Shown piece after piece: positions 1 through 64,000 of a stretch of 64,000 bases of DNA. The translations under genes and the position numbers were made by a program. Positions within the stretch are counted from its first letter, which is position 1, and each line of letters begins with the position of its first letter. Where the stretch lies: NCBI RefSeq assembly GCF_963921235.1, contig NC_086119.1, forward strand, positions 48,422,001 through 48,486,000, given 5' to 3'. Source of the DNA: Mobula hypostoma. Lineage: Eukaryota. The notes beneath the pieces are model-generated. The model had not been told where the DNA came from. It searched no databases and worked only from the letters and a program-made list of their open reading frames with translations.

Positions 1-133
1 CAACCTAAAGGCCACAACGACGCTATAGAATAGGGGTCGGCAACCTTTTTGCCTCTGTGGGCCAGATCACGTATTAATGTGTGGACGGTGGGCCAGATAA
101 TGCCATAAAAAACTTGAAATAGGGGAATTTAAA

Positions 134-1440
134 CGCAAACAACAGGAATTCTGCAGATGCTGGAAATTCAAGCAACATACATCAAAGTTGCTGGTGAACG
201 CAGCAGGCCAAGCAGCATCTATAGGAAGAGGCGCAGTCGACGTTTCAGGCCGAGACCCTTTGTCAGGACTAACTGAAGGAAGAGTGAGTAAGGGATTTGA
301 AAGCTGGAGGGGGAGGGGGAGATGCAAAATGATAGGAGAAGACAGGAGGGGGAGGGATAGAGCTGAGAGCTGGACAGGTGATTGGCAAAAGGGGATACGA
401 GAGGATCATGGGACAGGAGGCCTAGGGAGAAAGACGGGGGGGGGTGACCCAGAGGATGGGCAAGAGGTATATTCAGAGGGACAGAGGGAGAAAAAGGAGA
501 GTGAGAGAAAGAATGTGTGCATAAAAATGAGTAACAGCTGGGGTACGAGGGGGAGGTGGGGCCTAGCGGAAGTTAGAGAAGTCAATGTTCATGCCATCAG
601 GTTGGAGGCTACCCAGATGGAATATAAGGTGTTGTTCCTCCAACCTGAGTGTGGCTTCATCTTTACAGTAGAGGAGGCCGTGGATAGACATGTCAGAATG
701 GGAATGGGATGTGGAATTAAAATGTGTGGCCACTGGGAGATCCTGCTTTCTCTGGCGGACAGAGCGTAGATGTTCAGCAAAGCGGTCTCCCAGTCTGCGT
801 CGGGTCTCACCAATATATAAAAGGCCACATCGGGAGCACCGGACGCAGTATATCACCCCAGTTGACTCACAGGTGAAGTGATGCCTCACCTGGAAGGACT
901 GTTTGGGGCCCTGAATGGTGGTAAGGGAGGAAGTGTAAGGGCATGTGTAGCACTTGTTCCGCTTACACGGATAAGTGCCAGGAGGGAGATCAGTGGGGAG
1001 GGATGGGGGGGACGAATGGACAAGGGAGTTGTGTAGGGAGCGATCCCTGCGGAATGCAGAGAGGGGGGGGAGGGAAAGATGTGCTTAGTGGTGGGATCCC
1101 GTTGGAGGTGGCGGAAGTTACGGAGAATAATATGTTGGACCCGGAGGCTGGTGGGGTGGTAGGTGAGGACCAGGGGAACCCTATTCCTAGTGGGGTGGTG
1201 GGAGGATGGAGTGAGAGCAGATGTACGTGAAATGGAGGAGATGCGTTTAAGAGCAGAGTTGATAGTGGAGGAAGGGAAGCCCCTTTCTTTAAAAAATGAA
1301 GACATCTCCCTCGTCCTAGAATGAAAAGCCTCATCCTGAGAGCAGATGCGGCGGAGACGGAGGAATTGCGAGAAGGGGATGGCGTTTTTGCAAGAGACAG
1401 GGTGAGAAGAGGAATAGTCCAGATAGCTGTGAGAGTATCC
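134..1440 (-). mobile_element. Penelope-like element (Neptune-type), 5'-truncated
   Basis: RT thumb/linker (YLDYSSSHPVSCKNAIPFSQFLRLRRICS, PLVLTYHP) followed by GIY-YIG endonuclease and terminal module; probable TSD ATTTAAA at 127-133 and 1441-1447. Confidence 0.92.
563..889 (-). pseudogene. GIY-YIG endonuclease domain of the Penelope-like element
   Basis: VIYCVRCSRCGLLYIGETRRRLGDRFAEH...VATHFN...EEQHLIFHLGSLQPDGMN matches the PLE GIY-YIG pattern; the upstream part is frameshifted and truncated. Confidence 0.9.
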
Positions 1441-1559
1441 ATTTAAATACATCTAGTTATATTTTGCCTCAAATTAATGAATAACACATGCTAGACAATC
1501 ATTTGTGCTTAACCAAGGATGCCAATTACTAATCAAAGAACTCAGTTTAGTTTTTCTGT

Positions 1560-2157
1560 CCCACCATTGCTGGTGCCCCATCAGCTGTGATGCCAATTAG
1601 CTTCGACACATTAAGTTTTATTTCTGACATCATTTTCAGCAAAGCTCAAAAATGTCTGCCCCAGTAACCGTGTCCTTCATAGGAATTAATTGAATAAACC
1701 CTTCAAAAATTTGAGAAGTTGAGGTCACTCCTCGCACAAACACTGCAAGTTGAGCAGTGTCTCTCAAGTCTGTACTCTCATCAAGCACAATTGAAAAAAA
1801 ATGCAATTCTTCGCAGGCATCCCTTAAACAACTTTTAACATCAGCTGACATTTCTTCAACTCGCTGTGTGATCATTCTTGCTGACAGGCTGATAGATGCA
1901 AATAAAGATTTCTTTTCAGGACAAACAATATCCACCACTGTCAGTAAACATTCTTTGACAAACTCTCCATTTGTAAAAGGCTTCATCTTTTCTGCAATAT
2001 GCTTTGAGACTTCGTGGCTGGCACAGGTATTTCCTTCATTTTCACTGCTTTTTTGGCACTCAGCGTCTACCTTCCTGCGTTTTGCATTCATTGCCATTGG
2101 AATTGTTTTCTTTGATTTTATTTCAAAACGCGAGTTATTTAACAAGTATCGTAGCAC
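1560..2157 (-). pseudogene. hAT transposase fragment (GTF2IRD2/SPIN-like), frameshifted and missing its C-terminus
   Basis: ORF 1636-2157 reads KPFTNGEFVKECL...SLSARMITQRVEEM...FSIVLDESTDLRDTAQLAVFVRG (first catalytic D); DGAPAMV (second D) follows after the stop at 1561-1582. Confidence 0.88.
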
Positions 2158-2672
2158 ATGTAAATATCTGGATATTTAGCGTGGATTCCTTGTTAAAACA
2201 CAGTGATGCTGTTTCTGTTCACAAATTTGAACGATCCCATCTGAAAACCTGCGTGTGCACGGAGAGTATCTAATACATATTAATAGGGTAGTCTGCCTTC
2301 CTGTCATTTGTATATACCAGTGTTTGGTTTGGAACAAAACGGAACCTGGGGCCAGTGTAACAAGACGCCATGCATGTCCATCGGTGTGGTCGTGTGAAAC
2401 ACTCAGAATAAGGAAAAATCACTCGCTGGCCAGATAAGTATAGTATCTCAATATTTGCTCGTGGGCCATAGGTTGCCTACCCCTGTTCTAGAGTCTAATA
2501 CCAGTGTTTGGTTTGGAACAAAACGAACCTGAAGCCAGTGTAACAAGACACCATGTATGTCCATCAGTGCGCATGAAACTCTCAGAATAAGATAAAATCG
2601 CTCGCGGGCCAGATAAGCATAGTATCTCAATATTTGCTCGTGGGCTGTAGGTTGCCTACCCCTGCTATAGAA

Positions 2673-3530
2673 GACAACGATGAAGATGCAACCCACCGAA
2701 GCACTGATGAAAATGCTCCAGGATCTGATGGTAATAGCAACAACATAAATGTAGAGCCCCCGCAGAATGCTGTTGACGAAGTTGAGCTTACAGGCAAAAT
2801 TCTCCTAACATTTAACATCATACAAACGGAAGACATGGGCACTGACCTAACAAAAAGACCCTACATACCAAAATAAAACACATCAAATTTTGCAAAAAAT
2901 CATTAATACTCTCAACAATATTATATTATCGCAGTATTTATGAAAAGTTGCAACACTTGAAGAACTACACAAAGTAACATACTGAGCAGCGTTAACAGCA
3001 GTATGGTGCAATGGCTCCAAAACAGAGATACTCATTAAAAGAAATCCAGAACTACATAATGAAATGAGAACAAATAAGTCCCACGAATTATAGTACAACC
3101 GATCTGTTATTACACATATGACAATCCGTAACAACTGTCTGGATATAATAATACAAAATGAACAAGCAAAAACAACTTACATAATGGATATAGCCATTCC
3201 AAACACACATAACATACAGAATCCAATAAGTAAAAACCACCAGAAATGTGCTGAATTAAAAGAGGAGATTGAAAGACTAAGAATCATGAACTGGGTATGC
3301 ATTGTCCCGATAGTAATATCTGCAACTGATGCCATCCCAAAGTCACTACCTAAATAATATTAAACATATAGGGCTGCACAGTTATATCTATGTAAATCTC
3401 CAGAAAGCCACAATACTAAACACCATTAGAATAGTCCAGAAGTTCCTAGCAATTGAGAAACGAGTGCCCTTGGTTAAGTCCATACCTCAGATTTTGCCAG
3501 CTTGAGCTGAGAAAATAAAATAATTTATAG
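2673..3530 (+). mobile_element. R4/Dong-clade non-LTR retrotransposon relic with restriction-like endonuclease, RT deleted (left part continues at 1-22)
   Basis: IRNNCLDIIIQNEQAKTTYIMDIAIPNTHN...KCAELKEEIERL...VCIVPIVISATDAIPKSL fits a PD-(D/E)xK REL domain of R4-like elements; AT/TAA-rich tail. Confidence 0.75.
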
Positions 3531-3924
3531 TAATAAATGAACAATAAATATTGAGATGAAGAGCACAACATAAATCTGGCTTAACCTTACTGTCTTATGA
3601 TGTGAAATTTGTTGTCTTGTAGCAGCAGTACAGAACAAGGACAGAATTATTATAAATCACAAAATGGATAATAGTGCAAAAGTAATGGGGTAGTGTTAAT
3701 GGACCATTCCGAAACCTGATGTCAGAGTGGAAAAAGTAGGATCTGAATTTTTGAGTGTGGGTCTTCAGATTCCTGCACCCACTCCTTGATGGTAGTAACG
3801 AGAAGAGGGCACGTCCCAGGTGGTGAGGCTCCGTACTGATGGATGCTGCCTTCTGGAAGCAGCGTGTCTCAAAGGTTGGGAAGGCTGTGCCCGTGATGAA
3901 GTTGGCTGGGCCTACCACCCTTTG

Positions 3925-4488
3925 TTGTTGTTCGTCCATCGGCATCGTCGATGAAGACCTCGACACCATTATGATGTTGATGGTGTCGAGACTAGCGCAT
4001 GATTTGGATTTAAGTGAGGGAGAGTTGTGCAGTGTCAGCCTCTCTCTCTCTTCCCAATTCCCATCTGGATCCAGTGGCAAGACAGAGTTGAGACGGCTGG
4101 AGATGGGACTAGGTGCAGTGGATGACCAGGACGTCTTCTGTGTCTTGTCCTGCTCTACACGTTCCACAACGCTTGCAGAGACTGCCTTCTTGACCGTTGG
4201 ACCTTCCATTGATCCAGTCCGCTCAGTCCGCCAGAGTCTGCCTTCACGTGCTGGGATAGACTACTCCCTATCTCATCGAGGGTTTGAGACCTGTCGGCTA
4301 CTCTCACCTGGTTTAGTTGGCTTGTCGAAACCGTTGCCCGGGGTATGGCGACTGTCACATGCAAACAGCTACGGGGAGCCACAGGTGAGAGCTGAGTGTC
4401 AGGTGGGGACCAAAGGTGGACTAACCGCCTTGAAAAGGACGCGACATGTTCCCCCACCAGAGGTACTACGTCTCCCTGACACCCCATT
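3925..4488 (-). mobile_element. Full-length non-autonomous RTE-derived short retroelement (~560 bp)
   Basis: 9-bp TSD CACCCTTTG at 3916-3924 and 4489-4497; (CAA)n tail; second copy at 37490-37980; RTE assignment from recalled similarity to RTE-derived SINE-like elements. Confidence 0.8.
4301..4485 (-). ncRNA. HDV-like self-cleaving ribozyme fold at the 5' end of the RTE-derived element
   Basis: P1 GGGGUGU/AUACCCC, P2 CUCUCACCUG/CAGGUGAGAG, P3 GGC/GCC, L3 beginning UCCCCG, GGGCAAC after P1, P4 hairpin, J4/2 CUAA with putative catalytic C at 4316. Confidence 0.72.
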
Positions 4489-4631
4489 CACCCTTTGCAA
4501 CCTTTTACAATCCTATGCATTGGAAACTCCATGCCAGGCTGTGATGTAACCACATCATACCTCAGTAAAAATTTGCAGGAGTCTTTGGTGACATACCAAA
4601 TATAAGATACTTAAAAGTTAAGTTTATTAAA

Positions 4632-5404
4632 TGTTACATACCTCGTGGGTAGCTTGTAACTGTCTTATGAGCATGATGTAATGGTCTTGTGATGGTGCGG
4701 TAATGTAATTTTCCCACCAGTGTGAGGTCACGTGATAACATGTTCTCAACAGGTATATAACTGGAAGCCCCTGTTGTTACGTAGTTTAGTTCGTTGTTTA
4801 ATTCGTCAGTTAGTCCATTCTGCTGCATATTCGTCTCATGGCGCAGTTTAGTTTTAAAGTGGAGTTTTACTTTCTGTTGTAAGTCTAGTATTGGAGAGTG
4901 AAGATCTTACAAAAGTATGGGAGCCTGAAGGATCGAGTAAAGTTGGTGTCATTTGGCGTTTTCATAAAGGATCGACCTTACTGAATCTTCATGCAGAAAT
5001 AGTGACCTGCATCTGAGGTAACCCCTGTAATATCAGGAAGGTTTTTGCAGTGTTCATTCACCTTGAAAAGGTCAGTTCCTTTAAGCTGTTTTATTTCCTT
5101 CATCATGAATCCTTTCGACAGAATCAGCAGAAAATGTGACGTCTTCGAAGAAATCCGTTTCCAGAGAAGTCTCTCCTTATTGACTGTGTAAATCACTTTA
5201 AGACTGTGTTCAAATTTACCATTTTAAGACTGTGTTCGAATTTACCACTTAAAGAACTGTTCCAGATTTGCCGTATAGCCGCTAACTTCCGGTTAACTTA
5301 GTCGTTTGAATACTTTTCGCTATTGTTGAACAGAGTTTAATAAATGTTTGTTCATTTATAAAACCTGACTCAATTATATATTCATTGTTGCTGGTCACGT
5401 GACA
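4632..5404 (+). mobile_element. Probable solo LTR
   Basis: TGTTAC...GTGACA termini, TATA-like GGTATATAA near 4752, AATAAA at 5339-5344, internal ~26-bp tandem repeat; no clean TSD. Confidence 0.65.
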
Positions 5405-5859
5405 AAATATATTTTAATTTTAAAGAAATCACTGCTTTAATAATTAAAGTGAACTATAATTATTAAAACAATACAATACCTGCTCCTTTGCTGGCCTCCC
5501 CTCTTGCCTTGCAACAACATCCTCATCTCTTGAATTTTTTACCTCTTAGGTAAAGAGACAGGCTTCCTATTTGAAAGGTCCAATCAAAAATAATAATTTA
5601 GCTACAAGGACCCTGTGGAGACTGCAGGGCACGTGTTTACACTACAATACTCTGCTCCTGATTGGCTCACTCCCATTGATCAAATTCTCCTCATCAACCA
5701 AACTGAGGATGTTAACTTGTCAAATATAAAGATTACGCGGAGTGGATCGATCAGTGTGGTCAGGTTGGGCAAAATCCTCAGGAGCAACAAGTGTGGTGAG
5801 CGCCAGTAGGCTGGACAATCAACAGTGTGTTGTGCAGGATCCACATTAAAGGTGGTAAA

Positions 5860-6050
5860 AAAATGTGAGTTCAGCAGTCCAGGCAGCATCTATGGAAAGA
5901 GTAAACAGTCAATGTTCCGGGCCTCTGCCTGAAATGTCAATTGTTCGCACTTTCCTATAGATGCTGCCTGGCCTGCTGAGTTCCTTCAGCCCTTCATCAT
6001 TTTGTGTGTGTCGCTTTGGACTTCATGCATCTGCAGATTTTCTTATGTTT
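5860..6050. repeat. Inverted pair of degenerate Penelope terminal-module fragments
   Basis: CAGGCAGCATCTAT...CAGTCAATGTTCCGGGCC joined to GCCTGAAATGTCAA...ATAGATGCTGCCTGGCCTGCTGAG; mutual reverse complements related to 17511-17591. Confidence 0.7.
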
Positions 6051-6749
6051 AAGAAATACAAGTTAGTTGTTTCTTTTTGTAACATCCCGCTGCCTTTGTT
6101 AACTTACAAGAGGTCTGTTATTTTAATTTGGTGGATACTAAACTAAAGAATATTCAAACTTTGTCCTGAATTAGAGTCTGTGAAAGCCTCACGCATCAAA
6201 CCTTTTCAGGGCACCACTAAATTTGTGATAGGTGCTTTAAATGTGCCTAAACTGCATCCTCAAGCAGCACCATCCAGCCATGTACATCATAAATAAGGCA
6301 CAGCCATTTCTAGAATAAAACAAAGGCAGCACATTATTCAAGTTTATTTCACGCAAATAAATGTAAATTGATTTGTTTATGGGCTGTAGAGCGTTGCGAG
6401 CCGAGGAAAATGGACCCGCTGGAGTCTCTGTCTTTCTCTTTTTATTCTCATCAGGAATGCAAGTCACATTTCACTCACAGCAACAGTCAGCCAATTGGAA
6501 GTGAGCACAATGTACCAACGTACCAATATTATTCCTGTTTCCAGGGGAATAGCAGAAAGCGACACCATTTTTGTGTTTTTACATACAAATTGTTATTCCT
6601 TGAACCATGACGAAGGATATTCAGCAACAATCTGAAAAGATCTATGCACAACAACAAGCAGACTGGATGTCTTGTGCATCATGTTTTAGGAAAGGAGCAT
6701 TTTCCAAAATGATTGCAAATAATATCCCTTACAACTGGAAAATATGACT

Positions 6750-7370
6750 AAAGGAAGACTTGCATTTGTATAGCTTTTTTTATAGCCTTATCTATCCCAA
6801 AGAGGACTACAGCAAATTAAATCATTTTGAAATGTAGTCACCTTGTGATATAGAAAATATGGCTGTTATCGTGTGTGTAGCAGGCTCCTGCTGCATTTCA
6901 AATAGACTTTCCAAATAATTTCACAATGTTATTTTTCCTAAACTGGATCAAACTGGATCTTTTTCGACAAAGAAAATATAACCATTACAAGTGCAAACAC
7001 TGAAAGAGTGAAGGTGCTTTACTTTACGACCTTTCCCAACTGCAGGTCCTCTTACAGCATTTTAAAACCAGTAAAGTGAATCCAGAATCATAAAGGTTGC
7101 ATAACAAAATCATGAAGTGATAACCCAGCTGATCTGTTTGAGGAACATTAGTTCGGGGACACGGTCTGTCCCAGAGATCTGGAAGAGCTCCCCTTTGAAA
7201 CTGCCAGAGGAATTTGCAAGTTCAACTGAGAAGGCAGATGGCGCACTGATTTAGCAGCTCATCCAAAAGACAGTGGTGTATCACTCCCTGATTACAGCAT
7301 TGAGATATTAGCCTGGATTTTGTACTTCAATCTTTGCAGTTTGATTTGAACCAAGTACCATCTGGCCCAA
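6750..7370 (-). mobile_element. Ancient Deu-SINE (SacSINE1/AmnSINE1-like) relic
   Basis: Degenerate CTCATCCAAAAGACAG...CACTCCCT...AGCCTGGATTTTGTACTTCAA...TTGAACC head/body and CTTGCATTTGTATAGC tail; recognised from recall. Confidence 0.55.
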
Positions 7371-8594
7371 CATTCCTTTTAATCAAGTACGATTTCACAA
7401 AAGTTAACGGTTTAGCAATAGATTTTGCAGCTTTGAATAATTAAAATTCATGTCAGGTTGGGACTGGATTTTGAAAATTGGTATTCTGATCAAAAATGTA
7501 TAGAATGAGGTTTTGTTTACACGCCGTGTGAAGACATATGTATGCATTAGAAGGAATGAACATTTTCTAAAATTATATAAAGGTTTGGCATAGGAAGCAA
7601 TAGACCTGACTATAGATAAAATCTTGGTCGATAAATCAGATCATGCCATGCCCAGTTTTAGGTACTATACTAATTTTGGCTTTACTCAAGCTGATTGTGT
7701 AAATTATAATTTCCAAGTGAATTAATGCCAATCTTTAAATTGGATAGATATTGGTCTACACGAGCTGTATGAACATGTTTGAGCACTTTCTGACCTCAGA
7801 TGGAAACCATGCTGATGCAAGTCAGTGCTAGAAGCCCCACACTATAACCATCGTGGAATTAGGAGTTTTCTTGACTGCGTAGAAAGTGCTCTGAGACCTT
7901 GAGAGGTTGTGTGTGATGTGTACTCTCAGGAGTTTGAAACTGCTTGCAGTTTCCACTGCTGTGCCGTCAGTGCAGAGGCGGGCGTGAGTCTTGCACCGTA
8001 CTGCTGCCACAAAATAACAAACTCCATGGCGGGTGCAGTGATGAACAGTAAATTAAGAGATTTGGCCGGGAGGAGGCAAATTCAACGTCACCTTGAGCCC
8101 CATGGAGCGAGCAGTCCAGGCATAACAGTATGGTTACAGACCTGCAGAATGCTGCACACCTTGTCGATAGCCATAGTCTGAAAACCATACCATGCAAATA
8201 CATTGACCTTTAAGGGAGGGCTCTGAGACTAGACTCTTTACTGATTGGCATTTTCTTGCCTCCTGCCCTATGTATATGAACTATCTTATGTATTTATATT
8301 CATTGTGCACTTTTTTAGTATTAATATTGTGATTATCTTTTATGTTTTTTGGCGCTGCATCGGTTCTGGAGTAAGAATGGTTTCCTCCTCCTTACACTTG
8401 TGTACAGGAAATGACGCTAAACAATCTTGAAGACGAATTAAAAATTACTATAAGTTACAAACATAAATAATTAAAGCGTGCAAAATAGGAATAGCAAAGT
8501 GGTGTTCATGGACTGTTCAGAAATCTGAACGCAGAGAGGAAGAACCAATTCCTAAAACATCGAGGCCCCCGTACCTCCTCCCTGACGGTAGGAA

Positions 8595-9148
8595 TATTGG
8601 AGTATTGTGTGCAGTTTTGGTCCCCTAATCTGAGGAAAGACATCTTTGCCATAGAGGGAGTACAAAGAAGGTTCACCAGATTGATTCCTGGGATGGCAGG
8701 TCTTTCATATGAAGAAAGACTGGATGAACTGGGCTTGTACTCGTTGGAATTTAGAAGATTGAGGGGGGATCTGATTGAAAAGTATAAGATCCTAAAGGGA
8801 TTGGACAGGCTCGATGCGGGAAGATTGTTCCCGATGTTGGGGAGGTCTAGAACGAGGGGTCACAGTTTGAGGATAGAGGGGAAGCCTTTTAGGACCGAGG
8901 TTAGGAAAAACTTCTTCACACAGAGAGTGGTGAATCTGTGGAATTCTCTGCCACAGCAAACTGTTGAGGCCAGTTCATTAGCTATGTTTAAAAGGAAGTT
9001 AGATATGGCCCTTGTGGCTACAGGGGTCAGGGGGTATGGAGGGAAGGCTGGGTTCTGAGTTGGATGATCAGCCATGATCATAATAAATGGCGGTGCAGGC
9101 TCGAAGGGCCGAATGGCCTACTCCTGCACCTATTTTCTATGTTTCTAT
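8595..9148 (+). mobile_element. CR1 LINE 3' fragment
   Basis: LEYCVQFWSP...EGVQRRFTRLIPG...LEFRRLRGDLI...RTRGHSL...FFTQRVVNLWNSLP; tail TTCTATGTTTCTATG. Confidence 0.93.
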
Positions 9149-9579
9149 GAATAAGAGCATGTCCCAGAAGGGGTGGGTCCTCAATAATAGATGCCACCTC
9201 CTTGAAGCATTGTCTTTTGAAAATATCCTCAATGGTTGTGGGCGGGGTGGGGGGGGGTGGGTTTCTACAAATAATGTTAGATTAGCCCTACCTTTTTAGT
9301 CCTAATGTTAGTCCTATAACAAAATCTATTATGCTCTCTCAGCATCCCCATCAATGGGTCCCTCTCGCCACCCAACAACCAACGCCTCTATTAAGTTGTT
9401 AAATACTTCCTGGACAAATTACACTACAGAGGAAGGGTGCAGGGGGCATATCAGGGATCCTGGGTGAATGAAACTACAAGACAGCAGATCTAACAGCTGG
9501 CCCGCTGTACTGCATGGTATACCATAAGGACTGCCATTAAGAATCTAGACTCTTCCACCAACAGTTGAAGTTCTATGCA

Positions 9580-10035
9580 GAATCAGAATCACAATCAGAT
9601 CAGAATCAGGTCAGAATCAGGTTTATTATCACTGGCATGTGACGTGAAATTTGTTAACTTAGCAGCAGCAGTTCAATGCAATACATAATCTAGCAAAGGA
9701 AGAGAGAAAAAAAATTATAATAATAAATAAAATAAAGCATAATAATAAATAAACAAGTAAATCAATTATGTATATTGAATAGATTTTTTAAAATGTGCAA
9801 AAACAGAAATACTGTATATTTAAAAAAAGTGTGGTAGTGTCCAAAGCTTCAATGTCCATTTAGGAATCGGATGGCAGAGGGGAAGAAGCTGTTCCTGAAT
9901 CACCGAGTGTGTGCCTTCAGGCTTCTGTATCTCCTACCTAATGGTAACAGTGAGAAAAGGGCATGCCCTGGGTGCTGGAGGTCCTTAATAATGGACGCTG
10001 CCTTTCTGAGACACCGCTCTCTAAAGATGTCCTCA
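9580..10035 (-). mobile_element. Rex1/Babar-like LINE 3' end
   Basis: (CAGAAT)n tail; near-identical to the 3' end of the copy at 62520-62895. Confidence 0.8.
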
Positions 10036-10449
10036 TTGTGCAGATTGTTTAGGATCATGAGAATAATTCCTTAAATTCAATACTATGCTTCAAAAAAGTC
10101 CACATGAATCCTTCAAACTATGTAAGTCTTTGCGGCTAGACACTTGCAGAAGCCAAGACTACCCAGTTGGGTGGATCTGGGAGGCAAACTTTGACTTAAC
10201 TGGCAGATCACAACAGGGTCCATCAGCATCAAAAACATGCAACTTCCAAGACCATGGTGAAAAATGTCATTAGTCACCTGAAGATGAAATTTCATTGCCT
10301 GCATGTCTGGGAGCCTGTAAGATTATGGCTCCCAGCAATTCGAATGACCCTCTCCACTCCAGTCATTACCACCAGTAGAGCCCACTAAATATTAGAAGAT
10401 GGAGTGTAGATAACAGAGAGTAATTCTTGATATCCTGCTCTGCACCTGT

Positions 10450-13400
10450 TGTCCACAGGCACTGATTCTGGCTCAGCTGCTTAATGCTAATGAGAAGGTG
10501 CTTTGGGAAGGGGATTGGTAAACTCAAAGGCATGAAAAACAGAATTGAATTGAATGAAACAGTAACACCGAGATTCCATAAAGTGCATCCAGTGCGTTAT
10601 GCATTATGTCCTAAAGTGGATCTGAACTGCAGAGCTTGGAGTTATCTGGAATTCTCTCTAAGGTTGACTGGAGCAATTGGGCCATGCCCATAGTCCCAAG
10701 TGATCAAGAAAGGGAAGGGCAAAGCCATTCGCATATGTGTGGCTTTTTTAGGAGAGCGTCAGCCCGGGGCTATGTACTGTGCAGTATCCCTTGCCACAAA
10801 TAGCAGATATTTTTGCATCAAGCTTTTCAAAGATTGACTTGTCACAAGCCTAGCTGCAAATGGAGATTGAGGAGTTAAGCAGGAAGTTCCTCTCAGTCAA
10901 CACTCATGAAGGATTGTTCCAGAATGATCGTCTCGTCTTTACCGTCGCATCAGCTCCAGCAATTTGACAAAGAGCAATGGACTAAGTGCTCCAAGATATC
11001 CCAGGAACACAATGTTACCTTGATGACATCATCATGACTGGCAAAAATGATGAAGAGCGCCTCCAGAACCTTGGTAAAGTGCTGACCAGGCTGAGTGAGT
11101 ATGGTTTGTGCACAGAGAGAGAAATGTGAGTTTTTCAAGAACAATATCTCATATTCTGGACATGTCATTGTCAAACATGGCTTACATAAATCACAAGAGA
11201 AGATTGAAGCAGTACTACAGGCACCCAAGCCAGAAAGTATGTCGCAACTCAGGTCATAATTGGGCCTTGTAAACTACTACTACTGGTTTCTCCCAAACAT
11301 TGCTGCAGTGCTGCATCCATTGAACACACTGTTACAGACAGGAGCACAGTGGGAATGGTCAAAAAGATGCAAAAAACAATTCATAGAAACAAAGAGACTA
11401 ATAACATCCAATGAACTGCTCACCCATTATGACACATCTCTGCCTGTTAGACTGGAGCGTGATGCGTCTCCTTATGGTATTGGAGCCATTTTGTCACACA
11501 CTATGAAAGATGGATCTGAATCTTTGACTGCCTTTGCTTCAAGATCACAGACAAGCACAGAATGCAGCTACACTCAGATCGACCGAGAGGCCTTATTCTA
11601 GTATTGGGAATAAAGAAGTTCTGCCTCTATCTTTATGGAGAAAAGTTTACGCTAGTGACAGATCACCAGCCTTTGTGTCCATTTTCAATCCCAGGAAGAG
11701 AATTCTAGTGATGATTGGTACCTGGTTACAATGTTGGGCACTTTTCCTAGGAGCCCACACTTATGACATAGAGTTCAAGGATACCAAACAACACAGCAAC
11801 ACTGATGGCTTGTCACATCTTCCACTGTTAGCAAATGAAGAAAAGTCTTCATACTGCGATCCAGCAGAAGTGTTCCATACTGCATCGTTGGACCAGTTGG
11901 CAGCAACAAATTCTGAAATCAAAGGGAAATAAGGAATGATCTGACATTGTCAGAAATCTATGACATCACCGTGCAAGGATGGCCAGCTCATGGTAACCCT
12001 GTGTTTCCAGATCTCTCTGCGCAACTAGACCAACTGTCGATATGTCTAAGAACGCTGAGGATCTTGTGATGTGTTTCCCTCTGAATTACTCAACAGTGTT
12101 AGAAAATTGGCATGAAGGACTTGGGTACAGTCAAGATGAAGAAACTAGCCCAGAGCTACGTGTGGTGGCCAGGAATAGATAAACAGATTAAAAACTTGGC
12201 TGAAAGCTGTTGGGGATGCCATAAAGTTCAAAATGCACCCCCATAGGCACCATTACACCCGTGGGAGTGGCCATCATCACCATGGCAAAGAGTACATATT
12301 GACTTTGCTGGGCCATTCATGGACTCCATGTTTCTGATTGCGGTGGATGCTCATCTGAAGTGGTTGGAGGCTGTACCAATGAAGCCAACCATGTCAGCAA
12401 AGACTATTCCCGCTCTGAGGACTACCTTTACCAGATATGGCTTACCAGAACAAATTGTGAGTGACAACGGACCCCAATACCCATCAGAAGATTTCAGACT
12501 GTTCATGAAGGAAAATGGCATCAGACATTTCAAGTCAGTTCCTCAGCAGCAATGAATGCGTCAGCTGAAAGGTTTATCCAAACCTTCAAGAAGTCCGTTA
12601 AAGTCATGGACAAGGAGGACATTTCTTTACAGCTCAATGTGGGCAACCTCCTTTTTATGTATCTGAACTTCGTTCGTGCAACAACAAATCAAACACCTGC
12701 AATGCTGCTCATGAGCAGGAATCTGAGATTTTGCATAGACCTCTTGAAACCAGATCTACGAAAGGAAGTACAGAATAAACAGTTCATCCAGTTGGCAAGT
12801 GAAGCAGCAAGGAGCTTCAAGATTGGACAGAAAGTCCTAGCACATGATTAATGAGAAGACAAGTGGACACCTGGTAGGATGGCTACAAGAACTGGACCAC
12901 TGATGTACATAGTGGATGTTGGAGATCAGGCATGGAGACATCATGTGGACCAGGTACTGGATGCTCAATTGAAAAACGCACCTGAGTCGACTGCGTCCAA
13001 CCAGTTGGACACATTACAAAATCCGGACGTACCTCGCAGTGATGATGTCACTGACAGCAACATGACACCAGAATCTGAAAACATTGTCTTAGGCAAGACA
13101 CCTACCAAATCTGACGACATTCTACAGGTCCAGAGGCATGATGAGAACGTTATCATTGACAAGACACCTGCCAAACCTGATGCCACCCCATAGATCCAGA
13201 GGCACTGTTGTGAAAGAATCAGAACACCACTCAAAAGACTTAGTCTTTAGAACAGTGAACTGTCATTGTGAAAGCATGTTTATTTGGAATATGAGATTAT
13301 GAAAGGGAAATTGAATGTTTTGTGCATATACAATTTTTGTTGCATTAATCTAAAGGGGGAGGAAGTGTAATGTATGGATCTATTTCTTTTAGAGCATGTC

Positions 13401-13556
13401 CACCCCCCTTAGCACTATGTATTGATCTGTTGTCTCAGATGCACATTGTTCTCTCTCTCTCTCTCTCTCTCGCTGCAATGAGAATACACCAGTTAAAGCC
13501 ATCTCTCACGTGAGTACTTTTATTCAATCAATATGTAGTTGTGTACAGACACAACA
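10450..13556 (+). mobile_element. Decayed Gypsy/Ty3 LTR retrotransposon (pol plus 3' LTR; gag and 5' LTR missing)
   Basis: RT YLDDII near 11014, RNase H DASPYGIGAILSH, integrase WQRVHIDFAGPF and IVSDNGPQY in RT-RH-IN order with many stops and frameshifts; PPT AAAGGGGGAGGAAG then TG...CA LTR at 13366-13556. Confidence 0.92.
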
Positions 13557-14259
13557 GGATGTACGAATGAAAGATTTCCTGCTAATTACTTAAGTGTCTA
13601 GCAGGAACATCTCTTGACTTCCTGAGCAGTGGCATATTGCTTCGGTTTCCAGTAAGATAGCGGCAATCTTGGTCGCAGCAGCCTCTCCAGGTCCAAAAAT
13701 AAATTCAAGTGTTTGTCTTAAACATTTTTCTTGTGATTACAAACCTTGTTATACATTGGCAGCACAAAATACTGCAAGTCCAGTTCATGGGTTCATTGGT
13801 GAGATGAATGTGAGGGAGCTGCATGGTCACAGTTGTAGCACGGGCCGGACCTCATGCCTTGGCATTGCTTGTTACAGCCACCCGGGAAGGAGGCACCGGA
13901 GGCAGTGTGGGACAGAGCAGAGGCACAGTGCGCATGCTAGAATCCATGTTGGTTTGGGGGCTGCCCCTGCAGGCTGGCTCTCCCATCAGTGCTGTTCTCA
14001 GTGTTCGCTCCCTTGGTTATTTGCAGTGGACCCAGCGGGAGATGAGGAACTGCTGCGTGCGTGTTCTTGCATAAACATGGCTCCAGGACAACATCCACAT
14101 ATCCTCAATCTTCAGGCCATGCCTCTTATTTTGTGACTTTATGTGCTATTGTAACTAAACGTTCTGTGTTCTGAGTCTGTTTTTTACCTTGGCCCTGGAG
14201 GAACAACGTTTAGCTGTATATATGAGTATGGTTGGATGACAATAAACTTGAACTTGAAT

Positions 14260-14849
14260 TCAAAGAATTCAGACTTTTGCATCAATACATTCAAAGTGAG
14301 AATCATTCTGTCGGTGTAACTAATGGTGTTCAGGTCACTCTCGCAGACCGGAAATCTCATTGTGGATAGCTCCATGCTTCAAGAAGATTGGCATTCCTTG
14401 CGGAGACTACTACAAGCATCTCTTTTCATGTTCATCAGATCTCTTGTACCCCTGGCAAGCAGGTCCCCTCTCCTGGCATCTATATTATGGACTAGGAACT
14501 GCATGTCCCTTTGAATGAATAAAGCTATTTCCCTCTTCTCCATGTCGACCATAACTTGTGTTTTGCTGTGAGGTTGTCGCAGTGAGTATGCCTTTTGGGT
14601 TAGGTTGGAGGGAAATACTTTTATCTCTGCTTCCCGGATGAATGAGAGATTGTTTGGACGTCTATTTTTTGTGATTTGTGTTGTGACAGGAGTAGTCATA
14701 AATCCACTGATGTCAAAAGAGTTGACAGAGGTTGCATTAAGTATTGAAGAACATTTCATATCTTTTCCTGGATAGAAGGAGGACATACAGTCTATTGAGG
14801 TTGTCAGAACAATTCCATCAGCTCTATTCTCCCACTGCTTTCTGGTAGC
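14260..14849 (-). pseudogene. Orphan coding-like relic of unknown origin (possible endogenous viral element)
   Basis: About 156 open codons (14849-14382), one TGA, then the same frame continues (ORF 14184-14375); no transposon motif recognised. Confidence 0.35.
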
Positions 14850-14869
14850 CTATTCTTTTTATGTGCTAA

Positions 14870-15095
14870 TTAATTCCTGCCACTTGAATCTCCTGCCAAC
14901 TTGCAACACTCTGGGCTATTTACAATAGCCAATTAACCTACGAACTATCAGGTCTTTTGGGATGTGGCAGGAAAGTGGAGTACCTGGGGGAAATTCAGAA
15001 AGCCACATGAAGAATGTGCAAACTCATTGCAGGTAGCAATGGAGATTACGGTCAAACCTGGGTCAGTGGAGCTGAGAGGCAGCAGCTCAGGCATA
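14870..15095 (-). mobile_element. HE1/V-SINE-like relic
   Basis: GGATGTGGCAGGAAAGTGGAGTACCTGGGGGAAA...AGAATGTGCAAACTC...GGAGCTGAGAGGCAGC, antisense V-SINE head/core pattern from recall. Confidence 0.6.
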
Positions 15096-15529
15096 GTATT
15101 CTTCCCATCTTTATTTCCTCGCTCCATGTAATTGTTCTGACCTAAAAACTGGCTCATGTATTGCAAGCCCAAGGGCAAATAGAACTGAAAAGCAGAGGAA
15201 AATATTCTTGCACTCTTTCATTATCTCTGTATCAAATCCCTGGATGAACTCCTTAACACGGGGTCATTTCACCATCTAAACCACTGCAGTTCAGGACTAT
15301 TAAGGATGGCATTTACATGCCAGTCATGTAGATGCCCTGAGACAAATGAAACACTGATTCAATTACTTCCTCCGTGAGATCCCCCCGCCCCTTTACTTAC
15401 ATTTTAAAAGAAGGATAGGTAGCAAAGAGGGATGTCAGGGAGGTAGAGTATACCACCGGAAGACTGTTTGTCAAGTAAACTTATGTCAAGTAACCCCAAT
15501 TTTTAGTTGAATGTACACTGATGTTCCAC

Positions 15530-16290
15530 CTGAATCAGAATCAGATTTCTTGTCACTGACGTAAGTCATGCAATTTGATGTTTTGTGGCAGCTGTACAAT
15601 GTAAGACATTAAATTTACTAGGAATTACATTAAAATAAATAAATATATAGTGCAAAAGAAAAATATCAAGGTAGAGTTCATGAGTTCGTGGACTGCTCAG
15701 AAATCTGATGGTGGAAAGGAAGAAGCTGTCCCTAAATCACTGAGTGTGGATCTTCAGGGTATTGAACATCTTCCCTGGCGATGGTAATGAGAAGGCATGT
15801 CCCAGATGTTGAGGGTCCTTTATGATGGATGCCACTTTACAGTTCGTATCCACTTTTGCAGACCTCCTTGATGCTAGGGAGTTGGTGCCTGTGATGAAGC
15901 TGGCTGAGCCTACAAACCTCTGAAGCTTCTCACCATTCTCTGCTTTGGTGCACCTGTATCAGACAGCGATGCCACCAGTCAGAACATGCTTCCACGGTAC
16001 ATCTGTAGAAATTTTCTACAGTCTTTGATGTCATACCAAATCTCTTCAAACGCCTTGTGAAGTATAGCCATTGGTGTGCCTTTGATCATTGCATTATATA
16101 TCTCTGGCCCAGGATAGATCATCTGAAATGTTGATAGCCAGGAATTTGAAACTGCTCACACTTTCTACCACTGACTCCTCAATGAATACTGGTGTGTGTT
16201 CTCATGATATCTCCTTCCTGAAGTCCACATTCAATTCCTTGAGCTTGCGTTCAGCCAGATCAAGGTTGATCCTTCATCCAGTGTCACTGA
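15530..16290 (-). mobile_element. Degenerate Rex1/Babar-like LINE 3' fragment
   Basis: (GAATCA)n tail and similarity to the 9580-10035 and 26400-27260 copies. Confidence 0.7.
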
Positions 16291-16578
16291 CATTATATCT
16301 TTTTGCTCTTTTAATATTAAAAATACTTCAGTCTTTGTCATGATTATCCTTGGCAATCGAGTCTCCACAGCCTTCTGGTAGAGAATTCCACAGATTTGCC
16401 TAATCTCCAGAGGAAGAAATGTCTTCTCATCTCTGTCCTGAATATCTAATACCTTATTTTGAGACTGAACTTTGGTGCTAGACAACTTAGCGGTTAAAAA
16501 TATCATCCTTGGCAAGCCTCATATAATTTCTTTCAATGAGATCTCCTCTCATTCTACTAACCATTGTAGTGTGTAGCT

Positions 16579-17591
16579 CAAACACAAGGAAATCTGCAGA
16601 TGCTGGAAATTCAAGCAACACACATAAAAATTGCTGGTGAACGCAGCAGGCCAGGCAGCATCTCTAGGAAGAGGTACAGTTGACATTTCGGGCCAAGACC
16701 CTTCGTCAGGACTAACTGAAAGAAGATCTAATAAGAGATTTGCAAGTTGGGGGGGAGGGGAGATCCAAAATGATAGGAGAAGACAGGAGGGGGAGGGATG
16801 GAGCCAAGAGCTGGACAGTTGATTGGCAAAAGGGATATGAGAGGATCATGAGACAGGAGGCCTAGGGAGAAAGAAAAGGGGGAGGGGGGAAACCCAGAGG
16901 ATGGGGAAGGGGTATAGTGAGAGGGACAGAGGGAGAAAAAGGAGAGAGAGAAAAAGAATGTGTGTATATAAATAAATAACGGCTGAGGTACAAGGGGGAG
17001 GTGGGGCATTAGCGGAAGTTTGAGAAGTCAATGTTAACCATTCCCATTCCCATTCCCATTCTGATATGTCTATCCACGGCCTCCTCTACTGTAAAGATGA
17101 AGCTACACTCAGGTTGGAGGAACAACACCTTATATTCTGTCTGGGTAGCCTCCAACCTGATGGCATGAACATTAACTTCTCAAACTTCCGCTAATGTCCC
17201 ACCTCCCCCTCGTACCCCATCCATTAATTATTTATATACACAAATTCTTTCTCTCTCTTTCCTTTTTCTCTCTCTGTCCCTCTCACCATACCCCTTGCTC
17301 ATCCTCTGGGTTACCCCTCCCCCCCTTTTCTTTCTCTCTGGGCCTCCTGTCCCATGATCCTCTCATATCCCCTTTTGCCAATCACCTGTCCAGCTCTTGG
17401 CTCCATCCCTCCCCCTCCTGTCTTCTCCTATCATTTTGGATCTCCCCCTCCCCCTCCAACTTTCAAATCCCTTACTCACTCTTCCTTCAGTTAGTCCTGA
17501 CGAAGGGTCTCGGCCTGAAACGTCGACTGCACCTCTTCCTACAGATGCTGCTTGGCCTGCTGCGTTCACCAGCAACTTTGATGTGTGTTGC
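16579..17591. mobile_element. Penelope-like insertion made of two inverted 3' segments (16579-~17035 minus, ~17036-17591 plus)
   Basis: Both arms match the 134-1440 element; flanked by a 14-bp TSD with 2 mismatches (TGTAGTGTGTAGCT 16565-16578, TGTAGTGTACAGCT 17592-17605). Confidence 0.9.
17492..17529 (+). ncRNA. Minimal type I hammerhead ribozyme motif, intact core
   Basis: AGUC-CUGACGA-AGG(GUCUCGG)CCU-GAAAC-GUC^GACU: stem I AGUC/GACU, palindromic ACGU stem III, predicted cleavage after C17524. Confidence 0.8.
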
Positions 17592-19261
17592 TGTAGTGTA
17601 CAGCTTTCTGGATATTCATTTTCCATGGCTAGTGGGGCTTATTGCCAACCTCATCTTTCTATTACAGCAGTATGACCTTTATCTGTGACAAAATTAAACT
17701 TCAAGTCAATATTCCTTGCTCAGCTTCTTGTTGCAAATAAGCTAACATAGCATATCAAACATGGTCAAAGATCTAGTTATTCAATCAATAGTAGGGGTAT
17801 TTATGTACTCAGAGAATCAGATGTCACAGCATTAACTTTGGTTGCCTGGAATCTCTGTTCCCTGAAACTTTTTGAATTACCATCTTTGTGAATTATTTTA
17901 TCCCAGTAAAGGTATCTGAAAAACATCCTGCTGCGTTCACCAGCAACCTTTATGTGTGTTACGTGCCGATGATGTCCACATTGGAGATTGCTGGGAATGG
18001 CAAGCAGAATGAAAGAAAAATGGGGTGACAGAGAGAAGAACTTGAATTCATTCCACATCTCTTTATTTCTGTGATAAACAACTTGTTTGTCTACTACTTG
18101 TTGGTACATTCTTTTAGTTTGTAAGAATTGTACCTGTGTTTGGAAATCCCTTGTAGCTTTCAAATCTGTAATTTAGAAATCTTTTATAAATCAGAACTCC
18201 TCTGTGAGTTTTAAATGTATGTCATGATCTACTTGTCTAAATGTAAATGTGTATCATTAAAAATAAAATAAAAAATAAACTCTGTTTAAACTATGTTGGT
18301 AGCTAGAACCATCTCCTCCTTTTGAGAGTGGGATCTACCAGTCAAATTATGGATATTGGCGGCTAGACCTCACCACAGAGACTAGACAGGGAAGTAATCT
18401 AGTCTTTGAAGAGTAGGTTGATACTGTATAACCTCCCTATAGTGAGAGTTTTCTTAGATACCTGTATCAAATAGGGCTTAAAATCCCCTTTTGAGATTAG
18501 GGCATTGCAGACAGGCAACCTAAAACCATCACAATAGGGTCACTCAGTTAAATTGCTTATATAGTGCAATGTATTTACAGGCTGAATGTTTACAGTTTGT
18601 GAAACAAAAATATACTTGCATGAGAATGTGAATTATTTTTCAGACATTATGCTACTATTTCTGGAGATATATATACATTTAAATTCGATAAGGAATATAT
18701 GAACAAATACATTAGCCAACAAACCTTACCTTAATTTACTCTTTTTTGACCAGTGGACTGTCCAAGCACACTATCTTCTTTAAGAGTTTCCAAAGTGCTG
18801 AAAAAATATAAGCATTACTTCTTTTAATTTCATATATTTCAAATGCTGGATCTTTTTAATTATAGGTGGGAAAAAAGTTATGCTAGGAGAAAATTGAATG
18901 ATTGGAGAATTAATCAAGACCCAGATCCACTACATGTGTCAAAAATTTATTTCTGTCACCTTTGGGGAGAAGATCTGTGTGTGTGATATTGTGTGTTACA
19001 GACAACTTCTCCAAAGGATTGAAAAAAACAACTATTATTATTTCTTTTTCCAGTTCATGCAAGCTAGTTACAGACTAATAACATGTCACAAACTACATGA
19101 ATATCCAATCAGGTGTGTATCTTAGGGGATGGTTTAGCCATCAGATAGCTGACATATCTAGGTTGTCCCATGATGACTCACTGCCGCCGAGAGAAAACAA
19201 AGCCCTGACTATTCAGTGGCCTTGTGGATCCAGCCATTATCAGTGTTGATAACCAGAGAGA

Positions 19262-20560
19262 CAGTGGGATTGAGTTTACGAGCAGAGAGGTAATGTTGCA
19301 GCTATATAGGACCCTGGTCAGACCCCACTTAGAGTACTGTGTCCAGATCTGGTCATCTCACTACAAGAAGGATATGGTAACCGTAGAAAGGGTGCAGAGG
19401 AGATTTAAAAGGATGTTGCCTGTGTACAGGGTCTTTCTTTTTTGTATGTTAAATTTAAAATGGCTTCTTTGTTATGTTATACTTGGGAATGCTTCTTTGT
19501 TATGTTAAACGGTGAGAAAGTCCTTCTCGCTAGCAGTTTGTTGAATCACGTTACTGATAAGAAGATGTTATGAACCAATTGGGATAGTTGTTATGGTTTT
19601 GGTGTATTTGAAGATACTGTATATGCGGGGTTTTGGGGCAGTAGGCGGGAGAGAGAGACAGAGAATGGACCAGGTGCTGTGATGTCCACTAACGGGGTCG
19701 GACCCCGAGGAGGGCGTTCGGCGAGGAGACGGAGACAGACTCATGTGGAGCATCTGGTTGACCACCCTTGTTGGTCCCAGGCGGCCGGTCGAGGTGGTCC
19801 GAAGGGTCGCAGGGTGAAGAAGAAGGTCCTCGAGCTCCAACAGTTTTGTGAACGAAGAGATTGAACTTTGATAAGTGTGGCGCCTTTTATTTTCCTTTTA
19901 TATTTTATTCTCCATTGATTATATAGTTCCAGTAATATCTATAAACTGTAAATCATTTAATCATATCTGGTGTATTGTCTGTTATTTGGGTGGGTTGGGA
20001 TACATCACACAGCATCCACACAAACTAATTACCCAGTTTGGCGGGGCCGAGGCTGTTTCCCTAGACGACAGCGAGCCGAGCGACCCTGAGGGTGGCCAGG
20101 GGGGCTACACCTGGATTGGAGAGCATGCCTTATGAGAAAAGGTTGAGTGAATTTGGCCTTTTCTCTTTGGAGAGACGGAGGATGAGAGGTGACCTGATAG
20201 AGGTGTATAAGATGATGAGAGGCATTGATCATGTGGATAGTCAGAGGCTTTTTCCCAGGGCTGAAATGGCTAGCACGAGAGGGCACAGTTTTAAGGTGCT
20301 TGGAAGTAGGTACAGAGGAGATGTCAGGGGTAAGTTTTTTTACACAGAGTGATGAGTGTGTGGAATGGGCTGTCAGCAATGGTGGTGGAGGCGGATATGA
20401 TAGGGTCTTTTAAGAGACTCTTAGATATGTACATGGAGCTTAGAAAAACAGAGGGCTATGGGTAACCCTAGTAATTTCTAAGGTAGGGACATGTTCGGCA
20501 CAGCTTTGTGGGCCGAAGGGCCTGCATTGTGCTGTAGGTTTTCTATGTTTCTATGTTTCC
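19262..20560 (+). mobile_element. CR1 LINE 3' fragment split by a solo LTR
   Basis: [22 protein letters not shown]...RMLP|GLESMPYEKRLSEFGLFSLERRRMRGDLIEVYK; TTCTATGT tail. Confidence 0.92.
19423..20109 (+). mobile_element. Solo LTR
   Basis: TGTA...TACA termini; 4-bp TSD CCTG at 19419-19422 and 20110-20113; precisely interrupts the CR1 reading frame. Confidence 0.88.
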
Positions 20561-22959
20561 GTCTAAGAGACCACAGAAGTGGAAAATGGTCATATCCCAA
20601 AATACCTAGTTAGTTCTCTATGTTGTAGTATGGCATGTCACTGTTTTCTAGTTGTAATAGATCTAATTGTGCTCTTCTTCATGTCTATTTTTTGATGCTG
20701 TTTCACCCTGGCCACTTCTAACATGTTGAACATAATCAACAAGTTAATGGCATCTCTGAGGAGAAACAGTTTTAAGCTTTCTGCTTGATGATGTCCTTAT
20801 AAAAGGTTCTCAATGTGAGATGTTATTCAATGCTCCAGAACTGCTGAGGATTTACAGCAGTTTCTTCCTCTATTACATGCATTTTTCTGAACTTATTAGA
20901 GTAACATAATTGACAGGTAGGAGGGGTTAGAACCAAACACTCAGACCGACAAAAGTTCAATCAACTAAAAGCAAATAGCTTAACTGTAATTGGTTTATTA
21001 TTGTCAGATGTACTGAGATACAGTGAAAAAGCATGCCTTGCAAACAGATCATTGTTGACAAAAATAGATGGAGGCAGTACAAAATGAAAAGCAAAGCCAG
21101 AAAGTGGAATATATTATTGCACTTACAGAGAAAATGCAGTGTATGTAGACAAATAAAGTGCAAGTGCTTTAACGAGAGATCAAGAATTCACCTTTTTCAG
21201 ATAAGAGGTCCATTCAACTGTCTTATAACAGTGGGATAGGAGCTGTCCTTGAGCCTGGTGGTATGTGTTTTCAGGCTTTTGTATCATCAGCCCGAAGGAA
21301 CTGGAAGAAGAGAGAATATCTGGGAAGGGATGGTAACTGCTGAACAGTAGAAAGCTTCTTTCAGGCTGTCTTTCCTTCCATCATGTCAGAAATGGGGAAG
21401 TTTTCTAACAATTGTACAATATTTAAATCCATTTGTAACTTCTCAGAAAATAAACTAGTCCAGTTCAATGAGATCCAGATACATTTCTGGCACAGTTCAA
21501 TATGTGTCAAGAAAAATTCATGCCAGAAAATTTCCAGGCAATTTCGATCAGCTACGGAGAACCTAACCACCTCCCCTGCTATTCAAATACCTTTGCCAAG
21601 TTCCACCATCAACATCCTTGGAGGGTATCTTTAGCCCGGAATTCAGCTGAACTAACTACATAAATACAGGGAATACAAGACCAGGTCTGAGGCTAGGAAT
21701 TCCTTAGGCAGTAAGTCCCCTCCTGAGAGTCCAAACCCTTTCCACCATCTACAAGGCACAGACCGGGATAAGCATATCTCAAAAAGAGTTCAAAAGTTTC
21801 AACACCAACCAAGACAAGACAGCTCACTTAATTGGCACCCAATTCACCAACCTTACCAATCATTTTCCCACACACTCATGTACAGTGGCTGCAATGTGTA
21901 CCATCTGCAAAATGCACTGTCGTTACTTGGTTAGCACACTCTGACAGCATTTGCCAAGCTGATGACTTCTTCTGCTAATGGCAAGGATATCAGGTGCATG
22001 GAGGCATCTGCAGGTGTGCCTCCTCGCCCCACAACATCTGGACTTGACAATATACACCTGGATCTACAACCTGGAACTTCCTGAACGATTGCTACCGACT
22101 TTGCCACCAGTATATCAAGCTAGGCAATAGATGCTGATCTTGTCAATGGTGCCAACATTCTGAAATGTAAACAATGAAGAAAACTGACTAATCCCCATGT
22201 GCAACTCCATCAAAGAAATTTATTGCACAAAAGGGGGCCACTTGGCTCATGGTGCCCAAGTTACCTAAAAACCGACTTTCTGTTAATTTCACTTCCCAGC
22301 TCTGATCCACAGCGTTTCAGTCAGAATAAACCCAATCTATCTAATCTCTCCTTAAAAGGTAAATTCTCCATTACAGGCAACATCCTGGTGAATCTCTTCT
22401 GCATGCATTGTCATGCTACCAAAATGCAGCCTCACCAATGTTTTCTACAACTCTTATGTCCCACTCTTCTACTCCTTGCCTTGGCTTATGAAGGACAGCA
22501 TATCAGCAAATTCCAGCTAATTACTGTTTCATCATTGTGGTATTAAACTCTGTTTTCATTCTAGTCTTGTCGAGACTTGACCAAAAGCACAGCAACGTTT
22601 AAGCTCCTTGCTTACCCTTGTCCTTGTGTGGGAAAGAGGACTACCGTTTTGACAGACGCTGTAAAAGAGCGGTATTCGTTTAGTATTTAGTTCCTTCCTC
22701 CAGGCACAGTGTAGGCATTTAGCTTTCAGTTTGAGAGTTTAGTTAATGACTCTATTCCCTAGTGTTTATTGTTTTTCCTTTTCTTTTAAATTCCACAAAA
22801 GTTTTCATGGAAGTCAGTAAGCTATCAACATACTTCAGAGTCTCTCTCTCCCTTCCTCCCTTCCTGTCTCTCCCTCTCCCTCTTTCCCCCCTTCTCTCTC
22901 TCTCTCTTTCCCCTCCCCCTCCTCATCTCTCTCTCTCTCTCTCCTTACACAGACCATGT

Positions 22960-24200
22960 TCAAACATCGTGTCATCTTCACTACCTTATCTAACTATGTC
23001 ATAATTTTTATGAGACAGTATTTCCACTGTACAAAACTGTGATAACTACTCTTCATCAGTTTCTGCCTTTCCAATGTGAACATAAGTCTTGCTCCTTGAA
23101 TTTTTTTTCATAATCCAGTCTTCTGGTACCTCATGCATGGTTAATGAAGATGCAAAAAGCTCCTTTAGATACCCAGCAATCTCCTCCCTTATATCCTGTA
23201 GCATTCTGGGATAGATCTTGTCAGACCCTTAGGATTTACCCTCCCTAATTTGTGCCAATACTTCTTCTTTCATGTCATGGAATATCATTATTTCCCTCCT
23301 CTAACTTTGCAGCTTCCCCATCCTTCTCCCCGGTGAATACCAAGGATGCTACTAATATTCCTTGGCTCCATGTTCAGATTTTCCTTTTGCCCCGCAGCAA
23401 CTACTGTTTCCCCTGCTACCCTCTTACTTCCAACATACTTAAAAAAGATTTTGGTATTCTTCTTAATCCCACTTTCCAAGACCATTTCACATCCTCTTTT
23501 TTTCCCTTCCCAATTTCTACTTTAGGTTCTCCCTTGCGTTACCTATAAACTTGAAAGGGCTCGCTTGACACCAAATGCCTACACCTGATGCATGCTTCCT
23601 TCATACTTCTAATCAAATCGTTTCTTTGCTAACCAAAGATCCTTCCTATTATCACTTTGCTTCTTGACCTTACAGGGGCTTGCTGACTCTGAAATCAGCC
23701 CTCCCACAATTTCAGGCCCAAGCTTTGGGACCAATTTTATCTTTTTTCCTAACTACCTTGAAAACCATCGAACTACAGACACTGTTTCCAAAAGGGCCCC
23801 TCCACAGACACTTCTACAATTTTCCTATCCACATCCAAATACAACCCCCGTCCCTAGTAGGGCTCTCTACATATTTCTTTAGAAATCACCCTGAGCCAAT
23901 AGGCTGGTCCTGGACTTATTTCCTGGCATAATTTACATATTCCTATTTAATTATTTATGGTTTTATTACTATTTAATTATTTATGGTGCAACTGCAATGA
24001 AAACCAATTTCCCTCGGGATCAATAAAGTATGACAATGACTATGAATAGCACCCAGGTAAGCCACTTACACTAAGGCACTCCCAGTCAATATTGAGAAAG
24101 GTAAAATCCCCAGCTATTGCAACTCTATTGGTTTTACACCCTATTGTGATCTGCCTACAAAACAGTTTTTCTAATTCCCACAGACTACAGATAACCCCTG
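22960..24200 (-). mobile_element. Old degenerate CR1 ORF2 fragments
   Basis: IKKNTKIFFKYVGSKRV and IAGDFTFLNIDW (GDFN-like endonuclease motif) on the minus strand. Confidence 0.65.
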
Positions 24201-24444
24201 TGTTACAGCCCATTTCACTAATGGAAATTTGCCCCGAGAGAATTCTCAAACCAATGTGAATGAATGAATACCTGCTCTGATAACGTGGCTTTACATCATA
24301 GAAAATCACGATATGGACATCCTGTAGGAATACAACCAACCCCAACCACTCACTGTAATGAGGCTAAAGTAAGATGCCACAGAGTGATTGCCCCTTACTT
24401 AACCTTGCTGCCCTTCTTGAATAAACAGTGCTCTATACAATCTA

Positions 24445-24570
24445 CAGGAATTCTGCAGATGCTGGAAATTCAAGCAACATACATCAAAGTTGCTGGTGAA
24501 CGCAGCAGGCCAGGCAGCATCTATAGGAAGAGGCGCAGTCGACGTTTCAGGCCGAGACCCTTCGTCAGGA
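24445..24570 (-). mobile_element. 126-bp solo Penelope terminal module with intact hammerhead core
   Basis: Perfect 14-bp TSD CTCTATACAATCTA at 24431-24444 and 24571-24584; minus strand reads GUC-CUGACGA-AGGGUCUCGGCCU-GAAACGUC-GACUG. Confidence 0.9.
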
Positions 24571-24979
24571 CTCTATACAATCTAGTTGTTTACCAACAAT
24601 GACTGAAGCACACCATGAATTGCATATTGATAAATTCCTTCGAACACTGACTAACCCACTCCCTCTATTACTTCATGTCATACCCTCCATCACCTATGAG
24701 CACACTTCTATCATTTACTTACACATTCTCACGGCTGATATCTAACATGCTTTCTCCATCAGTTAACACCTTTATTCCTTTATCAGTTTATGACACATTT
24801 TGTCTACCACTAACTGGTATTCTCCCTCTATCTCTTACTAACATGTTCCATCCATTAATTACCAACATACCGACTGATCCCAGACTGCAGACTCAGGTCG
24901 TGAGTGGAGTTTCTCTTTAAGAAAAAGGAAGTGTAGAAAGTGTGCTGGGTTGCAAGTAAGACTGAAATGTAGAGGCTTC

Positions 24980-25522
24980 TACATTTGTCCTTAAGGAAGG
25001 ATATACTGGCTTTGGAGGCAGTGCAGAGGAGGTTCACCAGGTTGATTCCAGAGATGAGGGGGTTAGACTATGAGGAGAGATTGAATCGCCTGGGACTGTA
25101 CCCGCCGGAATTCAGAAGAATGAGAAGAGATCTTATAGAAACATATAAAATTATGAAAGGGATAGATAAGATAGAAGCAGGAAAGTCATTTCCACTGGTA
25201 GGTGAGACTAGAGCTAGGGGACATAGCCTCAAGATTTGGGGGAGTAGATTTAGGATGGAGATGAGGAGGAATTTCTTTTCCCAGAGAGCAGTGAACCTGT
25301 GGAATTCTCTGCCCAATGAAGCAGTGGAGGATACCTCAGTAAAAATACATAAGACATGGATGGATAGATTTTTGCATAGTAGGGGAATTACGGGTAATGT
25401 GGAAAGGGCAGATAGATGGAGATGAGTCCATGGCCAGATCAGCCATGATCTTATTGAATGGTGGAGCAGGCTCAACGGGCTAGATGGCCGACTCCTGCTC
25501 CTGTCTCTTATGTTCTTATGTT
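24980..25522 (+). mobile_element. CR1 LINE 3' fragment
   Basis: LRKDILALEAVQRRFTRLIP...FFSQRAVNLWNSLP; TCTTATGT tail. Confidence 0.92.
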
Positions 25523-25524
25523 GT

Positions 25525-27260
25525 TCAGACCACCACTAATGATGATCCTTCTGGCAAATGCAGTCTGTTGAAAATAAAATAGAAGACCTCAGAGCAAGAT
25601 TGCTGCACCAGAGGGACAGAATCAACAGATTTGGAAGCATATCAGCTCTGGCAGCTTTGCAGGCCATTACTTCCTACCAAGTGATACCTAATATCATGAA
25701 TGGCTGTGATACTTCACTCCGAAATGAGCTCAATGCCTTTTATGCACGCCTTGAAAAGGAGAATAAAACTACACCTGTCAAAGTGCCTGCACCATCCAGT
25801 GACCCTGTAGTCCTGTGTCGGGGGCCGACGTCAGAACATCCTTCAAGAGGGTAAACCCTTGCAAGGCATCACCCCTGATGGGGTAGGTGGTAGGGCTCTG
25901 AAAGCCTATGCCAACCAACTGGTGGGAGCGTTCAAGGATGTCTTCAATCTCTCATTGCTACAGTAGGAGATTCCCACCTGCCTCAAAAGCTTAACAATCA
26001 TACCAATACCCAAGGAGAGCAAGGTGAACTGCCTTAATGACTGTCATCCAGTAGCACTCACATCTACAGTGATGAAGTGCTTTGAGCGGTTGGTCACGGC
26101 CAGAATCAACTGCTGCCTAAGCAAGGAACTGGACCAGCTGCAATTTGCCTATTATCACGATAGGTCTGCAGTGGATGCAGTCTCACTGGCTTTCCACTCA
26201 GCCCCGGATCACTGGGACAATAGCAAAACTTACACCAGGCTGCTGCTTATTGGCTGCAGCTCAGTGTTCAACACAATCAGACCCTTAATTCTAATCAAAA
26301 AAGTTCCAAAACCTCAGCCTCTGCACCTCCCTAGTTGTTAACAATCAACACTGGTACACCTCAGGTTTGCGTGCTTCACCCACCGAACTACACTGTAGCT
26401 AGGCATAGCTCGAATGCCATCGATAAACGTGCTGATGACAAAGCTTGCGTACTGGAGTGAGGTAGATCAGCTGGCTGAGTGGTGTAGCAGCAACAACCTT
26501 GCACTCAACGTCAGTAAGACAGAAGAATTGATCGTGGACTTCAGGAAAGGTAAGATGAGGAAACAAACTCCGGTCCTCACCGAGGAACCAGTAGTGGAAA
26601 GGATGAGCATTTTCAAGGTCCAGGGTGTCAACATCTCTGAGGATCTAACCTAGCTCCAACTTATTGAAACAATTATGATGAAGGCACAATAGCAGCTATC
26701 TTTCATTATGAGTTTCAGGAGAATTGGTGTGTCACTAAAGACGATTGCAGATTTCTATCGATGTACTGTGGAGAGCATTCTAACTGATTGCATCATTGTC
26801 TGGTGTGGAGAGGCCACTGCATAGGATTGGAAGAAGCTGCAGAAAGTTGTAAACTCAATCAGCTCCATCGTGGGCACTGGCCTTCCCTGCATCCAGGACA
26901 CCTTCAAAAAACAATACCTCAAAAAGGCGTTAAGAACCTCCATCACCCAGGACATGCCCTCTGCTTGTTGCTACCATCAGGGAGGAGATATTGAAGCCAG
27001 AAGGCACACACTCAACAATCCTGGAACATCTTCTTCCCTTCTGCCATCCGATTTCTGAGCAGACATTAAACCCGTGAACCCATTTTCAGTAATTTTTCTC
27101 CTTTTATTCTCTCTTTTTTTTACACTACTTATTAATTTATATGTTATATATTCTTCTTGCTGTAATTCATAGTTTTATTAATATGAACTGCTGCCACTTA
27201 ACAATGAACTTCATAACATATAGTATGCCGGTGATATTAAATCAGATTCTGATTCAGATT
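25525..27260 (+). mobile_element. Rex1/Babar-like LINE, decayed and internally deleted
   Basis: [48 protein letters not shown]; (GATTCT)n tail. Confidence 0.85.
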
Positions 27261-27301
27261 GTGTCTGCCTTCGACTAGTATTCTCCTTCCATCATTTAAT
27301 G

Positions 27302-27375
27302 CAGGTGTTCCCAACTTAGAGCACACTGACCACTTAGTAAATAGTCCATGGCATAAAAAGTGATGGCAACCCCTG
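27302..27375. mobile_element. 74-bp hAT MITE
   Basis: CAGGTGTTCCCAAC...GGCAACCCCTG termini; perfect 8-bp TSD ATTTAATG at 27294-27301 and 27376-27383. Confidence 0.85.
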
Positions 27376-27789
27376 ATTTAATGACACAGTCTCTCCATCA
27401 CAAAATAGAATACCCCTTCTTTACATACTGACACATTCCCTCCATCGCTTACTGATACAGTACATTTCCCCTATAACTGATGCATTCTCCCAGTTACCAA
27501 CATGTCCCCTACATCACTTACTCCCTGTGTACATTGTGGCCTGTTACTGATGGAACACTGAATGCATTGAAGCCCTGCAGTTCCTCAAACCTGTTTGTCC
27601 GGCTCCCTGGACCTAATCAAGAATTCTCACCCTTTCCCTATAACCCTGAATGACTTCTGTTTCAGTTAAAACCAGATTCAAGATTGTATAGTGTCATTTC
27701 CTGTACAGAAATGTAAAGACCATAAGACCTAGAAGCAGAATTAGGCAATTCGGCCCATTGAATCGACTTCGCCCTTCCTCCACCATCAA

Positions 27790-29048
27790 AAATGCCAATG
27801 CCATCCCCTTCTCGCAATTCCTCTGTCTCCGCCGCATCTGCTCTCAGGATGAGGCTTTTCATTCCAGGATGAGGGAGATGTCCTCCTTTTTTAAAGAAAG
27901 GGGCTTCCCTTCCTCCACCATCAACTCTGCTCTCAAACGCATCTCCTCCATTTCACGCACATCTGCTCTCACTCCATCCTCCCGCCACCCCACTAGGAAT
28001 AGGGTTCCCCTGGTCGTCACCTTCCACCCCACCAGCCTCCGGGTCCAACATATTATTCTCTGTAACTTCTGCCACCTCCAACTAGATCCCACCACTAAGC
28101 ACATCTTTCCCTGCCCTCCCCTCTGCTTTCTGCAGGGATCGCTCCCTACATGACTCCCTTGTCCATTCGTCCCCTCCATCCCTCCCCACTGATCTCCCTC
28201 CTGGCACTTATCCTTGTAAGCGGAACAAGTGCTACACATACCCTTACACTTCCTCCCTTACCACCATTCAGGGCTCCAGACAGTCCTTCCAGGTGAGGCG
28301 ACACTTCACCTGTGAGTCAGCTGGGGTGATATACTGCGTCTGGTGCTCCCGATGTGGCCTTCTATATATTGACGAGACCCGACGCAGACTGGGAGACCGT
28401 TTCGCTGAACATCTGCACTCTGTCCGCCAGAGAAAGCAGGATCTCCCAGTGGCCACACATTTTAATTCCACATCCCATTCCCATTCTGACATGTCTATCC
28501 ACGGCCTCCTCTACTGTAAGGATGAAGCCACACTTAGGTTGGAGGAACAACACCTTATATTCCGTCTGGGTAGCCTTCAACCTGATGGCATGAACATTGA
28601 CTTCTCTAACTTCCGCTAATGCCCCACCTCCCCCTCGTACCCCATCCGTTATTTATATACACACATTCTTTCTCTCACTCTCCTTTTTCTCCCTCTGTCC
28701 CTCTAACTATACTCCTTGCCCATCCTCTGGGTTTTCCCCCCCTCCCCCTTTTCCTTCTCCCTGGGCCTCCTGTCCCATGATCCTCTCATATCCCCTTTGC
28801 CAATCACCTGTCCAGCTCTTGGCTCCATCCCTCCCCCTCCTGTCTTCTCCTATCATTTTGGATCTCCCCCGCCCCCTCCCACTTTCAAATCTCTTACTAG
28901 CTCTTCCTTCAGTTAGTCCTGACAAAGATTCTCGGCCTGAAACGTCGACTGTACCTCTTCCTAGAGATGCTGCCGGGCCTGCTGCGTTCACCAGCAACTT
29001 TGATGTGTGTTGCTTGAATTTCCAGCATCTGCAGAATTCCTTGTGTTT
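27790..29048 (+). mobile_element. Penelope-like element, 5'-truncated, same family as 134-1440
   Basis: NAIPFSQFLCLRRICS linker, GIY-YIG ORF 28293-28619, terminal module with mutated hammerhead (CUGACAA). Confidence 0.92.
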
Positions 29049-29099
29049 GTGTCATTCTGAACTCTGATCTTGCTCCAGATTTTGTCTCAGCATTTAAGC

Positions 29100-30710
29100 C
29101 ATGGCAAGAGTCTGGCTGAGCAATGTAGCACTCTTATCTTTGGAGCAATGGAGGACCAGAGACGACTTGATAAAGGTGTATAAGATGACACGAGGCAGAG
29201 ATAAAGTAGACAGTTCCCTGGGTGGCAATGGCTAACATGAGAGGACATATTTACAAGGTGATTGGAGGGGAGTATAGCGGGGACAACAGAGGTGGGTTTT
29301 GTACACGGCGACAGTGCATGGACCATACTGCCAGGGGTGGTGGAAGAGGCAGATACATTTGGGATATTTACAAAATGTGTGTAACCCCAGGTTAATTAAA
29401 CTCGAAAGATATAATGTTAGAAAGCTCCAGTTGTGGAGGGATGAAAATGAGGTTTACAGATTTTTTTTAAAGAAAGAGGACTTGGAAAAAAATCTATGCG
29501 AGAACGCGGTGTGGGTGATGCCAGTGCAGAAAAGCTGGAGAAACGCAGCAAACTATTAGAAACTAAAGATATAAACTGTTAAAAGTGGAATTAGTAGTGA
29601 GTATCTCTATCCTACTTACTTGAAAACTTCAGGGTGAAACCCTGGAGGAGAGATAATAGCGATAAAAGATCCTTTGAAGCTACAACTGTAATGAGACAAT
29701 ACCAGCAAAGACGAGTGTCCAAGATCTCTATCATGTAACCGAGAATTAGTTCTGTTAAATCACACCGAACGTTTGGGTCAGGTTTTTTTGTACATGTTTG
29801 TGAATCAACTTTCCATGGATGACCAACCCTTTCATCCAATGAAACAAGAAACAAGATGGCCAGCCACCCAAGATTGAAGAACCAGCGCAGGAATGAAATG
29901 TTTAATGACACAGAGGATTTAATATGTTTTGATGTACTAGTTTATTTTTATTTGAATAATCCAAATTTGATTTTATGCAATAACTGGTTATTTTGCAAAG
30001 ACTTTGATAAGTTGCTGAATGAGATTTACTTTGTTTAGAAGTTGCAATGTTGGAGAAATGTGAAAGGAGTGAAGCTGTATAGGTATATAATTTTTGAATT
30101 TGTAGACATACTGATTTGAACAGAAACTGTAGGTAACCATAAGAACAGGAATCCAATTAGTTTTCTAACTAGGGATAAATAAAAAGGAAAGGTTTGTCTG
30201 TAAACCTTTAACTAGGGAATAACGCTAGATCTAATCAGTTGGAGGAATTGGAGTAACAAAGGTTATTCTAATGAATATCACTGATTCCAACTAAACAGGA
30301 ATTTGGTTGTTGTTGATATCTGAGATTTGGAACTTAAACAGAATGTTGGAATTTTGAATTGTTCTTACTCATGTAAATATTTTGTATATCTTTTTTTAAT
30401 AATTAAAACTTAACCACAGAAGTGTGTGTTTCTATTCACTGCTTCCTTCCATACTTAGAGCTTCTGATGGTCTACTAGCACCTGGTGTAGTACTATGTAA
30501 CTTGATTTTTCTCATGAAGACTGTAGTGGCCAAGTCACGCAAGTTAGGACCAGTGCTACACAGGTGTTACACTTGTAGACAGGCACTGGGATAAAAGTAA
30601 AGTAGGGAGCTATAGCGAAGGGAAGGGTTAGATTGTTCTTAGAGTAGGTTAAAATGTCAGTGCAACATCATGGGTTGAAGGGCCTCTACTATGCTATACT
30701 GCTATGTTCT
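29100..30710 (+). mobile_element. Degenerate CR1 3' fragment containing an LTR-like insertion (29380-30571)
   Basis: CR1 sequence resumes after the insertion; insertion termini TGTAAC...GTTACA, but no clear TSD. Confidence 0.6.
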
Positions 30711-30899
30711 ATCCTTTTAAGAGCCGGACATGCACAAGACTGAATTCTGTGCCAGCTAAGTTTGTCATCACAGAGTGTGAGAGTGTGAATGGGGTGATAT
30801 TCCTGTGCACACTGGTAAAGAGGCAGGAGCTAAAGACGGTACCAGAGGTTTTCCCAGACCCAGGCGACTTCTTCCAGATCGTACACAAAACAGTTATTC

Positions 30900-31640
30900 T
30901 TCTCTTCTGCTGTCTGCTTTTTTTCTTTTCAAGGTGGCTGTGGCTGTGTCGGAGTCTGTGAGCGCAGCTGCAGCTCAAACTGTGGTTCTTCATGGGCAGT
31001 GGGTTCCCGTTCTCAGACTCGCCAATCGACCTGGTGTTTCGATATCTCCAGGTGCAGTCAGGAAGACAACCCGATTCCTCGCCAATATCGCTGACTGAAG
31101 CGTCAGAGGATGTTGAAACATGGAGGCGGCAGGTGATGTACGCTGCTGTCAAAAGAAGGACCCGTCACTTGAGTAACCCTCTCTCTCTTGATTGTGGGTG
31201 AGAGGCTGTTGACCCTCGAGTCGAGGAACTCGGACAAGCAATGCGGCGGATTGTAACCGAAACAGCAAACTGTCAGACTCCTCTCTCATTGTTGCAGGAG
31301 CAATATCTCTTTCTCCCCTGCTAGTGAGAGAGAGAGGGGAGCCTGTCTGAGAAGCCAAAGTCTTGGGATGGACAGTAGTTTTTGAAGGACTCTAGATTAT
31401 TGTCTCTGAGGGCTTTGCTATTGCTTGTGTGGGGGGACTGGTGCCTTTGCTGGAGCAATAGAGGGGCGGGTTGATGCTTTGCTGCTGCTTATATGTGAGG
31501 GAGGGCTGCTTCAGGGTTCTAATATTTTCTGTCATTCATTCTTTGGGACACTTTTTCAGTTTTGTGGATGTCTGTGAAGAGTAAGAATTTCAGATTGTAT
31601 ACTGTATACATTCTCTGATTTTAAATTGAACCATTAAACA
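30900..31640 (+). mobile_element. Unclassified non-autonomous retroelement, related to 43050-43880
   Basis: Shared 3' region ...TGTCATTCATTCTTTGG...TTGTATAC...TTCTCTGA...TTAAATT; boundaries approximate. Confidence 0.55.
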
Positions 31641-32997
31641 CACTTTACTGATGATATTCCATGATGATTTGGGCCTGGCTAAGCTTTCCTGGTGTTTTCC
31701 TTAATCAAAGTCTTTGACTGTGCTTTTGACTAGTAGCATGGATCTGATGTGAATCTTAGAGCAATTAACAAATATCTAAGGAAGACTAAATCATTGACAT
31801 CATCCACAGTCACTTTTTCACAAACTACCTAATAATACTTTCATTGACATCTTTGTAGCATTGCTTCTTCAGAAAGCATTACCATTGTCAGAGGAATTCC
31901 AGGTAATGAAACTGCCCAGGTAAGGTTCTTAGGCAGATTGAGAGGTCCAAACGACAAGAGCAGAGAATGTCAAATAACATAATGAATGAGTTACGTCAAT
32001 GCCTAAAGCTGTTTCTTTCTCTTCAGTAATGTTCCCTCTGATGGTCTTTTTCTCCTCTTTTAGAAACAGTGGCTCAGTATTGAGTTAGTTCCACAAGTGA
32101 AAAATCAATAGAGGAGCCCATCGTTTCTCCTGACCTTGTACTTGCGTGACAACCACAGACGCATTTACAGCCAGGAATAACTGGAGTGAGATCAGGACTT
32201 GGATTGCTGGGCAAAGCTTCACAAGATGTTTAACCTTGACTCTACCTGTGGCAAGTCAAGAGATTGTAAGTCTGACCCCATCTGCCTTAACAAGATTTAT
32301 GCTAGCACTTCATCATAGTTCTGAGGAATGCAGAGACGTTAAACATTTGGAAAGTGTCTCAGTCTTATTACATTTGTGAGCCTGTTTGTTTTTTTTAATC
32401 ATCATCAGTGATGCTGCCCTTTAACCTTCTGCAGCTGATACAGTTGAAGCTCGAATGTTGCAATCCTGAGAGAGATGATGGTGTCGGATTTTGGCATACG
32501 TCAAGGTGAAGGTCACAGCTGTTCAGAGACCAAAAGGACTGCACTGTCTTAGAGCTGTAAGTGATTTTACTGGGGAAATGTGATGCTTCAGTAAGATACA
32601 TATTACTGAGGGAAGTGCAGCGCTTGCTATCTAAAGTATTCTCTTGCTTTAAGTAGCAAGAATGCAAAGCATTTTCCTAATTGTAAGATTAACAATTAAA
32701 CACGTAAAGAAAATAAATGCACTTAAAAGTAGGTTGTCCATGGTAACATCTGATAAATTGTCATTAAGTGGGTGCAACTGATTGGACATATGAACACACA
32801 AACAAGAGCACCACCCGTTTAATGATGACTTTTCATTTTATGCTTAGATGCAGAGATGAAAGAGAGGTTGCTTGGATGTCTATTTCTTTTGGCTTGTTTT
32901 AGAACATCATTGAATCATAAGCCTGCCCTCCTCTCAATATAAAATGTTGCCCAGGGCTACAATGAATGTGGAAGAATATTGACACACTTTATCCAGC

Positions 32998-33403
32998 ACA
33001 CCTCCAAGAGGACCACAACCTTGTCATGGGTTGGAGGCTTGTGTGCCTCAATGACCTGGAGAACTATGTCGGCTGGAGTCAGGGCCATGTGCTTTGGCTC
33101 TTGTTAGGGTCACCTATGTCAAACAGGTCAAAGGGTAGAGGTCAGACGAAGAGTGGTGCACTGGTCTTCCAGGTTTGGGGGTTCAACCCTGACTGGTAAA
33201 ACAAAATTGTTACGGAAACAGCAATGAAGATTCATTCAACATCAGAGTGTGGTTGTATTCCTGAGACTCCACCCAGGACTTCCAGAGTGACAGTACTGAA
33301 TACTGAGAGGAAGCTACTGACACAATGAAGGAAGCCTTGAATATCACCTGCGATGGAGGACCTTCATTGCTGCCCTAAATGCCAGCGGCATTAACAGTCA
33401 GTA
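32998..33403 (+). mobile_element. Bipartite RTE (BovB/Expander-type) non-autonomous element
   Basis: Head CCTTGTCATGG...AATGACCT...AGGGTCACC; tail GATGGAGGACCTTCATTGCTGCCCTA; imperfect TSD ACACTTTATCCAGC / ACACTTATTCAGC. Confidence 0.7.
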
Positions 33404-34159
33404 ACACTTATTCAGCTTAAATTTCTGCATACTTATTTCCTTGTGTTATTTGATTACTCTTAGCTAAAAACTGTTTCATATGCTGCATGTCCATTGAAAA
33501 ATGGAAACCGCAGCACCAGACCTGATAAAATGAAGGAAAATATCCTTACATTTCTTTTCTGCCGTTGGCTTGAGCTGCTGAAATACCCTGATGCTGCAGT
33601 AATTTCAGTGCCAAGAGTGCAGGAGTAGGTCTTCCAGTGATGGATATTCCATTCCATGGAAATACACACGCCATGACAAATAGATAAATAAATACCGTCA
33701 CCATGGCTTTCTTCTTGGGATCTTCCCTTTGATTACATTTTAAAAGTGTGCAGCAAGCGAAGGAGGAGGTGAAGGAAGGGGGTCAGCATCAAAAGGCTAC
33801 AACCACCTAGAGTCCACATACACACAGCTGAATCTCACAGTAACAGGAGTGGCCTCTCAGCTCCCCACATCAGTCAGTGTGATTCATCGCTGATCTTTCA
33901 CATCAAAACCACTTTCTTGCACAAGCTCCACAGCCTTGATTTCCTTATTATCTGCAATGTATCAACCTCTGTTGAATAACTGAGCCTTCCAAACCTTCTT
34001 GGAGAATTTAAAAGATTACCGTGTGTGAAATATTTTGTTTTAATCTCAGTCCTAGGTAGCCAAACCTTTATTTTGAGACTGTGACACGTAGGTTGTAGAA
34101 ACTCCAGCTGGGGAAATCATCACCTCTGCATCCACACTGCCAAACCCTTCAGAATCTTA

Positions 34160-35640
34160 AGTCAAGTCAAGACAACTTCAGCCGTACACATGTATAACGC
34201 CAAATGAAACAACATAACACCAGACCAAGGGGCACCATACAATACGTAATTCTCACACACAACTCATACTGTAGGTAATATTACCTCAAATAAGTTAACA
34301 AATAATGCAGTGCACTTATGACACAAGATAAAAAGTAAGCAGTATAAATCTACTGGTACTTGAGGAATGAGTCCCGGGTGCTGGCAGGAGGTCAGTAGTT
34401 TCATAGCCTAGGGGACGAAGCTTGACCTAATGCTATGGTATCTCCTGCCTGATGGTAGGGGATCAAAGAGATTGCCGGATGGGAGGGATTATTGACAATG
34501 CTAACACAGTGCTCCTGATAAATATCTCTGATGTGCAGAAGAGAGACCCCAATGATTGTCTCAACAGCCGTCACATTCTTTCGTAGGGACTTACAGATTC
34601 CTTGCGATCTCCATACCAGACAGTGTTGCAGGTAGTTAGGACACTCTCAATGGTGCTCCTGTAACAACTGTTTAGAATGGTTGAGAGGTCAGCGGGGAGC
34701 AGCCTCACTGCCCTCAATATCCTCAGGAAGTGGGACGCTGTCGTGCTTTCTTCGGCAAAGAGGAAGTGTTCAGGGACCAGGTGAGAGCGTCCATTATGTT
34801 CACTTCCAGAAACTTGGTGCTCCTTACTCTGTTCATGGAGGAGCTGCTTATGTGCAGTGAAGAGTGGTCAGCCTGCTAAAATCCACAATCGCTTCTTTGC
34901 ACTTGTCCATTTTGAGACTCAAGTAGTTGTGCTCGCATCATTTTACCTGCCGCTCTAACTCCTTTCTGTACGCCGTCTCGTCATCGTTGTTGCCGAGGCC
35001 CACCACTGATGTGCTATCAGTGATGATTCAGTTGGAACTGGATGCAGCAGTACTGCCACGCATCAGTAGCGGGCCGAGTTTCTGACACGTACTTACAGTG
35101 TGACACATGCTGCCCTGGGGGCAGCTGATGCTCAGCATGATGGAGCTAGACATGGACTAACTATGGTTTTTCTGTCAAGAAGTCCAAGATCCAATTACAG
35201 AGAGAGATGTTGAGACACAGCAAGGACAGCTTACACACCAGCTTCTGAGGAATGGTCGTATTAAATGCTGAGCTGAAATTGATGAACATCATCTTGGCGT
35301 ATGAGGCACCATTTTCCAGGTTGACAGGATGGAGTGGGCTGCAAAAGCTATGGCATCATCGGTGGACCAATTTGAGCGAAAGGCAATCTGGAAAGAAGAA
35401 GTGAGGAAGTCTTTAATCCAGAGTGTAGCGTGGGCCTGGAATTCATTGCCCAAAAGCAAAAAGCCTTTGTCACGTTTAGAAAGCTCTTGAATATGCACTT
35501 CAAACTCTGTAGCCACAGATCAGCAGTCCTAGTGCTGGTAAGTAACGTTAGATTGGATGGCTCCTTATCAACCAGCATGGGCACAATGGGCAGAATGGCA
35601 ACATTTTGTATCACTGTAGAGTCCCAGCAGATGCCATCTG
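34160..35640 (-). mobile_element. Decayed Rex1/Babar-like LINE
   Basis: [22 protein letters not shown] and the antisense of DFSSAFNT near 35260-35285; (AAGTC)n tail at ~34160. Confidence 0.7.
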
Positions 35641-35789
35641 CCCAGCCTTATTGCCTCGCCAACCTCTCCCCCTCTCCCCATCACACAGGCACATTGGCAG
35701 AGGAGGAAGACAGACCTTCACTTCACAAAGCGCCAGTTCAGATACTGATCATCAGAGTTATACAATACGGACCCAAGCTTTTTCCCAGC

Positions 35790-36730
35790 TGCTCCGTGCC
35801 AAATAAGGTGCCTCATCCAAGCTAGTCCCATTTGCCAGTGATTGGCCCATAACCTGCTAAATCTTTCCAATCTATGCACCTGTCCAACTGTTAATTGTTG
35901 TTACTGTAGCGGCCCAAATCATTTCCTGTTGTAGCTCCTTCCACATACATACATACCACCATTTGTGTAAAAAAGGTTGCTTCTCAAATTCTTACTAAAT
36001 CTTTCCCCTCTCACATTAACCTATGCTCCCTTTTCTTGATTCCTCAATACGGGGGAAACACTCCCTTTCTAAGATTTTATATGTCTCTGTAAGATCACCC
36101 CTCAATTTCCTATACTCCAATAAGGTCCTAACTCGTCAAACCTCTCCCTATAATTCACTTCTACGAGTCCTGACATCATCCTTGTAAATCTTTTCTGTAC
36201 TCTCTCTAGATTAGTAACATCTCCCCAATAGCAGGGTGACCAAAATAGAACACAATACTCCAAGTGCAGCATCTCCAATATCCTGTACAACCACATTATG
36301 ACGTCCCTACTTCTATAATCATTTCCCTGACTGCTGAAGACTAGTCTGCCAAAAGCATTTTTCAACACTCTTCGTACCCATAACTCCATTTGCAGGGAAC
36401 CATGTACTTGTACACCAAAATATCTCTCTTCTACAACACTCTCCAAGGCTCTATCGGTCCTACAATTTTTCCAAAATCTAACACCTCGCACTTATCAGGA
36501 TTAAACTTCATTTGCCACTCTTTGGCCCATGTAGTCAGCTGATCGAAATCCTTGTGTTAATTTTTGATAACTTTCTTTGCTGTCCATTATATCACCTATT
36601 TTAGCATCATCTTCTATCTTACTGAACATTCCATGTGCGTTCTTTTCTAAATCGTTGATGTAGTTGACATACAACAATGGGCTGACCACCAACCTTTGAG
36701 ACACTTACACTTAACATGGGCTTTCAGTTT
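35790..36730 (-). mobile_element. Decayed CR1 RT/3' fragment
   Basis: PLLYVNYINDL...KIEDDAKIG; HLEYCVLFWSP...LERVQKRFTRM. Confidence 0.85.
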
Positions 36731-37489
36731 GAGAAGAACTTCCAGTGATACCTCAAGTGCTTAATGGGGTAAATTAGAGCAGCACGTTACATGTGGGGAG
36801 GTATAAGGTGGCATACAGGGTTAAATACAGGGAAGCTAGGGTAATATAATTGATGGAAATGGACATAATTCACAGCCACTGACATTGAGTTGGGGTTCAC
36901 TTTAAGAGGCTGGTCTGACATGATGACGTAAATGCGTGAAGTACTTTTGCCATGCTTTGTGTTCAGTGTTTGGATTATAATAAGTGAGTTGTTACAGTTT
37001 TTCTTAAACATAAAACATAACTGCCATTTTTATTTACACAAACCTGCAATCAGAAGAAGACTACAATAGGAAAGTTTAGCAGAAAGGGTAATGCAGACAT
37101 ATGGAAATTCTGGCTCATTATCCCGATTGCCTGTTGGAATGCAAATGCAGTCAAGAAGTATGTAACTTTAACCTCTTGCAATATTACATACAGAGGTAGA
37201 AGTGCATGAAGCTGTAACAATGTTGAGCCCTCTGATGGGTTCTGGAGGCCTCAGTTGTTAACAACTTCTGTAAGTGATTTGGAAGAGTTGAAGATATGGT
37301 TGATACGATGACACAGATGATTGGAAAGTAAGTTATGGAGAGGAATCAGAATTAAAATCAGTATCCGGTTTAATATCTACATCATACGCCTTGAAATTTG
37401 TTAACTTTCCAGCAGCTGTACAATGCAATATACAATAGAAAAACACAAATTACAGTGTATATATACATAGTAGTTAAATATACATAGTA

Positions 37490-37980
37490 GTTAGTCCACC
37501 TTTGGTCCCCACCTGGCACTCAGCTCTCACCTGTGGCTCCCCGTAGCTGTTTGCATGCGACAGCGGCCACACCTCAGGCAACGGCTTCGACAAGCCGGCT
37601 AAACCAGGTGAGGGTAGCCGACGGGTCTCAAACCCTTGGTGAGATAGGGAGTTGTCTATCCCAGCATGTGAAGACAGATTCCGGCGGATTAAACAGACGA
37701 GACTTATGGAAGGTCCAACGGTCAAGAAGGCGGTCTCTGCAAACGTTGTGGAACGTGTAGAGCAGGACAAGACACAGAAGACGTCCTGGTCATCCACTGC
37801 GCCTAGTCCCATTTCCAGCCATCTAGACTCTATCTTGCCACTGGATCAGATGGGAATTGGGAGGAGAGAGTGAGGCTGACGCTGTGTAACTCTCCCTCAC
37901 TTAAATCCAAATCACGCACTAGTCTCGACACCATCATAATGGTGTCGAGGTCCTCATTGACGTCAACGATGGACGAACAA
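37490..37980 (+). mobile_element. 5'-truncated second copy of the ribozyme-headed RTE-derived element, inside a Rex1-like fragment
   Basis: Collinear reverse complement of ~3925-4425; retains P2, P3, P4 and J4/2 but lacks the P1 5' strand. Confidence 0.85.
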
Positions 37981-38384
37981 CCAAATATGTAAGTAGTGCA
38001 AAAATGGAAAAAAAAACTAGTGAGGTAGTGTTCATGGGTTCAATATTCATTCAGGAATTGGATGGCAGAGGAGAAGCTGTTCCTGAATCATTAAGTGTGT
38101 AACTTCATGCTCTGTACCTCCTTCCTTAGGGTAAAAATCAGAGCTAGGCGTGTCCTGGGTGATGGGAGGTCCTTAATGATGGACACCACCTTCTCGAGGC
38201 ATCACTCCTTGAAGATGTCCTGGAGGCTAGTGCCCATGATGGAGCTGATTAAGTTTACAACTCTTTACAATTTCAATCATGTGCAGTAGCACCCCCCGCC
38301 ACCTCCAACCCCAACCCCCATACCAGACAGTCATGTAGCCAGTTAGGATGCTCTCCACAGTAGAACTGTAGAAATTTAACATAA

Positions 38385-38990
38385 GGAAGCTACAAAGGGT
38401 TATTATTTATTGCTAGGGGAATTGAAGACAGGAGTATGGAGGTTATGGTTCAGTTAAACAGGGTAATAGTGATACTACATATTGTGCAATGTTTATAATG
38501 TTTACTTTATTATGGAAGGATGTTGAAGTGTTAGAAACAGTTCAGACAAGTTTACCGCTCCACCACATGAAATGGCGGCTTGAGTTATGAGGAAGGGTTG
38601 TACAGGCTAGGCTTGCTTCCACTGGAGTTCAGAAGAGTGAAAGGGGACTTGATTGAAACATGCATGATTCCCGAGGACGGACATGGAGAGGATGTTTCTT
38701 CTTGCAAGGGGATTTTGAACTAGAACTACTGCTTTAAAATTGGGTCACCTATTTAAGACCGAGACGAAGCAATTCTTTCTCTGGGGAACAGTGAGTCTTT
38801 CGCACTTCCTCAAAGAGCAGTTGAAGCGGTCTTTGAATAATTTTAAGGCAGAGGTAGATCTTGATCAGCAAGGGGTGACATGTTACTGTGGGTAGAAGCG
38901 AATGGAGAGTTGAAGTTACAATCGTATCCGGATTAAATGACAGAGCAGGTTTAAGGTTCAAGCTGGCCCAAGACCGTTCCTAATTCATAC
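38385..38990 (+). mobile_element. Old degenerate CR1 3' fragment
   Basis: AGTTATGAGGAAGGGTTG...CTGGAGTTCAGAAGAGTGAAAGGGGACTTGATTGAAAC resembles the younger CR1 copies. Confidence 0.65.
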
Positions 38991-39744
38991 GTTCATATTT
39001 TCAGAGGGTGTCCAATTATTTTCCTCTCCCTAGAGAGTTGTGTTGGCATTATGGAGCAAAAACAGTGCTAACCTTTACTTGCAAGATGTCAGAATTTCTC
39101 ATTCCACTAATGGTTATCAGCTATGCTCTCATTTGTATTGTGTTGCCAGCTATCCCCGTCAGATTCTCAGGTCAGGAGGCAGCAGTCACCAGCTAGTCAT
39201 TCCGAGGGACAGACTGGCTCAGCACTGCTCATCACTGCTATCTGCAGTCCAGCCGATAGGAAGTCAAGTTCAGAGAGGTGGAGGGGAGTTGGGGAAATGG
39301 TAGTAAATGGATACATATAGTCGAACTAAAGGAAAAAAATAAGAATAATCGGATAATATTGTTTATTGCATTGGTTTAATTTTTTTGTTTTAAAATCTTT
39401 CCAACAATAGGGACTCCAATGAAATGTGCAGATGGAGGAAATGGTGTGGTTTCTGGAAGTTTGAGTATGATGTTCCAAAGTTTACGTATGGTATCCTTTG
39501 ATGTTTTTGAAATACTGACAGAGGGGCTCAGTTGAATAGGGAGTGGGAGTTTGTTCTACATGAAGAAAGGAGGGTCATTGAGGGAGAGTTTGAGACAAAT
39601 TCTGCTCATTCTTTGAGGGTTAAAGAAATAGACTGCACAACTTGAGTTGGAGAGAGTGGTAGAGACTGCTCAACGTGGAATGTGCGTGCATGTGAAAGGG
39701 ACTAGTCGAGGTTGAGAGGTAGAAAAAGACTGCCACTGTCAGAG

Positions 39745-40440
39745 ATGGGGAAGAGAGAGAGTGAGGGGATAGAGGGGGAGTGAGGGGATAGAGGGGGAGA
39801 GGGGCAGAGAGAGAGGAGAGAGAGAGGGGGAGGGAGAGAGGGAGAGGGGAGAGGTGGGAGGGAGAGGGGAGATGGGAGAGAGGGGAGAGAGGGGAGAGGG
39901 GGAGAGAGGGGAGAGATAGGAGAGAGAGAGAGGGAGGGGAGGAGGGAGAGAGAGAGGGAGGAGGGAGAGAGAGAGGGAGAGGAGGAGGGAGAGAGAGGGA
40001 GGAGGGAGAGACAGAGAGAGGAGAAGAGGGAGAGAGAGAGGGAGGGGAGGAGGGAGAGAGAGAGGGGGAGGAGGGAAAGGGAGAAAGGGGAGGAGGGAGA
40101 GAGAGGGGGAGGAGGGAGGGAGGGTAGGAGGGAGGGAGAGAGGGAGGGGAGGAGGGAGAGAGAGAGGGGAAGAGGGAGAGAGAAAGAAGGAGGGGAGGAG
40201 CGAGAGAGAGAGAGGGGAGGAGGGAGAGAGAGAGGGTGAGAGGAGGGAGAGAGAAGGAGGGGAGGAGGGAGAGGGAGGGGAGGAGGGAGAGGAAGAGAGA
40301 GGAGGGAGAGAGAGAGGGAGAGGAGGAGAGAGAGAGAGGATAGAGTGAGAGAGGGAGAGGACGGAGAGGGGGAGCAAGGAGGGAGAGGGAGAGGGAGGAG
40401 GGAGAGGGGGAGGGAGGAGGGAGAGGGAAAGGGAAAAAAG
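39745..40440. repeat. ~700-bp homopurine (GA/GGA) low-complexity tract
   Basis: Almost exclusively G and A on the plus strand; produces the spurious S/L/P-rich ORFs. Confidence 0.97.
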
Positions 40441-40449
40441 TCTCTGGCC

Positions 40450-41900
40450 AGTCAAAGGACAACTCTTCATTTTGCACGTGCACATTAATTCAGAGTTTCC
40501 TCAGCTGCCATTTGTTCTATTGGTTGGGAGAGCTTCTTTGCTGATTTTGTTCTGAAGCCTTTGCACTGTATGAGCAGAAATGTCAACAAATTGCTATCAC
40601 TACCCTGCATTTTTGAAGCCAGATACTGCAGTGGATGTCCAATGTCTGGTTGTCCTCATTATCATAGTTATTATTGATTGTACTGCTGATACTCAAGGTG
40701 CTTGCTTGCTTGAACTTTGTTGACGTAGTATTTACTGTGGTTAACTCCGATTTCCCAAGGTTGCAGAATAACACAGTGACGTACATCACTGATCTCTCTG
40801 AGAAAAGATTTCTCTGAACTGGTCACGTTGAAAGAAATGCATCTTCAGTGTTTGTCATAAAGATGTTGAAGGTCAGAGACTCAAAATAGTAGTTCTCTAT
40901 TGGGAGGGGTAGCATTCCTCTATAAAGATTTATAATGTACTCATTTAATTGGTACACCTAATTTCTCAAGGCATGCTGCAAAATCCTTGTGAACGTTGGT
41001 GCACATGATGGAACTATCTGCGGTTTCCTTCCTCGATAACAAACCATGGGAAGTGATTGGTTATTTCGGAAGAGAATCCATTCGAAGGTAACAGGATGAA
41101 ATTAAATCCCTGTTGCTTTGTTAATGCTGCACGTGCAGGTAACAGGTGCCCTGTCCTTCAGTGGTCGCTGGCCAATGATAGCAGCCAGCTCTGCGCAGAC
41201 TTGTTTCATGTTTTGGTGTAAACAGTGCCTCCGGTTGTGGGTGAGCTTTTCCACAGAGGAGGTGTAGGGGTTGAAGTCAATCAGAAACCTCTATAGAACT
41301 TGGTGGTGGAATGGGTGATGTCAGGCCATGGAGTCAGATCTTCAGGGAATCTCCATTCAGGCTGATTGGCTTTGACAGTGTTCAGAGGAAGTATCTCCAC
41401 ATTTCTCTCCATCTCGCCGCTGCAGAAGGACTTCACTTAAAGTCTGAGCTCTCCTGATACTGAGGTTGTTTAGCAGGCAACATTTGGGAGGATGATTTCC
41501 TAAACACATTTGGGGAATGAGGTTGGCAGATATGATCCTTTCTTTCAATCTTCAGTCAGGATCTTCCAATACCTTAATCTTGCCCTGATGCTTGCCCTTC
41601 CAACATCAAAGTTCAAAGTATAAATCCTGTGAGCACTTTGCTAAACTACAGATAAAACGCAAAACTACAGTACCCAATAATATCAGCCCAATAGTCACTA
41701 CCCAGTGTGTACTGCGGTAGTCCATCAGCCTGCTAGCACCCGAAAAAGCCACCAGCTTCCCACCAGAGTGTAGTAGCTATGGAACTAGTCTCCCACTTTC
41801 TTAATTTTATTCGTCGAATGTCAGATATGATCAGCCTGGTGAGTGATGTTCTCCGACTCATCAGGAACGTAGGTGCAGCATTCTTGACCGGCAATAGCAG
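40450..41900 (-). pseudogene. Degraded orphan coding sequence; candidate endogenous viral element with tentative orthomyxovirus PB2 resemblance
   Basis: Frame 41290-40583 has only 3 internal stops in 236 codons; FTRILQHALRN*VYQLNEYIINLYRGMLPLPIENYYFESLTFNI resembles the PB2 627-domain by eye only. Confidence 0.35.
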
Positions 41901-41929
41901 AAGCGCCACCTTCCCCTGATTCTGATTCT

Positions 41930-42680
41930 GAGCAGATAGTCTTTATATACCTAAAAAGTTTTTAGTATCTTCTTTGATATTAGTCACCAGCTCCTCTCAC
42001 AATTCATCTTTTCCTTCCGAATGACCTTCTTAGTTTCCTTCTGAAAGTTGTAAAAGCTCCCCAATCCTCTACCTTTCCATTAGCTCTAGCCTCCTTGTAA
42101 GCCCTCTCTTTTGCTTTTACTTTGGCTCTGACATCACTTGTCAGCCACGGTAGTGTCCTTCTTCTTATTTGGAATATATCTGTCTTGCACCTCCTTCATT
42201 TTTTGCAGAAACTCCAGCCATTGCTGCTCTGCTGTCCTTCCTGGAAACATCCCTTTCCAGTCAACTTCGGACAATTCCCCCATAATGCCATTGTAATTTC
42301 CTTTATTCCACTGAAATACCGACACATTAGATTTTATTTTTTCCCTCTCAAATTTCAATGTGAACTTGATCATATTGTGACCACTGTTCTCTAAGGGTTC
42401 CTTAACCTTAAGCTCTCATCATGTCCAGATCATTGCACAACACCCAATCCAGCACAGCCAATCCCTAGTGGGCTCAACAACAAGCTGTTCTAAAAAGCCA
42501 TCCCTTAGACATTGTACATCTCTTGAGGTCCAGTACTGGCCTGGTTTTCCCAATCCACTTTCATGTTAAAATCCCCAATGATTATCATGACATTGCCTTT
42601 CTGAAATGCCTTTTTGATCTCCTGCTGTAATTTGTAATCCACATCTCGGCTGCTGTTTGCAGGCCTGTATACAACTGCCT
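41930..42680 (-). mobile_element. CR1 ORF2 endonuclease-region fragment
   Basis: VVYRPANSSRDV...IIIGDFNMKVDW; IKFTLKFEREK...KGNYNGIMGELSEVDW. Confidence 0.85.
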
Positions 42681-42793
42681 TGTGGAAAGTCTTCCTCCAA
42701 AGTCCCCAAGGGAACATTATACCCTTTCAACACTTGCCACAGGCCCACTTAGTCATTCTAAGAGTACTTTTGGCAACAATTTTCAGATGTAGG

Positions 42794-43022
42794 CTGGCTG
42801 GTGGCGCAGTGACATCAGCGCTGGACTCCAGAGCGAAGCTTCCCAAGTTCGAACCCAGTCGGGCCGCTCCCGGGCATGCCTTCCATCTGTGCTGGGTTGA
42901 GTGTCGAGCTCGCAACTCAGCCTCGTTTAAAAAAAGTCTGCGCTGTGAGAAGGATGTGGGGGACCACTCACAGAATCTTTCCTCCAAGACAACAACTTGA
43001 AAAAGTGGCACACAAAAAAAAA
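42794..43022 (+). mobile_element. tRNA-derived SINE with Pol III internal promoter
   Basis: A box TGGCGCAGTGA at 42802-42812, B box GTTCGAACCC at 42847-42856, A-tail, 12-bp TSD with 1 mismatch (TTCAGATGTAGG / TTCAGATATAGG). Confidence 0.85.
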
Positions 43023-43049
43023 TTCAGATATAGGGATTTTAGACTATAA

Positions 43050-43880
43050 GAAGGCGGAGCTTAGGAGGGTTAATGGTGCCTAACGGTGACTACTTTGCTT
43101 GCATCTTCGGAAACAGCTCTATTTCCATCTTTAATATCTCTATTTTTCCCTTTCAGGGTTCTTTTGAAGACCCTAACCTGGAGTTACATGCTGACTATGG
43201 TTCCTTGCAGGATTGGGACCCACTCTCGGGATTTCACAATTGGCTGTTGCTCGGCACGTCAAGGGCTTGGCCTAAGAGCTCCGCTCGCCTTCAGAGGCCC
43301 TGGATCTCGTAGCTTTGGAGACTGAGGGATTGGAGGTTGGTGCCTCTGCAGGAGATTGGTGTTTCATTGGAGACGGAGGATCTCTGGCCGTGTGGCCAGA
43401 GACCCGAGATCTTTGGGCACATAGCTCAGAAAAAGCGATGCAATGGACTTTTAACATCATAAACCAGTGAGCTGTTTGTAATGTCTCCCCTCTTGCTGTG
43501 AAACGGAGACATCTCTTTCTCCCTTATTAAGGAGAAAGAGAGCCTGTGGTATGTGGTATGTAGTATACTAGGTGAACATTCTAGTCTTTGGAGTACTGCA
43601 AATCTGTGTATTTGCTGTTGCCTTGCTCACGCTTGAGTGCTCGGTGGTGGGTGCTGATGCCTTTTTGCCGGTGGGGGGTGGGGGGATTGTTGCTTGCTGT
43701 CGCTTACGTGCAGGAGAGAGGGGAGCTGGTGGGGGGCACTTTGGGGTTCTAACATTTAACTGTCATTCATTCTTTGGAGGCATTCCTCTGTTTTCGTGGA
43801 TGGTTGCGAAGAAAAAGAATTTTAGGATGTATATTGTATACACTTCTCTGACATTAAATTTACCTTTGAAAACTTTGAAC
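43050..43880 (+). mobile_element. Unclassified non-autonomous retroelement, related to 30900-31640
   Basis: Shared 3' half and (TTTGAA)-like tail; boundaries approximate. Confidence 0.55.
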
Positions 43881-44650
43881 CTTTGTAGCCCACTGTACCC
43901 AAAAGTATCAATCATGCCAATTATTGGGCTAATAGCTCATCTTGTTCTGATATTCTTTGAAATTGTCGGGATCTGAGCTAGAAAAAAAACATCATTCAGA
44001 GTTATATTTGAACACCTACTGGAAAACAAAGATGCTAGATTGGCTCTTGCTGGCAAGCCTGTGGTGCTTTAACCCAGTTTTTAATATTTACTGACTGATT
44101 CAAGAAAAAATGACAAACTTCAATATAAAAGAAAGTTTCAAGTGTTATAAATTCTTTAACTGATTATTGTAAAGACTCTATCCCATTTTCTTGTGCACTG
44201 AGAGTTCCCTATTGTTAATTTTGGTGGTGTTTAATTGGCTTATACTAATCTGTCACAAATCAAACATAAAAGCTTTAACTCAAGATCCAGTGCTAACGCC
44301 AGCTGATGACAAGAATGTTAATTTCTTCTGTCTCTATGCAGATCAGCATTGAGGTCTTCAGAATATTGACCAGATCTGTAGTGTTCAGTGTTCAGAGTCT
44401 CAGCAACTCTATTTTTTTTAGCCATTAGTCAATGATTGGTTCATTGACAACTGAACCAGAATAATTTCAGACCCTGCTAGTTTTTAACTATCCATTGTAA
44501 ACTACCAAAATGTATTTTTGGATGTGCCTGGATCCTGTTCCAAATTTCTATTAGTGATTTAGAGTTTGGAACAAAAACACTATTTCTAACAACAGGATAA
44601 AAAGTTAGGGGCAGTGGGAGCAGAGTGTCAATACTGAGAGGTGCAGCAAT

Positions 44651-44946
44651 CATTGCACCCTCTAAGCCAGGGGTTCCCAACCTTTCTTATGCCATGGACC
44701 AATACCATTAACCAAAGGGTCTGTGGACCCTATGCTGGGAACCCCTGCTCTAAGCTACATGGGTGCACAACCACACAGTAACTGAAACGCCCCTGCTCAC
44801 ATAGTCTTCATTGCCGCCGAGCTGGGTTTTTCTTTTATATAACGTTAATATAAAGTGCCGCACAGTTTTCAGGCCATGTAAAAATTTCTGGCTCAAAACT
44901 ATGGTTGGTCCATGCAGCTGTAAAAAAAAACTTAGAGGGAACTTTG
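44651..44946. mobile_element. hAT-like MITE host carrying a nested MITE in its left terminus
   Basis: Inverted termini ...CCCTCTAAG / CTTAGAGGGAACTTTG; imperfect 8-bp flanks GCAGCAAT / ACTGCAAT. Confidence 0.55.
44668..44747. mobile_element. 80-bp hAT MITE, same family as 27302-27375
   Basis: CAGGGGTTCCCA...TGGGAACCCCTG TIRs; perfect TSD CTCTAAGC at 44660-44667 and 44748-44755. Confidence 0.92.
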
Positions 44947-45019
44947 ACTGCAATTTACAGGAGAACATTAACAAATGTAAGACAGACAAGTAATTGGAAA
45001 ATGAACTGCAGCAGACCTA

Positions 45020-45168
45020 CCCCCCCCCCACCTTTTTTATTCTGGCATCTTCCTCCCTTTCTTTCCAGTCCTGAAGAAGGGTCTTGGCCCAGAATGTCAA
45101 CCGATTATTCATTTCTGTAGATGCTGCCTGACCTGCTGAGTTCCTCCAGCGTTTTATGTGTGTTGCAG
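45020..45168 (+). repeat. Older Penelope terminal module with degenerate hammerhead
   Basis: AGTC-CTGAAGA-AGGGTCTTGGCCC-AGAATGTC then TAGATGCTGCCTGACCTGCTGAG; the GAAA core is altered. Confidence 0.7.
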
Positions 45169-45526
45169 AGATTGGCAGGTTTGAGTCCCATGTGGCTCAG
45201 GATCAAAAGGGTCTTAGAGTACAAATACAAATAACAGTTGCAACAGAGTTACCAAACCATAAAACAGAGAAACCAAGAACTAAAGTTTATCTCTAGGAGG
45301 ATAGAATTGAAAAATATAGAAGATATGCTAAATCCACATTTAATCTTCGTTGACCCAGACAGAGTATTCCTTATAATTATCACCTACATATGCTGCAAAG
45401 ATTCATATTGATAAAATGAGAAATTTGATGGTATACAGATCAGGAGAGGCTGCAGCTCTCTCATTGAGAAAAGACTGAGCACCCTTTAATGTAACGTAAA
45501 GATTTGATAAAGTGGATGCAGAAAGA

Positions 45527-47070
45527 GAACATGCCTTGTGAGAATAGGTTGAGTGAACTTGGCCTTTTCTCCTTGGAGCGACGGAGGATGAGAGGTAACC
45601 TGATAAAGGTGTATAAGATGATGAGAGGTATTCATCGTGTGGATAGTCAGAGACTTTTTTCCCCAGGGCTGAAATGGCTAGCACAAGGGGGCAGAGTTTT
45701 AAGGTACTTAGAAGTAGGTATAAGGGGGATGTCAGAGGTTAGATTTCTCACACAGAGAGTGGGGGGTGCGTGGAATGCACTGCCAGCAAAGTTGGTAGAG
45801 GTGGCTAGAATAGTCTTTTAAAAGGCTCTCAGAAGGAGTTTAGAAAAATAGAGGGCTATGAGGTAGGGAAATTCTAGGCAGCTTCTAGAATAGGTTGCAT
45901 GGTTGGCATAACAGTGTGAGGTGAAGGGCCTGTGATGTGCCGTAGATTTCTTTGTTTCTAGTAAGGAAGTTTCCATTTTCAGAGAAAGAGCATAACTAGA
46001 GACTATCAATTGTCTAGAGTCCTCTTGGAAGACTGGTCCCAAAGGTGGTAAAAATGTAGAAATGAGAGCCTACCAAATAATAATTGGAAACAAGGAGATG
46101 GCAAATGAATTAAACAGGTACTTTGCGTCAGATTTCATCATCAGAGACACAAGCAACTGTAATGTTTGAAACTTGGGAAATAAAAATGAAGCAGGACTGA
46201 AGAAATTGACAATCACCAAGGAAGTAGTACTAGACAAATTGTAGGGTCTTGTGTCAAAGTGGCTGGTGAGATAGTTGAAACATTGATTATAATCAAAAGC
46301 TCACTATGTTTCCAGAAAGTTCCATTAGGCTAGAAAATAACAATGGTAACTCCTTTATTTAAAAAGGCAGAAGGACAAAGAGCAGGAAACTACTGGCTAG
46401 TTAGCTTTGTAAGTGATACATGGAAAATGTTCAAAAGTATTAGGAAAAGTTTCTGCAGAAGTTTAGGGCAATCAGATGAAGTCAATATAGTTTGAGAAAG
46501 TTTGACCAACTTATTGGAAATTTAGGAAGAAGTAGCGATGGTTGTGGATAAAGGGGAACCAGTAGTTGTACTATATTTTGAATTCTAGTACTGTCAAGAA
46601 TTAAAGGTTGAGGTATAGGAAGTAATACATTGGCATGGTAGAAACAACTATTTGGCAAAGATCTAATGAGTTTATTGCTTCAGAGATTAGTGCTGGAGAC
46701 AATTTTTACAATTCATCTGAAAGATAGGAATGAAGGAACTTAAGATATATTGATTAAATTGATGATGATAATGATGAAAAATTGGCAGAAAATAATTTGT
46801 GAAGAAGATTTAAGGAGGCTGCAAAGGGAAAAGGTTCAAATGGATCTGGCAAATGGAGTATAATTTGGGAAAAATGTCCAATTTAGCAAGAAATATATGA
46901 AAAAAGGTGTATTATCAAAATGGTGGGAGACAGCAGCTCTCTGAGATGCAGGGGGATCTAGTTATCCTCATAAATAATTTGCAAAAGCCTACAATGCTAG
47001 TAAAACAAATTATTAGGTAAGTGTTATCTTTTATTGCTAGGTAAATTCAACACAGAAATAAGGAGATTCA
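45527..47070 (+). mobile_element. CR1 fragments (younger 3' end 45527-45960; older RT region 46030-47070)
   Basis: ENRLSELGLFSLERRRMRGNLIKVYK; degenerate RT-like DNA downstream. Confidence 0.75.
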
Positions 47071-47811
47071 GATACCTAGACTTTGGAAAACAGAAAGAGA
47101 CCATTGAGCCCCAGATCACAAACTTTAAGATTCAAAGGATCTTGGCCCTCTATAGGGTAACTAATTGAGGTGCAAAACAGCTTTAGACTTCCACTGGCAC
47201 CAAATATGTGATTCTGTGCATTAATATTAGAGTGTGAACGAGCTTCTGAGTAAAGCAGATTCAGATACCCTGTGCCTTCTACTCAAATGTTATTTAGGGC
47301 ATGCTAAAGAGTGTTAAAGCCAACTATATGCTTTAGATGCATTCATGGTTATAATGTAGGAAATCTTGCACATGAACAACAGTGAGGATCTTCAGGCAGT
47401 AGCGTAAAGATTTTAAATCAACAGAGTATCTGAAATGGGCACAACTAAGACCTAAACTGGACATACTGATGGATTACTCAGTAACATGTGTATTCCTCAG
47501 AGCATTCAAGTTGCTTTATTCTTGGGGAGCCCAGATGCCCATGAAGAAGTGGTGATAGTTTGCCTTCTTGAAATGTTGCAGTACATTTGGTTAAGGTACT
47601 CCCACTGTTTTATTAGGTAGGAAATTAAGGATGATAGTGATATAATCCTAAATCAGACTTGAAGACATTCATGTTTCTGTAGGCCTAATCATTCGATGCC
47701 CTAGACGTTGTAGTCTAGGAAAAGCAGTTCTTTTAAATTATAAGTGGTTATATTTAAAACACATCTCATTGCCTGAAAAGCATATCAGGATGACCACCAG
47801 TAATGAAAGTA

Positions 47812-49138
47812 ACATAGAAACATAGAAAACCTACAGCACAACACAGGCCCTTCAGCCCACAATGCTGTGCTGGACATGTACTTATTTTAGAAATTACATA
47901 GGGTTACCCATAGCCCTCTATTCTTCTAAGCTCCAAGTACCTATCTAGGAGTCTGTTAAAAAACCCTATCGTATCTGCCTCCACCACCGTTGCCAGCAGC
48001 CCATTCCATGCACTCACCACTCTCTACATAAAAGCTTACCCCGACATCTACTCTGTACCTGGTTCGAAGCACCTTAAAACTGTATCCTCTTGAGTTAGCA
48101 ATTTCAGCCCTGGGAAAAAGCCTCTGACTATCCACACGATCAATTCCTCTCATTATCTTGTACACCTCTATCAGGTCACCTCTCATCCTCCGTCGCTCCA
48201 AGGAGAAAAGGACAAGTTCACTCAACCTATTCTCATAAGGCATGCTCCCCAATCCATGCAACATCCTTGTAAATCTCCTCTGCACCCTTTCTATGGTTTC
48301 CACATCCTTCCTGTAGTGAGGCGACCAGAATTGAGCACGGTACTCCAAGTGGGGTCTGACCAGGGTCCTATATAGCTGCAACATTACCTCTCGGCTCTTA
48401 AACTCAATCCCACAGTTGATGAAGGCCAATGCTCTGTATGCCTTCTTAACCACAGAGTCAACCTGCGTAGCAACTTTGAGTGTCCTATGGACTCGGACCC
48501 CAAGATCCCTCTGATCCTCCACACTGCCAAGAGTCTTACCATTAATACTATGTTCTGCCATCATATTTGACCTACTAAATTGAACCACCTCACACTTATC
48601 TGGGTTGAACTCCATCTGCCACTTCTCAGCCCAGTTTTGCATCCTATTGGTGTCCCGCTGTAACCTCTGACAGCCCTCCACACTAACCACAACACCGCCA
48701 ACCTTCGTGTCATCAGCAAATTTCCTAACCCATCCCTCCTCTTCCTCATCCAGGTCATTTATAAAAATCACTAAGAGGAGGGGTCCCAGACCAAATCCCT
48801 GAGGCTCACTACTGGTCACCGACCTCCATACAGAATATGACCTGTCTACAACCACTCGTTGCCTTCTGTGAGCAAGCCAATTTTGGATCCATAAAGCAAG
48901 GTCTCCTTGGATCCTATGTTTCTTTACTTTCTCAGTAAGCCTTGCATGGGGTACCTTATCAAGTGCCTTCCTGAAATCCATATACACTGCATCTACTGCT
49001 CCACCTTCATCAATGTGTTTAGTCACATCCCAAAAAATTCAATCAGGCTCATAAGGCACGACCTGCCTTTGATAAAGCCATGCTGACTATTCCTAATCAT
49101 ATTATGCCTCTCCAAATGTTCATACATCCTGCCTCTCC
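47812..49138 (-). mobile_element. Young 5'-truncated CR1 LINE with a 356-aa open RT fragment (47956-49026)
   Basis: [54 protein letters not shown]; (AACATAGA) tail repeats. Confidence 0.95.
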
Positions 49139-49186
49139 AGTGTAAGTACAAAACTTTATTTTTTATTTCTTTTTAATCAGTATCTG

Positions 49187-49676
49187 TGTCAGGGCGCTGG
49201 AGCAGGAATCCAATCATAGACTCAATACTGTGCACACAGTGACATTAATTGAGTAACAAATCCCAAGGTGCAAACAAAGTCAGCGTCAAAGTTCAGGCAG
49301 TGTTCAAAACGTCCAGAGAAATCCAAAAACCAGAATTGGGAAACAAGCAGTCAATATTCAGCTGGACAGAGCTGGACGAATGCTGGAAAGGCTCGGGAAT
49401 ATTCACTGGCAAAATCTGGCAACAAATAGGTGAAAACACAGGACTGAAATACACTGAGCGATAAACAGAGAGGCAGATGATAGGTGGAGCACAATGAGAC
49501 AGAGGAGGCAGCAAAACAGGTGATAGTGAGAAACAGGTGAGAGACGGAGTACTCAGTAATACAGGGGCCGGAGTAGAGCAGGAGCGGAGACAGGAGCACA
49601 TGGCAATACAAAACCACAGACTGACAGCTGGGGGGGAAACACACAAAAATGCAGAGTTCAACTGGAAGTACTGACA
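49187..49676. mobile_element. Solo LTR
   Basis: TGTCAG...CTGACA termini; 5-bp TSD ATCTG at 49182-49186 and 49677-49681. Confidence 0.88.
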
Positions 49677-51682
49677 ATCTGACACGTGAATTTTAAAAGG
49701 ACCTTGAAAAATCCAGGATGCTTATTTTTTCTTGCAATTGCAAATATTGGGATATTGAATTTGGTCCTCCTTGTGCCACAGAATAGGACAGAGTGAATGG
49801 ATAACTTGTTTTAAAGCCTACATGATATTTGTGCCCACTGAAAATAAATAATGTAAGGTATTATACAACGGCAACTGTGGTGCATTTCGCTCACTGGTTG
49901 TACGAACATAATTTGACTAATTCTTTGAAAACAAGTCTTAGTGTTCTCAGGCCTGTGACCCTGTACTCTCCCTCTCCAATCATCAATGGCTTTTCCTGCT
50001 TTAGTGTGTTCCTCTCTCATTAAATAGAGATAATAAGGGGCCCTTGGGCTTCAAATGGTTCTTAAAATATTCTCCAATGATCTAAAACTGACATGATAAC
50101 ATGCAGGATCTTAAACAAAATGACCTTAACCAAGAGTATCTTGGTGGATGAATAGACTAAGCATCTCCCCTTCATCTTTGGAGAACTCAAAGGTTAGCTT
50201 GAGTCCTTCAATAGCCATCCCAACCAAAGTGACAAAACTTGGTATGTCATCGTGATTAACGCTGAGACCATCCCCAGTTTTAATGGTTAACTTCTCTGAC
50301 AGACAAGGGATTTACCAGGTGAGCTGGCAATCCAACCAGTAGCTGGCAGCTGGTAAAGGAAGTTAGATGTAGAATTGGTATAGTGAATAAGCAGACACTT
50401 ACTTTTCAATTATTAATTTTGATGCAAAATTCGTAGATCACTTATTTGGCACAGAGCTTTGATTTGGTGATTAAATTATTGTTAATTGGTCATTAATTGG
50501 TTAAGTTTTGATCAAATATAAAATACAGATTTTTAATGGCATTCTAAATGACTTTCATGATAGTCATAATGTCATTCTTCACTCATCAACAGTATTATTA
50601 ATTTGGATTCCAGATGTTGACCATTAAAACTGAATAGGATTTAACAGAAATGCCTGGTGGTTTTAATATACTTCAATAGATGCAAGCACAATTGAGAAAG
50701 CGCCTTCATCACGATGATTATTTGCTGTAACAAAGGCTGGGAAGAGATGACAGCTGCCGAGCACTATAATCAGCATGACCCACCTTGTAACATTTCTCCA
50801 GCACAGGATCAGCTGTGTTCTCTTTCTGGAATGGTTAAAGGTTACATTGACAGAATGTCAGTTCTAGGATCTGGGATTTCAGAACATTTGCAGACCGGTT
50901 CCCTGTCCCAACGCAGCAGCTCAACCTCAAAAACTCCTGTATTGGAACAGCATAGCAGTCTTCAGGGAGATGGCCCACTTTACACTGACAGCTGAGATAA
51001 ATGGACTCTGACTGCTCTTCCTTACTTCGTTATTTTTATAAGAACATGCAGCTAAGTAACCACGTTTCGACCCACACAGTGATGAATGCATAGCACCTTG
51101 TTCTCTTCATTGTTGCAATGGCAGACCATGCCATTGACGTGCCTGACACCAGATTCCCAAAGCAGACACCTATTTCTGAGCGCTGCTGTGGGATATGATT
51201 ACGCAGTGGACGGAGGTAAAGATTCAAGGTAGTGCTCAAAACCTCCTTCAGAAATACAACATCCCAAACGATGGCTTCAAGACCATGCATTGGAAGCACT
51301 GCTTAAGCGGTGGGGGGGTATGGATCATTGCACAAACTAGTGTACTACCTACCTGATCAGGTGCCTCCTGCTCCATCTGAGATTCAAAGGTTCAATGGTT
51401 TATTTATCAAAGTATACAACGCTGAAATGTTTCTTCTCCAGATGGCCATGAAACCAAGAAAGAGAAGAAAGGCAGCACGATTATCAACCCCCAACTCCCT
51501 CCTCCCCGCACAAAAAAATGAACAAAAATGGAACCGGCATATTGACCCCCAAATCCTCTTCCCCCTCACACAAAAAAACCAAGAAAGATTGGGTGATAAA
51601 CACAGAATACAAAAAAAAATCTTAAGACCGAAAGAAGTCCCCATCCAAAATGCAGAAAACTTGGGCAATATTCTCCCCTGCC

Positions 51683-51850
51683 GCAGAGCGATCTCACCAG
51701 CGATAAAAAGTCAGTCTCCCCTCTCCATAGCAGAGTGATCTCACCAGCAATAAAATGGCAGTCTCCCCTCTCCGTATTAGAGTGATCTCACCAGCGATAA
51801 AAAGGCAATCTTCCCTCTCCATAGCAGAGAAATCCCCCAGCGATAAAAAG
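51683..51850. repeat. ~47-bp tandem repeat (about 3.5 units) inside an unclassified minus-strand retroelement (~51384-52090)
   Basis: Unit approximately GCAGAGTGATCTCACCAGCGATAAAAAGGCAGTCTCCCTCTCCATA. Confidence 0.85.
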
Positions 51851-52268
51851 GCTGGCAGCCAACGTTTCAATCTCCCCCATCACCTTAATCGGTGGACAAT
51901 GGAAGTTTTAATCGGTGAAAAGGAGTCAAACATCCTCACAGCCTTCTCGCTTCGAAGTCCCCACATGCTGCCTCTGCCTCCCAGATGAAAAACAAACATA
52001 AAAGACATAAAAGTGAAACGTATGGTTTCATGATTTATCCAGAAGATGTTGACCGAAGAAGTTGAACGCAAATCCCATCACGACCAGAAGTCCAAAATTG
52101 CTTTTATCAGCCATCTCAAAACCTGAGTAGAAGCAAGTTAAGTTTACCCCAAAGGGCTGCCTATGCAGAATCTTATTCTGCCCCATGTTAATAATATAAA
52201 CGGCAAATATGATGCTTAGTCACTATAAGATAGATTGATCCCTTGAATCTTAATAAAAAATAGGTTTA

Positions 52269-53640
52269 CACTCAAGTGGCCACTTTATTAGGTGCCTCCT
52301 GTACCCTAATAAAACCGACACAAAGTGTATGCTTGTGGTCTTCTGCTGCTGTAGCCATCCGCTTCAAAGCTCTGCTGCACCCACTGTTGTAACGTGTGGT
52401 TATTTGAGTTACTGTCACCTTCCTGTCAGCTTGAATCAGTCTGACCATTTCCTTTGACTCTTCTCATTAACAAAACCATTTTCACCCACAGAACTTCCAC
52501 TCACTGGATGCTTTTTGTTTTTCGCACTGTTACGTACCCCGTAACTGGGTTGCCAAACCAGCAGAAATGGATCACTCAGTTGGAGTCTGGATTACTAGAA
52601 CTAAGAAAGTTCTATTAAAGAAACAAGCAACACAGTACTCTAATCAAAAGGATAATAAATGCAACAGTTCAGCAATGATAAACACACATGTACACAGAAT
52701 TAAGATAACAGGATCAATCAAACTCTATCGTTGTCTAGGGGTAAATGACCAGTTTCAAAGTGACGCAAAGTTCAGTTCAGTTCGCAGATAGTGGAGGGAA
52801 GGAGAGAGAGAGCAAAACGAATGAATATTCAAAACGGCTTCCACACACAGACCTTCGCAGTCAGCTTTCGGGCGAGTCCTTTGTGATGTCATCTGAGGTC
52901 ACCAACCGTGACCCCTCTGTTTCCCAATACGATCGTTTCTCTGCGGTGAACCTGGCACCCAGGCAAGGGTGGACACACACCAGGTTCCCGCCGATCGTGC
53001 CTTTCCACCCTGTGGTCCCGCAACCGGCCTTCCAAAACTTCCCACTGACTTGTGAGAGATGCACCGCTTCCAGGGTCTCGTTACCTTGGGTGTCATGTGT
53101 GTCTTGCCTTAGCGAACCTATCCCTTTTTATCCCCCTGCTGGGGTATCGCCTGTCCATCACTTCAAACAGTTCGGGGTTCAAAGGGGGAGCCGATCTTGA
53201 CAGCTCTCCTTACCTTTCATTAACATCTCCAAATGCTGCTCCATTGTTTTCCTTATCTCTCTCTCCTGAAGACAGGTGGCAGACCAACTGCTGATCCCAC
53301 TGGTGCCAGCACAGGCCAGCTAACATCTTAATCTATGTGTATTCTCGTCACAGCACCATTTTCTATAAACTCTGGAGAATGTTGTGCATGAAAATCCCAG
53401 GAGATCTGCAGTTTCTAAGATACTCAGACCACCCCCGTCTGACATCAACAATTCTTCCACAGTCAAAATCATTTAGATCACATTCCTTCCCCATTCCAAT
53501 GTTTGGTCTGAACAGCAACTGAACTTCTTGGCCATGTCTGCATGGTTTTACAAATTGAGTTGCTGCCACATGATTGGCTGATTAGATATTTGCATTAAAA
53601 GCAGGGGTACGGGTCAACCTCATAAAGTGGCCACTGAGTG
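52269..53640 (-). mobile_element. Internally deleted Tc1-like transposon interrupted by a solo LTR
   Basis: TIRs CACTCAAGTGGCCACTTTATTAGG / CCTCATAAAGTGGCCACTGAGTG; TA at left and CA at right; MGKECDLNDFDCGRIV resembles a Tc1 transposase N-terminus. Confidence 0.85.
52528..53352 (-). mobile_element. Solo LTR, same family as 61095-61985
   Basis: TGTTAC...GTCACA termini; TSD GCAC at 52524-52527 and 53353-53356. Confidence 0.92.
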
Positions 53641-54319
53641 CATGCTAATATTATAATTTTTGACACTGAATTGTGCTGTGACAGACAGAACGATTGAATT
53701 GGACAGAATTTCAGACTGAGATCAGAGAAGATATATTACCAAAGTTAATTTATTCAGCCAACAGATTCTTTTCATAGAAACTATCAATACAGTCCACAGT
53801 CTATTTGAAAGGAGTCATTATGAGCTAATAAAGTAGAACTCATGACCTAAACCACAAAGTCTCCTGATAAAGCAAGGTGCTTCCTGCGAAGTTTAGTAGA
53901 ATGAGCATTCGTCTCATTGAAAAATACAATGTACATAGAACCGATTTTGGATGGATGTTGCAAGGTTGTTCTGCTTAGACCTTTTTTATGCCATGGACCT
54001 CTGCCATAAACTGAGGGTGTCTGTGGACCACAGGCTTAGACTGTCATGTGGTGGTACAGAGTCATGGTACAACTGAGATGAACAAATTCTTCACTCTGAT
54101 GATTATGAATATTTTCTATTTCAGTGGAATATGGAGTGTGTTTAAGACTGAGATGAGTGGATTTTTAGATAATCGCGGAACCAAAGGATATTGTGAGGAA
54201 GGTAAAGGGGAGTTATTTCAGTTATTTCTGATTAAAAGGCAGTGCAAAAGTGGGGGCAAAATGGTCTCACACTACATTATTTCTCATATTTCTTGTGATG
54301 GACAAAGCCAAAAAAATCA

Positions 54320-54575
54320 TAGAGCAGGGAAATAGGCACTTCAGCCCATCTAGTCCATGTGTCACTAATCCTGCACCACTCTGTTTTATGGACCCCATAT
54401 TCCTATTAACTCACTGACACACTAGGAGCAATTCGCAGCGGATAATTACTAAACCGACTTTCACACCGTTGTCATGTGGAAGGAGGCCAGAGCACCTGGG
54501 AGAACAGACACACTCCACACAGACAGTGCCAGAGATCAGATTGAACCAACATCTCTGGCATTGTGAGGCAGCGGT
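54320..54575 (-). mobile_element. HE1/V-SINE-like relic
   Basis: GGAAGGAGGCCAGAGCACCTGGGAGAA...ACTCCACACAGACAG...TGTGAGGCAGCG plus a CR1-type tail. Confidence 0.6.
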
Positions 54576-54577
54576 CA

Positions 54578-55365
54578 GAATAATAGAAGAGCAGATTATT
54601 ATCTAAATGGTGAAAGATTGCAGCATGCTGTTGTGCAGAGGGACTTGTGAGTGATTGGTCATGAAACGCAAAAAGTTGGCTTGCAGGTACAACAGGTTAT
54701 TAAAAAGGCAAACGAAATGTTGGCCTTCATTGCTAGAGGGATTGAATTCAAGAGCAGGGAGGTCATGCTGCAACTATATAGGGTACTGGTGAGGCCACAC
54801 CTGGAGTACTGTGTGCAATTCTGGTCTCCTTACTTGAGGAAGGATATACTGGCTTTGGAGGCAGTGCAGAGGAGGTTCACCAGGTTGTTTCCAGGGTTGA
54901 AGGGGTTAACCTATGAGGAGCGATTGAGTTGCCTGGGACTATACTCTCTAGAATTCAGAAGAATGAGAGGGGATTTTACAGAAACATACAAAATTTTGAA
55001 AGGGATAGATAAGATAGAAGTAGAAAAGTTGTTTCCATTGGTAGGTGAGACTAGAACTAGGGGACATTGCCTCAAGATTCAGGGGAGAAGATTTAGGATG
55101 GAGATGTGGAGAAACTGTTTTTCCCAGAGAGTGGTGAATCTGTGGAATTCTCTGCCCAGGGAAGCAGTTGAGGCTGCTTCACTAAATATATTTAACAAAC
55201 AGTTAGATAGATTTTTACATAGTAAAGGAATTAAGGCTTATGGGGAAAAGGCAGGTAGCTGGAGCTGAGTTTACGGACAGATCAGCCATGATCTTATTGA
55301 ATGGCGGGGCAGGCTTGATGGGCCTGATTGCCTACTCCTGCTCCTATTTCTTATGTTCTTATGTA
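54578..55365 (+). mobile_element. CR1 LINE 3' fragment (205-aa ORF)
   Basis: [43 protein letters not shown]...WNSLP; TTCTTATG tail. Confidence 0.94.
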
Positions 55366-56784
55366 TTTCTTAGGTTGGGACTCATTAAGCCATCATAGTG
55401 GGCTCCCTTTGAGATTCTTGGTATAAAAAGAGTTAATATGGAACAGCCTTTTCCTTAGCAGAAGGGAAAACCACAAAATTCATACAGTGGAGGCACTCCA
55501 AGTATTTAAAGAAATGTACCATTGAAGACCTTAACCTCATTTTAAACATGGGGATGAAAGAAAGGGATGAGAGGTCATTGTAAATCTTTTTCTTTCCACT
55601 GGGGGAAGCAGACACCAGTATTGACCCTCCTGGAACTGTTGATCATCTTAATTCTGGCAACGAAGAGGTTCTGAGTGAAACAATATGTGCATTATTATTG
55701 CACGATGGAGAAATGTTCTGAGGCCGTCATTCAGGAGTTTCAGAAACATTTTGACTTGACCCATGCAAGCAGGTATTCAGGTAGTAACTAAATGATTGAT
55801 TTTTTAAAAAGTCTTCGAAGGTGAGAAAGAGGCAAGGTATTTTTTTAGGGGGCTGGATTTCATATTTTAGAGCTTGGGCAGCCGATGGCAAATGGTATTA
55901 ATCGAATCATATTGGGGTGTATCTCTCAGGATCAATTACAATAGGATGCAGACAGGAGAGTTGGAAGGTGAAATTCATCTGCAGCGAAACAGCATATCTT
56001 AAGAAATATGAAGATCTGCTGAGTCAGGATTAAGTAGAGTGGTGCCTGAATATTAACAAAATATTCCATCAATTACGTCCGCAGTATAAAATAATTATAT
56101 TTTTAATGTGACATTTTTCTGCAATATATTTCGTAACCTGTGACTTAATGCTTTGGTGCACAGATCACACGTGACCAAAATGGATTTTGATCCAGAATGG
56201 ATCAAAACTCAAGTTCTAGTTCACTTCTCATAATACAATTATGAAGTCCATATATCTATAAAGGTACTTATGTTATTTAGTGCTGTTAAGCATTTAAGTA
56301 CATATCTGGCCTGCTCCAAAATATTTATAATTCTTTTCTCATTTGGTTTCTCTGCACCCAAAGCTATGAGATAACATAGCCTACTAATTTTACACACCAC
56401 CTTTTCTAGTGGAAAAGACAATGCAAGAACAAAATACGCTGACAATGCTGATATATAATTTACATAACTACATACATAATTTAATTCTTCAGATGCATTT
56501 GCTCATCAAAACAAAGGCAAATTACTTTCAGCAATCACTATTCAGTAGAGCTAAGCTTTGGAGGCAATAGGTGGATATGTGATTACATTGGCAATAGAAA
56601 ATAAAAATTTGGCTCACCATATCCACACTGACCTTGACACCAATCTAACATGTGCCCATCTGCCTATCCTTCTGTATCCTGCCTGCTCATGTATCTGTCT
56701 GAATATCTCTTAAACATTGCTGTCATATCTGCTTCTGCCACCTCCCTGGAGCCTACGAATCTCTGTGCAAAAATCCTGCCTTAA

Positions 56785-58998
56785 GACCATAAGACGTAGA
56801 AGCAGAATTAGGCCACTCAGCCCATCAAGTTTTCTCCGCCATTTCATCATTCCCTCTCTATCCTATTCTCCCGCCTTCTCCCCGTAACCTTTGATGTCCT
56901 GGCTAACCAAGAAACTATCAACCTTTGCTTTAGTTATACTCAATGACTTGGCCTTCTCAGCCATCCATAGCAATGGATTCTATAGACTCCCCACCAACTG
57001 GTTAAAGAAATTCCTTTTCATCTCTGTTCAAAATGGATGTCCCTCTATTCTGAAGCTGTCCCTTTGGTCATCCACTATCGGAAACATCCTCTCCACATCC
57101 ATCTGTCTAGGCCTTTCAATATTTGGTAAGATTCAATGAGATCCCCGCCACCTTATTCTTTTAAACTCCAGCAAGCACAGGCCTCGAGCCATCAAATGTT
57201 CCTTATACATTAACCCTTTCATTCCTGGAATCATTCTCGTGAACCTTCTCCAGACCCTCTCCAATGCCAGCACATCTTTTCTTAGATAAGGGGCCCAGAA
57301 GTGCTCACAATACTCCAAGTGTGGCCTGACCAACATTTTATAAATGATCAGCATTACATATTTGCTCATATATACTAGTCCTCTCCAAAAGAATGCTAAC
57401 ATTCCACCTGCCTTCCTTACCACTGACTCAAACTGCAAGTTATTTTCAGTGATTCCTTGACAAGGACTCCCAAGTCATTTTACATCTTTGATTTTTGAAC
57501 TTTCTCCCCACTTATAAAATAGTTTACACATTTATTCCTTCCTCCTAAGTATATGGGCATACACTTTGCTGCACTATATTCCATCTGCCACTTCTTTGCC
57601 CATTTTCCCAATCTGTCCAAGTCCTTCTGCAGATACTGTTTCTTTATCACTACCTGCCCCTATACCTCCTTTGTATCATCTGCATATCTGCATACTTGGC
57701 TAAAAAGCCATCAATTCTGTCAAACAAATTGTTCACATATAACATGAAAAGAAGTACTGACTGCTGTGAATGCCAGTTGTCATCACAGACAACCAGAATA
57801 GGCCCCTTTATTCTGACTGTACCTCTTTGCAGCCAGCCAATCTCTCCATGCTGGTATCTCCCCTGTAACATCATGGGCTCTATTTTGTTAAGCAGCCTCA
57901 ATTGTGGCACCTTGTCAATGGCCTTCTGAAAATCCAAGTAAGCAAAATCCTCTGACTCTCCTTTGTCTATCCTGTCCGTTATTTCTTCAAAGAATTCCAA
58001 CAGATTTATCAGGCAAGATTTCCCCTTAAGGAAACCATGCTGACTGTGGCCTACTTTATCATGTGCCTCCAAGTACCCCAACATTTCATCCTTAATAATG
58101 GACTCTTAATAATAATCTTCTCAACCACTGAAATCAGGCTAACTGTCCTATAATTTCCTTTCTTCTGTCTCCCTCCCTTCTGAAAGAGTGGAGTGATATT
58201 TACAATTTTCCTGTCCTCTGGAACCATTCCAGAATCTAGTGATTCTCGAAAGATCATTACCAGTGCTGCCACAATCTCTTCAGCTGCCTCTTCCAGAACC
58301 CTGAGGTGTAGTCCATTTGGTTTGGCTGACTTATCTACTGTATCTTTAGACCTTTCAGTTCACAAGTACCTTCACTCACTTCTCCTCACTGATACTTCTG
58401 AATTTCTGGCATACTACTAGTGCCTTTCTCAGTGAAGACTGACACAAAACACCGATGAAGTACATCTGCCATTTCTTTGACGTCCATTTCTACCTCCCCA
58501 GCACCTCCAGCAGTCTGATATCCTCTCTTGACTTGCTTTTACTCTTTATATATCTGACAAAACTTTTGGTATCCACTTTGATATTTTTGGCTAGCAGCTT
58601 CATATTTCATCTTTACTCTCCTTATGGTTTTTAGTTGCCTTCTGTTGGTTTTTAAAAGCTTCCCAATCCTCTAACTTCCCAATCTTTTTTGCTATATTAT
58701 ACGCTGTCTTAGTGGCTTTTATGTTGTCTTTGGTTTCCCTTGTCAGTTACAGTTGCCACATCATCCCTTTAGAATACTCCTTCAACTTTGAGATGTGTCA
58801 ATCCTGCGCCTTTCTAATTTCCCCCAGAAACTCCAGCCATTGCCGTTCTCCTGTCATCCCTGCTAGTGTCCCCTTCCAATACTTTGGCCAGCACCTCTCT
58901 AATACCTCTGTAATTTTAGTCTTCTGAAATACAGATTAACTTCTCCCTCTCAAACTGCAGGGTGAATTCTATCATATTATGATCACTGCCTCCCAAGG
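56785..58998 (-). mobile_element. Decayed CR1 LINE ORF2
   Basis: [57 protein letters not shown]. Confidence 0.92.
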
Positions 58999-59099
58999 CA
59001 GTGCCTTGCACATGTCCTTTTAAACATTCCCCGCCTCTCATCCTAAACTCATGTCCTCTAATATTTAATCTCTCCACAATGGGATAAAGACTCTGATCA

Positions 59100-60305
59100 C
59101 AGAGCCTGTCTGGACCCCCTACAATCTGCCTACCGACACAGCCAATTGACAGACAACGCAGTAGCCACTGCTCTACATACAGTCCTTACACATCTGGAGA
59201 AGAAGGATGCTTATGTGAGAATGCTGTTCTTGGACTGTAGTTCAGCATTCAACACCATAGTTCCATCCAGGCTCGACAGGAAGCTAAGAGACCTCGGCCT
59301 TGACCCTGCCTTGAGCAGCTGGATCCTGGGCTTCCTGTCAGATCACCAGCAGGTTGTAAGAGTGGGCTCCTTCACCTCCAACCCTCTGACTCTCAACACA
59401 GGAGCCCCTCAGGGCTGTGTACTGAGTCCCCTCCTTTACTCCCTGTATACCCATGACTGTGTCGCCACCAACAGCTCCAATCTGCTAATTCAATTTGCCG
59501 ATGACACTAAATTGATTAGCTTAATCTCAAACAATAACAAGGTGGCCTACAGGGAAGAAGTCATCTCTCTGACACAGTGGTGTCAAGAAAACAACCTCTT
59601 CCTCAATGTTGCTAAAACAAAGGAGCTGGTTGTGGATTACTGGTGGAATGGAGTCGGGCTAACTCCTATTGACATCAATGGATCTAGGGTTGAGAGGGTA
59701 AACAGTTTCAAGTTCCTCGGCATCCACATCACCGAGGACTTCATGTGGTCTGTGCACACCAGCTGTGTGGTGAAAAAGGAACAATAGTGCCTCTTTCACC
59801 TCAGGTGGATGAGGAAGTTTGGTATGGGCCCCCAGATCCTAAGAACTTTCTACAGGGGCACAATTGAGAGCATCCTGACTGGATGTATCACTGCCTGGTA
59901 TGGGAACTGTACCTCCCTTAATCGCAAGATTCTGCAGAGACTGGTGCGGACAGCCCAGCACATCTATAGTTGAGAACTTCCCATGATTCAGGACATTTAC
60001 AAAGACAGGTGTGAAAAAAGGGCCCGAAGGATTATTACGTACCTGAATCACTCCAACCACAATCTATTCCAGCCGCTACCATCTGGGAAACGGTACTGCA
60101 CCATAAAAGCCAGGACCAACAGGGTCTGGGACAGCTTCTTCCACCAGGCCATCAGACTGATTAACTCACACTGATCTGAGTATATTTCTACATTACATTG
60201 ACTGTTCTATTTATTATAAATTACTTTGATTGCACATTGCACATTTAGACGGAGATGTAACGCAAAGATTTTTATAAATGTAAGAAATAAAATCAATTGA
60301 ATTCA
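59100..60305 (+). mobile_element. Rex1/Babar-like LINE 3' half
   Basis: [59 protein letters not shown]. Confidence 0.92.
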
Positions 60306-60374
60306 ATCTATGCCTCTTATAATTTTATATATTCCTCAGCCTCTGATATTCCACAAAAAACAATCCAAGTTTAA

Positions 60375-62895
60375 AACATGGAGACTGGAGAATATAACTG
60401 CAGCTGTAAGATCCCTGCTGTACCTCTGTCTCAGAGGCCGATGTTAGGCTGCTTAAAGAGGGTGAATCCTCGCAAAGTGGATGGTCCCGATGGAGTACCT
60501 GGTAAGGCTCTGAAAACCTGTGCCAACCAGCTGGCGGGAGTAGTCAAGGACATTTTCAACTTCTCACTGCTATGAGCAGAAGTTCCCACTTGCTTCAAAA
60601 AGGCAACATTTATACCAGTGCCTAAGAAGAACAATGTGAGCTGCCTTAATGTCTATCACCTGGTAGCTCTCACATCTACAGTGATGAAATGCTTTGAAAA
60701 GTCAGATTAGACTGAACTCCTGCAAGGACCTGGACCCACTGCAATTTGCCTATCACCACAATAGGTGAACCCCAGGCACAATCTCCTCACACAGCCTTAG
60801 TCCACCTGACAATACAAACACCTAATCAGGATGCTGTTCATCAACTAGAGCTCAGCATTTAACACCATCATTCGCACATCCTGATTGATAAGTTACAGAA
60901 CTGGGCCTCTGTACCTCCATTTGCAATTGGATCCTCAACTTCCTAACCAGAAGACCACGATCAGTTTGGATTGGTGATAACATCTCCTCTTCGCTGACAA
61001 TCAACACTGGTGCACCTCAGGGGTGTGTGCTTATCCCACTGCTCTAGTCTCTCTATACCCTTTACTGTGTGGCTAGGTATAGCTCAAATACCATTGTTAC
61101 ATACCCCGTAACTGGGTTGCCAAACCAGTAGAAATGGACCACTCAGTTGGAGTCTGGATTACTGGAACTAAGAAAGTTTTATTAAAGAAATAAGCAACAC
61201 AGTACTCTAATAGTAAGGATATAAATGCAACAGGTTAGCAATGAATAAACACACATGTACACAGAACTAGGATAATAGGGTCAATCAAGCTCTATCACAG
61301 TCTAGGGGTAAGATGATCAATCACAAGTGACAGAGTTCAGTTTAGTCCAGTTCGCAGTAATCGCCATCGTGCTGTTGGAGAGAGAGAGAGAACGAATGAA
61401 TATGCAAATCGGATTCCGAACAGACCTTCGATATTCCTCGCAGTTAACTTTCAGGCGAGCCCTTTGTAATGTCTTCTGAGGTCACCGACTGTGACCCCTC
61501 CGTTCCAGACATGATCGTTCTTCAGCGGTGAACCCGGCACCCAGGCAAGGGCGGACACACACCAGGTTCCCGCCGACCGTATCTTTCCACCCTGTGCATC
61601 TATGGCTGGTCCCACGACCAGACCTCCAAAGCTCCCCCGACTTGTGGGGGGCACACCGCTTCCAGGGTCTCATTACCTCGTGGTGTCGTGTGTGGTGTCT
61701 TAGCGAACCTGTCCCTTTTTATCCCCCTGCTGGGGTATCGCCTGTCCATCACACTTCAAACAGTTCAGGGTTCAAAAGGAGCCGGTCTTGACAATACTCA
61801 GACCAGTGTCTCCTTCCGTTAAACTATCTCGTCTCTTCATTAACATTTCCAAATGCTGCTCCATTGTCTTACTTATATCTCTCTCCTGAAGACAGGTGGC
61901 AGGTCAACTGTTGATCCCACTGGTGCCAGCACAGGACAGTTAACATCTTAGTCTATGTGTACTTTTGTAACCCTCTTTCGTCACACCATCTATAAATTTG
62001 CTGATTTGTTGGTAGAATCTCAGATGGAGGTAGGAGGGTATGCAGGAGTGAAATATACTAATTAGTGGAGTGGTGTCATAGCAACAACCTTGCACTCAAC
62101 GTCAGTAAGATGAAAGAGCTGATTGTGAACTTAAGGAAGGGTAAGACGAAGGAACACATTCCAATCCTCACGGAGGGATCAGAAGTGGAGAGAGTGAGCA
62201 ATTTCAAGTTCCTGGGTGTGAAGAACTTGTGAGGACCTAACCTGGTCCCAACATATTGATGCAGTTATAAAGAAGGCAAGACAGTGATGTACTTCATTAG
62301 GAGTTTGAAGAGATTTGGTACGTTGACAAGAACAGACAAAAACTTCTGTAGATGTACTGTGGAGAGAATTTTGACAGGTTGCATCACTGTCTGGTATAGG
62401 GGGAGTGTGGGGGGATTGGGGAAACTACTACACGGGACCAGAAGAAGCTGCAGAGGGTCATATATTTAGTCAGCTCCATCTTGGGTGCTAACCTACAAAG
62501 TACTTCAGGACATCTTCACGAACGGTGTCTCAGAAAGGCAACATCCTCTATTAAGGACCCCCAGCACCCAGGACATGCCCTTTTCTCATTGTTACCATCA
62601 AGTAGGAGGTACAGAAGCCTGAAGGCACACACTCGGCGATTCAGGAACAGCTTCTTCCCCTTTGCCATCTGATTCCTATATGGACATTGAACCCGTGAAC
62701 ACCACCTCACTTTTTTTAATATATATTATTTCTGTTTTTGCATGGTTTAATTCTATTCAATACACGTATACTGGAATCGATTTACTAATTTATTTTTACT
62801 TTTTTCTTCTATATTATGTAATGCATTAAACTGCTGCTGCTAAGTTAACAAATCTCACGTCACATGCCGGTGATAATGAAGCTGATTCTGAGTCT
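60375..62895 (+). mobile_element. Rex1/Babar-like LINE split by a solo LTR
   Basis: NPRKVDGPDGVPGKALKTCANQLA; RT resumes after 61989; C-terminal HPGHALFSLLPSSRRYRSL; GATTCTGA tail. Confidence 0.88.
61095..61985 (-). mobile_element. Solo LTR
   Basis: TGTTAC...GTCACA termini; TSD CCAT at 61091-61094 and 61986-61989; AATAAA on the minus strand near 61180. Confidence 0.92.
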
Positions 62896-63261
62896 GAACA
62901 TCTAGGAGTACAGCACAGGAACTGGCTCTTTGGTCTACAGTGTTGTGCTGAGCTAATTAACCCAATGACATCTAGTTAAACTACTCCCTTCTCCTGCGCT
63001 AGGTCTAAAACCTCCATTCTCTGCATATCCACATGCCTTTCTAACAGCTTCTATTGTATCCACCTCTACCACCTCTGCTATATTTCAGGCACCCACCAGT
63101 CTCTGCATTAGAAAAAGCTTACCCTGCATATCTACTTTGAATTTTCTCCCTCGCAACTGAATTGCGTTTCAACCTGGGAAAAAGATTCTGGCTGTTTCTC
63201 TTCCTATGCTTCTCTTATAAACTTTTGTCGTATCTCCTTAAGCCTCTGACCCTAATTCTTC

Positions 63262-63682
63262 TCTGTGGATTGTCACCTTGTCGTGGTGGAGAAGCTTCTG
63301 TGGTCCTGTGATCCCGAGACCGATGCCGTCTGGAGCTATGCTCCTGGTAGGGTCACCCATGGCGGTAAGGTCGAGGGTGAGGTCCCTGACAAAGAACAAT
63401 CCAACCAAGACCTCAACGGTGGAACAGGCGGACAAAGTTACTTCAAACTCAACGGCTGTGAAGGCGGATGAAGGCTGCAACAAATCCATCAGCTCCAATC
63501 GTCGTGGTTTCCATGCCATTGAAATCAGTTGGTTGATTTGTGAAGTATCGTGTGCTTCTTGGAGTGCAACATCGAGTACACATTAGACAAGTATATGCAC
63601 AGGCGTCTTCACTCTGTGGGCCACTTCTTCAGAACGAAGACCATCATCCTCAACCCGAGGGATGGCCATGATGACAATGACT
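63262..63682 (+). mobile_element. Bipartite RTE (Expander/BovB-type) non-autonomous element inserted in an old minus-strand CR1 (~62900-63960)
   Basis: Head CACCTTGTCGTGGTGGAG...GGTAGGGTCACCCATGGC...CTGACAAAG; (GAT)-like tail. Confidence 0.7.
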
Positions 63683-64000
63683 CTAATTGTATTAAACATC
63701 CCAAGTTGGCCAATCTCTCTTCATTGCACACATATCATAATATGGGCAGTATTTAACTCAGCAACCTTTTTCATCCTTCACAAAATCTCCACATCCTTTC
63801 TATAGTATGGTGACCAGAACTGCACACAATATTCCAAATTTGACCGAGATAAAATGTTATAACTTCAGAGCAACATAACTTCCCAACTATTATCGCTGAC
63901 ACCCAAACTAACGAAGGCAAGCATGCTGTATGCCTTCTTTACTCCCCTATCCCACTGTCAGCGCTGTTTTAGATGCTTCTATTCCTGAATGTGAATGTTA

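Follow-up and report, generated by a model that had tools for sequence, protein, structure and literature searches.

The minus strand of the window (the whole 64-kb stretch of DNA analysed here) carries a decayed copy of a 570-nt non-coding RTE derivative, the intact copies of which probably excise themselves from host transcripts just before the equivalent of position 4494 and would then be reinserted by an RTE protein acting in trans. An element copy lying within a host read-through transcript would fold into a double pseudoknot, assisted by a stem in J1/2 and a long P2 as in the ribozyme drz-Agam-2-1, and the predicted self-cleavage just before the first G would free the element RNA. The RTE protein would then bind the 3′ end of this RNA and reverse-transcribe it into a new target, often with the addition of one untemplated base.

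A high-copy bipartite element and its RTE relatives

The element and its parts, together with a second copy in the window, are located as follows (TSD, target site duplication):

3921..4494, minus strand: whole element, a non-coding bipartite RTE derivative of about 570 nt (family A), delimited by alignments and copy counts
4489..4497, minus strand: 5′ copy of the TSD, 9 nt, overlapping element positions 1-6 via microhomology
3916..3924, minus strand: 3′ copy of the TSD, 9 nt
3990..4261, minus strand: body homologous to the 5′ UTR of RTE-a, 74-75% over 272 nt
3921..3959, minus strand: RTE-type 3′ end that terminates in (CAA)n and matches the RTE-a terminus at about 81%
37490..37981, plus strand: second copy of family A, 5′-truncated, 88.6%, beginning inside J1/2

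Family A has at least 3,036 copies in the 3.48-Gb genome, as judged from exact matches of one 24-mer, and a first look at the genome gave 5,412 candidates. Its copies end in a (CAA)n tail, all full-length copies have unique flanks, and a TSD of 8-22 nt was found for 46 of 68 full-length copies. In 49 aligned copies, a sample biased toward the best matches, the median divergence from the column majority is 3.2%, compared to 6.2% for the window copy. The longest sense ATG frame of the element encodes 110 aa, and there is no frame of the size of a reverse transcriptase (RT). Neither a tRNA gene nor a perfect Pol III A or B box was found in the element, and as there is no Rfam match either, it lacks the tRNA-, 5S- or 7SL-derived head with A and B boxes by which a SINE is defined. 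The designation as a SINE-like family in the first-pass annotation was apt insofar as the element is non-coding, RTE-derived, abundant and devoid of Pol III boxes, but it is better named a bipartite non-autonomous RTE, since its 5′ and 3′ parts are RTE-homologous, it does not encode an RT, and its copies are dispersed, flanked by TSDs and tailed by a microsatellite. At least half of the sampled family words are contained in each of thirteen public runs from seven organisms, one possibly being the source of the assembly; no RNA run was listed among the holders of these words.

As had been proposed, the genome contains a matching autonomous RTE. This lineage, RTE-a, was found through its tail pattern and is about 4.2 kb long, with APE and RT domains in one long frame that is interrupted by copy-specific stops. 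It shares 272 nt of its 5′ UTR (74-75%) and 36-41 nt of its 3′ end (about 81%) with the element, and because the body matches at only 75%, RTE-a is a relative rather than the direct parent. The same body and tail blocks were recognized by eye in WALLSI1A, RTE-3_AMi and RTE-1_PSi in the part of the Kojima supplement that was compared (PMC5786205), and the partner LINE is tentatively assigned to the RTE clade from its APE and RT frame and from the resemblance of these UTR blocks to those of named RTEs. The tails of family A and RTE-a differ by a compensatory change in a small 3′ stem (ATCG/CGAT versus TTCG/CGAA), which is a candidate recognition hairpin for the RT. A second lineage, RTE-b, comprises ORF-bearing copies and a short derivative of its own. 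Furthermore, three sister families, B1, B2 and B3, bear the same kind of hairpin in L3 as family A (869 and 187 matches of two patterns) and share with it the head and part of the body while having different tails; the best pairwise identities are about 86-91% for B1 and 72-81% for B2 and B3. An additional ribozyme-headed sister variant has 290 pattern matches.

Elsewhere in the window, a young repeat family (87-97% identity) is present in several copies (133-1386, 16579-17592, 27797-29052 and 24438-24572). A long inverted repeat at 16971-17233, at the junction of repeat copies, gave a weak match to the MIR408 model (28 bits versus a cut-off of 64) and is probably not a microRNA.

The ribozyme-like head and the position of its 5′ end

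The first 194 bases of the element fit an HDV-type fold with an extra hairpin in L3. In the window copy, the parts of this fold occupy the following positions:

4488..4494, minus strand: 5′ strand of P1 (GGGGUGU in the family, 2 of 7 bases differing here), with the predicted cleavage just 5′ of 4494
4392..4487, minus strand: J1/2, 96 nt; its closing 10-bp stem (4484-4475 with 4403-4394) includes the strand taken for P1 in the first-pass annotation
4381..4391, minus strand: 5′ strand of P2, 11 nt
4378..4380, minus strand: 5′ strand of P3, GGC
4350..4377, minus strand: L3, 28 nt, made up of a 7-nt canonical part and a 21-nt insert
4377, 4376, 4375 and 4372, minus strand: canonical L3 residues, namely U4377, C4376 and C4375 for P1.1, and G4372 as the G25 equivalent
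4370-4350, minus strand: L3 insert, holding a 19-nt hairpin (4369-4351) and missing from the RTE-a and RTE-b ribozymes
4340..4349, minus strand: 3′ strands of P3 (4349-4347) and P1 (4346-4340; ACACCCC in the family, C at 4345 in 47 of 49 copies)
4318..4339, minus strand: P1.1 GG (4339-4338), J1.1/4 and the P4 hairpin (4333-4328 with 4323-4318, closing pair broken here)
4313..4317, minus strand: J4/2 with the putative catalytic C4316, conserved as C in all aligned copies (49/49 and 32/32)
4301..4312, minus strand: 3′ strand of P2, 12 nt, with one bulged C

In the family, P1 has seven Watson-Crick pairs counted from the first base (the first GGGGUGU with ACACCCC), which agrees with the 6-7 bp from the 5′ base, usually a G, of HDV-like ribozymes; the window copy, with only 5 pairs, deviates from this. 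P2 and P3 are connected as in the HDV class, P2 having 11 bp with one bulge and P3 being 98% paired. P1.1 is paired in 92% of cells, the U and CC of L3 are invariant, and the G that completes the equivalents of U20-G25 is found in 31 of 32 rows. P4 is followed by a C-N-R-A type J4/2 with the putative catalytic C. The 28-nt L3 of family A, by contrast, exceeds the usual 7-8 nt, which makes the head a variant rather than a canonical HDV-like member. Most of these parts had been read correctly from the window copy beforehand: P2 (4391-4382 with 4310-4301), P3 (GGC/GCC) and an L3 opening with UCCCCG are in place, as are GGGCAAC directly after the 3′ strand of P1, the P4 hairpin and CUAA with C4316, and the hairpin of about 19 nt in L3 (4369-4351) turned out to be family-wide. 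The GG>AA change at 4318-4317, just before the catalytic C, was also borne out (the family has G in 42 of 49 and 45 of 49 copies). Altogether, the ribozyme of the window copy departs from the column majority at 14 positions, its P1 is shortened and the closing pair of P4 is lost, and it is probably inactive, as the first-pass annotation had suspected. An alternative P3, in which GGC pairs with GCU of the hairpin to leave an 8-nt L3, was discarded; it would separate P3 from P1 by about 20 nt and disagrees with the alignment to the RTE heads.

The copies of family A begin with GGGGTGT-AT-GGGGTGTC, and the G+1 of the family corresponds to the column of window position 4494. In the 49 aligned full-length copies, shared sequence starts at this column, with G in 42 copies, and the preceding column is mixed. 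Genome-wide, there are 914 exact 31-mers that run from the first G. We also mapped the 5′ starts of 38 copies in genome order, namely the complete set of 30 loci from the 24-mer search plus 8 non-duplicate family A loci from the tail-pattern search: 18 start exactly at G+1, 21 within 3 nt of it and none upstream, and the remaining 17 are scattered truncations, 3 of the 38 starts lying at positions 7-9, which adjoin position 10, where the 5′ end had been placed earlier. The TSD ends within 1 nt of G+1 in 27 of 46 copies. The base preceding G+1 is T in 33 of 55 copies and G in 3 of 55, compared to 34% T in the flanks (p = 1e-4). Capped templates are expected to leave an extra G, and no extra G of this kind was seen at the 5′ junctions.

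The first-pass annotation had placed G+1 at 4485, and the pile-up of full-length starts shows that the 5′ end of the family lies 9 nt further upstream, at the equivalent of 4494. Copies thus do extend beyond 4485, but only as far as the better G+1. The 3′ strand of P1 at 4346-4340 was identified correctly, but the register of its 5′ partner was not, and J1/2 has 96 nt rather than about 87 nt once P1 starts at 4494. The apparent distance of 3 nt between G+1 and the TSD arises from a short 5′ truncation with microhomology. Since the first P1 strand of the window copy overlaps the TSD (positions 1-6) and differs at two bases, the second GGGGUGU, which is predicted to form the 5′ strand of the 10-bp stem closing J1/2, looked like the start.

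We aligned 32 hand-picked, natural, near-complete heads (9 of family A, 7 of B1, 3 of B2, 1 of B3, 4 of RTE-a and 8 of RTE-b). As MAFFT misplaced the 5′ strand of P2 in one version of this alignment (A1) and the P3/L3 block in another (A2), pairing in P2 was scored on A2 and that in all other helices on A1. When P1 is placed at the first G, 93% of cells are paired, compared to 35-53% for slid partners, and there are 35 cells with a double change. In the register of the second GGGGUGU no double change is seen and 13 of 32 cells are unpaired at one pair, because the RTE heads lack the second GGGGUGU. The first-G register is favoured by 12 kcal/mol in two well-preserved copies (L010 and L024) and by 6 kcal/mol in the window copy. 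That the second GGGGUGU forms P1, with cleavage at 4485, is therefore very improbable in our view, even though such a P1 can be drawn in 34 of the 38 copies that pass our descriptor (see below) and 21 genomic copies carry foreign bases in both positions directly before the second GGGG; the comparison pattern for the truncation rate of the latter also caught a sister family. These few starts may reflect ordinary truncation or slippage between direct repeats, and they stand against the 914 copies that run exactly 9 nt beyond the second GGGGUGU. Three copies (L030, L037 and L224) show a tandem repeat of the element's first 8-11 bases at the 5′ junction, and an event of this kind could have created the doubled P1 strand of the family.

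Conservation of the fold and the hairpin in L3

To search for the fold, we wrote a descriptor in a strict form with a normal L3 and in a relaxed form with an L3 up to 30 nt longer. The 64-kb window contains no strict match and exactly one relaxed match, which is located at this site and includes C4316. In 40 dinucleotide shuffles of the window, 5 relaxed matches (0.125 per shuffled window) and 1 strict match were obtained in total, and when a 200-nt head was shuffled 5,000 times, 2 of the shuffles passed, neither of them with P1 at the first base. The motif alone is thus only modestly above chance per window, and it is its position and conservation that make it convincing. Of the full-length family A copies, 38 of 68 pass the relaxed descriptor, while the strict one is passed by 9 of 30 loci with a canonical-L3 RTE-type head and by none of 8 RTE-a loci. 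Searches of the window, of four loci and of the canonical RTE-a head against Rfam gave no relevant match, and the negative result for the RTE-a head indicates that this test is insensitive; the HDV-like assignment accordingly rests on our own descriptor and on manual models. Nested minimum free energy folding of the window copy was unremarkable (z = −0.9); nested folding, which cannot represent pseudoknots, assigned P1 a probability of 0.

Compensatory changes, which the first-pass annotation had proposed to look for, were found in P1, P2 and P4. Pair 6 of P1 is GC in 19 and AU in 8 heads of the 32-copy alignment, pair 8 of P2 is CG in 16, GC in 8 and UA in 4 of the 29 distinct rows, and three pairs of P4 swap in a way that separates the hairpin-bearing families from one another, which implies that the constraint persisted after the insertion. 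All 32 rows have the catalytic C, and the base next to it varies. All in all, about five covariation events are seen across the six families, which are related, and the number of pairs with a double change, taken as a measure by itself, did not beat shuffled alignments (66/500 and 467/500). The first pair of the insert co-varies weakly as well, being A with U in 10 of 11 copies and G with U in 9 of 19 (p = 0.023, a value that CpG decay may inflate). An A at position 6 of P1 was observed in 16 of the first 100 full-length copies listed, and the aligned copies with this A have an A-C mismatch. In roughly one in four R2 elements, one or two mismatches are tolerated at the top of the P1 stem (PMC3774820).

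In the RTE-a and RTE-b ribozymes, L3 has 7 nt. Seven RTE-a copies possess a homologous head with a P2 of 12 bp, L3 UCCUCGU (UCCUCAU in two) and mostly J4/2 GCGAA, RTE-b, whose head is homologous too, has L3 UCCAAGY, and the insert-free core pattern has 64 exact matches in the genome. The insert of the hairpin-bearing families (21 nt, or 19 nt in B1) follows the seventh base of L3, so that the spacing of the active-site residues U, CC and G is unchanged, and we infer that it lies outside the active site, after the position equivalent to U26/U27, and is tolerated. L3 is short in both autonomous lineages as well as in the described HDV ribozymes; judged from this comparison, the insert is most likely a derived feature. 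Both L3 variants were present in contigs of four organisms that span the L3 region, these contigs showing neither transcript starts nor strand. No ORF-bearing carrier of the hairpin was found: RTE endonuclease or RT sequences downstream of hairpin heads were absent from 30 loci of the 869-match set, where the few matches were to the short stretch encoded in the UTR and, weakly, to other LINEs in the flanks, and from 30 loci of the 187-match set, and none of 30 family A loci in genome order exceeds the length of the short element. The ribozyme head also occurs in several other short families with different tails, of at least four types (L121-L150, L287-L316 and L197-L248), which suggests that tails were repeatedly exchanged among the ribozyme-headed short families.

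These observations also bear on the idea that the fold is kept for a non-catalytic task of the RNA, such as 5′ protection or binding of the RTE protein at the 5′ junction, with slow or cofactor-dependent cleavage and the insert serving as a binding handle. The R2 protein does bind the ribozyme region (PMC6765202), every hairpin-bearing family seen (A, B1, B2 and B3) has kept the insert, and the stem of the insert co-varies weakly. However, a non-catalytic role has no need of an invariant catalytic C and leaves unexplained why the 5′ end coincides exactly with the HDV cleavage position, and we regard it as improbable.

RTE copies with host leaders and known ribozyme-headed elements

The RTE-a lineage offers a natural control, as many of its copies lack a working ribozyme. 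Among 30 RTE-a 5′ regions, 23 have a GC-rich leader, 2 an OTUD5-like leader, 2 the ribozyme and 3 neither. The GC-rich mosaic leader joins at an AG just downstream of the ribozyme (L159-L188, for example L180:2344-2559, minus strand) and in 5 cases reaches an MCEE-like coding sequence (E = 5e-21 to the human enzyme). The end of the OTUD5-like exon has 48 genomic matches; in 29 of 30 examined the RTE runs directly on after an AG inside P4 of the ribozyme, and the remaining locus is a host exon with a GT donor (L263, G000:C80:31944113, minus strand). Such a junction is the product expected from splicing of a host exon into an intronic RTE, and the OTUD5-type subfamily of RTE-a is likely to be a spliced chimera of host exon and LINE that bypassed the ribozyme and was then amplified. 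No RTE-a or family A copy is located within 80 kb after the OTUD5-like donor, so that the source of the chimera does not lie there. Several OTUD5-type copies also carry part of the GC-rich leader. Of seven ribozyme-bearing RTE-a copies, 5 lack the first three bases of P1, and all 5, on 4 contigs, share an upstream leader of varying length that is a minisatellite and in three cases reaches the end of a C2H2 zinc-finger gene (L189-L193); unique flanks are found in the 2 copies in which P1 positions 2-4 still read GGG. Part of the L189 leader lies in inverted orientation, resembling the outcome of twin priming.

Host-derived 5′ leaders on RTE copies whose ribozyme is broken or spliced out support read-through transcription followed by cleavage, and from these junctions we read RTE-a as being transcribed from the host and trimmed by its ribozyme. 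By extension from RTE-a, family A may work in the same way, so that we infer for it cleavage, read-through transcription and mobilisation in trans by RTE-a or a relative. The host leaders also weigh on another explanation of the precise 5′ end, namely that an internal Pol II promoter sets it at G+1 and that the head is either the relic of a ribozyme or an element with both functions, in which the insert has weakened or abolished cleavage. There is a precedent in trypanosomes, where Pr77, which heads L1Tc and NARTc, acts both as promoter and as ribozyme (PMC4035085), so that a precise 5′ end needs no cleavage, and bipartite LINEs are expected to be transcribed by Pol II (Kojima, PMC5786205). 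In addition, the primary sequence of the head is strongly conserved across families, the subfamily with the P1 mismatch was amplified, and since L3 has 7-8 nt in HDV and CPEB3 (bioRxiv CPEB3 paper), an L3 of 28 nt may impair folding. Nevertheless, the P4 swaps and the fixed catalytic residues point to constraint at the RNA level, G is rare at −1, and RTE-a copies without a working ribozyme bear host leaders rather than starting at +1. We therefore consider an internal promoter unlikely, if somewhat less so than a non-catalytic role, and favour a self-cleaving head.

Agam-2 belongs to an RTE. Its fast ribozyme drz-Agam-2-1 has a structured J1/2 stem and a 12-bp P2 (Webb et al. 2016, PMC4908430). 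The head of family A resembles it in having a 5′-terminal double-pseudoknot core, a large J1/2 closed by a P1.2 stem, a P2 of 11-12 bp and a predicted cleavage site at the first base of P1, and differs from it in the 21-nt hairpin insert in L3, the duplicated 5′ strand of P1, the non-coding carrier and in being a predicted ribozyme. HDV-like ribozymes of RTE elements (Ruminski et al. 2011) are cited in PMC5786205 and PMC6765202, and bipartite non-autonomous RTEs together with predicted RTE ribozymes have been described (PMC5786205, PMC7245038). The bipartite LINEs named by Kojima (2018, PMC5786205), which include RTESINE1/2, WALLSI3, MAR4_MD and RTE-N1/N2_Lch, resemble family A in combining an RTE 5′ UTR with a short 3′ end and in lacking an ORF and a Pol III head. 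Ribozyme-headed R2 SIDEs and trypanosome NARTc/SIDER elements are also known (PMC6765202, PMC4035085, PMC3414825); they belong to other LINE clades, R2 is site-specific and Pr77 is also a promoter, and the available parts of these papers describe no L3 insert for them. Perere-3, of the RTE clade, is headed by twister T-variants (PMC8501958), which represent another ribozyme class, and its P1 is completed by the target site, unlike that of family A, which is wholly encoded by the element.

In the literature searched, we found no report of a hairpin in L3, although figures or supplements of Ruminski 2011 and Webb 2009 may show one, and none of RTE ribozymes with such an insert in vertebrates or in non-autonomous elements, nor of leader capture. 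Ribozyme-headed LINE derivatives thus follow a known scheme, and as far as this literature goes, the hairpin insert in L3 is the new part. Our most far-reaching interpretation, to which we give slightly better than even chances, is that the head is an active HDV-like ribozyme with the L3 hairpin as a fourth peripheral domain, kept through at least four waves of RTE derivatives in several species and missed by standard descriptors, and that the ribozyme-less RTE lineages moved with host exon leaders (OTUD5-like, MCEE-like and zinc-finger), which would be evidence of their reliance on host transcription.

This is important because L3 contributes to the HDV active site, and if a natural insertion at this place is truly under selection, it would widen the fold. 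It would also mean that descriptor searches miss a class of ribozymes and that L3 is a site for engineering next to the core, for which the insert-free sister ribozymes of the same genome provide a matched natural pair. The question raised by Kojima, whether 5′ ribozymes explain why RTE yields bipartite derivatives, is thereby tied to a concrete example, and the RTE lineages that carry host leaders in place of the ribozyme represent a natural knockout.
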